Shown here piece after piece: positions 1-64,000 of a stretch of 64,000 bases of DNA (position 1 is its first letter; each line of letters begins with the position of its first letter). A program made the translations under genes and the position numbers. This DNA comes from Octopus sinensis (lineage: Eukaryota), in the NCBI RefSeq assembly GCF_006345805.1, contig NC_043000.1, forward strand, positions 25,358,001-25,422,000, given 5' to 3'. Under the pieces are notes generated by a model. The model worked only from the letters and a program-made list of their open reading frames with translations, was not told where the DNA came from and did no database searches.

Positions 1-101
1 ATATTTCCCTTGAGAGTGTCTCTCAAAATGTTTTGTGATGCATAAAAGTACGCATAACTATATCGTTGACAGACAAGAATCGTCTACTACGGCCTATAGA
101 A

Positions 102-148
102 CTGCCAGATCACGTAATTTCAACCTGCTACGGGTTCCTCAGTGGCAG
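102..148 (-). ncRNA. Minimal type I hammerhead ribozyme motif (Penelope/retrozyme type)
   Basis: Minus strand: stem I CUGCCA(148-143)/UGGCAG(107-102); core CUGAGGA(142-136); stem II ACC/GGU; one extra U; GAAA(121-118); self-complementary stem III AUUAC-GUGAU; AUC cleavage triplet (C108). Confidence 0.7.
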
Positions 149-501
149 ATGTCCGGCAGCGTCATAACAGCTGAATCTTCTATCAATGATTTATAAAATC
201 TCAGTTTCTGTTCAGGCACTGGTGTTGCAAATAGCCAGTGGGCTTATTAAAAGATAATTAATAGAGACAGAAACAGTATTAATGCCAAAAGATAATCTTG
301 ATTGCCAACTTAATGTGGAGGTTGTTCCGTGGTGCGTGGTGCATAAAAGCAAACACAAGATCATAGCACGGGAGATTCGGCTGTTATCGATCTACTGGAC
401 TTCTGTAACCAGCAATCGGTTCATCCGAGTTCGCATCCGCGGAATCCTTATCCATCGTTTACAACAACAGAGTTTAAGAGTTTAGGATGTGTGCGTGTAT
501 A

Positions 502-521
502 TGAGTGTGCATAAACGTGTG

Positions 522-555
<34 letters not shown>

Positions 556-590
556 TGCGTGCGTGCGTGCGTGCGTGCGTGTCTGTGTGT
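502..590. repeat. (GT)n/(GCGT)n microsatellite
   Basis: Direct reading. Confidence 0.95.
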
Positions 591-1695
591 ACATAGCAGT
601 CACTTCGACATCCGACATGTGGCACATGTACAGGCCATGTCGATTTGATGGAGAGAGGGAGTGGGCTGATGTACAACGCATACACTTGATCGCTCTAAAC
701 CATCTGTCTTGTCTGTCTAACAAGAAATTTCAGATCCCTCATCTGTCATTTACCATAGAAGAGTCCACTTGTAGGCTCTTAGTTCTTGCAATGCAGTCTT
801 CTTGACCACAGGGCCATGCCCGTCTGAAAATAAGACGGAATGGTCACGGTTGGAACATCTTTGAATATTTAGCAGATCAATATTTAGCTTGGACTGAACA
901 TCTAGTACAGTAATATTTAATGGGTCTTTCATTTTTCTTTAAGCCCATGTACTTTGATGAAAATTTAACTGCTATTTCAAGTAGCCACGTATAAGTCTCC
1001 CTTATTAGCTCGTATTGTTTCGTTACGTGGTGTTTCGTTACAAACTTAGTTATATCTTGCAAACCGAATCTCTCTTCTATTCAACTTTTAAAGTTAACAA
1101 GACGAATAAGATACATGAGCAACATGGCGGAATCGATCGATTTTTTTCTTGTTCAGTAACAGCAAAACGAATAGAAAATTGCTTGTTTAAATAAAAATAA
1201 AATGTGTTTGGAAGAAATAGCGTAGAACAAATTAATGTACAATTGTTTAATTTTGTATTTATTTATCTATTTATGTATTTATTTTCTTTGGAATTGCTTC
1301 GTAGCTTATTGACAAAGAAAATTAGGCGAACGGATTGCTTGTGATTTATTAGGCGATAGAAATCACAGTTGATTTCATTCCAAGAAGAGATTAGAGGCTG
1401 TTTTATCGAAGAAAGCAAAATCCCCATTGGAAATTATTATGAACGATTTTGTGAGAGCAGATAATTAAATACAGATTGTGTCGAAGAGTAATTGTTTGAT
1501 TGAAGAGAAAGATTTTATGATTTTAATTGCAACATAAATTATTCATGATAGATGTGGATATTAAACATTTTTAGTTCAGTTTAGATTTCTGAGATTAGGC
1601 ACTAGCTCTAACGATTATATAGGCAAAAGGGAAATATGGATTGGTGGATAGTCAAGATGTTATTGTTGCTGCTACTGTTACTGTTGCTGTTGTCT

Positions 1696-1976
1696 TTTCT
1701 TCTTCTTCTTCTTCTTCTTCTTCTTCTTCTTCTTCTTCTCTTCTTCTCCTTCCTCCTCCTCCTCCTCCTTCTTCTTCTTCTTCTCCTCCTCCTTCTCCTC
1801 CTTCTTCTTCTTCTTCTTCTTCTTCTTCTCCTACTACTCCTTCTTCTTCTTCTTCTTCTTCTTCTTCTCCTCCTTCTTCTTTTTCTCCTTCTTCTTCTTC
1901 TCCTCTTCTTCTTCTCCTCCTCCTCCTCCTCCTTCTTCTCCTCCTCCTCCTCCTTCTTCTTCTTCTTCTTCTTCTT
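1696..1976. repeat. (TTC)n/(TCC)n trinucleotide microsatellite
   Basis: Direct reading; source of the poly-L and poly-S ORFs. Confidence 0.95.
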
Positions 1977-2249
1977 TCAATCAGAACTCACGCCATTAGC
2001 CACAAAGAATAATCTCTAATTCGATCCTACTCTAAGCTACTAAGAATGCCTGAGGCAACTTGAAGATCCACCCACCACACACAATAGACTGGCGGTTGTA
2101 CGGACGCGAAAGCTATGTTGTTATCCTCATTCCGTAAACGGTGGCTTTTAACGGGTGGAGAGCTGAACCATCCTGGGGTACAGAGGATTCGCAATCTAGA
2201 CTAGGATCTGAAAGTTTACCACACCATAGTGGGTTACACCATGGTTCCT

Positions 2250-2458
2250 CTGCTTTGTGGCAGAAGTAGGAAGAAAGAGTGAGCGAAAGTTGTGGTGAAA
2301 GGGTACAGCGGGGTTCACGCCCCTACCCCTGCCGGAGCCTCGTGGAGCTTAGGTGATTTTTGCTCAATAAACACTCACAATGCCCGGTCTGGGAATCGAA
2401 ACCGCGTTCTTACGACCGCGAGTCCGCTGCCCTAACCACTGGGCCATTGCACCTCCAC
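2250..2458 (-). mobile_element. tRNA-derived SINE, head type 3 (GTGGAGGCGCAATGGCCCAGTGG...)
   Basis: Reverse complement matches copies at 27419, 48536 and 57437, including A-box TGGCCCAGTGG and B-box GGTTTCGATTCC. Confidence 0.8.
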
Positions 2459-3132
2459 TGTTGCTGTTGTTGCTGCTGCAGTTGTTGCTGCTGCAGTTGT
2501 TGTTGTTGATGTTGTTGTTGTTTTTTGTTTTTTAGCCCCAAGTTAGCGCTGATTAAGTAGACCAAAGGTACTCGAACCATGTCCATCCTTTCTTTCTTTC
2601 AGGCAATATACAACGAAGGCCATATCATACAATATGTTCTATATTTTTTTAAATATTAATGTACCAGTTGCAGGATTTAGGCTGCTAGTTCTTGAAAGTC
2701 GAGTGATCACGTGGATCCCTATCGCCCAGTGGTTCCAGAAAAGTAAACGGTGGGATCCAAGGAAACTTATGACGGTCTCAACCATCAATTAGTGAACAGA
2801 AACAGTTCACAGTTCAAAAGGGCAATAAATTGATTTTCCGCAGAGCAGGAAAACCATAATGTTCCAGACGGAACCTTTTGTGTTAATTTGTTGCTTTGGT
2901 ATAAAAGCCTTGGTTTATTTAAAGATCAGGAAAATTGAAAAGTTGTGTCGTTTATGCTCTTTAGAAGAGATACTGTTAGTAAAGTGGAAAAAAACTCTGG
3001 GGTAAGACAGATACAACATTCCATCACTTCTCCTTCACTTTATATATCTAAGTCTATGGTATCTCTCCTTATTTAAACTCTAATTAATATCACCCATTTT
3101 TTTAAATCCCAAATCGTCAGGAATATTAGGTA

Positions 3133-3931
3133 CTAGCAGCATAGCCCGGCGTTGCCCGGGTATGTAAGAGTCCCTAGTAGGCAACGACTAATCCCAATCT
3201 AGTCCTTTCCCTCTAGGCGCATGTGTAGGTTGCAATGTCTTCTCTTCACTTCCAAATAACTATCAAACAGCTATCGATAATTCAACCCAACCAATTCCTA
3301 CCAGGAAGAAATTACATTCGAGACTTTACCCCCACTTCTGCTAATAGCTGCTGCAGCCGCAAGTTATTCGAATACTTTTTTTGTTTACACTTTCTTTATA
3401 ACTACCACCCCAAACGTTTTACCTTAAATTTTTGCCGTACCCTAAAGGTCCTCGGACGCTACTTGCAAACTCTTGGTTTATTATAAACCACTTTTGTCGT
3501 GTGCACCAAAAAACCTTTTCCATTCGTTTGTTCAGTTTGGTCACTTTTAACTTTTTCGTTGTTGTCACTCACATTGCTGCCCGCTTTTTTGCCGTTTTTT
3601 GTACATTTTTGTACATTTTTATACATTTTGGGATACTTACCCCACGTGTTCCGAGAGTTAAAAAGGTCGAGTTGCGTCCCCTAGATGGTCTGTAGAAAAT
3701 GTGTTGCATATAAAAAGCTTAGATTCTCGACCCATGTCGAATTTATCGAATTTTTTTTCAGAACTGGGGGAACTTTTCAAAATTTTCGCTGCGTTAGTTT
3801 TGAATTATGACATTGGGCTATGTGTGTGTCAAGTTTCATCAGAATCGGTTGAAAGCCGTGGTCAGGGTGAGGGTACAACCTGACAGACACAGACACACAG
3901 ACAGACAAACTGCCGTTTATATATAGAGAGA
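3133..3931 (-). mobile_element. Non-autonomous Helitron, family A
   Basis: On the minus strand: 5' A|TC, internal (TGTC)n microsatellite, 3' hairpin CCCGG-GCAACG-CCGGG followed by CTAG|T; no TSD. Confidence 0.8.
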
Positions 3932-3999
3932 TAATTATTTCTTTAAAGCCAAAACAATGCAAGTTATAAGAGGTTGATAACACCAGTCGGTGGTTTGTA

Positions 4000-5240
4000 C
4001 TTTTACCTGGTATTTGAATATTTCAAGCTTGGAACTTCTTTTTCAGGATATCTTGGAAGAAGGTGTTGCTCTCTGTTCTGTAGAGTGTGTTTATGAAGGC
4101 TTTGTTTTACTGTAGTAGCCGATCAGCTGCATCCAGTTCGGATCTGTTGTGACTAAGTTAATTAAAATTGCGTCTTTTATCCTCGAGTTCCCAATTTTTC
4201 TTTGTGTAGTTCAACAGAAACCTGGATATCTTGAGTATGGCATTTCTATAGGTGCTTTTTTAAATACTTTTGGCAGAAGAAGCGTTAGCATAAAAGTCTT
4301 CATTAACCTGTATGTGTACCTGTCCGGTAATGTTTCCGATGTACATTTCATTACATTTGCTACGAGTGATTTTATACGCGACAAAGGACTGCGAACATAT
4401 ATTTTTCATCTTTGATCAGTATGTTCGGCAATGTACATATGATTTTCTATTGGCTTGTTTTAGTTGGGATCTCCCGCAGGGAAGGCCCGGACTATACCAA
4501 TCGCAAATTCAGTCCCTCCTTACAGATTGCAACAGTTGTTATTTCGTTAAAATGTAGCAGTTCCAAAAACACTGTGTGGGTTTTGTTAGGTGGTCTGGTG
4601 ATGTCCTATAGAGTCTAAAGAGCCATTCTCCATCAGGACTTTCACAATTGTATGGTGTTGGTGATTTTGCTTCCTTCCTTTCTGTATTTACTGAGTATCC
4701 CGAAAATCTCAGTTCTAACATAGCTCGTCTTAGCTCTGATGGGAACAGATTAATTATAATGTACAAATAGGCCCCTGCATGATGCTTTTCAGTAAAATTT
4801 AGTGTAGATGCATCTGTTCTCTATGATTTTGAGTTCGAAATCAAGCAGAGATAAGGAACTGGTTTTATCAGGATGCTCCATTTCAAATTTTATGTTCAGT
4901 GATATTACTGGACATATTGTATGTTTTAACAGCCTCCTCACGAGATGATGCTAATATGAGGATGTTATTCACATACCTGGCAAAAAAGGGACAGAAGTGC
5001 GTTCTAACTAGCCCATGTATGATCAGTGGTCCAGACAAGCTTGATTCCATCGGCAGAGATTTGTTTGCAAATGGACCCCCTGTACTGGAAGGTGTTGTCC
5101 ATTATAGTAGTTAACAGTTGATATCTGGAGCTGTGAGCCCAAAGCAGATAAGATTGTGAGAGGGTGCAATAGAGGATGCAATGTGTGAAGTTAGTTAGTT
5201 GATAGCTGGGGCGCTGCTGAGACGGAGCTTTGCAAGGAAG
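4000..5240 (-). pseudogene. Decayed Penelope-like retroelement (RT + GIY-YIG endonuclease)
   Basis: Minus-strand translation across frameshifts gives DNTFQYRG, PMESSLSGPL, RYVNNIL (YVDD-like), FEMEHPD..SLSLLDF and a GIY-YIG-like VAYKITRSKCNEMYIG near 4330-4400. Confidence 0.8.
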
Positions 5241-5417
5241 AAAAAACTTTAGTGCTAAAAGTTTAGTTATTTTTATCTTTAATTATGAATTGGTTGAGAT
5301 CTCTCAGTTTGTTGATGATTTCGATGGAGTTTCCAATATGCTCTGGGAAGGTTTGAAGCAAAGGCTTGAGAATATAAAGTAGAAGCCTAGAAACTTTATA
5401 GAAGGGTCTGTTAATAC

Positions 5418-5830
5418 TTGGCAGACACCCATAAAATTATTAACCATCTTACCAACAATAACTCTGAGCACCTTTTCAAACTCCATCTGTCTAACACCCG
5501 TGGACATGTTTACAAAGTCAGAAAACAGCACAGCTCCCATGACTTTCGGAAACATTTTTTCACACTAAGAGTTGCTGAAGCATGGAACAAACTGCTGGCA
5601 TCAGTTGTTAGTTGTCAGAGCACTGCATCCTTCAAAACTTCCATGCTTCCTGAGATTCGCCAACACTACACCTGATTTTCTCCCCTCCATACACACACAA
5701 GCATGTATCTGACTCATACACTGTTCGCTTTCCAGACATTTGTACATTATTGCATATGCTTTATACGCACTTTTGACAAGTTGTGGTGCACCTGAGCACT
5801 GTATACAATAATTTCATTATTATATTATTA
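5418..5830 (+). mobile_element. CR1-type LINE, 3' end
   Basis: NTRGHVYKVRK...RKHFFTLRVAEAWNKL...VV...S..FK is the typical CR1 ORF2 C-terminus; a 3' UTR and (ATT)n tail follow. Confidence 0.85.
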
Positions 5831-5957
5831 TACTGGTGACAGTGGGTCTAATTCTTAATTTTGGTCCCAGTTTATATGTTTTTAAGGTGATAGAATGTAG
5901 GGAGTATGCTGTTTCTAACGAAGTTGCGCTTAAATCTTGTTCGAGAGATCTTTCGCT

Positions 5958-6115
5958 TTCTCTCTCCTCTCTCTCTCTCTCCTCTCTCTCTCTCTTTCTC
6001 TCTCTCTCTTTCTCTCTCTCTCCCTCTTTCACTCCCCAGCTCTCCCTCTTCTCTCACTTTTCTGCCTCTGTCTTTCTCTCTCTCTTGCTCTTTCTCCCTC
6101 TCCTTCTCTATCTAT

Positions 6116-6181
<66 letters not shown>

Positions 6182-6205
6182 CTATCTCTATCTCTCACAC
6201 ACATA
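5958..6205. repeat. (CT)n and (TCTA)n microsatellites
   Basis: Direct reading. Confidence 0.95.
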
Positions 6206-6982
6206 CACACATCACAGATGTTCGTGCAGCAGGTGTTTATGGTAGCTTCGAGCCGGTAAGAAGTGATTCTGTTGGCTTTTCCATATAACAAAGAGTTGTT
6301 TCGGTGCTCGAATGCCAGTTCTTCGTATTTATTCTTATCTATATCATTATGGTTTACGAGATTCCGTCTTCCTTTTTTCTTGCACTGCGCAACGCACTGA
6401 ACACAACCAGAGAGCGAATCTAATTTCATGTTAATGTTTTTCCAACTTCGAAATTATTCGCTACGGTTCACACACACACACACATTTTGTGATTAAGAAC
6501 GTCATCATATATATATTTATATTCACCGACGTCGATGGGTAAAAAGTTTAGATTAAACAATAAGAGAAGACAAGAAAGGAAACATCAAAAGTTTGTTACG
6601 AAAAAACAAAAAAGAAGAAAGACAAAGAGCAATAGAAACAGATGAAGTCATCGTTGTTCGTGTTGTTGTTGTTGTTGTTGTTGCTTTGTCTTATGTCTGT
6701 CCTGATCGAGAAGACTACAAAGACCAAACAACACAGACTTGCAAACGCGGAAAACTGTATTATTTTGGTTTTGTAATAATCGACTTGAGATCTGGCAGAT
6801 ACGCGCGCGCGATTATAGGTACATACGGACACATCACACACACATACACACACACACACATACACAAACACACACACAAACACACACACACACGAGCGCG
6901 CGCGCGCGCATACACACACACACACACACACATATTAACGGCGGTGCATCGGCATGGCCGCAGCTCTGAGCTGAAACAAGCA

Positions 6983-7028
<46 letters not shown>

Positions 7029-7609
7029 CACATACATACACACACATAAACATATACACAAACATACACACGCACACATATATATATTTACACACATACA
7101 CACAAATATATGTATATATATAAATATGTATGTATATAAATATATATAAACACACAACACACACTCAAACACAGGCGCGCACACTCACATATACATACAT
7201 ACACACAAACATATACACACATACACATATACATACATACATACACACACACATACATATACATATATAAAACATGATAATTTTCTTTATTGATCATATA
7301 TTGTTATGTAGGAAAAAGCAAAAAATATAAATGAAACAAGAGACGTACGATCACTCGCATGTACAGACGGACACATAGAGAAAGAGACGTCGGCACAATT
7401 GCGCTCTTGCGAGCACAGATGGATGAACACAGACGCAGACATTAACGTAGAAGTAGTTTTTTTTTCAAAAAATATATTTCAGAAACATGTCAGCCATTCC
7501 ACGCTCAGAGTTAGACACATGCAACCATATACACATATACACACACACGTGTGTGTATGTGTCTGTGTATTTCCGTGTATGCATACATACATATTTAAAC
7601 GTATACATA

Positions 7610-7819
7610 CTCTTTTAATCTTTTACTTGTTTCAGTCCTTTGACTGCGGCCATGCTGGAGCACCGCCTTTAACCGAGCAACTCGACCCCGGGACTTATTC
7701 TTTTGTAAGCCAAGTACTTATTCTATCGGTCTCTTTTGCCGAACCGCTAAGTAACGGGGACATAAACACACCAGCATCGGTTGTCAAGCAATGCTAGGGG
7801 GACAAACACAGACACACAA

Positions 7820-7911
<92 letters not shown>

Positions 7912-8068
7912 CGACAGGCTTCTTTCAGTTTCCGTCTACCAAATCCACTCGCAAGGCATTGGTCTGCCCGGGGCTATAGCAGAAGACACTTGCCCAAGAT
8001 GCCACGCAGTGTGACTGAACCCGGAACCATGTGGTTGGTAAGCAAGCTACTTACCACACAGCCACTCT
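7610..8068 (-). mobile_element. CORE-type tRNA SINE with internal microsatellite (most abundant family here)
   Basis: Head GAGTGGCTGTGTGGTAAG..GGTTCCGGGTTCAGTC; core CTTGGGCAAGTGTCTTCT; tail GCGGTGCTCCAGCATGGCCGCAGTC..GAAACAAGTAAAAGA; more than 15 copies in the window. Confidence 0.9.
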
Positions 8069-8105
8069 GATTACTTTTTTTAGAAAAAAAAAACGATTGT
8101 CTGTG

Positions 8106-8172
8106 ACTTCGAAGTTTCAGCTTGTTCGCTGTCTGATGAGGGCAATGTATCCTAAACTTCGAAGTCACTGTC
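8106..8172 (+). ncRNA. Degenerate minimal hammerhead motif (same family as 38720)
   Basis: CUGAUGA(8133-8139)-GGG..UCC-UAAAC (G12 to U)-UUCGAA-GUC; palindrome ACTTCGAAGT duplicated upstream at 8106. Confidence 0.55.
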
Positions 8173-8274
8173 AACTGTTCCCTTGCAAAGATTAATATGT
8201 ACTCGACTAAAAAGTATTCGGAGACGTTTGATGTTAAATTGCTGTTATATATAACTTGACAACAAGAAGCAAAT

Positions 8275-8489
8275 ATATGGCGGTGTGATAAGAAGCTTGC
8301 ATCCCAGCCACCGGGTTTAGTCCCACTGCGTGGCACCTTGGTCGAGTGTCTTCTACTATAGCCTCAGGCTGACCAAAACCCTGTTAGTAAATTTGGTAAA
8401 CGGAAACTGAAAGAAGACCGTCGTATAGACGTATGTGTGTGCGTGTTTGTGTGTGTGTGTGTGCATGTGTGTGTGTATATGTATATATT

Positions 8490-8520
<31 letters not shown>

Positions 8521-8730
8521 CTGTTTTTGTCCCCCCCCTCCATCGCTTGACAACTGATATTAGTATGTCCCCCGTAACTTAGCGGTTCGGCAAAAGAGGC
8601 CGATAGAATACGTACTAGGCATACAAAGAATAAGCCTTGGGGTCGGTTTCTTTGACTAAAGTCCTTTAAGGCGGTGCTCCAGCATGACCGCAGTCAAATG
8701 ACTCAAACAAGTAAAAAAAATAAAGAATAT
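8275..8730 (+). mobile_element. CORE-type tRNA SINE
   Basis: Same head, core and tail as 7610-8068. Confidence 0.85.
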
Positions 8731-8789
8731 GTGTGTGTGTATGTATGTATGTATGTATTTATGTATGTATGTATGTATTATGTATGTAT

Positions 8790-8821
<32 letters not shown>

Positions 8822-8948
8822 TGTATGTATGTATGTAGAGTTTCGTAGACTCGTTATGAGAACCTAGTTTGTCAGGCTTTCCTGAATGTGTTGAAGTTGG
8901 GTGCCTCCTTCTTTCTCTATTCTAGAAATTACTAATACTTTACACATG

Positions 8949-9290
8949 TATTCCTGAGCGTTATACTAATACATCTGTTTGTTTTGTACACCACCTGTCT
9001 TCGTCTTTAGTTTTTTTCGTAAACTCTCCCTATATATATCACACGCTCACGTGGTCGCACTTGTTGATCCTATCTTTTTTCACCACTTCGAACTTCTCCC
9101 CTGGACTCTTTCTCCTTGTTTCTCTCCTTGTTTTTTCTGTGTCCCTTTCTGTAGAAGAGCGTAGGCTCGAAACGTAAAAGACTTTTTCTATTCCTGAGCG
9201 TTATACTAATAAATATGTTTGTTTTGTACACCACCTGTCTTCGTCTTTTGTTTTGTTCTTTTTCGTAAACTCTCCCTATATATATATATA
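8949..9290 (+). mobile_element. Penelope-like pLTR remnant with ~90-bp direct repeat and hammerhead-like motif
   Basis: TATTCCTGAGCGTTATACTAAT...AAACTCTCCCTATATAT at 8949-9038 and 9189-9285; CUGUAGAA-GAGC-GUAG-GCUC-GAAAC-GUA at 9149-9176; homologues at 43480-43690 and 47430-47560. Confidence 0.65.
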
Positions 9291-9555
9291 TATATATAAT
9301 CAGAACTGTTTAAAATATATAAATAGACATATAATGTCTAACAGCTGATGAATACTACCTCTGGATCTCTCCATTTTCTTCTTGCCATATAAATTAAGGG
9401 TAAAACCACTCATTACCTTTGCCCAGTTATTATACTCAGTAGAGTAATTGTCACGTAATAACCAACACTTGTGTATTAATTAGGTACTCTACTAACAGTA
9501 TATTGGATAGATACTATCCCTTAGTTGGTTGGATTCACAAACTCTGTCACTGAAT

Positions 9556-9640
<85 letters not shown>

Positions 9641-10026
9641 GTGTGTTTGTGTATGTGTGTGTGTATATGTATGTGTGTATGTATGTGCGTGCTGAAAGAA
9701 AGAGAGAAAGAAATATCTCATTAATGGGTGAGAGAAATATTTCGATAAATGCAAATACGAAGAATCGAAATAATAATCTTCGATTTTCAACCCGTTGACC
9801 CGCTGAAATAAATAGATTTCGTGTACAATATCTCCGTTCGACTTAGTCAATTTTAGTCAGATTAAAAGAAAACCCAATTTCAGGCGCTGCTTAATACAAG
9901 TTTCCAAGTACATAATCCGCTCTGTCTGCTCTCTGGTTGAAAGTTCATCCTGATACATCACCTTTTTATCTCTCTAGTCGAACAGAAATTACATATTCTA
10001 AGGAATCATGAAGGATATATATATAT

Positions 10027-10097
<71 letters not shown>

Positions 10098-10150
10098 CAT
10101 GCATACATATAATATAAATATAAATATACATATAAATATAAATATACATA

Positions 10151-10186
<36 letters not shown>

Positions 10187-10460
10187 TGTATGTATGTATG
10201 TATGTATGCATGTATGTATGTATGTATGTATATATGTATGTATGTGTATGTATGTATATATATGTATGGAAGTATGAATGTATGTATATATATATATATT
10301 GTATGTATGTATATATGTATATATATATATGTGTGTGTGTGTATACACTTATATTGATTGACGGATGGAAAGTTGGATAAATATATATACATACACATAC
10401 ACACACATGCACACACACTCATATGTGTATATAATATATACGTGTGTTTATATATATAAT

Positions 10461-10501
<41 letters not shown>

Positions 10502-10526
10502 TATTATATATATATATATATTATAT

Positions 10527-10580
<54 letters not shown>

Positions 10581-10974
10581 AACAAACACATATACATAGA
10601 TACATACATCGATCAATGATCGACCAGATCATAAGTCGAATAAGTACTCAACGGTTATTGATGCAGAGTTGATATTTCTTTTAATAATTGCGCGAGGACT
10701 TACACCTGTATTTGTGTGTTTTGTTCTTTGAAGAGATAAAAACATCTACTGAAAAAATTGTATAACTATAAAATATCACCCAGACGAGAAGATGAAGGAG
10801 GAGGAGGGGAGAGGAGGAGGAGGCGGAGAAGAAGAAGAAGAAGAAGAAGAAGAAGAAGAAGAAGAAGAAGAAGAAGAAGAAGAAGAAGAAGAAGAAGAAG
10901 AAGAAGAAGAAGAAGAAGAAGAAGAAGAAGAAACCTCTTTCTAATATAAGCACACGTACACACACACATACATA

Positions 10975-11125
10975 TAGGGCAAGGGGTTAGTCGATTACAT
11001 CGACCCCAGTCCTCAACTGGTACTTGTTTCATCGAACTTGAAATGACGAAAAGCAAAGTCGACCTCCGTGGCATTTGAACTCAAAATGTAAAGACAGACG
11101 AAAAGCCGCTAACCATCTTACCCAA
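10975..11125 (-). mobile_element. tRNA/Meta(MESC)-like SINE fragment
   Basis: Reverse complement contains GAGTTCAAAT..GGAGGTCGACTTTGCTTTTCGTC..GTACCAG..TGGGGTCGATGTAATCGACT. Confidence 0.7.
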
Positions 11126-11134
11126 TAATAAGGA

Positions 11135-11630
11135 TAGTAGTTATCATGTACATTATTTTGTCTTGGTATAAAAGATGGCCTACAGCAAATATTCTACTCC
11201 ATACCACAGATTTGTTTGTCAGTTATTTGACCTTAGCCAGTTGAGCATGTCCCTTAGTGGCTGACGGCATGTGCATCTCTGATCACGAGCAGAAGTAGTG
11301 AAGAAGCATCATAGCCATGTGTTGAGAAGAATTCTATGGGGTTTGGATAATTCACCTCTGAAAACATGGGTGTTTCGTTCGACATCCTTAAACAACCCTT
11401 ATTCAGAGATCTTTTGTGCGGGATGGGCTACTTGACCTGAAAAAATTCTAACTGGGCCCCATCTGCAAGGTCATATGCTGTTTATTTTTTTATATAAGAT
11501 CACCATGTCACGTATATATGGTTGTGATGCATGTGCCTGGTGTACCCTTATCAGACGGGTAGGCATAATGGGTATACTGGGCTTCGTATATTTTACCCCA
11601 GTGTCACTTTGATGGCATGCGCTGCTGTGA
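11135..11630. repeat. Unclassified interspersed repeat, partly duplicated at 12355-12520
   Basis: 11343-11548 is near-identical to 12355-12520 apart from a ~40-bp deletion. Confidence 0.6.
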
Positions 11631-11639
11631 TACCAATAG

Positions 11640-11894
11640 TAATTGGTACATTGTAGTCACGATGCTAATAGTAATTGGTGCAATTGGAAGTATCAGCAGT
11701 CAGCTACCAACATGGCTGAAAAAGATCGGTGCAAGTGTGAAGGTAGAACACCTACAAAAATCAGCATTGCTTGGACCTGCAAGAATTCTTCGCAGGGTTC
11801 TTGAAGAATGACTAGTAAACAAGTGTCACCTTAATCTACTGGCTGTGAACAGCTGACACTTTCCATCATACGCAGCAAAATAAGCTGAATTTTC

Positions 11895-11947
<53 letters not shown>
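11640..11947 (+). mobile_element. R4/Dong-type (RLE) LINE, 3' end
   Basis: VIGAIG...LQKSALLGPARILRRVLE* is the R4/Dong C-terminal motif; followed by a short UTR and (AAT)n. Confidence 0.8.
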
Positions 11948-12150
11948 GTTTCGGATTTTGGCACAAGGCCTGGAATTTTGTGGGAGGAGTAAAATCGATT
12001 ACATTAGACCCCAGTGTCCAACTGGTACTTATTTTATTGACATCAGAAAGGATAAAAAGCTAAGTCAACCTCGGCGAAATTTAAGCTCACATAGACGAAA
12101 CGCCGCTATGCCTTATGTCCGGCGTGCCAACGATTCTGCCATCTCGCTGC
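11948..12150 (-). mobile_element. tRNA/Meta-like SINE with GGCCTTGTGCC-type tail
   Basis: Head GCAGCGAGATGGCAGAATCG; core GAGGTTGACTTAGC..GTACCAG; tail ending in (ATT)n. Confidence 0.7.
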
Positions 12151-12629
12151 TTTTAATCTAGTTAATATAACAATATCTTTGACATCGTTATAAGACAGGC
12201 ATATTTATACATTCATACTCGTTTATCACGGGTGTTTTTGGTTCCAGGAAAAAACCATCGTGTTTATGGAATCAGTGATATCAAAAGACATAGGAGAAAT
12301 AGATTTCGTTCTCAGACACAAAGTTGTTCCCCTAATTTACCAAAATAACATCAGTTGGATAATTCACCTCTGAAAACATGGAGATCTTTTGTGCGGGATG
12401 GGCTACTTGACCTGAAAAAATTCTAACTGGGCCCCATCTGCAAGGTCATATGCTGTTTATTTTTATATAAGATCACCATGTCACGTATATATGGTTGTGA
12501 TGCATGTGCCTGGTGTACCCATGGCTGGAATAATATTTAGAGTAAAACGTAATTATAATAAGATATGGTCCGTAAGTAATAAAAATATAACTGAAAAATA
12601 CATTTTACGTTCACTGTATCAAGTATTCT

Positions 12630-12950
12630 TTGCTTGTTTCAGTCATTAGATTGCGGCTATTCTGGAGCAATGCGTTCTTGCCGAATAAATCGACCCCAGT
12701 GCTTTTTTTTTTAAAGATTGGTACTTATTCTACCGATTTCTTTTTCCGATCTGCTAAGTTACAGAGACGTAAACACACCAACATCGGTTGTCAAACGGTG
12801 GAGAGGACAAATACAGACACAAAGACACACATATACATACACACACGTACGCACACACACACACATACACACACAGACACACACACAGAGGCACACAGAC
12901 AAACACACACGCGCACGCACACATACACGCACGCATACACACACGCACAC
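12630..12950 (-). mobile_element. CORE-type SINE, 3' half
   Basis: GTTTCAGTCATTAGATTGCGGC.., GTAAACACACCAACATCGGTTGTCAA. Confidence 0.75.
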
Positions 12951-13891
12951 ACATAAATATATAAAGCAGATGTACTCGAAGTACGACCATTGCTAGAAAT
13001 AGCAGCCGGTAAGTTTTCGGCGCTATGTAGAGCTTCACTGAATATTTGGTCGTTCATGATAGACTCAACTGACGATAACCAATCAGATTCGCACTCACGC
13101 ACGTGATTTCAAGAGTTTGATCCTGCATTATTGAGTTATCCTTTATTCCTCTAACGGTCTCCGTAGAGATAAGACAGAATGACCACTGGAGGTGCATTTT
13201 TGTGGATCAAGAAGAATCTTTGATTAAACATTGATCCGTGTTATCACAAGTCAATTCGCGATAAATGCAATATGGTTCACGACTGAGCGTACTGTATTAT
13301 CTCGGATCAGTATTGAATGAATCCGTGATAAACAAGAATAGATGTATTTAATCTGAGCTTTGATTTCCGCTGGCTCAAACCAACCAATGAAAACTTCTTT
13401 CACAGTCGTTGGCCTTTTTAAGGAAATATTTTTTGAGTCGAACATCTATAAATATCTCGCTTTCATTTGTGTTAAAAGTTATTTTTTCTCATTGCCTTAT
13501 ATACCAGTTGTTCTGTCTTGCCATTAATTTTTTTTTTTTTTACAAACATCGTTGTGTAATTAGAGATTGGTTACTGGAATCTATTTGTGCTAAAATGGTT
13601 TATTGTTTCAAACTTGCGCTGCAAATAACTAAAAAGTCTCAGAATTACAAATATTAGTAGAATTACGTAATTTCCACACTAACAAACCACCTCAAATATT
13701 TCAAATATGTCTTCGTGTTGGTTTCGTAAAAAAGAACTGTTTACATCTGATATTTCGTAAAAATAGCAGACCAACGCAAAGAAAACTAAATAGAAGCAAA
13801 AATGCGAACCTGCAACGAAGACTCTTGGTGGTCCTTCAACATGTTAAAAATAGCAGCCAAATATAACAAATAATATCTTTAAAAAGTAATA

Positions 13892-14114
13892 TACGAGGAA
13901 CTGGTGAAAAGTTCCTGGCTTTGGGTAAAAATAAAAAATACAGAAGTATCTGCTAATTATGATTTTATTCAACATATTCCCCTCTCGTATTTACGCAGTT
14001 ATTGAATCGGTCCCTTAGTTTTTCTAAGCCCTGCAAAAGAACTCAGAAGTTGGGCCTCCGACCAGACCTTTCGCGACACCTTTAAAGCCAATAACTTTTC
14101 AGCACCCCGTCGTA
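13892..14114. mobile_element. Mariner-derived MITE (223 bp)
   Basis: Imperfect TIRs TACGAGGAACTGGTGAAAAGTTCCTGGCTTT and AAAGCCAATAACTTTTCAGCACCCCGTCGTA; TA at both ends. Confidence 0.75.
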
Positions 14115-14510
14115 AAAGGGAATGTGGGGCTGAGGTGGGCTGGAAGTATAGGGTCAGTGACGTCACACGGTTGAGTGGTCTTTCCGGAAAGAGAGGAGCG
14201 AGGTAGGTCATGTGAACGGAAGGATGACGAGAATGGGTCTCTCTGGTTTTGGGTTTATTGCTTGGAATAGATGCGGTGGCTGTGTGAGTTGAGGAAATTT
14301 GCAATTAAGGTCTGGCCAGAAGCAGATAGGGTCTCTATGGATGTATCCCGGCTGGAAAGGATCGACATTACAAGAGGACCAGCGAGGTAGGGGAATCACG
14401 CTTCTTCCCCATATTACAGGAAGAGATAGTCACGGCTGGATTGCTTTGACTATAGGTTTGCTTGATCGTGACTGTCATGGGGCAAAACAACAACAAAACA
14501 ACAACAACAG

Positions 14511-14563
<53 letters not shown>

Positions 14564-14689
14564 GCTGCTGCTTCTACAATGAAAACAATAAAAACAAAAG
14601 TAACAATAAAGACAACAAAAACTGCAACAACAACAAAACGATAAAATAATAAAGTATCCTACCAACCGTTCAACTTGCTGCTGTAACTA

Positions 14690-14896
14690 TTAAAATATTG
14701 GTTTCAAAATTTGACACAAGGCCAGCAATTTCAAGGTGGGGAATAAGTCGGTTACATCGACTCCTGTGCTTGAGTGGTGCTTATTTCATCAACCCTGAAA
14801 GGTAATGTCGATATAGGCGGAATTTGAACTCAGAACGTGAAGAGGACCAAATGCCACGGAGCATTTTGGGCTAACGATTCTACCAGATCACCGCCT
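14690..14896 (-). mobile_element. tRNA/Meta-like SINE, tail type B
   Basis: Head GGCGGTGATCTGGTAGAATCG; tail AAATTGCTGGCCTTGTGTCAAATTTTGAAACCAATATT, homologous to 56745-56945. Confidence 0.7.
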
Positions 14897-15330
14897 TGAA
14901 GCTATTAAAAATAATAGATTAAGTTGGGGACTTGACAGAGTCGTTAGAAAGTCGAGCAAAATATGATGTACAGTTCTATTTTAAGAGATGAGGAATTATT
15001 TACATTATTTTCATTTGATGGATATTTGTCCTCATCTTGTTTGTTGAAAATATGATGTGGTATTTATTCAGGCTCCCTGCATACTGCATCCAATTCCCAC
15101 CGAGAGTTAACTTCACCATTTATTCTTCTGAAGTCGATAAATAAAGTACCTGTTTAAGGTGGTTGACTAGCGGAATCGGTAGAACATCATAGAAGATGCC
15201 TCGTAATCTTTATTCTGGCCCTTTATGTTCTGAGATCAAATCCTGTCATTGCCTACTTAAGTGGGTACACTTAATCCGTCCCTCGGTTTAAAATTCTTAT
15301 ACTTTGTACTCGCGGTGGCATCCACACGGA

Positions 15331-15880
15331 GTGCGAAAATTGTTTTCCCACGGGTGTTCCGGACCCCAATTATGAACTCATTTGTATACAGCCAATCAGA
15401 GCTCATCTATCAAACTAACTTATGAGCCCATGACAAGTGATGGGCGATAAGATAAGATCACTTGGATACGGAATGACTATGCTTCTTTTCTCTTTTAATA
15501 ATGCTTGTTGTTCTTGTTCCTGTTTCAATCATGGCTGCCTCTGCGTAGTTATTTGTGTTGTTGTTTACTTTGTAAAACAGTAAGGGGAGAGGGTTGCTAG
15601 CACATCACCACATTTTCCCCATCCACATCTTTACCATATGGGGCCCCTAACAAAAATCCGATAATATGTATAGATGCAAATCTGTTTAATTACTTGTCTC
15701 CTTCTAAAATCAGGCATAACTTGGTGGCGATCGGTCGACTTACAACACCGTTCTTCGTTTTGAGTTTACTTGGTAGAGTGTGTTTGTTAACTTGACACGG
15801 TCAAGGTGAGTTCTGATTGGCTGTATGCAAATGAGTTCATTGCTGAGGTCCGGAACCCTCGCGGGAAAAAAAATTCGCAC
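15331..15880. mobile_element. Element with ~75-bp imperfect inverted arms, each carrying CCAAT and octamer motifs (probable non-autonomous DNA transposon)
   Basis: 15331-15405 vs reverse complement of 15807-15880; inner 34 bp match at 32/34. Confidence 0.6.
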
Positions 15881-17356
15881 CTGGAGTGTTTTGAGCCGGC
15901 TCCGACCAGCGAATTCACCAGCTCCCTCGGGAATGCTGACCACATCCGACCGTCGTCCCTAACGTTCCAGCAGGTAAAGCAATGTTTCTGCCTGTCGCCC
16001 AAAAATCCAGCTTGCAAAATTGACAAATGCTCCACAGGTGGAGCAAGCAGGTCGAATAACGCGGACGCCGTGCCGTAATCGTCGTTCACTCTTGAGGCGA
16101 AGAGTTCATTTTTGGGGTTTCAGTGGAAATAAAAGTTCATACATGGTCCCTCGTCACATGCACACACTCTTTGGGATAGTGCGATCCGTGGCAGCTCATC
16201 TTGCTGTTGGTTGTCAACTGTCACAGATGACCTGCTGACCAAGTCACCACCAATTATTGGAGAAGATGTAGACTGGGTTTGAAATGGATGAAATGGAAAG
16301 AACTTGAAAATGAACTGAACAATGTTTTTGTTTGTTTGTAAGAAAAGAAATAGACCCGGACAAGAAAAAACTAGAAAAACGGTACGGGGTGAAACCAAGG
16401 GACCATGTATTTTTCGAAAGACTATAAGAAGAGGGCATAAGGAAAGAGGACAGGTAAGTGATGTTATCCGATGGAGCGGGTAGCATCACTTTCATCTTTC
16501 ATTTTCACCCTCTCATTTTTATCATACGTTTTTTTTTTGGGGGGGGGGGCTTTTATGACCCCAATGTGTTATTTGTTTCTTATCTTTGTCAACCCGTCCT
16601 GGGTAATAAAGGCATTTGAAATGGATGGTACACATGCTGGTTAACCCATAGCTGAGGTCCTGATGGATGTTGCTACTCTGGGTCAGAGTAGACCTGGGAA
16701 TAATAATGGCAAGAAGTGGTTCCTAACTTCTCAAAACCTTCTAACTTCAATACCAAGGCCCAACTATTGGATGGATGCAATTTAAAAACTTATCCGGCTT
16801 AACATCTCCACCTGTCACCTTTGTTGTAAACATTCGAGCCAAGTTTCCGATTCGAGAACACCTCTCTCTCTCTCTCTCCATCTATCTAACTATCTATCTA
16901 TCTCTATCTATCTGTCTCTCTATCTATCTCTTGCTCTCTCATTCACTCGCTCGTTCACTCTCATTCAATCACTCTTTCTTTCTCTGTCACTCAGTAACTC
17001 TCTCTCTCTCTCACTCTCTATCACTCACTCAGTCACACTCTTTCACTATCTCTTTCTCTCTCTCTCTCTCTCTCTCTCCCTCCCCCTCTCTCTCTCTCCC
17101 TCATCAGTCTCAGCGGTGCTGAAGATAAAAGATATTTAACACAGTTCTTCCTTTTAACCAGTAAAGAGATATAGAAAAAGGAACTTGATATATTTCTCAC
17201 ATTTCTCACGAGTTCAGTGAGAAAATGGGAATTCTTTAATGATATCCATCCATTTCTGAAAGACATTGGAACATCAGAGAGCTTAAAGGAGAATTGAAAC
17301 TGAAGTTGAGCAAGAACTTAACGCCAAACTTAATGTCAGATGTCGGTTTCTGTTAA

Positions 17357-17734
17357 TCTCTCTCTATATAAAGCTGAAGTTGTCTGTGTATGGCAGGTTT
17401 GGTAGCCTTCAACTAATACTATCTCCTCCGAGACCCTGCGGCGCAAGTTGACCAAAATTGAGAGTATGATAGAAGGCTTACTTCATTCTGTAGAAGAAAA
17501 AATTCAAATCGGACCGTGTTAACACCAAAAATTATTTACATCAAAAAGGTGCTAAAATCCCTATTTTTTTTACGATTTTTTGACTGCTGTGTCGCCATTA
17601 TTCGGTGTATTTCAACCAGAAAAATGTTCGCTTAAAGAGAATAAAAAGCAGCATAATGCAAAATTTTTACTTTCCAAAAATACAAATTCTAAAGGGTCGA
17701 AACAAACCCGAGCAACACCGGGCGATACTGCTAG
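17357..17734 (+). mobile_element. Non-autonomous Helitron, family B
   Basis: A|TCTCTCTCTATATAAAG ... CCCGAGCAACACCGGG hairpin ... CTAG|T; homologues at 30075 and 33792. Confidence 0.85.
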
Positions 17735-18029
17735 TCTATAATAAATTAGTAACAATCTCAGACGTATAAGGGTTTTCGAACTTTCCAGAGCAAATTATCA
17801 GGTTGCTGTGTGGTAAGAAGCTTGCCACTTCTGTTGGATCTACTTCATGGAGAATAACGCAGTGGCAAATAGGGTAATAATATTAATTAACAGGAGATGG
17901 ATTCGGTATTAGATCTTTATTGGGTACAACATATGTTCCAACCCATCAGTCTGGGTCTCACCAGATAGTGAGACATATATATCGATAAAGATATGTCCCA
18001 CTACAGATTTTTAGTGTCGGCTGACTTGT

Positions 18030-19311
18030 TGCTATATGTATGTATGAAATTTGTAGAAAAGAAAAGAGTTTACTAATGTTTTATAAATACAAGGAATAGT
18101 TTTATTCATCAAAGTATGCACCCATATTGTCAATACACTTTTGCCATTTTAGCGGTAGCTTGCCTAGCCCGGAACTATAAAAACCTGGCAATCTAGAGGC
18201 AATAAAATCTTGGAAGGCCTGTTTTACAGCGTCATCGGAATTAAAATTTTTTCATATCAAAAAGTTATCCAAGTTCTAGAAATGGTAGTCAGTGGGGGTA
18301 AGATCAGATGAGTATGGTGAATGATGGAGAACTTTCAACTCCAGCTCCTGTAGTTTCGCCAATGCCATTTTTGCAGTGTGTAGTCTGGCGTTGTCTTGCA
18401 ATAAAATAGGAGTGGATCTGTTTACTAATCTAGGCTGTTTTTTTTTTTTTGTAAGTTTCTGCATCATTTGGTCCAGCTGGCGGCAGTATACTTCGGCCGT
18501 GGTTGATGAGCCAGGTTTAATGAAATCATAATGGATAACACCTGCACCAGACCACCAAACACACACCATCAGTTTCTTTTGATGAATTTTGCTTTTTGGA
18601 CTGTGTTTTTCTGGCTCATCTTTGCCCAACCATTGTGCTGAACGTTTACGGTTGTTGTTTTGGATCCATTTCTCATCACGTTACAATTCGATTAAAAAAT
18701 TATTCATTTTTGTGACGAGAAAGTAACTTAATGCAGGCTTCCAAACGTTGCTGTTTCTGATTTTCATTGAGTTCATGTGGAACCCACTTATCCAACTTTT
18801 TCACTTTACCGATTTGAACTAGGTGAGTCAATATTGTTTGCTTGCTAACACCAAACAACAACGATAATTCATGGGCACTTTGAAATGGATCTGACTGGAC
18901 GGTGGCTTTCAGTTTATCGTTATCCACCTTTGTTTCTGGTCAACCGTGTTGCCCATTTGTGAGGTCAAAGTTACCAGAACGAAATTTTTCAAACCAATAT
19001 GATACTGTCTGTCGTGTAATAACATTAGAATGAAATACTCCATTAATATTCCGAGCTGTCAGTGATGCTGTATTTCCAAGAAAGAATTCATATTTCAAAA
19101 CTGTACGAATTTGCGACTTACCCATCTCTAAACAAAAACAGCAAAAAACGATTTATAAATACTTTATAAAGCACAAAATTAGTTAGAATAAAGAAATAGA
19201 TGTGTCAGCTTTCTAACAAAAAATATTGTTAAAATATAATAATGGTGCAAAATGAGCAGCTGTCAATGTTTACCATATGCCTTACTACAAATTTCATACT
19301 TGACGACCTAA
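18030..19311 (-). mobile_element. Full-length decayed mariner (~1.28 kb)
   Basis: Right TIR TA|TTAGGTCGTCAAGTATGAAATTTGTAG at 19285-19313; 15-bp inverted match GTATGAAATTTGTAG at 18042-18056. Confidence 0.85.
18100..19125 (-). pseudogene. Mariner DD34D transposase, frameshifted
   Basis: Fragments show an HTH N-terminus (WFEKFRSG), WVPHEL, DEKWI, LLQDNARLH and YSSDLTPTDYH. Confidence 0.9.
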
Positions 19312-19559
19312 TACGTATGTATGGATATATACACAAAAAATATATATATATATCAAATTTAGCTTGTTTATCCACATAATTGTCCCCATATCTAATCACC
19401 TTGATTCCTCTTAATGGCAGGCTTTATCCCCACAGAATTGGTCCCTTGTAAAGACATCGGAGTCTAAGTGCGAATCATTTGAGCGTTACAGTTTTCTACA
19501 CCGAAAATCTCTGGATCTCATCTGTGACTATATATACCGCGCGCGCGCGTGTGTGTGGT

Positions 19560-19738
19560 GTTTCTTTATTACCCACAAGGGGCTAAACATAGAGGGGACA
19601 AACAAGGACAGACAAACGGATTAAGTCGATTACATCGACCCCAGTGCGTAACTGGTACTTAATTTATCGACCCTGAAAGGATGAAAGGCAAAGTCGACCT
19701 CGGCGGAATTTGAACTCGGAACGTCTCTGCCAGATCAC
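19560..19738 (-). mobile_element. tRNA/Meta-like SINE, tail type A (LINE-shared tail), within (GT)n
   Basis: TTTCTTTATTACCCACAAGGGGCTAAACATAGAGG tail; internal deletion between two AACGT microhomologies. Confidence 0.85.
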
Positions 19739-19739
19739 A

Positions 19740-19770
<31 letters not shown>

Positions 19771-19771
19771 T

Positions 19772-19803
<32 letters not shown>

Positions 19804-20689
19804 GTGTGTGTGTGTGTGTGTGTAAGATATAAAAATTTTGCATGACTTAGAGGAGTAAAACCAATCAGCAGTCAGCGCCATTTTGAATCCCGCTGAGATT
19901 GGCGGAGTACGGAAAGGAAAGAATTTATCCTCATACGCAGGAACCAACCTGAATGCTTGCAATGCTGCAGAACCCCCCCCCCCCCGCCTGCCCTACATTA
20001 TATCAGCTTTGATGTACTGTCTGATAATAGAATTGCCTGGCCGCAGTCTAATGATTGAAGCAAGTAACAGATGCCTTTCGGGTACTACAGCTCTTCATTT
20101 CCGTTTAATCTTGCGCACACAAGAATGACAATGCATAACTTTAATTATAATTATTATGATTATAATTTTTTCTTACATATTTGTATTGACCTTTGAAACG
20201 CGCGTATGTAATGAATCCTATTTTGTATTAAATCTACTTTTGATTCAACGTCTTTTTCTATTCCATTTTTCTATAATTGTTTATGGTATATTTATACCTA
20301 TAACGATATTTTTCAACTACATAGAAATGTATGTGTGTGCATATGTCAGATATGCTCTAGTTAAATGAACACAGGCCAAGAATATAACCTCCTGCTGGGA
20401 CAGGAATATTTACCTTCTTTCAACAGCATCAGATATCAATCATTAAATATACCAATGAAATGATCATGTAAAACTACATAGATCTAATCAAGGCTGACAC
20501 ACACATATAACATTGTCAGCGAGCTAACAAGGTAGGGCCTACGTGCTGTTTCTTGCAACACAAGAGACCTGCAGAAATAGCAGCCAAATGTCTTTCACAT
20601 CACACCCTACAGTTTTAATTAAGGAAAGGATACATTAGCTAACATTATTCTATATACTCTTAAAAAGATAAGATGTCACCACTGGATTG

Positions 20690-21378
20690 TCTTTCATTAA
20701 AGACGAACGCGGCTGGTCACTGACGAAACACCGACAATATAGTGTAGGCGCAGAAGTGACTGCCTGGTAAAAAAACTCCCCCTCCACAGCATGGGAGGGG
20801 GAGTTTGTGATCCTCTTCCATAAGGGAAGGACATTGGAGAACTTCATCAAGAAGTTTAAAAGGAAGGGCCGAAGGGAGGGGATCCTGTCCTGCACGGAGG
20901 ACCCTGAATGGCCTTCGCAAGTGGCTGCGGAGGTCATATGGGAAACGGATCTGTGCTGGATAATGAACTCTTTCCCGGCGGACATTTTTGATTTTGTATT
21001 GATGCGGCTCGACTTGACACTGTGCAGGTGTTTGACCAAGGCGAGGAGTCTGGTCGGGCTGGAGGCTTTATAATCAATTAAAGTAAGAGGCTTGGTGCCT
21101 CATTTGTATTGATTTATAGTTTTTAGACTTATGTAAGAGGTTACTGCCTCATAATGGCTTTCTTGTGAGAGGTTTATTGCCTCCTTTATGTTTTGTTATG
21201 TAAGAGGTTTGTTGCCTCAATACGTATTTATAAAGAACAATGTGCTCGGGTAAACAGCAATCGGTGGGCGTTGCTGTTGCCCTCATTATTATCATATCGT
21301 CAATCATTCCATTTCATTATGTCCTTGTCCGGCCCGCAGCTTCCTTTGTAAGGCCCTTGTGGCCAATTGAATGAATAA
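20690..21378 (+). mobile_element. Probable L1/Tx1-like LINE, 3' fragment
   Basis: Open frame to 21073 (QVAAEVIWET resembles AKEAVWNT of the 58-63 kb LINE); 3' end GGCC-CTTGT-GGCC..AATAAAAGAA resembles the tail-A hairpin. Confidence 0.4.
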
Positions 21379-21540
21379 AAGAAGCTTGCTTTCCAACTAC
21401 CCGGTTCTGATCTCAGTCCCACTGCGTGGCACCTTGCGCAAGTGTCTTCCACTATACCCTCGGGACAACCAAAACCTTGTGAGTGGATTTGGTAGACGGA
21501 AATTGAAAGAACCCGTCGGATGTTTGTTTGTGTGTGTGTA
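21379..21540 (+). mobile_element. CORE-type SINE lacking its first ~25 nt
   Basis: Starts at AAGAAGCTTGC and continues into CAGTCCCACTGCGTGGCACCTTG and the core. Confidence 0.8.
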
Positions 21541-21561
21541 TGCGTGTGTGTGTGTGTGTGT

Positions 21562-21613
<52 letters not shown>

Positions 21614-22663
21614 TGTGTGTGTGTGTACAGCATTCAAAATATGTATTTTATCCTGTTAGGAACCAGAAAATATGTCATCCACGATTTATTGCTGATCTTT
21701 TATAAAGCATAAATCATACTTTTAATTAATTTTAGTAATTTCAGTCAATCTCTCCTGTTAAAGGGACTACGACGTTCCTGGCTACAGTTTTGATCAATGA
21801 CTTAGTTATTCGAATTAATTCCCCTCAAATAATCAATGATTAGTGAGCTGTTTTATGAAGAGGCATACCTAATCGCTGACAGCAACGGACACAGTCGAAG
21901 CAGCTTTCGCAGAACAGTTGTCCTCACGACTATCACTGACAGCACACAAAGCTTTGCCGTGAACAATAACCTGTAGTTAGTGATGATACACAGCAACCAA
22001 CACGGCTCACAGAGCTAGCAGTTTGATCACGTCCTTGCAACCAGACAGCTGTTTATAGTCAGTCTGTCACAACGTAGTCCAGAATTTTGTACGCCGAAAA
22101 CTTAATTTTATTACTTCCCACCATGCTTTCGTAGAGAGCACGTTCTAGGTGGATTCTATCATAATACTTGGATGGATAACTTATAAGCGCTTATCTACTT
22201 CACTGCTGACCAGTTTGGTTGCACACGCACACACACACGGGCGCGCACACTCGCATGCGTATACCTCTACACACACATATATGTGCATACATACATAGAA
22301 TTTTTTCTTTTTTATGTTATAGAGTTACTGCACAATATATATACATATATATATATCCATATATATATATATATAAATATATATACATACATACATATAT
22401 AGTATATTATAATATATAATATATATATATATATAATATATAAATATATATATCTATATATATATATATATATATATATACTATTCTATATCTATTATAT
22501 TGTATATATATATATAAATAATAAATAAAATATATACATCATCATATATGTACGTACCTACATCTACATGATATATCCTGCTATATAAATATATATATGT
22601 GAGTACAGGACACCACAAATAGACGTAGAACTCAACTAGAAACGAAACGTAAAAAAAACACAT

Positions 22664-22884
22664 GGAAACCGCCTTGAAGAATTTCAGAGAATATCTGTCG
22701 AATGAATCGATTACGGTACTTATTTTTTCTAAGTCTGGTGCTTATTTTATCGTTTTCTTTTGCTGAACTGCTAAGTTACGAGTACGTAAACACACTAACA
22801 ACGATTGCCAAGTGGTGATGTGGGACAAACGCAGACGCGCGCGCGCACACACTCACACAAAGATATATATATATATATATATTG

Positions 22885-22926
<42 letters not shown>

Positions 22927-23240
22927 TATATATATATAATATATATATACTATATATATATGTATAATATTGTATATATATATATATGTTGTGTGTGTGT
23001 GTATTTCACTTGTTTCAATCATTGGACTACAGCCATACAAGGAAACCGCCTTGAAGAATTTCAGAGAATATCTGTCGAATGAATCGATTACGGTACTTAT
23101 TTTTTCTAAGTCTGGTGCTTATTTTATCGTTTTCTTTTGCTGAACTGCTAAGTTACGAGTACGTAAACACACTAACAACGATTGCCAAGTGGTGATGTGG
23201 GACAAACGCAGACGCGCGCGCGCACACACTCACACAAAGA

Positions 23241-23246
<6 letters not shown>
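22664..23246. repeat. Exact ~206-bp direct duplication of a diverged SINE fragment (offset 377)
   Basis: 22664-22869 equals 23041-23246, including private mutations. Confidence 0.85.
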
Positions 23247-23289
<43 letters not shown>

Positions 23290-23304
23290 GGTATAGATAG
23301 ATAA

Positions 23305-23389
<85 letters not shown>

Positions 23390-23844
23390 GATAAAAGCAA
23401 GAAAAATAGATCTCAAAATATGAGTATATGTATATTTTCATTAATATTTAGCAGCAGCTACAGAGTGACTCAAGGGTCGAAAGTTTCATGTGTTGGCACT
23501 TATGTGATAAGTGCCAACACACGAAACTCTTGACCCTTGGCTCACACGACAGGCTTCTTTCAGTTTCTGTCTATCAAATCCACTCACAAGGCTTTGGTCG
23601 GCCGGAGGTGCTATGCAGTAGGACTGAACCCGGAGCCATGTGGTTGAGAGGTAAACATCCATACAGCCATGCCTATTCCTGCGACAGTCCTTCTAAAACA
23701 CTTTTCAACTCCGTCTCAGGACATTTCAGCGCATTTACAGTAACATTGCTTGACGACTGCCAACCGGATTTTTCTCAGTGAAACTAACTTATTGACAAAC
23801 AGAGAATATATTTTCCTATTCTGCGTTCATTATACAACAAAATC

Positions 23845-24282
23845 GGATCTTTTCGGTTTGAACGGCAGTTTTTAACATAATTTCTAGGTAACTAAAAAAT
23901 TTTACACTTCGTATACTGGTAGAATGTGTTTATAAAACATCTTTTTCTCTTGGCTTTATTGAGAAAATTCTATAGTTTGTAAGATATTTGTTGTTTTTTT
24001 CTTCACTTTCTGCAATTTCAACCAATCAGTGACGTCCATTGAGTAAAAAAAAACATTCTGTGCCGTATGAATATGTCCCTCGTTTAAGAAACAGATTGGG
24101 TTTATTTACATTTGTGAAGAAAAAAAGATACCTTTCCCCTCACCCCTAACCCTAACTAACTCTAACTAAACCTAACCCTAAAACAGATTGAAATGCAATA
24201 GATCGATACTAAGGTCATAATTATGGGTGACAATTTCATATGACACCGCTAGAAAAAACTGCCGTTCAAACCGAAAAGATCC
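23845..24282. mobile_element. MITE with perfect 29-bp TIRs
   Basis: GGATCTTTTCGGTTTGAACGGCAGTTTTT at 23845-23873 and its reverse complement at 24254-24282; flanks CAAAATC/CAATATC (possible 7-bp TSD). Confidence 0.85.
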
Positions 24283-24674
24283 CAATATCCACCTTCATCA
24301 ATTTATTCTGCATCTCGTTCTTCGCTTGAATCGAATATATTCTCCACACCAGTGGTTCCCAACTTGTGGTCCGCAAAGGTAACACTTGGGGTCTTGCAAC
24401 ACAATTTCTTTTCCTCAACAGTCCCTGCTCCATTTAACATTGTCCCGAAACAGATCAAAGAGAAGAAGGATCTCATCAATCATCTTTAAACGGAATCTGG
24501 ACAAATTTCTTCAACGAATACCAGATAACTCCCTACTCGAATGAACTATGATACCACAAAACTTGACTTAAAAAGGATTTAGCTAATCCTATCAGGTGGT
24601 GCTATTAAGTTAGACATGGCCTGGACCAATCTTTCGTCGAAACACATCCAAGTTATCTAAGTTATATATATAGG

Positions 24675-25085
24675 CGCATGAGTGGATGTGTGGTAAGTAG
24701 CTTGCTAACCAACCACATGGTTCCGGGTTCAGTCCCACTGCGTGGCATCTTGGGCAAGTGTCTTCTGCTAAAGCCCCGGGCCGACCAATGCCTTGTGAGT
24801 GGATTTGGTAGACGGAAACTGAAAGAAGCCTGTCGTATATATGTATATATATATATATATATAAGTGTGTGTGTGTGTGTTTGTGTCTGTGTTTGTCCCC
24901 CTAGCATTGCTTGACAACCGATGCTGGTGTGTTTACGTCCCCGTCACTTAACGGTTCGGCAAAAGCGACCGATAGAATAAGTACTGGGCTTACAAAGAAT
25001 AAGTCCCGGGGTCGATTTGCTCGACTAAAGGCGGTGCTCCAGCATGGCTGCAGTCAAATGACTGAAACAAGTAAAAGAGTAAACG
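24675..25085 (+). mobile_element. CORE-type tRNA SINE, full length
   Basis: Complete head, core and tail. Confidence 0.9.
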
Positions 25086-25095
25086 AGAGTATATA

Positions 25096-25260
25096 TATAT
25101 ATATTCTTTCAGTTTCCGTCTACTAAATCCACTCACAAGGCTTTGGTCGGCCCGAGGCTATACTAGAAGACACATGTCCAAGGTGCCACGCAGTGGGACT
25201 GAACCCGGAACCATGTGGTTGGTGAACAAGCTACTTACCACACAGCCACTCCTACGCCTA
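25096..25260 (-). mobile_element. CORE-type SINE, 5' half
   Basis: Head and core in reverse orientation, adjacent to the previous copy. Confidence 0.85.
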
Positions 25261-25513
25261 TAAAAGGGGTCTGTAGGAAAACTCATTTAAATTAAAAGGT
25301 TCCTTGGTCCTGCAACACAGTTTCTTTTGTTTATGCTTCCGTAACAGCGGTTCGTAAAACCTAAAAATTATACGAATATGCACTAGACCTTTTGGACGAT
25401 GTGACTGATTAAAACTCTTCGATGTCGTGCTCCAGCATGGCCGTTGTCCAATCTCTGAAACGAGTAAAAGAGTAACGAAACACCTTCGTTTCCGCGTTTA
25501 GTGATTTGACTTG

Positions 25514-25553
<40 letters not shown>

Positions 25554-25622
25554 TTCTCTTATTCGTCCTTCCCTCTGCTCCTCTTCCTCCTCTTCACTCT
25601 CTGTGTTTTCCTTTGTTCCTTC

Positions 25623-25653
<31 letters not shown>

Positions 25654-26441
25654 ACTCTCGCTCTCTCACCCCTTACGTCCATATCTACTCTGTTATTATG
25701 TTATCAGACAGGTGTGTACAGGTGTGTACAGGTGTGTATGTGTGTTTGTGTGTGAGATGCGCGCGACGTATCTGTGTATGTGTGTGCGCACGCGCGTTTG
25801 AGTGCGTGTGTGTTCAGGTGTTCAGAAGATCCTTCCCCCCTCTTCCTCCCCTACCCCATCCATCATTTCGCACCAATTCTTGGACTCGCCGACTTCTGAG
25901 AATCCAACATAGAATTTAGTGCATCGCACCTCATGCTTCGTTTACGTCTGTTGCAACGGCGACGGCATCATGTTTTCGTATTAGCATTTATCACCAGGGA
26001 GATTACACCTCAGCCGAATTTCATTTCTTTATTCCGAAGACGGAGAACTAAATCGATAATACCATCTGCTTATTTAGTATGATTGATAAATGCGAAGAAG
26101 AGAGAAAGCCTGCGAGGTTAGGCGAGAGAAGAAGAAAAAAAATCGTCTTACGCATAACACAACTAGTGTAAATATGGCCAATGCTAACATTTATACGTTG
26201 AGCAAATATTAACCGGCCCAAGAAGAAACAAACAAACAAACAAACAAACAAGCCGACCGACCAACCAACTAACTGGAAATAATAAATAAATATTTACGTT
26301 TGCTTCTCATCTACATAGTTCCCAGTTCAGTCCCACAGCACGGCACCTTGGGAAAATGTCTTCTGCTATAGTCTCGGGCCGACCAAATCCTTGTGAGAAG
26401 ATTTCGCAGACGGAAACTGAAAGCTGCCCATCGTGTGTGTG

Positions 26442-26492
<51 letters not shown>

Positions 26493-26504
26493 ATATATAT
26501 ATAT

Positions 26505-26558
<54 letters not shown>

Positions 26559-26561
26559 TAT

Positions 26562-26614
<53 letters not shown>

Positions 26615-26794
26615 TAGATATATATACATACATAAAATCATCATCATCATCATTATTACTATCATTTAATGTTCGTTTTCTATACGGGCTGGGATTGGAC
26701 GGTTTGACAGACGCCTCACTGTTTTGGTTTGGTTTCTTACAGCTGGATGCCCTTCCTAAAGCGAAATATGCATACATGCATACATACATACATT

Positions 26795-26960
26795 ATATCC
26801 ACATGGGTCCGGGTTCAGTCCCACTGCGTGGTACCTTGGGCAAGTGTCTTCTACTATAGCCTCGGGCCGACCAAAGCCTTGTGAGTGGATTTGGTAGACG
26901 GAAACTGAAAGAAGCCTGTTGTACATATATATATGTGTGTTTGTTTGTGTGTGTGTGTGT

Positions 26961-26998
<38 letters not shown>

Positions 26999-27240
26999 GT
27001 GTGTGTGGTGTGTGTGTGTGTGTTGTGTGTGTGTGTGTTTGTGTGTCTGTGTTTGTTCCCCAACATCGCTTGACAATCGATGCTGGTGTGTTTCCGTTCC
27101 TTGTCACTTAGCGGTTCGGCCAGAGAGACCGATACAATAAGTAGTAGGTTTGCAAAGAATAAGTCCTGGGGTCGATTTGCGACTAAAGGCGGTGCTCCAG
27201 CATGACCACAGTCAAATGACTGAAACAAATAAAAAAATTA
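26795..27240 (+). mobile_element. CORE-type tRNA SINE
   Basis: B-box, core, internal (GT)n and tail. Confidence 0.85.
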
Positions 27241-27266
27241 AACAACAAAAAATTTGTATATATATA

Positions 27267-27703
<437 letters not shown>

Positions 27704-28093
27704 ATATATATATATATATACTTCTAATATAAGGATAAAGTTTTATTAAAAAATATTATTATTTCTTTTTAAGGTGAAGATTTTACTTTTATTTTACTAT
27801 TTTAAAATTTTACTATTATAAATAAGAGCAAGAAGAAGAAAAATTTCTTTGCCAATATGCTGAAAAAATAAACACTAAATCGTTTTATTACACCACGTGC
27901 CGAAATAAATTAATTCTCATTCACTTCGGAACTGGTTAACCATTTGTGTGCGTTTCCTGACCGACTACACTTGTCCCGAGGCTTGCCACGGAATTTCGAT
28001 TTGGATATTTTTGGGGTACTTAAATGTATTCATGACTGTGCATCTGCTTTTCCGTGGGTATGTCTAAGTATTTCAATTATTTTCGTTTTGTGT

Positions 28094-28154
28094 TCTTCGC
28101 TGATGAAGGAAGAATCGTTTTTGGATTAATCCAGAAATCGGAACCGATTCGGGG
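28094..28154 (+). ncRNA. Type I hammerhead ribozyme motif
   Basis: Stem I UCUUCG/CGGGGA; CUGAUGA(28100-28106); stem II GGA/UCC with inner AAUC/GAUU; extra A; GAAA; stem III AUCGG-AA-CCGAU; AUU triplet. Confidence 0.6.
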
Positions 28155-28321
28155 ATAACTATATTTTTATGGCTTTCTGTTAGCTTGCTTTCCTCGTTTC
28201 GGCACGTTGTGTATTAATACAAGTGAAAATATTTTATGTGGTTAGAAGATTTAGCGTCTATTTTTTCAACATATTGGCAAGGAAAATTTATTATCATTAT
28301 TCATTTATTTAGTTATTATTA

Positions 28322-28379
<58 letters not shown>

Positions 28380-28397
28380 CATCATCATTATCATTAT

Positions 28398-28565
28398 TAT
28401 TCAGGTCAATGCTTGGAATCAAGCGCTGGCTACTAACCCCAAGATTCCGAATTCGATTCCAGGCAGTGACCTGAATATTAAAAATAATAATGATAATAAT
28501 AATAATAATAATAATATAATAATAATAATAGTAATAATAATAATAACAATAATAATAATACCAGC

Positions 28566-28596
<31 letters not shown>

Positions 28597-28755
28597 TGAA
28601 AAATACCTTACAAATGAGAACCCTAAGTTCGAAATTTCCCCATGAAGGCTGGAGGGTATATCAGCCGAAACGTTGTGTTAACAACAAACAAGACGAGGAC
28701 AAATATCCGTCAAATGTAAATCATGTACTTAATTCCTCATCTCTTAAATATAGAA
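28398..28755 (+). mobile_element. Composite repeat: inverted 23-bp arms around a tRNA-like B-box, then a Penelope-like tail with a partial hammerhead
   Basis: 28398-28420 vs 28455-28477 inverted (21/23); GGCTG..CAGCC-GAAACGTT at 28647-28674; tail homologous to the reverse complement of ~14975-15050. Confidence 0.5.
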
Positions 28756-29509
28756 CTGTATGAAGCAAGCAAGATATAAAAGATAATTGATTACAAAGAA
28801 CATCTTCACTTCCGCCGTTTTCTTGAAGCAGAACACAGCATTACTTTGAATCCCAGGAATTGTTTCTTCGTATCTTGATATTACACCTATCAGTTTGAAC
28901 ATCTTTTGAACACGGAACATATTTGTGAGCCACCCTGTTATTATAGTGGACATTTCTTCCTCTGAAGAGATTTTGTAGATGCAATAAGATAAATTATAGT
29001 CTGGACTGGACACTGTTTTTCGACGAAACAATCGTTAAAATTTTTCGCGAAGAATAATGAACAGTTACAAGAAAATTTCTACCATAAAATCTTTAAATTG
29101 ACATACATACTTAAAGCAACCTTAGATTTAAATACCAGTTTGTATAACAGTTGTGGTGTGTGTATATAAACATGGGACGGCAATATTTTATTTTAGAAAT
29201 TTCTCAAAAGTATTTTAATCTAAGGCTATATGACGTGTGTATATTAATTTAATTCTTGTCTGGCTAGCTTTTGCACAAATCAGTTTTGTTTATTGATTTC
29301 TGTATTTGAACAAGCATTTTCTATTTAGATCCGAACATCCAGTGTATTATCACTGAAGAGTCGAAGTAATGTTGAAACTCCGAGTCTAGAGACCCACCGA
29401 CTTTCTGAACGAAGTCCTGTGTTTTAACACAAAAGCCTCTCTTTAACAATTTCCTCTGAGACAAAATATTATAACTGCTGCTGTTCCTCGCGTTTGTATA
29501 TATATTGCT

Positions 29510-29737
29510 CTTTTATTATTTTATTTGTTTCAGTCATTTGACTGCGGCCATGCTGGAGCACCGCCTTTAGTCAAGCAAATCGACCCCAGGACTTACTCTT
29601 TGTAAGCCTAGTACTTATTCTATCGGTCTCTTTTACCGAACCGCTAAGTTAAGGGGACGTAAACACACCAGCATCAGTTGTCAAGCAATGTTGGGGGGAC
29701 AAACACAGACACACAAGCATATACATACATACATACA

Positions 29738-29770
<33 letters not shown>

Positions 29771-29781
29771 GTATGTATATG

Positions 29782-29841
<60 letters not shown>

Positions 29842-30015
29842 ATACATACGACGGGCTTCTCTTAGATTCTGTCTACCAAATCCACTCACAAGGTTTTGGT
29901 CGGCCCGAGATTATAGTAGAAGACACTTGCCCAAGATGCCACGCAGTAGAACTGAATCCAGAACCATGCCATTGGTAAGCAAGCTACTTACCACCACACA
30001 GCCACTCCTGCGTCT
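29510..30015 (-). mobile_element. CORE-type tRNA SINE, full length
   Basis: Complete head, core and tail. Confidence 0.9.
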
Positions 30016-30074
30016 ATATATGATAAATTACTATGATGTGAAGATCGATTCTAACTTCCACAAACTACATTAAA

Positions 30075-30466
30075 TCTCTCTCTATATAAAGCTGAAGTTG
30101 TCTGTGTATGGCAGGTTTGGTAGCCTTCAACTAACACTATCTCCTCCGAGATCCTGTGGCACATGTTGACCAAAATTGAGAGTATGAAAGAAGAAGGCTT
30201 GCTCTTCATTCCTTAGAAGATAAAATTCAAATCGGACCATGTTAATACCAAAAATTATTTACATCAAAAAGGTGCTTTCTTTCTATGAAAATCCCTATTT
30301 TTTACGATTTTTTGACTGCTGTGTCGCCATTTTTCGGTGTATTTCAACCAGAAAAATGTTCACTTAAAGAGAATAACAAGCTACATAATGCAAAATTTTT
30401 ACTTTTCAAAAATTCCAATTCTAACGGGTCGAAACAGACTCGAGCAACGCCGGGCGATACTGCTAG
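30075..30466 (+). mobile_element. Non-autonomous Helitron, family B
   Basis: Homologous to 17357-17734; A|TC..CTAG|T. Confidence 0.85.
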
Positions 30467-30529
30467 TAATTTAATAAAACTAAACACAAATGTATATTTG
30501 CTAAGATGGAACTTTTTCACTAAAGAAGA

Positions 30530-32450
30530 ATTTTAGGCCTTTCCTATTTCAGCAACACTAGGCTACAAATTTCGACTTTTTTTTTCTTTTCTTTTTTTTT
30601 TTTTTTCTTACAGACACGTAAACTACTGATTCCTACAATTTTCTGATGCTAATTTCAGATCTGATATCTAAATATATCTATCACGTCCAGATTCTGTGTA
30701 ACCGGAAAGCTCTATTTTTGCCTTTTTTTCTCACCTGCTTCTGAGCTACTTTTCCATGCCACGTTTTATGTCAACCATACTTAAATAATTAGTGAACAGA
30801 GGTGAATGTTTTTCATTGCTGCTGTGCAGTTATGCAGTTTTAAGGCTAGCTTTATTAGAGTCAATGAACAGTCTCCATTCTTTTGGATTATTGCAAAAGT
30901 CAATCCTTTTCATCAAGTCACTGATATCACGGCAGAAACTAACATTTTCCTGCTGTAAGTTAAATGATGAAAACTGTAAATAGCGATGACAGAAATACGA
31001 AACTTTGAAATACGAAATATTTGGCCGGAGAAAACCCCATTCTTGAAGTCTTGAACCAAGTAACACTGCCTTTTCGTTTGGTAATTTCAACTCGCGAACT
31101 AAATCATTTAACTCCGCCTGACTTAACAGTTGTGGGGAACTAGTTGCATCTGGAACATGTAACCCATCTTTCCCTATTTCTATATTACTAGCAGGATCTT
31201 CTGATGAACTGCCATCTGCTGTTGTTGTTGTTGTTGTTAAGCAACAAGGCGGGTAAGGGTGATTTCACTGCATCCGGCAGGTTGGGAGCGGAAGTCCACT
31301 TTCTCCAGATCCGAAGGACAAGGAGAGGGTCACTGGCCAGAATGTCTTGGGGTGGTTGACATTTGCGGCAGGCGATGGATCTGTGGACAGCCGTAGATGA
31401 CATGCTCTGCCGCCTCCTCTCCCAGTCCGCACTTTCTGCAGGTTCTGTCTATGGCTCGGTCGATCTTACAGAGCCTGTACTGTGGGCCGGTCAAGAATTT
31501 GGACCTGGAGATCTCCATTTCCAGCGACTTCAAGGGCCACCTCCCAGTGGTGTCGGGCGTCAATGAAGAGCCATCGACTACAACAAGACGACCAAAGGGT
31601 GCTGTTGCTGGTGGAACTGATGACGGATTTGTTTCATCCTGTGGTACTGGTTTTATTGCTGACTCGCAGTTTGGGTTTATGACTTTTTATTTGTTTTTCT
31701 TTGTGAAACCAGCAATCTCTGTCAAACAAAAATAAGTCCCTGAAGTGAATTTTCGGCTCACACTAAACCATGGAGATTGAGAACAGCATAGCATTTTTTT
31801 TTACCATTCAGCAAATACGTGGTGCCCAGTTCCTCTCTAGTTCTCGTAACTTACAGACAAAATAATACTTGTAGGCAAGTTTAATTTTTGTTATTATGTT
31901 TCTACGTTGTGGCTTAGTGGGTGTATATTGTCCACAGTTATAGCAGTTGTCTGGGTGATTTACAGAAGCACATCTGTTTGATTGCATTTTAATTACCACA
32001 CAATATCTGAAAAAAATAAAACGTAGAAGGTAACAATTACGATGTACAAAATAAAATGAAATACGCATCGTAGTACAGAACACAAGTTACCACAGCTTGT
32101 TACTTCCTTACCAGCAGAGAGCTTCAATAAGTGCTGTACTTCTCTGTTACGTAGCGACTGACCGTTGGGCCAACACCATGCTACAGCGATAGAATTTGTA
32201 TAAAGTAGGTAAACAAAAATTGCTTTAACCTTGAAAAGCAAGTTTCATATTCCCGGCATTAAGGCGATTAATTCCAAAATTTAGGCGTAGTAGGAAATTT
32301 TACGAAGTGATTTGCATTTTACAGAAAATCTAGACGTAAAACAAGAAAATCTAATTATAGATTTGAAATCAACCGAAATTAACAAGGAACACCTCTTTGG
32401 TCTTCTGTAGCAAATTCTTTGTTGTTTAGAGTAATTTACTAAAGGATTTT
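30530..32450 (-). pseudogene. Decayed DNA transposon (transposase with CYxCG..AY..YF..WAP and WRLFIDS motifs); superfamily not assigned
   Basis: 31808-32083 reads NHPDNCYNCGQYT..KLAYKYYF..NWAPRIC; 30830-31090 reads SFCRDISDLM..EWRLFIDSNKASLK. Both motifs are recognised from a widespread invertebrate transposase family. Confidence 0.65.
31220..31620 (-). mobile_element. I/R1-like LINE, 3' end, nested in the DNA transposon
   Basis: CRKCGLGEEAAEHVIYGCP C-terminal CCHC finger; (AAC)n tail at 31220-31238. Confidence 0.7.
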
Positions 32451-32454
32451 TTTT

Positions 32455-32815
32455 CAGACTACGGCCATACTGGAGCACCGCATTTAGTCGAGCAAATAGA
32501 CTCCAGGACTTATTCTTTGTAAGCCTTGTACTTATTCTATCGGTCTCTTTCGCCGAACGTTACGGGGACTTAAACATACCAGCATCGGTTGTCAAGCGAT
32601 GGTGGGGGGACAAACACACATACACGCACACACATATATATATACATATATACGACGGGCTTCTTTCAGTTTCCGTCTACCAAATCCACTCACAAGGCTT
32701 TGGTCGGCCCGAGGCTATAGTAGAAGACACTTGCCCAAAGTGCCACGTAGTGGGACTGAACCCGGAACCAAGTGGTTGGTAAGCAAGCTACTTACGACAC
32801 AGCCACTCCTGCGCC
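32455..32815 (-). mobile_element. CORE-type tRNA SINE
   Basis: Head, core and tail present. Confidence 0.85.
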
Positions 32816-32839
32816 TATAAACAAAACGGACGAAATACC

Positions 32840-33055
32840 TATTTCTTTACTACCCACAAGGGGCTAAACACAGAGAGGAGAAACAAGGACAGACAAACGG
32901 ATTAAGTCGATTATATAGACCCCAGTGCGTAACTGGTATTTATTTAATCGACCCCGAAAGGATGAAAGGCAAAGTCGACCTCGGCAGAATTTGAACTCAG
33001 AACGTAGCGGCAGACGAAATACCGCTAAGCATTTCGCCCGGGGTGCTAACGATTT
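32840..33055 (-). mobile_element. tRNA/Meta-like SINE, tail A, ending at the GACGAAATACC target motif
   Basis: GACGAAATACC at 32829-32839 abuts the tail and recurs at 33013-33023. Confidence 0.85.
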
Positions 33056-33791
33056 AAAACTATTTAACAACCACGCAATTCCTTGCTCTTTTCTTTCTCC
33101 ATGAAGGAGTGATAGTTATTCCGAAAGTCCGACGATCAACTGTTGCCCCTATCAAACGGGTGTAATAGTTTATTTGCCAATTCTTTACTAAATAAAAGAA
33201 CTGGCTGTTGATAATAGGCAAGTACCGAATTTTATTTGTTCGGCTGACTACGCCTGCATAATCTCTCAAGGAAAAAATTCAATTGACTTCCCTATCTTTA
33301 TGAGAAAAGTGAACTAGCATTAACTGAAAATCGAAGTCCCATATAGACCGAGCTTACTTTTTGCTTGTAGCAAGCGGGGTGTGTTTGAAATACGTAAATA
33401 TTACAGTCCTCTTTTTAGCCTTCTATAAATTGCAGGAGATATGTGCTTTGGTTAAAAAGAAATCAATATTCAAAATACTTAGAGTAAGGTGTGTTTAAGT
33501 AAAAGGATGTAACATCAGATTAGTTTTTTACGATAACTGCAGGGTGTTATGTTTCTGTTATCCAATCAAATATGAGCCGACTTTACTTTTCATTCCTCTG
33601 ACATCGATAAAATAAACAAAGTAATCGATATTTAGGAATTTTTATGTGAGGACGAGTTCGCAAAAACAGTTGAGTTGAGCGAAATATTTTTTCCAGTGCT
33701 GTTGACGTCATAAGAATTCAGAAACTTCGACAGAACGTGAAATACTTCACTTTTAACTGTTGAAATCGAAGTAGAAATACTATAGATAAAA

Positions 33792-34165
33792 CTAGCAGTA
33801 TCGCCCGGTGTTGCTCGGGTTTGTTTCGACCCTTTAGAATAGGAATTTCTATGTAGCTTGTTATATTCTTTAAGTAAACATTTTTCTGGTTGAAATACAC
33901 AAAAAAATGGCGACACAGCAGTCAAAAAATCGTTAAAAATAGGGATTTTCATAGAAAAAAAAGCACCTTTTTGATGTAAATGATTTTTGGTGCTAACATG
34001 GTCCGATTTTAATTTTTTCTTCTACGGAAGAAAAAGCAAGCCTTCTTCTATCATACTCTCAATTTTGGTCAACTTGCGCCGCAGGGTCTCGGAGGAGATA
34101 GTATTAGTTGAAGGCTACCAAACCTGCCATACACAGACAACTTCAGCTTTATATATATATGGAGA
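33792..34165 (-). mobile_element. Non-autonomous Helitron, family B
   Basis: Reverse-complement homologue of 17357-17734. Confidence 0.85.
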
Positions 34166-34639
34166 TTGGTATAAATAATAAAACCTAAATTCGAGTCCTA
34201 TTGGCAGCCATTGAATGTTTCTATCCAAAGGTGTTTTTTTACCAATACTTATAGACGATCATTTATAGCCTTTTCTACTTCGAGCTCAACCGTTAAAAAT
34301 GAATTATATTTTTCTAGCCTCTCCTCTCGATGCTCTGGGTTCGTAGTTTTCTATATCTGGTCAAACGTAATGACCAAATTTAACCATTGTATTTCGCTTT
34401 TTTTCTTTAAAAAATGCGTAATACTTGGTTGAAGTAAAAAAAAAACATTGCAAGACGGTCCAGTTTTCGAGAAAGGGTAATATTACCAAAAGCAATTGAT
34501 TGTTGGAATAACTTTTTCACTATCTTCCTCCTCGTTTTCTCTATGTTCTGAGTTTGAAAATCTACTACTACTACTACTACTACGACAACGACGACGACGA
34601 TGACGACAACTACTACTACTACTAGTTGTAGTAGTAGTA

Positions 34640-34860
34640 GTATATTTCTTAATTGCCCACAAGGAGCTAAACATAGAGGGGACAAACAAGGACAGACAAA
34701 GGGATTGAGTCGATTACATCGACCTCAGTGCGTAACTGGTACTTTATTTATCGACCCCGAAAGGATGAAAGGCAAAGCGGAATTTGAACTCAGAACATAA
34801 CGACAGACGAAATACGGCTACGCATTTCGCCCGGCGTGTTAACGTTTCAGCCAGCGCACC
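34640..34860 (-). mobile_element. tRNA/Meta-like SINE, tail A, within (TAG)n
   Basis: Near-full copy flanked by TAG repeats on both sides. Confidence 0.85.
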
Positions 34861-34887
34861 GATTTAGTAGTAGTAGTAGTAGTAGTA

Positions 34888-34920
<33 letters not shown>

Positions 34921-35479
34921 AGTAGTAGTAGTAGTAGTAGTAGTTGTTGTTGTTCCTTAGCCTCTTATTTTAGTCCCGAATGAGCAAAGCTACAACCACG
35001 AGTGTCCTAGTTTCAGATGATAGGGCGTGACTTGAGGGAGATTTGGCTGCTATTTATAACAGTTTGAATAACTACGAAGAGCAAGTCCACCTTCTTATCA
35101 ATTTAGTTGATTCCATCCATTATACTCCGTCCCCATTTGTTAATGTTAATTACTGATTAGATTGCATCAATTATAATCACCCATGCACACACATTTGTGA
35201 AATTCCAGTTAGATCCAGTCAACTATACTCTCGGTTCCACAGCAAAAATTGTTTACGCAGTCTCTATAGAACGATATTTGGTGGCCTATAAGAGGCCCCT
35301 ATTTTTTCAAAAGAGATGTCCCCAAAAAATCACTCTTGGTCTTTTATACGAAATTGGACCTCCCATAAGGTAAGCTTTCCCGGACCGTCACTGCTAGATG
35401 GTCCCCTGAGTTTTGGTTCGTGTTCAATTCTAGAGGGAGCTGGCTTTTTATAAAGTGTATTCTACTTCGTTGTTTTTTT

Positions 35480-35870
35480 TTCTCTTTTACTCTTTTATTT
35501 GTTTCAGTCATTTGACTACGGCCATGCTGGAGCACCGCATTTTAGTCGAGCAAATCGACCCTAGGACTTATTCTTTGTATGCCTAGTACTTATTCTATCG
35601 GTCTCTTTCGCCGAACGTTACGGGGACTTAAACACACCAGCATCGGTTGTCGAGCGATGTTAGGGGGACAAACACAGACACACAAACATATATACATATG
35701 CATGTATACGACGGGCTTCTTTCAGTTTCCGTCTATCAAATCCACTCACAAGGCTTTGGTCGGCCCGAGGCTATACCAGAAGACACTTGCCCAAAGTGCC
35801 GCGCAGTGGGACTGAACCCGGAACCATGTGGTTGGTAAGCAAGCTACTTATCACACAGCCACTTCTGCGC
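35480..35870 (-). mobile_element. CORE-type tRNA SINE
   Basis: Complete head, core and tail. Confidence 0.9.
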
Positions 35871-36887
35871 CGTATGTTTTACTATTGTAATCTAGTAAGA
35901 TATTTTCATTATCACAATTTTCTTATCTTATGTTTATCTCTATTACTAACTTACTTTCTGTATACATTGATGTTTTCTGCAATAACTATAATACTTTTGT
36001 AATGTTTTGTAATGTACTGTTAAACTTCTATAAATATTACATATTTTAATGCACTGAAATTTATTTTCCTGAAACTGCGCAGCTGATATTGGGATGCGTC
36101 TGGTATACCCATGCATCTTTTATGCCGCCAAATACGTTAAATCTCTAAATTGGCAGAAATTCACAGAGCACCAGAATATATGATTGCACGTATGAGTTCA
36201 AATACTGTCTACATCAATTTATTCTTTCGTCGATCTGAGGGTTTGACAAAATAAAGAAACACTTCTGCGAAAGAACAAAAGAAAAAAAAAGATTATCTTA
36301 TGTGTAAATCAAAGAAAACAAATCTTAAAGGAATATATTGGCCTGGACAGCTTTATAGAATTTGACCAAAGCCGAGATGAATGATTTGACCTAAAAGATT
36401 TTTCAAATAGTTAATGGAAACCACTTTGATAAGGGAGATAAACGGAAATGACAAATCGACATTTCTTACGAAAAAGAAAATAGAAAGAAAAATCCATGCA
36501 AGGTAATAGTCTTACTATTCTGTTAGTCTGCGATTTATTCTTTCATTGATCGAATGAGTATCTTCCGGAAATCAACTTTCCAGTCGGTTCCAACATTTTC
36601 ATATTAATTTGTGAATGAAAATAATTAATAACCGGAAATTAAAATTAAAACACACCTACATGGAGCAATCATCTCAATGTATATTATGTTTGGGAAGGTG
36701 GTCGTAATGGGCTTTCTTTGTAAGCTGGACAGCTTAACATAATCCTCCAGGTGGCGGGAATATCAAAGCGATGAATCTAACATGGAAAGAGACTGCTGCA
36801 TATAATCAATCTCACACGGTCTGTAAATGTATAGTTTCATATATCATATATATAGCACTATCTATCTACTTACATACATACATATAA

Positions 36888-37070
36888 GTGCAGGAGTGGC
36901 TGTGTGGTAAGTAGCTTGCTTACCAACCACATGGTTCCGGATTCAGTCCCACTGCGTGGCATCTTGGGCAAGTGTCTTCTACTATAGCATCGGGTCGACC
37001 AAAGCCTTGTGAGTGGATTTGGTAGACGGAAACTGAAAGAAGCCCGTCGTATATATGTATATGTGTGTGC

Positions 37071-37117
<47 letters not shown>

Positions 37118-37325
37118 TGTGCCTGTGTTTGTCCACCTAACATTGCTTGACAACCGTTGCTGGTGTGTTTATGTCCCCATCACTTAGCGGTTCGGCGAAA
37201 GAGACCGATAGAATAAGTACTAGGCTTACAAAGAATAAGTCCCGGGGTCGATTTGTTTGACTAAAGGCGGTGCTCCAGCATGGCCGCAGTCAAATGACTG
37301 AAACAAGTAAAAGAGTAAAAGAGTA
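36888..37325 (+). mobile_element. CORE-type tRNA SINE, full length
   Basis: Complete; ends GTAAAAGAGTAAAAGAG. Confidence 0.9.
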
Positions 37326-37697
37326 TACATACATACATACCTACCTGCTTATCTACCTACCAGCGTACCTACCTACCTACATACATACATATTTGTCTGT
37401 GTGTGTGTGTGTGTATACACACATATGTATATGCACACGCATGCACAGACATATAGAACATATAGAGAAATACAGGTATATCAAATACCATACATGAATT
37501 CTTGATTTATTAAAATTATTTCCGCGAACCAAATGGCGATTAATACCAGTTTCACTTGAGAAGAGAGATAATCACAAGAACCAATAATTCTCCAAAACTT
37601 ACTTGCTACTAGGAAAAGGACAGGTTTAGTATCTGGAGATAAGAGATCGATATATATGCGCTTATTATTTCTGTATAAGTATGCATTTATATTATCT

Positions 37698-37790
<93 letters not shown>

Positions 37791-37862
37791 TATATATATA
37801 TATTATATATGTATGTATGTATGTATGTATATATACGTGTGTGTGCATGTGTGTGTATGTAT

Positions 37863-37901
<39 letters not shown>

Positions 37902-38592
37902 TGTGTGTGTGTGTGTGTGTGTGTGGCATGTGTGTGTGTCTATGTGTGTGTGTTTTTACGTATGTGTGCGTGCATGTGTGTGAATATATATACAGTCAAC
38001 TGAGCCAAACCCTGTGAAATATGAGTAGAATACCAATGCAGTGTGGGTTATGAATAACGTATGCTTATGTAATAATGTTGCATACATATGCCTATCCATA
38101 CATACATATATATATACATACAATCTGTAAGTGGAACAATAAAGATATGCAAGACTTTTCTCAAGTTTATAATGGGACATTCTTGTTATCCAGTTCCAAC
38201 GATGGAGCTTTGTATCGTTGTTAGAAACCAGCTCTTTCCTCAGATCAAAAACTTAAATAATTAAAAACAGAAGAAAACATACATACACACACATATACAT
38301 ACATACATACATACATACATACATACATACATACATACATACATACATACATACATACATACATACATACATACTTACTAGGGCAGAATAAAACAGATTT
38401 AGTTAATTCTTTATCATATCAGAAATTATATAATCTTTACACATATTTCAGTCGCGTATTCTAGTGTGCACTGCAGTAATCGTTACGTAGACGATTTCAT
38501 AATCACCTTCAAACGCTAGATCTTCAGAAGAAAATTGTAATTTAATCCACAACTATTTACCAACAATTGGTTAGCGAGGTGAATCGCATTTG

Positions 38593-38664
<72 letters not shown>

Positions 38665-38719
38665 TTTCGCAAAGAAAAGGCTTACTGCTACTTCGAAGTT
38701 GCGAGACTAACTTTCATCG

Positions 38720-38765
38720 GACACTCTGATGAAGGCTGTATATCTGAAACTTCGAAGTAACTGTC
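38720..38765 (+). ncRNA. Minimal type I hammerhead ribozyme with canonical core
   Basis: GACACU/ACUGUC stem I (5/6); CUGAUGA(38726-38732); AGG/UCU stem II; GAAAC; palindromic ACUUCGAAGU; GUA triplet. Confidence 0.7.
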
Positions 38766-38859
38766 AGAAATATAATGTTACTTTACCTAAAAGTAATGAA
38801 TGTCACTCCAATTTAATGTCTGACTGTTTTACATATAATTGTATAATAATAATAACAAT

Positions 38860-39075
38860 AATAGTCATTCTACTGTAAGCACAGAAGGCCTGAAATTTGG
38901 GAGGAAGGGGACTAGTCGATTACACCGACTCCAGTATTTCACTGGTACTTAATTTATCGATCCCAAAGGAATGAAAAGTAAAGTCGACCTCGACGGAATT
39001 TGAACTCAAAACGACAGGCGAAGTGCTGCTTTGCATTTCGCCCGGCGTGTTAACGATTCTGTCTGCTCGCCGCCT
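38860..39075 (-). mobile_element. tRNA/Meta-like SINE, tail type C
   Basis: Same head and core; tail CCCAAATTTCAGGCCTTCTGTGC..(ATT)n. Confidence 0.8.
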
Positions 39076-39284
39076 TGAAAATAATAATAGCAGACTGTGG
39101 AAAGAGTGACGAAAATGTGACCCACTTGGTACGTGGATGTGAAAGCCTTGCACAAAAAGAATACAAGCGCCGCCACGATAAAATGTGGGTGTATCTTCAT
39201 TGGCTCTTATGCCGTAAATACCAGTATGAAGTAACAGAGAACTAGTGTTAACATGTACCAAGGAAAGTTATGCCGGAGGATGGA

Positions 39285-39720
39285 AAAGTAACGATATTCT
39301 GGGACTATGATTTTCAGACGGATCGTGTAATCGAACACCATCGGCCGATTTATTGTCATATTGAATAAGAGAGACAAATACTGTCAGATCATTGTTGTAG
39401 CCATACCAAATGACATGAATGTTGTGAGTTAAGAGGTTGAAAAAAATCACCAAGTACTCCGTATTGAAAGAGGAAATGGCAAGACTGTATGGAATGCGAG
39501 AGTGTAATGTAAAAGTGATACCAGTGGTAATCAGAGCATTGGGCTCAATCCCATTGAAACTTCAAAACAGGAAATCCCATGCAAGATTGATGTCTTGCAA
39601 AAAGCAGCCTTATTGGGCACAGCGCACATTTTAAGGAAAGTATTATCTGTCTGAGGTCCTTGTTGTGACTTGACAGATGAATAGCTCCGGTGCGTTTTTA
39701 CCTACACTGTGGTACGAAGG
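39285..39720 (+). mobile_element. R4/Dong-type LINE, 3' end (RLE domain)
   Basis: IFWDYDFQTDRVIEHHRP..KITKY..L..E..VIPVVI.ALG..LQKAALLGTAHILRKVL; followed by AAT/AAC repeats. Confidence 0.85.
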
Positions 39721-39738
39721 AATAATAACAAGAACAAG

Positions 39739-39777
<39 letters not shown>

Positions 39778-39787
39778 AATAATAATA

Positions 39788-39827
<40 letters not shown>

Positions 39828-39851
39828 CATTTATTTGCCACAAGGGCGAAG

Positions 39852-39888
<37 letters not shown>

Positions 39889-40061
39889 GTTTACACACAC
39901 GTATATATGTATATACATATATATATATACACGTTTATATACATACGTATATATATATATCTGCCTGCATGGGTGTATATGTGTTTGTGTGTATGTATCA
40001 CTTTTTCCGACTATATTGCCTTTATCTTATCACTGTTTTCATTCTTCCATACCGCACACAC

Positions 40062-40139
<78 letters not shown>

Positions 40140-40249
40140 GCAGGATCACATCAGTTCTTATTCTCTCTGCGAAACAAGAATCAAATTTTCTCTTTGTCTT
40201 TCCCGCTTTTCCCCTCTTTCTTCACCCTATCTCTTTCTCTTTCCTTTTT

Positions 40250-40795
40250 CTCCCCGTTATCTCGTCATTCTTTCTCTCTCTCTCCTTGTCTCTTCTCCTC
40301 TTCTCCTCTTCCCCCTTTACCCTCTTCCTCCTTGCCTCTTCTTTTCTCCCCTTCCCCCTTTACCCTCTTTCTCCTTGCCTCTTCTTTTCTCCCCTTCCCC
40401 TTTACCCTCTCTCTCCTTGTCTCTTCTTCTCTTCACCACTTCCCCATTACCCTCTTTCTCATTGTCTCTTCTTCTCTTCTCCCCTTCCTCCTTTACCCTC
40501 TCTCTCCTTGTCTCTTCTCCTCTTCTCCCCTTCCCCATTACCCTCTTTCTCATTGTCTCTTCTTCTCTTCTCCCCTTCCCCTTTACCCTCTCTCTCCTCC
40601 TCTCCCCTTCCCCTTTACCCTCTCTCCCCTTGTCTCGTCTCTTCCCCCTTTACCCTCTCTCTCCTTGTCTCTTCTCCTCTTCTCCCCTTCCCCCTTTACC
40701 CTCTCTCTCTTCTTCTCCCCTTCCCCTTTACCCTCTCTCCCCTTGTCTCGTCTCTTCCCCCTTTACCCTCTCTCTCTCCCTCTCTCTCTCTTTCT
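40250..40795. repeat. Degenerate polypyrimidine minisatellite (~30-45-nt units containing TTCCCCTTTACCCTC)
   Basis: Direct reading. Confidence 0.85.
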
Positions 40796-41601
40796 CATTA
40801 CGTCACCTAATCTCTCAACCGACACAGACCAGACAAGTTACTCTTATCCAAATCACAAACAAGTAAACAGAACGTTGCATTTGTACCAACAGCCAATTAG
40901 ATTACAAAGCTATCGTCTGGTTGCGTCTGTCGGTTGACATGCGAGAATTAAACCAAACATTGACTTGATTATCTCTAATTACTTTTGGTATCTGAACACT
41001 ATTAACACAAGACGCCTTCCCGATGAATTGAGCTTCCAAATCATTTGAGCTGTACGTTAAATCCCCTAACAGACGGTAGCATTAGACGGCAAGAGCTAAA
41101 TATTCGGCCAGTTCGAACTAATAAATACATCGACAAAATGGAGTCTATGTGGTTGATTTGCATGTTAGAAGTTGCAGCCAATTTCCTCCCGTTTTACGCC
41201 GCCACCGTCTTAAGATATGGAAGGATGCATTTGATAATGTAGTCGTACATTGACTATGTTTGGGAAGTTCAAAGGAAACGGAACCATTTCGACCAAAAAG
41301 GATGCCTTTGCCAACTGGACTGGTAGGCGAGGGCCAACATGAGACTAAGCAACTTCTACTACTACTACTACCACTACTACTACTACTACTAATAATAATA
41401 ATAACAATAATAATAATAATAATAATAAGGGTTCTAAGCGCTTGAAGACTTCTGAAAACTTGTGGATACATACCTACATACACACATACATACACACACA
41501 TACATATATACACACACATATACATACATACATGCATGTATGCATGCTTGCATAGGTGCATACATACATGCAAACATACACGCATTTATATACACATATG
41601 T

Positions 41602-41661
<60 letters not shown>

Positions 41662-42049
41662 AACACACACACACATATATATATATATATACACACATAC
41701 ATTATATATATATACACACATACACATACATTATATATATGTATATATATATATATATATATATAAGGAATTTGAGAACGCCACTATATAAGATAAATTT
41801 TAATTTTTTGAGAGATTTTACATGTTTCTGTTCTTCGTGAAAAAACGAACCTTATCAAAAATATATATTTTAAAAAGTTAAGTGTAATAAAAGAAAAGTT
41901 CATAATTATTTCTTACTAGTCTCAACAGAGTCCACGTTGTGGTGTTTTGTGTGGGGAAACATAATAGCTGTCTTGTGCGTTGACTAGAATCGTTGGCTTA
42001 CAGCCAACGGATTCTAGTCAACGACGTTTTGTGACGTTTTGCTCATTAT

Positions 42050-42890
42050 TTATTTATTGTCTACAAGAGGCTAAACATAGAGGGGACAGACAAAGGAATT
42101 AAGTCGATTACATCGACTCTAGTGCGTAACTGGTATTATTTAATCGACCTCGAAATGATGAAAGGTAAAGTCGACCTTGGCAGAATTTGAACTCAGGGCG
42201 TAACGGCAGACGAAATACCTATTTCTTTACTACCCACAAGGGGGCTAAACACAGAGGGGACAAACAAGGACAGACAAACGGATTAAGTCGATTACATCGA
42301 CTCCAGTGCGTAACTGGTACTTAATTTATCGACCCCGAAAAGATGAAAGGCAAAGTCGACCTCGGAGGAATTTGAACTCAGAACGTAACGGCTTGCTAAC
42401 GTTTCTGCCAGCTCGAAATACCGCCAAGCATTTCGCCCGGCGTGCTAACAATTCTGCCAGCTCGCCGCCTTTTCTATTTTGTTCATATTCTTTTTTATTC
42501 TAGGCAGAAGGCCCGAAAAATTTTGGGAGAGGGGGCCAGTCGATTAGATCGACCCCAGTACGCAACTAGTACTTAATTTATCGACCCCGAAAGGATCGAA
42601 GGTAAAGTTGACCTCGGCAGAATTTGAACTCAGAACGTAGCGATGGGCGAAATACCTATTTCTTTATTACCCACAAGGGGCTAAACACAGAGAGGACAAA
42701 CAGGGACAGACAAACGGATTAAGTCGATTATATCGACCCCAGTGCGAAACTGATACTTAATTTATCAAGCCCTAAAGGATGAAAGGCAAAGTCGACCTCG
42801 GCGGAATTTGAACTCAGAACGTAACGGCAGACGAAATACCGCTAAGCATTTCGCCCGGCGTGCTAACGTTTCTGCCAGCTCGCTGCTTGT
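42050..42890 (-). mobile_element. Nested cluster of four tRNA/Meta-like SINE units (two SINE-in-SINE insertions)
   Basis: CGAAATACC direct repeats at 42201/42414 and 42648/42832 bracket tail-A inserts. Confidence 0.85.
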
Positions 42891-43479
42891 TTTGTTTCAC
42901 TGATAATGACAAAAGTATGCTTCCACTGTTATCCCTCATATGATGAGTAACACTCCAGTATATTCAATAACAGTCAGTCTGGAATTTTTTTATTTTTTTT
43001 AACGTTTTCTTCTCTTTTCACTCTTCAAATATCTGGAGAACACAAGGAAATACAGATAGGAAAATCAATATTTGTTATTTCGGAAATGCTATTGCAATTC
43101 ATTTCAACATTTTTTTAAAAACTACATTGGAAAATGGTATTTTAAACACATCATGTCTTAACCCTTGTGTCACACCAATATTTCTGTTAAAACATACTCC
43201 TTTGTTTTTCAATTAATTTCAAAAGTAAAGAACAAATTTAGTATGGTAAATTTAGTAAAGTAAACTGGTGTCTGGAACACGAATTAAGCTGTTTTTTGGA
43301 TGGAAAAATTTAGTTTAAACCACTTCAAAATAGCAAATGTCTTCTCAAGACTCGAGATAGTCATAGGTGGCTTGCTATCAAAGAGGTTAGACAAATGAAA
43401 AACTACATATACAGTTTTGTTTCACAAGGTAACTTTATATATATATCATTACTTCTTTTACTATCTCCCCTTCTTCCTA

Positions 43480-43690
43480 GCTTTCCTGTGTGACCCTCTC
43501 TGTCCGGCATTCGCCATAATAGATTGCTTGCCACTACACATTCTTTATTTCCTCTCCGTTTCTTTCTGTGTTCCTTTCTGTGGAAGAGCGTAAGCTCGAA
43601 ACGTTAAAGACCTTTTCACTTACCGAGCGTTAAACTAATATATCACCTGTCTTCGTCTTTTGTTTTTTTGTGAATTCTCCCCTATATATG
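43480..43690 (+). mobile_element. Penelope-like pLTR remnant with hammerhead-like motif
   Basis: CUGUGGAA-GAGC-GUAA-GCUC-GAAAC-GUU-AAAG at 43578-43609; homologous to 9100-9290. Confidence 0.6.
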
Positions 43691-43949
43691 TATGTGTGTG
43701 TGTGTGTGTGTATGTGTGTGTGTGTGTGTGTTTGTTTGTGCGCGCGCATGTGTGTGTGTATCTTTTATGTTATTTGTTTCAACCATTTGACTGTGGCCAT
43801 GTTGGGGCACCACCTTGCGGGGTTTTAGTTGAACAAATCGACCTCAGGACTTGTTTTTATAAACACACCAACACCGGTTGTGAAGCGATGGTGGGGGGGG
43901 GGACGCAAAGACACACACACACACACATATATTTGGTTAATGAGTGACG

Positions 43950-46452
43950 GAAGATGGAAGATACGAAAGTTTTTATTAATCACTACAACTGTTTTGACCC
44001 ATCTAGCATCGATCACTCACGGGTGTGATACCAAACAACTGGTTCAGAAACATCGGACAATACAGATGTGTCTCTTTGGGTGATAAACAGATACTTGTTA
44101 AAAATCTTACGCTAAATTTAGAGTAGCATATGCACCACATAAACAATAGTAAAATGAAACATCAGTTCAATAACCCACCAACTGGAACTAGCAAACATAT
44201 GTATCAAAATACCAACAAAGGAGATGTAAACCGCACCAAATATGGTCAAATCGTGATAGTAGAAATAATTGTGATATAGCTAACACGGTAACAACGTTGG
44301 AAAATGAAGTCAGAACAGCCATATATAACAAATAAATATAATAAATGCTCATGCAGAGAAAAATCAAAATGCCCATTTCTGAATATCTGTATAAGAATAA
44401 ATCTTTATATAAATGTACCGTGCACACAAGAGGAGGGCCGTATGTTTACCCTGGGGCAATGGCTGATTCATTCAAGCATTGTTATCGTAACCATGTCGCC
44501 AGCTTCAAGAAAATCAATAAGATGCATTCAACATTTTTGTGTGGCGACTTAAGGAAGATGAAATTAAATACAACATAACTTGGTCCACAGTAAAGCACGC
44601 AAAACCATATAATATCTTTTCCAGGAGATGACGATCTACTTCGTGGAATCCCTGTCTATTCTGTAGATCAACGAGAAGATCATTAATAGAATTTCTGAAA
44701 GACTCTCAAGATGTGTAAACGCATATAAATGCACGTTCGCACAATGCAATGGGAATTAATTTGAGAAATTGTTAACGTAATTCACCTTAAGGTATGGATG
44801 AATTCAATTTAGCTTTAAGCTACCCATTCTTATAAATACCAAGTTAGTTATTTAACTCGCTATCTGAACGTATGTGCACCAAACCACACATGTACGTATG
44901 CTTACATCTTCATGGATGCTCGTATGAGTGAGTGTACGTGCACCATACAAGCTACGCGAGGGCGTCTATATATCCATATCCGTTAATGGTTATATTTAAT
45001 ACGTTTTTCGCTGTATTGCGTGTTCATTTCTTTTTTGCATCTGTTATTTTATTATTGAGCCTGTATATAAATGAAAGATATGTCCTTTAATTTGCTGCTT
45101 TTCTTTACACGAACTGAGAAGATACATTGCGGAACTGTTATTTTAACGAATTATATGTTTATCGCTAGAAGAGACACATCTGCACTCTCCGATACTCCTG
45201 AACCAGTTTTGGGGTATCACACTCGTGAGGGATCGGTGCTAGATGGGTCGAACTAATTGTCGTGATTAATAAAAACTTTTGTATCTTCCAGCTTCCCTAT
45301 CTCATTAACCAAATACACAACGAACACTGTGAAAGTGGCCGTGCTTTACCAGTAAGCTACCAGGTGTAAATCATTCGTTTTATTATTTAATATCTTGTTT
45401 GTGTGCGTGTGTGTGTGTACGATGGGCTTCTTTCAGTTTTCATCTACCAAATCCACTCACAAAGGCTTTGGTCGGCTCGAAGCTATAGTAGAAGACACTT
45501 GTTCGAGATGCCACGCAGTGGGACTGAATCTGGAACCATGTGGTTGAGAAATAATCTTCTTATCACACAACCACACTAAATATATATATATGTGTTGGGT
45601 GTGTGCATATATATATATATATAGAAGGAGAGTGGGGAGATGGATAACAGAAAATGCATTGAACGACATTCTATATTTAAAATCACAACAATTGTTTCCA
45701 AATATTACACTCACAGTGCACTGGTTAGATGATATATTGCATAATCACTATCATTAATCAAAAGTGTGAGACGAGTTTCTTCAGGTGATTATTTTAAATA
45801 AGTCCTTCGTTCGATCGTATTGTCATTTCAGTCCGTATGAGAATGAATAACCCGAAGGACTTCTTTTGAAATAATCACACGAAAAAACACATCTTACACT
45901 TTTGAGGGATGATAATGATTAAACAATACATTAACTGTATCATCTCACCAATGTATTTCGAGTGTAAAAATGTGTGGAAACAATCATAGTGATTTGAAAT
46001 AAATAATATCGTTCAATCGGTTTTCTGTTATCCATCTCTTAATATAGACCAGTGGTTTTCAACCAGGGTTCCGCGGAACCTTAGGGTTCCGTCGGTACAG
46101 TGCAGGGGTTCCGCAAGAAGTTACAAAACTGCTAAAATCGGCAGTAATTTTTAAGTTTCCTGTGCAGATATGTGTGCATAAGACTATTAAATTATTGCAC
46201 AGGGGTTCCTCAAGCCAGTGGAATGTTTCCTTGGGGTTCCGCTCCAGCAAAAAGTTTTATTATTAGATGTCTATCTAATAATAAGGGCATTTTCACTGTT
46301 TCATGACATCCGGTAACCAATATTTGTGAACGAGCGTTGCGTAGCACATTACAAGGGTTTTACCCAAATCTTATTTAACTACGCGTACACACACCACACA
46401 CACACACACACGCACACACACGTATTTTTGATGTTCGATTTCACTATGTATG

Positions 46453-46516
<64 letters not shown>

Positions 46517-46835
46517 CACATATAAACACGCACGTACTTTTTTCGCTGGATTGCGTGTTCATTTCTCTTTTTGTCATCTGGGATTTTATTTTTGATCTTT
46601 GATATAAATGAAGATATCCCCTCCGTCTGGGTGTTTTTCTTTCTACAAAATGCAAAGTTACATTGCAGAACAGTCATTTTAACGAGTTGTGTTTATTTAT
46701 TTATCACCCGACGAGACACATCTGCACCACCGGATGCTCCCGAACCAGTTGTTGAGTGTCCCACCCATGAGGGATCGATGCTAGATGTGTCGAAACAATT
46801 GCCGTGATTAATAATAAATTCTCGTATATTCCATC
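43950..46835. repeat. Three paralogous 150-290-bp segments (43950-44110 inverted; 45005-45290 and 46540-46835 direct)
   Basis: Shared GAGACACATCTG..GAACCAGTT..TGAGGGATCG.TGCTAGATG.GTCG..GTGATTAATAA. Confidence 0.75.
46050..46256 (+). mobile_element. hAT-type MITE, right end missing
   Basis: Starts CAGTGGTTTTCAACC (Charlie-like terminus); GGGTTCC subterminal motif repeated five times. Confidence 0.65.
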
Positions 46836-46849
46836 TTCTGTCTTTCATT

Positions 46850-46885
<36 letters not shown>

Positions 46886-46891
<6 letters not shown>

Positions 46892-47154
46892 AATATAAGA
46901 GAGTGGTCACTATATGGCTCACTCTAGCACTAGTTAATCCAAAAGGTTTCAACCACAAAAATACATGTTTCCATGAAAGTCAGTACGATTGTTAGCTCAC
47001 ACGGACAGGGCTTGTTATTTTTTATTTGCCCTGTCCGTGTGAGCTAACAATCGTACTGACTTTCATGGGAAACATGTATTTTTGTGGTTGAAACCTTTTG
47101 GATTAACTAGTGCTAGAGTGAGCCATATAGTGACCACTCTCTTATATTTATTTT
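46886..47154. repeat. Near-perfect palindrome: 126/127-bp arms, 16-nt spacer
   Basis: 46886-47011 is the reverse complement of 47028-47154 except for one extra G. Confidence 0.95.
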
Positions 47155-47294
47155 GTAAAAATATTATAATATATTATAAAATATTATAATAATCCAGGTT
47201 TCTCGGAGCACTAGGCCACTTGGTGTTGAATAGATATACTATTAAATTAGTATCTAATTCTCTCACTCTTATTATTAATTATATATATATATTA

Positions 47295-47325
<31 letters not shown>

Positions 47326-47429
47326 ATATATACAGGCATACCTACATACAGACAGACAGACATAGTCAAATCGAACATCAAAATAACAAATAGCAAAACA
47401 AGAAAACATACATATGGCATGTATTAGCT

Positions 47430-47560
47430 TGACGCTCAGTAAAGGATGAAAAGAGTGTTTGATTTTTTTTTTATATATATATGTATTTTTTTTTTTACGA
47501 TTCGAGCCTAGCTCTTCATCAGAAAGAGGAGAACGGAAAGGTCTGGAAAAGGAAAAACTC
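47430..47560 (-). mobile_element. Penelope-like pLTR remnant (same family as 9149/43578) with canonical CUGAUGA
   Basis: Minus strand: CUUU-CUGAUGA(47522-47516)-A-GAGC-UAG-GCUC-GAAUC-GUA-AAA. Confidence 0.6.
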
Positions 47561-47699
47561 CACGAAAAGCACATGGTTGCAGTATGACCGGAAGATATAT
47601 TCTTTTATTCTCATTTCTTTATTGCCCTCAAGGGGCTAAACATAGAGGGGGCAAACAGGGACAGACAAAGGGATTAAGTCGAAAAGTTTCTCATTTCAC

Positions 47700-47965
47700 A
47701 TATTCTTTTATTCTCTTACTGGCGAATTTCCGGCACGGACAGAAGTTCAACACTGTGGATGAAGTTGGGAATGAGTGTAGCGAGCTCTTTGCCTCTTGAC
47801 TAGACAAAGGATATTAGCGTGGGATTGAATTTCTGGCATAACAATGGCAACAGACAATAGAATATGATGGAATAAATTTTGGTGAATAAACGCTTTCTGT
47901 ATGTACTTTGCTTGAACTATCAAAGCTTGAAATACAAAAACAGAAAACTTTTGATTCAACTTGGT
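47700..47965 (+). mobile_element. Mariner 3' fragment with TIR
   Basis: ..KFNTVDEVGNEC.ELFAS..GI..LA..WQQTIEYDG, followed by AAAACTTTTGATTCAACTTGGTA. Confidence 0.7.
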
Positions 47966-47983
47966 ATTTCCCTCTGTGTGTGT

Positions 47984-48022
<39 letters not shown>

Positions 48023-48027
48023 CGTGC

Positions 48028-48074
<47 letters not shown>

Positions 48075-48193
48075 CGTGTGCGTGCGTGTGTGTGTTGCGT
48101 GTGTGGTGTGTGTGCGTGTGTGCGTGCGTGTGTGTGTGTGTGTGCGTGCGTGTGTGTGTGTGTGCGTGCGTGCGTACGTGCGTGCGTGCGTCG

Positions 48194-48273
<80 letters not shown>

Positions 48274-48535
48274 TGTGTGTGTGTTTGCCTCAAATGCCAA
48301 AAAGTGCTTTCGCCAAAACAAACTGCATATCCAGTCAACCGTGCCAAACTGTTAACGTCCAAACAACGGCGTCCCATCGCCGAAATTCTGCTTCCAACTC
48401 TCGTTCCCTTCCAAAACCAGCCGTATTTTAAACTCTACAACGGTCATGGGTGTTTGCGCTACCTTATCTCCGACTTAGCCATAAACGTCTTATCCAGAAA
48501 CTCGCCGTGTTGATTAACACATATAGGAGGTTGTA

Positions 48536-48924
48536 GTGGAGGCGCAATGGCCCAGTGGTTAGGGCAGCGGACTCGCGGTCATAGGATCGCGGTTTCGATT
48601 CCCAGACCGGGCGTTGTGAGTGTTTATTGAGTAAAAACACCTAAAAGTTCCACGAGGCTCCGGCAGGGGATGGTGGTGATCCCTGCTGTACTCTTTCACC
48701 ACAACTTTCTCTCACTCTTACTTCCTGTTTCTGTTGTACCTGTATTTCAAAGGGCCGGCCTTGTCACTCTCTGTGTCACGCTGAATATCCCCAAGAACTA
48801 CGTTAAGGGTACACGTGTCTATGGAGTGCTCAGCCACTTACACGTTAATTTCACGAGCAGGCTGTTCCGTTGATTCGGATCAACCGGAACCCTCGTCGTC
48901 GTAACCGACGGAGTGCTTCCATCC
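48536..48924 (+). mobile_element. Full-length tRNA SINE, head type 3 (389 bp), with 13-bp TSD
   Basis: TSD ATAGGAGGTTGTA at 48523-48535 and 48925-48937. Confidence 0.92.
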
Positions 48925-50218
48925 ATAGGAGGTTGTACAAAACTTACTGTCTTTGTATAACGATGTGACGCTACTTCGAAATTGGAACAGGGACGCAAAC
49001 TTGTAATTATAACTCTGCAGGATCTCATGTTTTATAATCATTAAAAACATTGATGGAGATCACATGTAAGGAAATATAATAATTTTATGACGCTACATGT
49101 GTTTATATGATGCATGTTTCTGAATATTGTGGATGGGTTATTATTTGTTACACCTGAAATCTAAGGACATAGAATATATATATATACGCGTGGGTGCACA
49201 TTATATGTATACCATCGTCATCATCATAATCATCATCGTCGTCATCATCATCATTATCATCATCATTATCACCATTATCACCAGCATTATCGTCAGCATC
49301 AACATTATCGTCACCACAACCACCATCGTTAAAATCAAAGTATACATACATACAAACGTATGTATGAATGTATGTATGCATATATGTATATATGTACGTG
49401 CATATATGGTTTCCTCGCAGCCATTCCCCTTCTTCTCTCCCTTTCTCTTGCTCCTCCTCCCCCCTTCCTGTCGTTCACCCGCGACGGTACTTCCGCTCTG
49501 ACTATCTTTCTGGCCTGGCCTTTCAAGGTAATGGACGACATTCTTCATGCTCCTCTCGTCGTTCACAAAAAATTCTGCGTTCGCAATACTTGTTTTCGTT
49601 CGGCGTCAACAGCCCTTCTTATCTTGTTTTTCCCTGTCCTGTCTTTTACTGTTTATATTTTGTACTGTCGTTACTGTCCTGTTTTTTACCATTTTTTTTT
49701 TACCATTTTTTACCCCTCTGCGAAAAGATCTCAGAATTTTAATTGATTTGCTTTTCGCAGGAAGGAAAGTTTGTCGAAGATACGTTTCGCTTGTATCCTT
49801 CGAAACGTAGAGTAGATGAAACCGTAGCGACTGAAGAAGGGTTTTTTTCTTTGTGTTAATTGTCCTGTACACTATTTTTGTTGTTGTTTTTAAAAAAATG
49901 TCCAGTTCCTTTGGTTTGTGTCTATGTTTTCGGTTCTCATTGTGTTCGACATCCCTTTGGTGTCCTGTACTCATATATGCGTGTATATGTACATGTAGAG
50001 GTAGGTACGTACATATATGTTTATATATATGGATATGTTTTATTTCATTTATTAATATATATTTATATATATATGTGTGTGTGTGTCTGTGTGTGTGTGT
50101 GTATGCATATGTATATATATCTATATTTAATGTGTGTATGTATATATATGAATAAGTATATATGTACGTATATATATATATATATATATATATGCGTGCC
50201 ATATATACATATATATAT

Positions 50219-50260
<42 letters not shown>

Positions 50261-50381
50261 TGCCATATATACATATATATATATATTTACAATATATATG
50301 TATGACTATAATATACATCTATGTACACACATATTTATATACGCATAGTCCTTCTGTTTGTGTGTGTTTGTGTGTGCGTGC

Positions 50382-50442
<61 letters not shown>

Positions 50443-50798
50443 AAGATCAGGGAGATTATTTTGGAGATGTTAGTTGTTAATAATCCTATTTTCAGACAAT
50501 CTCTATAGTCTGCCATTTCTATCACATCGTCCTTGCTTAAAGTTAGTAACTGTGTATTTAAATGTTTCGAGACGTCAATTTTTTCCAATCCTTAACCTTC
50601 CAGTCCATCCTGCCCCATCTCTCCTGACTGTGGATTAAGCGGTGAATCACGTGACCACGTGACAATCAGCCCAATCAGATCAGACATTTGACACTTTACA
50701 ATAGTTAATCCTATTTCTCGGTCTCGCCATTACAGATGTTACTGGATAAACCTCTCTCACTCTCTCTCTCTTGCTCTCTCTCTCTCTTTCTCTCTATC

Positions 50799-50841
<43 letters not shown>

Positions 50842-51644
50842 CTCGTCGTCGTTGTCATCATCATCATTACCATCACCACCACGCAACAATTCCTCTCTCG
50901 CTCTCCCTTTCTCTTCCTCCCTCTCTTTCTCCCTCCCTTTCTCTGTGTGTGTCTCTCTATCTCTTTTTCTCACTCACTTTTTGTCTTTCTCTCTCTCTGT
51001 CTTTCTCTCTCTCTGTCTTTCTCTCTCTCTTTCTGACTATCTATCTCTCAATTTTTCTATCTTCCTTTCTACACTCACTGTTTTTCTTTCTTTCTCTCTT
51101 TCTTTCTTTTTTTCTTTCTTTATTTCCTTCTTTCTCTCTTTCTCAATCAATTTATTTCTCAAACTTTCTCTCTGTCACTCTCCCTCCTTCTCTCTCCCTC
51201 TTTCTCTCTTTCCATCTATCTCTCAATCTTTCAATCCATTCTCTCTTTCTCTCTCCTCTTTCACCTTATCTCCCAATCTCTCTTTCTCTCTTCCTGTTTC
51301 TCCCCCCCTCTCTGTTCCCCCCTCTCTGTTCCTCCCCTCTCTCTCTTTCTTCCTGTTTCCTTATCACTCCCTTTCACTATTCTTTCTCTCTTCTTTCTAG
51401 AAAGATTTTTTTTTCTCATGTCTTGGACAGACACCATCTTCCCACACATCCTCCTTTCCCCACCTCTTCCTCCTCATTATACCACTACCACCACCACTAC
51501 CACCGCTGCTGCTACTACTACTCGTTATTTTCCTCATCTATTTTATCCGATGTTTCGTTTCTTTATTTCTATTTTATTCCTTCCAGTCTTAAACCAACCT
51601 TCACCGTTGCCCTCATCATCATCATCATCGTCGTCGACGTCGTA

Positions 51645-51677
<33 letters not shown>

Positions 51678-51900
51678 GTTATCATCATCATCTTAGTAGT
51701 TGTTATTACTATCGTTGGCGTCATCGTCGTCGTCAGTCGTGGTAATCATTATCGTCGTCATCATCATCAACGCCGTAGTCGTAGTCACCCCACCACCACC
51801 ACCACCACCACGCAACAGTTCCTCTCTCTCCCTCCTTCCCCCTCTCCCTTCCTCTGTTACTCTCTTTCCATCCCTATCTCTCCTTTTCTTTGTTATTCTG

Positions 51901-51943
<43 letters not shown>

Positions 51944-52015
51944 TTATCTAGCTATCTATCTATCTATCTATTTATCTATCTATCTACCTATCTATCCATC
52001 TATCTATCTCTCTAG

Positions 52016-52061
<46 letters not shown>

Positions 52062-52186
52062 CTCTAGTTATCTATCTGTCTGTCTGTCTCTTTACCTATC
52101 TCACTCTCTCTCCCTCTCTTTCTCTATCTATCTATCGATCTATCTATCTATCTAATTATCTATCTATCTGTCTGTCTCTTTACCTA

Positions 52187-52257
<71 letters not shown>

Positions 52258-53151
52258 ATATATATATATATATAACATTTCCTTTATCTACCCCCACACA
52301 CACACACACTTTCAGCCTTACTCTTATGAATGTTAGTTAAATGTCGCCGTGGTAAGATCCTTGGCCAGAGCTGGTGTACCGTCACTATGACGACCAGATA
52401 TGAGTTACCAACTGTTTTTAGTTAAGCAACACCTTCCGACAATTAACTACCTACCACTGGTTTTACCTGTATCTGATTACATTTTCCATTCTACTTTGTC
52501 TACCTAAGCGACTATACTCTAAAAGCATAGCATACACTATTTGAATCCACTAAACCCGTGGCTTAATGGATAGGGTGTTGTGTTCATGATCGCCAGTTTG
52601 TTGTTTCGATTCCATGCGTTGCGTTCTTCAGCAAAACTCTTTATTTCCTATTGCTCCAGTTCACCCAGGAGTAACCTTGTAACGGACTGGAGTCCATCCT
52701 CCATTCCCCTCAACTACTTTCCCTCCCCTCCTTCTCTTCCCTCCGCTTTCCCGGTACTCTTCCTTTAACATTCGTACCCTTTGCCTCCTCTTTCTACGCC
52801 TCTTCCTTCTCACCTCCTACACCCTCTTCTAATTACTAAAATAATCAACAGTTTAATGTGATGGGCACAATATGTATAAAACTGAAACATGTGCATTTAT
52901 TAAAAATACATGTGTTTGTTGTTGGCTCGTTGATTGATATTATTTTAATTATTTCGGCAAATACGGGGAATAACTCTGTCTCTCAGCTCAGCATAAACTT
53001 CCACGAATTTGTAGCCATATCGACGAAAGACATTCATCAACTGGATATTTTAAAATATTTGTCCAGAGTGGCTTATAAATAAAAAAAAATAATAATAAGA
53101 GGAAGAAAAACAATGAATCGAAGCGCAAAGTCAACGTAAAAGGAGAGAAGA

Positions 53152-53348
53152 GGAATCGACGTTTCGGATATTTGTAGAAATTGACGTTTCGGATATTTAT
53201 AAGAATTGACGTTTCGGATATCTGTAGAAATTGACGCTTCGGATATTTGTAGAAATTGACGTTTCGGATATTTGTAGAAATTGACGTTTCGGATATCTGT
53301 AGAAATTGACGTTTCGGATATCTGTAGAAAATGACGTTTCGGATATTT
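53152..53348. repeat. 25-nt tandem repeat, ~8 copies (AAATTGACGTTTCGGATATYTGTAG)
   Basis: Direct reading. Confidence 0.9.
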
Positions 53349-54183
53349 GTTCTTTAACAAGATTGAAGGAAGGCGATAAGAAAAGGTCTTTTTTTGAAAA
53401 CAAAAATCAAATAAAAGCAAAGTAGTGTTGTTAAATATATAACCAGTAATTAATTTATGTTTGTGAGCCACTCTCCGTATATGTTTATGCTGCAGTGAAT
53501 GCTGATCATATCCAGATTACAGGATTTACTAAAACATAATATTGTACATGAATAGGCGCGAAGAATGAACATATCTTCTTTGTTATATATCATTGATTCT
53601 TCAGGCGGCGAACAGGCTAAATCGTTAGCATGCCGGACAAAGTGCTTACAGACATATCGTTCAGTGGGACTGAACCCAGAACCATGTGGTTGGTAAGCAA
53701 GCTACTTTCCACACAGCCACTCCTGCGCCTATGTATATATGTGTGTGTGTGTGTGTGGTTGGGAAGCAAGCTTCTTACCACAGAATTCTTTAATGTTTTG
53801 TACATTGAAGAAGTATAACCTGTTTATTGGACATAGAATTTAATAACAAAATCTTATCTGAACCCTCCCTTCCAAAGGTCATATGGACCACCGCCACCCC
53901 ACTCCCCATCTCCAAGGGTCACGTGGACTCCGGGTTGAGACCCACTGATGTAGGCGAAAGTGATGCTGCTGGTGATATTAGTGTTTGTGGTGGAGACAGT
54001 GCTGGTGATGTTGTTGTTGTTGTTGCTATTAGTGGTAGCGGTGGTTGTGGTGGAGGTGTGTTAGCGCAGGAGATGAGACTGAAGCAGTTTGAATGATGAT
54101 GATGATGATGATGATGATGGTTATGGTTGTCATAGTTGAACGGTAACGGTAGGGAGTAACTGAAGTGATAGTAGCATTAGTAG

Positions 54184-54223
<40 letters not shown>

Positions 54224-54225
54224 AT

Positions 54226-54260
<35 letters not shown>

Positions 54261-55105
54261 CTGGAGGGGATGGTCGAGAGTAGAGGTGGTGGTGGTGGTG
54301 GTGGCGATGGTTGTTGGAGCGGTGAGGATCGTCGTAACAGAGATGATGGTGGTGATGATGGTCGTCGTGTTAGCAGTGGTGATTGTGGTGGCAGCGTCGT
54401 AGGTGGTGGTTATGATGGTGGTGGTGGTTGTAGGAACAGCAGCGATGGTAGTAGTGGTGACGGCGGCGGTTAAGGCGACAGCAGTAGCTCTGGTGGCTGC
54501 GGCGGTGGTGGTGGTGGTGGTGGTGGTGGTGGTGGTGGTAATTATTGGTAAAGACTAGCTAATAGTCCTTATGTGGTTTACATAATCACAATCTCTTTTT
54601 AAACGACATATATATATGCATACATATACATCCACATACATATATATTATAAATATGCACACATATACATACATATATATCATGTATGTTATTGGTATAT
54701 ATGTAGGTGTGTATATATTTATACATACATATATATATATATACACCTATATTATATATATGCACACACACCTATATATATACCAATAATATACCTGATA
54801 TGTTTGTATGTATATGCATGTATATATATATATATAATATATGTGATATATAATAATATATATGTATGTAGATTTATATGTATGCATATATAATCTCATC
54901 TTAAACGACATATATATGCATACATATGCATACATATATATATATACACACATATACATACATATATATTTATATTATTAGCATGTATATAGGTGTATAT
55001 ATATACATATACATATACATACATACATACATATATATATAGGTATATGTATATATATATATATATATATAGATATATATATACATATATATATATGTAT
55101 ATGTA

Positions 55106-55142
<37 letters not shown>

Positions 55143-56169
55143 TATATATATATATATATATATATATTGCTGTCTATTTATATATTTGTTTATTTATTTC
55201 TTCATTTATTTTGTCATGTTGGATGTGATTCTATATTGACGTTGTTGGCAACAATTAAATGATATGCCGCATATAAACAGTAGTTAGACAGCGTTAATTA
55301 CAGTATTTTAAACTGTCTTTGATTCACTTCTCTGCTAGACTGGGTTCTAAAACTTCACTTTCCGTCTATAAGAAGGAAAAAAAAAAAAGAAAAAACGGAA
55401 ACGAAATAACCGTATTTAGATAGAATTCGTTTCGATTCGAGAGATTAAAAAAGGAACGGCAATGCCAAACAATATCGACTTTTCTTACGTGTATGTGTGT
55501 ATTGGTACACGAATACTGGCATATATACACGTACAAAGACACACAGACACGCACCTTTACATACTGGCGTCCCCGTAACTTAGCGGTTCGGCAAAAGAGA
55601 ACTGATAGAATAAGCACTACACTTGCAAAGAATAAGTCCTGGGGTCGATTTGCTCGACTAAAGGCGGTGCTCCAGCATGGCCGCAGTCAAATGACTGAAA
55701 CAAGTAGATATACACTTGCTTGATATGAGTGGAATGTAAACCTGGGCACCAAACCGTTAATCCGTTAATCCTTAATTAACGAAGTTAACATTTTCGTTAA
55801 CGATTTAACTTTTAAGTTAACTTTGGAAATCATTATCGGACTAATTAACTTCTGTTACACATAACTTCCGTTAACTCAAGTCAACTTGTGCTAACTTCCG
55901 TTAACTTCAATCGAATTGAAGTTAAAGGATTTTAGTTTTGGTCCTTTTAAAGGTGTTTTTATGTGGTTTTAGAGCAAAAACGGATTTTTTTTCTATAATA
56001 AAAATTAACGTTAACGGTTTATCGACAACTTCCGTTACATTTTGTTTTGGGATTTGGTTTGCAAGATTCTTTATATGAGTTCGTGTGTTGAAGTATATTC
56101 TGTTGTGTCTGGGGAGAGTCTTTCTCTTTTAGTGTCTTATAGTTTAACACACTCACCGTAAAATTTCTA

Positions 56170-56360
56170 CTCATTTACTTGTTTCAGTCATTTGACTGCG
56201 GCCATGCTGGAGCACCGCCTTTAGTCGAGCAAATCGACCCCAGGACTTATTCTTTGCAAGTGTAGTGCTTATTCTATCGGTCTCTTTTGCCGAACCGCTA
56301 AGTTACGGGGACGTAAACACACCAACATCGGTTGTCAAGCGATGTTGGGTGGGGGGACAA

Positions 56361-56413
<53 letters not shown>

Positions 56414-56416
56414 CAC

Positions 56417-56463
<47 letters not shown>

Positions 56464-56640
56464 CATATACATATGTACGACGGGCTTCTTTCAGTTTCCG
56501 TCTACCAAATCCACTCACAAGGCTTTGGTCGGCCCGAGGTTTTAGTAGAAGACACTTGCCCAAGGTGCCACGCAGTGGGACTGAACCCGGAACCATGTGG
56601 TTGGTAAGCAAGCTACTTGACACGCAGCCACTCCTGCGCC
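56170..56640 (-). mobile_element. CORE-type tRNA SINE, full length
   Basis: Complete, close to the window consensus. Confidence 0.9.
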
Positions 56641-56744
56641 TACTAAGTTATTTTCCTAAAATTTTCGTTGCGTCTTGGAACCTTTTCAATAGTTACACTT
56701 TTAGAGAATCATCGATTAATGGTGCTCACCTTTGATAGACTGTA

Positions 56745-56945
56745 AGATGGCGAGCTGGCAGAGTCGTTAGCAGGACAGACAAAATGTTTAGCATCATTTC
56801 CTCCGTCTTTGCGTTCTGAATTCTAATTCCACTGAGGTTGACTTTGCCTTTCATCCTCTCAGGGTCGATAAAATAAGCACCAGCTGATTCCCTCCCCCGT
56901 CCCCCAAAATTGCTGGGCTTGTGCCAAAATTTGAAACTAATATGA
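56745..56945 (+). mobile_element. tRNA/Meta-like SINE, tail type B
   Basis: GGCGAGCTGGCAGAGTCG..GAGGTTGACTTTGCCTTTCATCC..CCCCAAAATTGCTGGGCTTGTGCCAAAATTTGAAAC. Confidence 0.8.
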
Positions 56946-57094
56946 GTGGAATGTTCTTTCAAAATCCCCAGAAATCAAAAAAAGGGACTTCCAATGAACT
57001 GGTCTTCTCCTGCAGATACCTTAGTCGGTTTATGAATCACTTAGATTTGAAAAGAGAAATAGAGAAATGGCAAGGATCTCACTCCTGTTGAACT

Positions 57095-57412
57095 GGATCT
57101 CCGTCGGTTATGACGACGAGGGTCCCATTTGATCCGATCAACGGAAAAGCCTGCTCGTGAAATTAATGTGCACATGGCTGAGCACTCTACAGGCACGTGT
57201 AGCCTTAATGTAGTTCACTGCGAGGTTCAGCCTGACACAGGATGTCACAAGGCTGGTCCTTTGAAATACAGGTACTACTCATTTTTGCCAGGTGAGTGGA
57301 CAAGAACAAAGTGAAATAAAGTGTCTTGCTCAAGGACACAACGTATCACTGGAAATCGAACTTATGACCTTGAGATTGTGAGACGAAAGGCTTAACAATT
57401 AAGCCACGCGCC
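57095..57412 (-). mobile_element. tRNA/CORE-like SINE with the same 3' tail as 48536-48924
   Basis: GTGTCCTTGAGCAAGACACT core; tail homologous to 48740-48915. Confidence 0.75.
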
Positions 57413-57436
57413 TTGAGAAACTGTATACCTACTTTT

Positions 57437-57692
57437 GTGGAGGCACATGGCCTAGTGGCTAGAGAAGCGGACTCGCGGTCGAGGGATCGCGGGTTCGAAT
57501 CTCCGACCGGGCGATGTGAGCGTTTATGAGCGAAACACCTAAGCTCCACACGGATCCGGCAGAAGGTAATGGCGAACTTCTGCTGACTCTTTCGCTACAG
57601 CATTCTCTCACTCTTTCCTCTTACAGCACACCTGCGACGGACCAGCGTCCCGTCCAGGTGGGGAACCTACATTCCAAGGAAACCGAAAAACC
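57437..57692 (+). mobile_element. tRNA SINE, head type 3, third tail variant
   Basis: GTGGAGGCACATGGCCTAGTGG..GGGTTCGAATCTCC; tail GACCAGCGTCCCGTCCAGG. Confidence 0.75.
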
Positions 57693-57907
57693 TGTCGAGA
57701 ATTTCTTTAACATCCGACCTTGTAGAGTAGTAGGCATTACGACCATCAACCGACTTCTTCCAAGAATTTCCTGGATGTCCCGTGTGGAATTCCTTTAAAA
57801 ATGAGTGAAGATTTTGTCTGTATAGTGCAGGAGTGGCTGTGTGGTAAGTAGCTTGCTTACCAACGACATGGTTCCGGGTTCAGTCCCACTGCGTGACATC
57901 TTGGGCG

Positions 57908-57999
57908 CCTGGTACTTAATTTATCGACCCCGAAAGAATGACAGGCAAAGTCGACCTCAGCGGAATTTGAACTCAGAACGTAACGGCAGACGAAATACG
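57908..57999 (-). mobile_element. 3' part of the Meta-like SINE interrupted by the LINE
   Basis: Contains the B-box and core; ends at TSD copy 57984-57999. Confidence 0.9.
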
Positions 58000-58247
58000 A
58001 ATTTCTTTATTGCCCACCGGGGGCCAAACATAGATATGGACAGTACAACTGATGGGATCAGTGAATCGATATGATTTTACATAAATGTGACATCAAAAAT
58101 AAAATACAATACATAAAAATCGAATGGAATACACAGTACAAAAACAATACAAATGAAGCGATGATCAAGTTACGCTCCGATCCCACAAGCCCCGATCTAC
58201 CGCTGATACCTTTTTATTTTTCCTTTTTTTTTTTTTTCCTCGTCTAT

Positions 58248-61200
58248 TCACACGGTTCCTTGCACGCACAACACTCGTGCAACATACTTCCATCTCTTTT
58301 GGAACGTACACTCTGACAGACACCTCTTCTCCAGCCACAGTTTCCTTTTCAAATGAAAAGAAAAAAGGATCGTAAATTGTCACCAGAGATAAAGTTGCCT
58401 GTCTTAATTCCTTTTATCCTAGTATTCCATACAGCCTCTTTTGCTATTGCTACAACCGTGAGAAAACAATTCTTACCTTCGTTCGTTAGAACTCCCGGTG
58501 GGTCAATTTTTATAATTGACTCAGTCGACAGCCGTACTCTTCCTTCGCCGGACAACAGATTCAGCATAAGCCCACATTTCAGTTATCTCCGGACACTGAA
58601 CAATAGCGTGAGGGACGGTTTCCCTGTCCCCACCGCATCTTGGACAGGTCGGCGACTGACGTTTACCATGTCTTGCGAGCTTATCCCAAACGGGCAAGGC
58701 ACCTCTGTAGCATTGCCAGGTTAAGGACTTTTGGAAGTTGTCCAACGTTCTCAACCCGAATGTACGATGAAACAAGCTGTCCAGTTGAATAAATCCGAGA
58801 CCTAGAGTCGACCCCAGGCCATCGTCGCATTCAGACTCTACCAACCCACTATATAAAATCCGTGTGGAACCCCCACCGCTGGCGTTGCCCGACGAGCGCG
58901 GAACAGCAAGAGGGCCTTACGGCACTCTTTATGCCACTCACTCGACCTCGGTCTACGAGAACACCAGGCTTCCTGTTCGCAAAAACTCTTGAACTCAGGG
59001 AACATTTGTCTGGCCAGCGGAGACCACACCCGTTCACTATCCAGGAGAATCCAGAGGTGCCTCAACCTCAACGCATGTCTGCGCATCATTAACCAAGGCA
59101 TCCCTAAACCTCCATTTAAAGGCTTTTGACAGCAGACAGAGCGTTTCACAAGTGGCGACCTGCCCTTCCACAAAAAGCGAAAGAGCTGTCTCTCCAACCT
59201 GATCAACCACGAATCCGGACAGGGCACGACAGTCAGGCGGTAGGTAATGACCGATGCGATAAACACATTGGCCACTTCCGCCCTCCCTTTCAGGGATAGC
59301 CACCGCCAAGACCAAGTCTTGACTACTGCAGCCACCCTGCTCAATACCTCCGTCCAGTTCTTCTCTATCTGGAGGCCTGGTCCAAACCAGACTCCCAGCA
59401 ACTTAACCGGTCCCTCCGTCCAGCGCCTAACAACACTGTCTGAAGGCATCGACTTGCCAACCCAGGTGCCGAGCTGCAAGCCGACCGACTTTTCCCGGTT
59501 AATCTTTGCTCCTGCTACCTCCTCGTAAGCCTCAATAGTCTTACCTACTTCACGTAGGCGTACCACTGTGGTTACACTGATAGTGATATCATCCGCGAAA
59601 GCCGTAACAAACTCCTCTAGTCCTGGTTCTCTCGGGATGCCACTCAACCTTTGCAGTAATGGCTCGAGAGCCATCACATACAAAAGTGGTGAAAGCGGAC
59701 ATCCTTGACGAACCGAGCGTCTGATGCAGAACGGCTTCGAAAGGAAACCGTTCACCCGAACTATCGAGTCAATGTTGTGGTACAAAGCGATAAACCACCG
59801 AGGAAGCCAAGGCCCAGGCCAAACCGCGCAAGTACAGTCGCTAGGTATCGATGGTCAACCCTATCAAAAGCTTTAGACTGGTCCAAATGCACCAATGCCC
59901 CACCTTTGCCAGATTTATTACCAAACCTCTCTATGGTATAGCGAATAAGATGGAGGGTATCCTGAATGGTTCTGCCTGGGATGGCACATGTCTGTGCCTC
60001 CCCGACTATACCATTCGCGACACGCGCCAACCTTTTTGCTAGAACCTTGGCCAAAATCTTCACTTCTGCGTTTAACAGAGTGATGGGCTGAAATTCTCTA
60101 GAACGTCCCCCTTGTCCGGGTCCTTTCTGACCAACGTCACTACTCCCCGGCGCACAGATCTGGGGATAAACCCATTCTGTTTCCAGTTCGCGTACACGTC
60201 AGTCAGTAGTTGCCCGAACAAGTCTGGCATACATTATACAGCTCGTACGGAAGACCATCAAGTCCCGGTGACTTACCCGCTTTACAATCGGCCAAAGCCT
60301 CCATCACCTCCTCAAGTGTGATTGGCCCTTCGCAAGACTCCGCATCCGACCCCGAGAGGCACGGCAGCCCGGTAAGAAAGTCCTCGAGGGCTCTCCCACC
60401 ACCAGGACCGCCGTCACCCCCGAACAGCTGGGCGAAGTACTCCCGAAAGACCTCACACATTTTCTCGGGTTCGTTTATCAAGACACCATTTTGATTCGTC
60501 AAAGACCGAATAGAGGAACTATTTCCTTGCCGAGCTTCCACCACTCGGGCCCATCCAGCGGCTTTGATTCCTTCACTTCCCATTGCACGTAACTTAGCTC
60601 TGGTAATACTTCCCATGTGGTGGGCTTCAAGATGCTGGTTTAACTCCAGTCTTTTCACCCTCGCTTGGTCTGTATTACCAGTCCTCCAGGCTTCTTCTAG
60701 TTCCTTAACTAGACCATCTCCTATTTTACGTCCCTTCTTAGCTAAACTTATGCTAAACCTAATAGACTCATATTTGATGGCTCTTTTTAGGGCGTACCAC
60801 CATTTGTTATTAATGATGGTACCTGTTAATGCCCTCTGTATTAACATCTTGATCCGCTTTCTGTACTCCTCAATCGCCAAAAGGGACGTATTGAGTTTCC
60901 AGTAGCCAGATCCTGTCTATGCAACTTATCTACCGTCAGTTTACAGGTAACCATTGTGTGGTCACTGTAGCTGACTAGAAAAAACTGTGGACACTCAACT
61001 ATGGACTTATCTTTTTCTCTAATTAAAATCCTATCTAGATATGTTCTGGTAGACCCGTCACTATTTGACCACGTCCACTGTGGAGTGTTCGGGTGCTCCA
61101 ACCTATATGGATCTGCTAGCTGAAATTGACTTAGCAGATCCCGAAAGCCTGTGTTACATTTTCTGTTCATGTTCGAGTTTGAGCCAACACAATCTGTGTG

Positions 61201-61643
61201 TGCTGCACATATTGTATTAGAGTCTCCTAACACTACTAGTGAATGCGACGTGGCTAGGAACTTTCCTAGGCCACGAAAATATTCAGTTTGCGGGCCAATA
61301 ATGTTGGTGCATAAATAGCGACCAGCCTGATTGTCTTGCCACAACTGAATGTCAAGTCGAGAACGACCAGCCTGCCTTCTGGGTCAGAAAAAACCAACTT
61401 TTTCTCGGCTACCCGGTTTCTTTTTAGTAGGACCAACACCCCACCCCCACCTCCCGCCCGACTCGGAGAAACGTATTTCTCGTAGCCGTTCAGGAGGGGG
61501 AGCAGATCTCTTGGCCCCTTCACCCGGGTTTCCGTTGCAACAATTACATCCAAATTTCTCGACCTGATGTCATTCAGAAAGCGTCCTTGCTTCCAGCTTG
61601 ACAACAGGCCATGAACATTTAAACAACCAATGTGAATAGCCAT
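58248..61643 (-). CDS. LINE ORF2: APE endonuclease, RT and C-terminal Cys-rich finger (~1135 aa if 8 frameshifts are corrected)
   Basis: IGCLNVHGL..ATETR, VAIYAP, GYWKLN, KSPGLDGLP, FRPITLLN, DQSKAFDRVDH, VRQGCPLSPLLY, FADD, CPRCGGDRETVPHAIVQCP; no in-frame stop found. Confidence 0.9.
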
Positions 61644-61654
61644 CACTTACCTGT

Positions 61655-63209
61655 TTAATTAGGATTGTCCGGTGGAGGGGGACCCTCCACCTTTTTTTTA
61701 TCCAGGGTCGGAGGTGGACGGTCTTGGGAAATAGATTTGTCAAAATCCCGTCTCACCACCGACACAGAATTATCAGGTGGAGGGGGAATCTCCACCTTTT
61801 CCTTTTCTCGCGGGATCGGAGCTGGTAATCCATGAAATATCGACTTGTTAAAATCTAATCTCAATGAAGATACAGTCTTTCTGTACTTATTTTGTAGAAT
61901 TCTATAAGTCTTATTTGAGACTTCATATATGTCGTAATTGATAAATTCCTCTGAAAGGTTATCAATTTTTTTTACAGTCTTTATGAGTTGAATGTCTCTC
62001 ATGAGCTCAGTATCTTTAGTGTATACGGCTATTATGCCTTTTTCTTCTTTTTCTCTTCTGGCAGTCTTTTTGGTCGTTGTTCTGTAGTAGTCGCCGCTCT
62101 CGGCTGGGTTGCTGGTTGTATTTTTCTTTTGTTTGTTGTTTTTTTCTCATCTGTTTCTTCTTTATCTTCTTCCTCTTTGTCTTTTTTCTCCTCTTCCTCC
62201 TCTTCTTCATTTTCCTTGCAGTTCCTTCGAATGTGGCCTAATTGACCACATAAAAAACATCGAGGTTTTCGGCCCTCAACAAACACCACGAGGTTCTCCT
62301 CCCCTACCTCAATTGTCTCAGGAATTGTTTGAATTATTTTAGGGTCCGCTTGAATGAGAAGATTAATTGTTTTACCATCCCAGCGTGGGTTTTCCGTAGC
62401 GGTAGCCTGGAGGAGAGTAATTTTTTCTACCTCTTTGATTAGGACTGCCGCCAACAACCACATAGGTTCGACCTCTGGCGGGACCCTTGTAATTTTTATT
62501 CGCGACGTCCTCATCCCCATATAATAGGGTATTAACTCCACGTCGTTCGTTTTCAACGTTTCCACTGAGTTCTTGTGTGCTATTTCTTTATTGGTGAACC
62601 TTACTTCCACCGTTCCGAATTTTTTTCCTCTTCTCAGAAATACTACGTCGCCCAATATTGGCTTTAAGCACTTTTCTATTTTCTCTTCTGACATTCTTTC
62701 AATTTTTCTATTTTGTAGACAATATGTTTTGAAAATTATTGTTTTTTGCTTTTCTTCCTGTAATAACTTTTGCGGAGGTTCAATTTTCACACTGTTGTCA
62801 TTTATTTCCATCATTTTGCTGTATTTCATAATTTCGCTTTTATTCGTCGACAGTATCTGGGTTCCACCCCCAGCAGCCAACGCAAAACTTTTTTTCCATT
62901 TTTTGGTTCTATCTGGATGCTAGGCACATCAATTATTCTCTTCGACACAATGCCTTTGTTCTCTGGCAAAGTCGGAAACTCTTCTGGTGAAAGTTCTGAC
63001 GAGCTCTCAGACACATCTCCAAAAATATCAAATATATTATCCTCTCTGCTATTCCTTCTTGTAGCGGGGGAAACCCCTATTTCCTTGTCTGTAGTTGGCT
63101 CCTCGCCGGACATGTATTTCCTCCTCTCAACAGGAGAAACAAGTATTTCTGCTCCAACGGTAGGCTCCATGCTAGACGACATTCTTCCCCCCAAAGGGGG
63201 AATGAACAA
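61655..63209 (-). CDS. LINE ORF1 (Gag-like, one CCHC zinc knuckle; ~510-518 aa if 2 frameshifts are corrected)
   Basis: CFLCGQLGHIRRNC; three consecutive ORF-track fragments joined by -1 shifts in A-runs. Confidence 0.85.
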
Positions 63210-63346
63210 CGCGTGCTACCACAAGCACTAAGTGTTTTCAATTGAAAACTCCAACAGTTAAGTTATTCAACAGTTTAACAAGAAACAACAGTTGTTAACA
63301 ATATTAACACCACGAAACAGCAATTCTTACTTCACGAACACATGCG

Positions 63347-63410
63347 CGGCAGACGAAATACGGCTACGCATTTCGCCCGACGTGCTAACGTTTCTGCCAG
63401 CTCACCGCCA
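63347..63410 (-). mobile_element. 5' head of the Meta-like SINE interrupted by the LINE
   Basis: GGCGGTGAGCTGGCAGAAACGTTAGCACGTCGGGCGAAATGCGTAGC followed by the TSD. Confidence 0.9.
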
Positions 63411-64000
63411 AATGCATCATCGAAATCTCAAAGTTACAAGATAATGTATTATTAAGTGGAAACAATGCGAGTTAATAAGCATTATATTTGACAGAATAAT
63501 CTGAATGCTAAAGGGTTAATAACACATAAACACCAACAAAATAGTCATGATAGTGTAATAAAGTGACATACACGAGGACTAATTTAAACGCAGGCCTACA
63601 TTTACACCTCAAGAGCTGCCTTTATTTAAGCAAAAAAGCCGTCACTTTGGTTGTGGCCAGCTTAAATTTTGCCCAAAAAGTATTTAAGTAACATCCAAAG
63701 GAAAACATAAATATACGTATATATATTTGTTTGGAGAGGAATTATTGTGCTTTTCAGGAAATTTTATAGTCAGCTCCACGTGGCCGCTGACACGGTGAGA
63801 TTCTGGGTTCGTTTGTTTCTGTTTTGTTTTTTCTTTTACTCGGTTTGAAAAGAGAGTTCTCGAAACAAAACGTTCTGAAGTAGAAGACTTGCTTCCACTT
63901 AATAGAATTATGTAACAGTTCCAAATAATTCGTTCTTTGTATAAATATTTGTTGGACAATATTAACGAAAAATACTTCGCTAAGACTAATTATAGTGTAC

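What the first reader, a model, noticed from the sequence alone, without database searches (positions are those of the whole stretch)
57908..63410. Self-targeting LINE-SINE system: a full-length Tx1-type LINE inserted into its own partner SINE
Seen: the 5.35-kb LINE splits a tRNA/Meta-like SINE between its A and B boxes, in the same orientation, with a 16-bp TSD (57984-57999 / 63347-63362). The LINE 3' end (58001-58034) matches the tail of SINE subfamily A at 31/34 nt. Three tail-A SINE copies end at the same nucleotide of the same motif (32839, 42209, 42656). Established: the Tx1 clade includes sequence-specific families (Xenopus Tx1L/Tx2L into DNA transposons, Keno into U2 snRNA, Dewa into tRNA arrays, Kibi/Koshi into microsatellites), and SINEs borrow 3' tails from partner LINEs. 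Inference: this LINE mobilises the SINE and both target the SINE itself, so each new SINE copy is also a new landing site. I know of no description of this loop in cephalopods but cannot check the literature.
Basis: partly seen in the sequence, partly recalled or inferred. Interest (0 to 1): 0.93.

Follow-up and report, generated by a model that had tools for sequence, protein, structure and literature searches.

The report
LINE that homes into a SINE
A young 5.35-kb jumping gene (an L1/Tx1-like LINE) in this octopus-like genome lands almost only at one fixed nucleotide inside an abundant short repeat (SINE) that carries the LINE's own tail. Tail-bearing SINE pieces pile up at the same nucleotide as 184-bp tandem arrays.

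Summary
On the minus strand, a 5,347-bp LINE (63346..58000) splits a SINE and is flanked by an exact 16-nt direct repeat.

- **LINE targeting.** About 85 of the first 100 LINE-type 3' ends genome-wide abut (C/G)GTATTTCGTCTG. All 26 verified LINE copies do so. The 109 matched 5' junctions follow a SINE head.
- **Independent events.** LINE copies are 99.5-99.97% identical, whereas the flanking SINE remnants are old and diverse. The first repeat base (C or G) agrees on both sides in 54/54 copies.
- **Repeat structure.** Only about 7 nt are always duplicated. The next 9 nt travel with the LINE 5' end and mimic the target.
- **SINE-A.** It shares the LINE's 3' hairpin and AATAAAGAAAT tail. Of 138,593 tail-A ends, 34,381 (25% exact; 43/100 allowing mismatches) abut the same nucleotide, mostly as 184-bp units without a second head.

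- Tx1-clade membership was not tested against labelled references.
- Mobilisation of SINE-A by this particular LINE is inferred. The two differ in terminal base and in C/G site preference.
- Some arrays are probably inherited or duplicated in place.

The closest precedent is crocodilian Tx1-Mar/SINEU. I class this as a new variant of a known kind.

The parts
63363..63409 (-). 5' part (head) of the target SINE: GGCGGTGAGCTGGCAGAAACGTTAGCACGTCGGGCGAAATGCGTAGC, ending just before the nick position
   Evidence: Read directly. The same head precedes the LINE in all 100 listed 5' junctions of other copies. It is not called a tRNA by ARAGORN or Rfam.
63347..63362 (-). Upstream copy of the 16-nt direct repeat CGTATTTCGTCTGCCG. 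The first 7 nt (63362..63356, CGTATTT) are the true target duplication. The next 9 nt (63355..63347, CGTCTGCCG) behave as the LINE's own 5' end, which mimics the target.
   Evidence: The repeat is exact in the window. In 54 paired copies, positions 1-7 agree in 53/54. Positions 8-16 often differ from the 3' copy and recur as lineage variants.
58000..63346 (-). Full-length LINE, 5,347 bp: 5' UTR, ORF1, ORF2, and a 3' UTR ending ...GGCCCCCGGTGGGCAATAAAGAAATT
   Evidence: ORFs and Pfam domains. It is 99.92% identical to a second copy over 3.9 kb. 177 exact 3' ends and 109 exact 5' junctions occur genome-wide.
61861..63182 (-). ORF1 region (about 440 aa in an open copy) with a CCHC zinc knuckle at 62259..62218; broken once in the window copy
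   Evidence: zf-CCHC E=4e-5. Coordinates were mapped from copy 1. No RRM was detected by Pfam.
58248..61643 (-). ORF2 region: APE endonuclease (about 61643..60950), RT (about 60087..59390, FADD at 59599..59579), and a C-terminal zinc-binding zf-RVT (CPRCG... at 58646..58590); six or more frame breaks in the window copy
   Evidence: Exo_endo_phos, RVT_1 and zf-RVT hits on the separate frame pieces. Human L1 ORF2p is the best solved relative, E=4.5e-56. The differences from copy 1 are mostly 1-bp homopolymer indels.
58000..58034 (-). LINE 3' tail shared with SINE-A: hairpin GCCC-N5-GGGC plus AATAAAGAAAT plus a terminal T
Evidence: Alignment and identical predicted hairpins for the LINE and SINE-A tails.
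57984..57999 (-). Downstream copy of the 16-nt direct repeat. This is the target sequence at which the bottom strand was nicked, between window positions 58000 and 57999.
   Evidence: The same junction AAATT|(C/G)GTATTTCGTCTG occurs in about 85 of 100 listed LINE-type 3' ends.
57908..57983 (-). Remainder of the target SINE (TTACGTTCTGAGTTCAAATTCCGC...AGTACCAG), truncated after about 92 nt of the 184-nt unit. It is A-like at the two diagnostic positions that remain.
57828..57907 (+). Fragment of an unrelated SINE (GGAGTGGCTGTGTGG...CTTGGGC) abutting and truncating the target SINE; not part of the system
   Evidence: Read directly. The same family occurs at 32700-32815.
42657..42885 (-). Full SINE-A copy whose tail (42672..42658) plus A is joined to a head-less SINE unit starting at GGTATTTCG (42656 downwards; a tail-B type unit)
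42220..42470 (-). SINE-A copy whose tail (42235..42221) plus A is joined to a head-less SINE unit starting at 42219
32828..33050 (-). 5'-truncated SINE-A whose tail (32855..32841) plus A is followed by 12 nt of the site (GGTATTTCGTCC, 32839..32828) and then unrelated DNA

Best explanation
**What it is.** The element is a young, recently active non-LTR retrotransposon of the L1/Tx1 type. ORF1 has a CCHC knuckle. ORF2 has APE endonuclease, RT and zf-RVT.

**How the LINE integrates.**
- It integrates by target-primed reverse transcription at one fixed position of an abundant SINE family.
- The bottom strand is nicked between ...TAGC and (C/G)GTATTTCGTCTGCCG, in the same orientation as the SINE.
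- The second nick falls about 16 nt downstream.
- The LINE RNA begins with 9 nt (CGTCTGYCG) identical to the last 9 nt of that 16-nt overhang. The 5' end can therefore be joined by annealing. This is why only the first 7 nt behave as a clean duplication.

**How the SINE behaves.**
- One SINE subfamily (tail A) ends in the LINE's 3' hairpin plus AATAAAGAAAT. It is presumably reverse-transcribed by this LINE or a close relative.
- When a tail-A RNA is copied at the same nick, its cDNA contains the same site and head as the target. It is therefore usually joined by homology.
- The net product is one extra 184-bp unit (site to tail) and no second head.
- Repetition, co-retrotransposition of multi-unit transcripts and local duplication give 184-bp arrays.
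- Every new unit or new SINE copy adds another site.

**Shown.** Site specificity of the LINE, independence of its insertions, the shared tail, and the enrichment of tail-A ends at the site.

**Inferred.** The nick positions, the homology-assisted 5' joining, and which enzyme moves SINE-A.
For: **LINE 3' ends.**
- The pattern CCGGTGGGCAATAAAGAAAT+flank gives 177 exact hits. About 85 of the first 100 are followed by T+(C/G)GTATTTCGTCTG.
- Of 30 loci fetched, 26 are true LINE copies and 26/26 abut the site. They include old copies of 85-95% identity. The 4 exceptions are short SINE-like tails.

**LINE 5' ends.**
- 109 junctions match AGC-NN-TATTT-N9-C(A/G)CATGTG. All 100 listed are SINE head plus site.
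- 3 of 48 have a tail-A unit upstream instead of a head, so the head is not required.

**Independence of the insertions.**
- Seven copies are 99.5-99.97% identical over 3.9 kb.
- Their outer flanks differ, and the downstream SINE remnants are diverse: tail A variants, tail B, arrays and truncations.
- The first repeat base agrees between the 5' and 3' copies in 54/54 (chance is about 0.55 per copy). Positions 8-16 differ in 34/54, with recurrent 5' variants.

**SINE-A at the site.**
- There are 138,593 exact tails, and 34,381 are followed by N-S-GTATTTCG.
- In an unbiased 100, 43 are at the site.
- Upstream units are younger than downstream units: 5.4% versus 10.1% core divergence, younger in 29 pairs against 7, p=3e-4.
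- About a third of downstream partners are the tail-B family.
- Classical 'sandwich' insertions (head + 13-19 nt of site + full SINE) exist: 135 exact.

**Other support.**
- The tail and hairpin are shared.
- Non-SINE flanks of tail-A copies share A-N-R-T-A-T, which the SINE site fits.
- A 16-bp TSD is also seen in an Argonauta relative.
Against: **Against this LINE being the mobiliser of SINE-A.**
- The LINE ends ...AAATT, whereas SINE-A ends ...AAATA.
- The LINE takes C-type sites in 67% of junctions. C-type sites make up about 40% of available intact sites.
- SINE-A junctions are about 96% G, and C is avoided at that position in non-SINE flanks too.
- The SINE tail variant most like the LINE (CAAT, including copies with a LINE-identical tail) is not found at the SINE site. 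It lies in TA-rich flanks.

**Against independent insertion as the source of all junctions.**
- Most SINE-in-SINE junctions have no duplicated head.
- L008 shows a 5'-truncated unit followed by further units lying directly on unique DNA.
- Some arrays have identical units, for example three at C1:7.40 Mb.
- So inheritance of multi-unit copies and in-place duplication contribute.

**Limits of the evidence.**
- The clade assignment rests on architecture only.
- All counts use exact patterns and the first roughly 100 listed places. They are lower bounds or samples.
Confidence: 0.75

Rival explanations
1. The tail-A/SINE-site junctions are mostly inherited rather than newly made. Multi-unit SINEs (head + several 184-bp units) would be transcribed and retrotransposed as a whole, because the unit has no TTTT pol III stop. 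Arrays would also expand by unequal crossing-over or slippage. On this view only the LINE is truly site-specific.
For: - The junction correlates with one tail variant: TAGT is at the site in 33/61 against 1/15 for CAAT.
- Composites are flanked by one outer TSD (L009, L014, L029, L030).
- L008 is a 5'-truncated unit followed by more units on unique DNA.
- Identical neighbouring units occur at C1:7,400,078/261/444 and in L010/L011.
- Six identical 65-bp head repeats with a single body in L070 show that local duplication happens.
Against: - Upstream units are significantly younger than downstream units.
- Downstream partners are a diverse sample that includes the tail-B family, each with private mutations and deletions.
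- Sandwich insertions with variable 13-19-nt duplications exist.
- The LINE proves that the nick at this nucleotide is made.
Confidence: 0.3
2. SINE-A is mobilised mainly by a different, related LINE family. That family would have a near-identical tail and a slightly different nick preference (G, not C, at +1; terminal A). The window's LINE would share only ancestry of tail and target with it.
For: - The LINE and SINE-A differ in terminal base and in C/G preference.
- CAAT-tailed SINEs lie in TA-rich sites.
- SINE-A units are about 5% diverged, whereas the current LINE burst is under 0.5%.
- Octopus genomes hold about 80 L1-Tx1 families (PMC13282606, supplement).
- In crocodilians, different Tx1-Mar families move different SINEU families (PMC4494074).
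Against: - No sizeable LINE variant with a TAGT/TAAT tail was found: CCCGGTGGGTART... gives only 11 hits.
- Older copies of this LINE (85-95% identity) sit at the same site, so the lineage was present while SINE-A amplified.
Confidence: 0.35
3. Target choice is largely templated by RNA rather than by the endonuclease. The AATAAA lies inside the LINE tail, so the mRNA would run some 10-25 nt into the flanking SINE before polyadenylation. That flank would anneal to the nicked SINE site and set the start of reverse transcription, as described for R1. SINE transcripts would likewise carry, and home to, the kind of flank their master copy lies in.
For: - It would explain why the LINE is near-exclusive to the SINE site, although non-SINE flanks of tail-A copies show only a loose A-N-R-T-A-T motif.
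- It would explain why SINEs with a LINE-identical tail go elsewhere.
- It would explain why tail subfamilies differ in target class.
- There is a weak association between LINE 5' lineage markers and the C/G variant of the site: chi-square p=0.012; the CG lineage is 7/7 C and the TATTTA lineage 4/4 G.
Against: - The two major LINE lineages use C and G sites in the same roughly 2:1 ratio.
- Non-SINE GGTAT flanks continue with A (GGTATA) in 7 of 8 cases, not with the TTTCG expected from partial annealing to a SINE-site flank.
- In Xenopus Tx1L the endonuclease itself is site-specific (my recollection of published work).
Confidence: 0.2
4. The LINE and its SINE halves are one composite unit spread by descent or segmental duplication. 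Alternatively, the SINE is an internal-deletion derivative of the LINE (ingi/RIME or R2-SIDE type), so no targeting is involved.
For: - The LINE shares with the 184-bp SINE unit both its first 9 nt and its last ~40 nt.
- The junction sequences are near-identical among copies.
Against: - The flanking SINE parts are much more diverged and more varied than the LINE. Outer flanks are unique.
- The C/G variant of the site is duplicated concordantly in 54/54 copies and follows the SINE subfamily of the head.
- The SINE head and body have no counterpart inside the LINE.
Confidence: 0.02

Closest known systems
Tx1-Mar LINEs and SINEU SINEs of crocodilians (Kojima 2015, PMC4494074)
   Same: A group of Tx1 LINEs and non-autonomous SINEs share a sequence-specific target inside another repeat family, with a 16-bp TSD. 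Tandem SINE insertions occur at the same site. Different SINE families show different strength of preference, attributed to different LINE families. The LINEs and SINEs share 5' sequences.
   Different: There the target is an unrelated DNA transposon (Mariner-N4_AMi). Here the target is the SINE family that carries the LINE's tail, so amplification makes new targets. The usual product is a head-less 184-bp unit, giving long arrays. The elements here are very young (over 99.5% identical) rather than 85-90%.
Xenopus Tx1L/Tx2L in Tx1D/Tx2D; Keno (U2 snRNA), Mutsu (5S rRNA), Dewa (tRNA-like arrays), Kibi/Koshi (microsatellites)
   Same: These are L1-related APE-type LINEs with ORF1 and ORF2 that insert at a defined sequence of a multicopy target (summarised in the introduction of PMC4494074; the rest is from my own knowledge).
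   Different: None of these targets is described as the LINE's own partner SINE. Membership of the octopus element in the Tx1 clade was not tested here.
R1/R2 of rDNA and their short internally deleted derivatives (SIDEs)
   Same: These show strict site specificity. Flanking target sequence in the transcript helps to join or prime precisely. Non-autonomous derivatives use the same site (my own knowledge).
   Different: R2 uses a restriction-like endonuclease and a host gene as target. Here the enzyme is APE-type and the target is itself a mobile, amplifying repeat.
Human L1 and Alu
   Same: The SINE is moved in trans by LINE proteins. A-rich parts of Alu are good L1 endonuclease sites, so Alu copies attract further insertions (my own knowledge). 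L1 ORF2p is the closest solved relative.
   Different: L1 recognises poly(A) and a loose TTTT/AA site. Here a specific hairpin tail is shared, and the site is one nucleotide position defined by at least 9-16 nt.
Trypanosome ingi/RIME
   Same: A roughly 5-kb LINE appears flanked by the two halves of a short element (my own knowledge).
   Different: RIME is a deletion derivative of ingi. Here the flanking SINE halves are older, diverse target copies, and the SINE body is absent from the LINE.

Membership tests
L1/Tx1 group of APE-type non-LTR retrotransposons | ORF2 with an N-terminal APE endonuclease, an RT and a C-terminal cysteine/histidine motif | tested here: met
   Exo_endo_phos, RVT_1 and zf-RVT hits on the ORF2 pieces. 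The best solved relative is human L1 ORF2p, E=4.5e-56 over EN-to-RT, against 1e-20 for R2.
Tx1 clade proper | RT/ORF2 groups with Xenopus Tx1 and other Tx1 references, apart from L1, in a phylogeny | not testable with these tools
   No labelled Tx1/L1 reference set was available. The homologues found carry no clade names. Indirect only: O. vulgaris annotation lists recently active 'L1-Tx1' insertions averaging about 5.4 kb (PMC13282606).
Tx1 clade proper | Sequence-specific insertion into a multicopy target with a defined short duplication | tested here: met
   26/26 verified copies and about 85/100 LINE-type 3' ends are at the same nucleotide. The first repeat base is concordant in 54/54.
Tx1 clade proper | ORF1 of the RRM + CCHC knuckle type | tested here: inconclusive
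   The CCHC knuckle is found (E=4e-5 to 7e-5). No RRM is detected by Pfam even at E up to 10. Structure was not predicted.
LINE-SINE partner pair (stringent, tail-sharing type) | The SINE 3' end is homologous to the LINE 3' end, including the recognition hairpin | tested here: met
   The last ~40 nt align (31/34 for the CAAT variant). The same GCCC-N5-GGGY hairpin is predicted for both.
LINE-SINE partner pair (stringent, tail-sharing type) | The SINE shows the same integration signature as the LINE (site, TSD length) | tested here: inconclusive
   The nucleotide is the same, and duplications are about 16 bp in sandwich cases and at non-SINE sites. The terminal base and the C/G preference differ, and one tail variant avoids the site.
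LINE-SINE partner pair (stringent, tail-sharing type) | Trans-mobilisation of the SINE RNA by the LINE proteins | not testable with these tools
   Needs a retrotransposition assay.
tRNA-derived SINE (SINE2) / MetaSINE | Head derived from a tRNA with A and B boxes; Meta central domain | tested here: inconclusive
   Box-like motifs are visible by eye (TGGCAGAAACG; GAGTTCAAATTCC). ARAGORN finds no tRNA, and Rfam finds nothing at E up to 10. The Meta domain was not tested because no reference was available.
Deletion-derivative pair (ingi/RIME, R2 SIDE) | The short element equals the two ends of the long element joined | tested here: not met
   Only 9 nt at the 5' end and about 40 nt at the 3' end are shared. 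The head and body of the SINE are absent from the LINE, and the flanking halves are older than the LINE.

The most novel reading that the evidence does not exclude
**Reading.** The system would be a self-propagating 'homing' loop in which the target is defined in large part by nucleic-acid homology carried on the mobile RNAs themselves. The LINE would carry a 9-nt 5' arm and a read-through 3' flank. The SINE would carry its whole head and site.

**Consequences.** A loose endonuclease preference (RTAT) would be sharpened into single-nucleotide specificity. Target preference would be heritable without protein change. A dispersed SINE would be converted step by step into 184-bp satellite-like arrays.
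Probability: 0.2. Interest if true: 0.8.

Novelty: new variant of a known kind. Interest (0 to 1): 0.62.

Why it matters
- **A new kind of target.** Target-specific LINEs are usually described as hiding in host multicopy genes, microsatellites or other transposons. Here the safe haven is the SINE family that bears the LINE's own tail. The parasite's parasite supplies the landing pad, and the number of sites grows with SINE amplification: at least 52,720 head-joined and 34,381 tail-joined exact sites.
- **A route to tandem arrays.** The system offers a concrete, testable route from a dispersed SINE to tandem arrays. This is relevant to the origin of SINE-derived satellites and to the very SINE-rich octopus genomes.
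- **A tractable system.** The copies are more than 99.5% identical, so the element may still be active. The system could be used to study how APE-type LINEs achieve single-nucleotide specificity, and how 5' ends are joined.
- **A practical point.** Repeat annotation of octopus genomes will mis-split these composites unless the site is known.

Tried and rejected
1. **LINE base 2 tracking the site variant.** I thought LINE base 2 (G or A, CGCATG versus CACATG) tracked the C/G variant of the site. This followed from a search that caught only the CG subfamily and from five G-type copies. The wider search shows that CA copies use both site variants. Only a weak lineage association remains.
2. **Diagnostic differences between copies.** A search for differences between C-site and G-site LINE copies in the last 1.5 kb found none.
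3. **Mis-counted pattern.** One pattern with a mis-counted spacer gave zero hits. It was corrected.
4. **Nested insertion as the source of paired arrays.** I considered nested insertion as the source of both 65-bp head arrays and 184-bp unit arrays. It is rejected for L070, which has six identical heads but one body.
5. **Naming the clade from homologue names.** The names are uninformative.
6. **A sister LINE with a TAGT/TAAT tail.** Only 11 hits.
7. **tRNA origin of the head.** Not supported by ARAGORN or Rfam.
9. **Conservation in Argonauta.** The one relative examined has the same kind of tail and a 16-bp TSD, but sits in an AT-rich non-SINE site.
10. **Literature.** Seven searches found no description of a LINE targeting its partner SINE in cephalopods or elsewhere. 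The library is not exhaustive, and Repbase Reports are not covered.

Full report
**What is in the window**

Read on the minus strand, window 63409..57908 holds five pieces in order:
- a 47-nt SINE head (GGCGGTGAGCTGG...GCGTAGC);
- the 16-mer CGTATTTCGTCTGCCG (63362..63347);
- a 5,347-bp insert (63346..58000) that starts CGCATGTGTTCG and ends ...GGCCCCCGGTGGGCAATAAAGAAATT;
- the same 16-mer again (57999..57984);
- the continuation of the SINE (TTACGTTCTGAGTTCAAATTCCGC...).

The SINE continuation is cut off at 57908 by a fragment of another SINE family that lies on the plus strand.

The insert encodes two proteins:
- ORF1 has a CCHC zinc knuckle.
- ORF2 has an APE-type endonuclease, a reverse transcriptase and a C-terminal zf-RVT motif.

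Its closest solved relative is human L1 ORF2p, E=4.5e-56, against 1e-20 for R2.

The window copy has six or more frame breaks. Against a second copy that is 99.92% identical, about 15 of the 20 differences are 1-bp indels in short homopolymers. They may therefore be assembly errors rather than decay.

**Is the LINE site-specific?**

The window's genome is 2.72 Gb. A LINE-specific 3' end pattern has 177 exact hits.
- About 85 of the first 100 are followed by T + (C/G)GTATTTCGTCTG.
- I fetched 30 of these. Twenty-six are true LINE copies, mostly 98-99.5% identical over 1.5 kb and a few 85-95%. All 26 abut the SINE site.
- The four with other flanks are short SINE-like tails, not LINEs.
- Two listed T-type ends lie at non-SINE G(G/A)TAT sites. 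The specificity is thus about 98%, not absolute.

On the 5' side, 109 junctions match AGC-NN-TATTT-N9-C(A/G)CATGTGTTCGTG. All 100 listed have the SINE head and site. In 3 of 48 junctions the upstream sequence is the tail of a preceding SINE unit instead of a head. The determinants therefore lie at or downstream of the nick.

Intact head-joined sites number 52,720 in 2.7 Gb. Random insertion would hit this nucleotide in well under 1 in 10,000 events.

**Are these independent insertions?**

Yes, on three grounds.
- Seven copies compared over 3.9 kb are 99.5-99.97% identical. The SINE remnants next to them are diverse and much more diverged: tail-A variants, the tail-B family, arrays and truncated copies. 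The outer flanks are unrelated.
- I paired the 5' and 3' junctions of 54 copies by coordinates. The first base of the repeat, which is C or G according to SINE subfamily, is the same on both sides in 54/54 copies. The chance of agreement is about 0.55 per copy.
- This excludes a composite spread by descent and an ingi/RIME-type relationship.

**The repeat is not a plain 16-bp TSD**

- In the same 54 pairs, positions 1-7 (SGTATTT) agree in 53.
- Positions 8-16 differ in 34. Position 14 alone differs in 25.
- The 5' versions recur among copies...GTCTGTCG in about a third...CAGCTGCCG, and ...TATTTAGTCTGCCG.
- These 9 nt therefore travel with the LINE. Its RNA evidently begins CGTCTGYCG, a copy of the target sequence that follows the first 7 nt.

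SINE insertions at non-SINE sites have 16-20-bp duplications (L014, L029, L030, L026). 'Sandwich' SINE-in-SINE insertions have 13-19 nt. An Argonauta relative has a 16-bp TSD.

From this I infer a stagger of about 16 nt. The last 9 nt of the overhang would anneal to the end of the cDNA. This mechanism is inferred, not shown.

**The SINE side**

The SINE consists of a 47-nt head and a 184-nt unit that starts at the site.
- Family A ends ...GTTTAGCCCCTTGTGGG(T/C)A(G/A)TAAAGAAATA.
- Family B has the same head and body but a different tail.
- The A tail aligns with the LINE tail over about 40 nt. Both fold into the same hairpin.

Genome-wide there are 138,593 exact A tails. Of these, 34,381 are followed by N-(C/G)-GTATTTCG.

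An unbiased list of 100 A tails divides as follows:

| Flank class | Count |
|---|---|
| SINE site (14 or more of 19 matches) | 43 |
| Non-SINE flanks starting GGT(A/T) | 16 |
| (TA)n | 16 |
| Other | 25 |

The 57 non-SINE flanks share A-N-R-T-A-T after ...AAAT. T occurs at +4 in 46/57 and A at +5 in 45/57. The SINE site fits this motif.

Typical composites read flank - head - unit A - unit(s) - flank, with one outer TSD and no second head. The evidence on how they arise:
- Upstream units are younger than downstream ones: 5.4% against 10.1%, younger in 29 pairs against 7, p=3e-4.
- About a third of downstream partners are family B.
- The head looks as old as the downstream unit, but this is weak evidence because the head is CpG-rich.

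This fits insertion of a new unit into an old SINE, with the 5' end joined through the homology between the cDNA and the target's own site and head.

Other routes clearly contribute as well:
- L008 is a 5'-truncated unit followed by more units on unique DNA.
- Some neighbouring units are identical.
- Head-plus-site repeats of 65 bp can amplify locally.

**Is this LINE the mobiliser of SINE-A?**

This is the weakest link. In favour:
- the shared tail and hairpin;
- the same nick position;
- similar duplication lengths;
- old copies of the LINE at the same site.

Against:
- The LINE ends in T and SINE-A in A.
- The LINE uses C-type sites in 67% of junctions, against about 40% of available sites. 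SINE-A junctions are about 96% G.
- SINE copies with a CAAT tail, or even a LINE-identical tail, lie in TA-rich flanks and not at the SINE site.

A sister LINE with a TAGT tail was not found. Related LINE families may be involved, as proposed for the crocodilian system. Alternatively, RNA-borne flank sequence may influence target choice. I rate these at 0.35 and 0.2.

**Comparison with what is known**

The closest described system is Kojima's Tx1-Mar/SINEU. In it, Tx1 LINEs and SINEs share a specific site in a Mariner element, with a 16-bp TSD and tandem SINE insertions (PMC4494074). Other Tx1 targets are listed there: U2 snRNA, 5S rRNA, microsatellites, and piggyBac, LTR and Harbinger elements. 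They do not include a partner SINE.

Octopus repeat papers report abundant SINEs and recently active L1-Tx1 elements, but nothing about this targeting (PMC13282606, PMC8967140). Seven full-text searches found no prior description. The library does not cover Repbase Reports.

Tx1-clade membership itself could not be tested, for lack of labelled references.

**Verdict**

- The core of the interpretation, a LINE homing into the SINE family that carries its tail, is well supported.
- The partner and mobilisation claim, the Tx1 label and the simple 16-bp TSD need qualification.
- This is a new variant of a known kind. It is of real interest to transposon biologists but not categorically new.

Noticed in passing
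L070 (G000:C1:195357300-195359500, minus strand): There are six identical 65-bp repeats of [AAGGCGGCG...head...TAGCGGTATTTCGTCTGCCG], followed by a single SINE-A body. The whole is flanked by a 19-bp TSD, GGTATTTCTTCCAGTTCTT. Similar 65-66-bp ladders occur at C7:15.32 Mb, C18:40.40 Mb and C9:16.12 Mb. They look like local amplification of a head+site 'sandwich', not nested insertion.
   Followed up: partly
L010, L012, L018, L024, L026; C1:6319421, C1:6575629: A second recurrent junction exists: tail A + A + AGAAACGTTAGC..., that is, SINE position ~15 joined directly to a preceding tail. In L026 a non-SINE TSD also starts AGAAACGTTATTTC. This may be microhomology between the AAGAAAT of the tail and the CAGAAAC of the head, or a second nick preference.
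   Followed up: no
window 58000-63346 versus copy 1 (G000:C1:11522866-11528216): About 15 of the 20 differences between two 99.9%-identical LINE copies are single-base indels in short homopolymers. The frameshifts in these young copies may be assembly errors, and real copies may be open.
   Followed up: partly
genome-wide lists: The site comes in two SINE-subfamily variants, GCTTAGC|G and GCGTAGC|C. Intact sites are about 60% G. LINE junctions are 67% C, and SINE-A junctions about 96% G. Small LINE lineages are skewed: the CGCATG lineage is 7/7 (12/12, 58 listings) in C sites, and the TATTTA lineage is 4/4 in G sites. This is unexplained.
   Followed up: partly
window 42400-42470 (minus strand): One SINE copy carries an odd 24-nt piece of the head (AGCTGGCAGAAACGTTAGCAAGCC) in place of TCTGCC, right after GGTATTTCG. 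This may be an aborted or template-switched event at the site.
   Followed up: no
window 57828-57907 (+) and 32700-32815 (-): A second, unrelated SINE family is present (GGAGTGGCTGTGTGGTAAGTAGCTTGC...CTTGGGCAAGTG, CORE-like by eye). At 57907/57908 a fragment of it is fused head-on to the truncated target SINE. A similar fusion is seen in L060.
   Followed up: no
window 34644-34860 (minus strand): A SINE-A copy with tail GGGCAATTAAGAAAT sits inside a (CTA)n/(GTA)n microsatellite. Another, at 47613-47690, is a 5'-truncated copy with a 16-bp TSD, GAGAATAAAAGAATAT. Both are examples of CAAT-tailed copies outside the SINE site.
   Followed up: no
L068 (Argonauta hians, GCA_054771915.1, BAAFZT010000001.1:9781835-9795847): A LINE relative (61% aa identity) has a similar tail (GGCCCTTGTGGCTAATAAAGAAATCT), a partial duplication of its 3' UTR (tail motifs at 8276 and 8642), and a 16-bp TSD, ATTTTTAAAATTTGTA, at a non-SINE AT-rich site.
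   Followed up: partly
consensus of the 184-bp unit: The SINE-A unit contains no run of four T. A pol III transcript would therefore not stop at the end of the element, and in arrays would read into the next unit. This could explain multi-unit copies.
   Followed up: no
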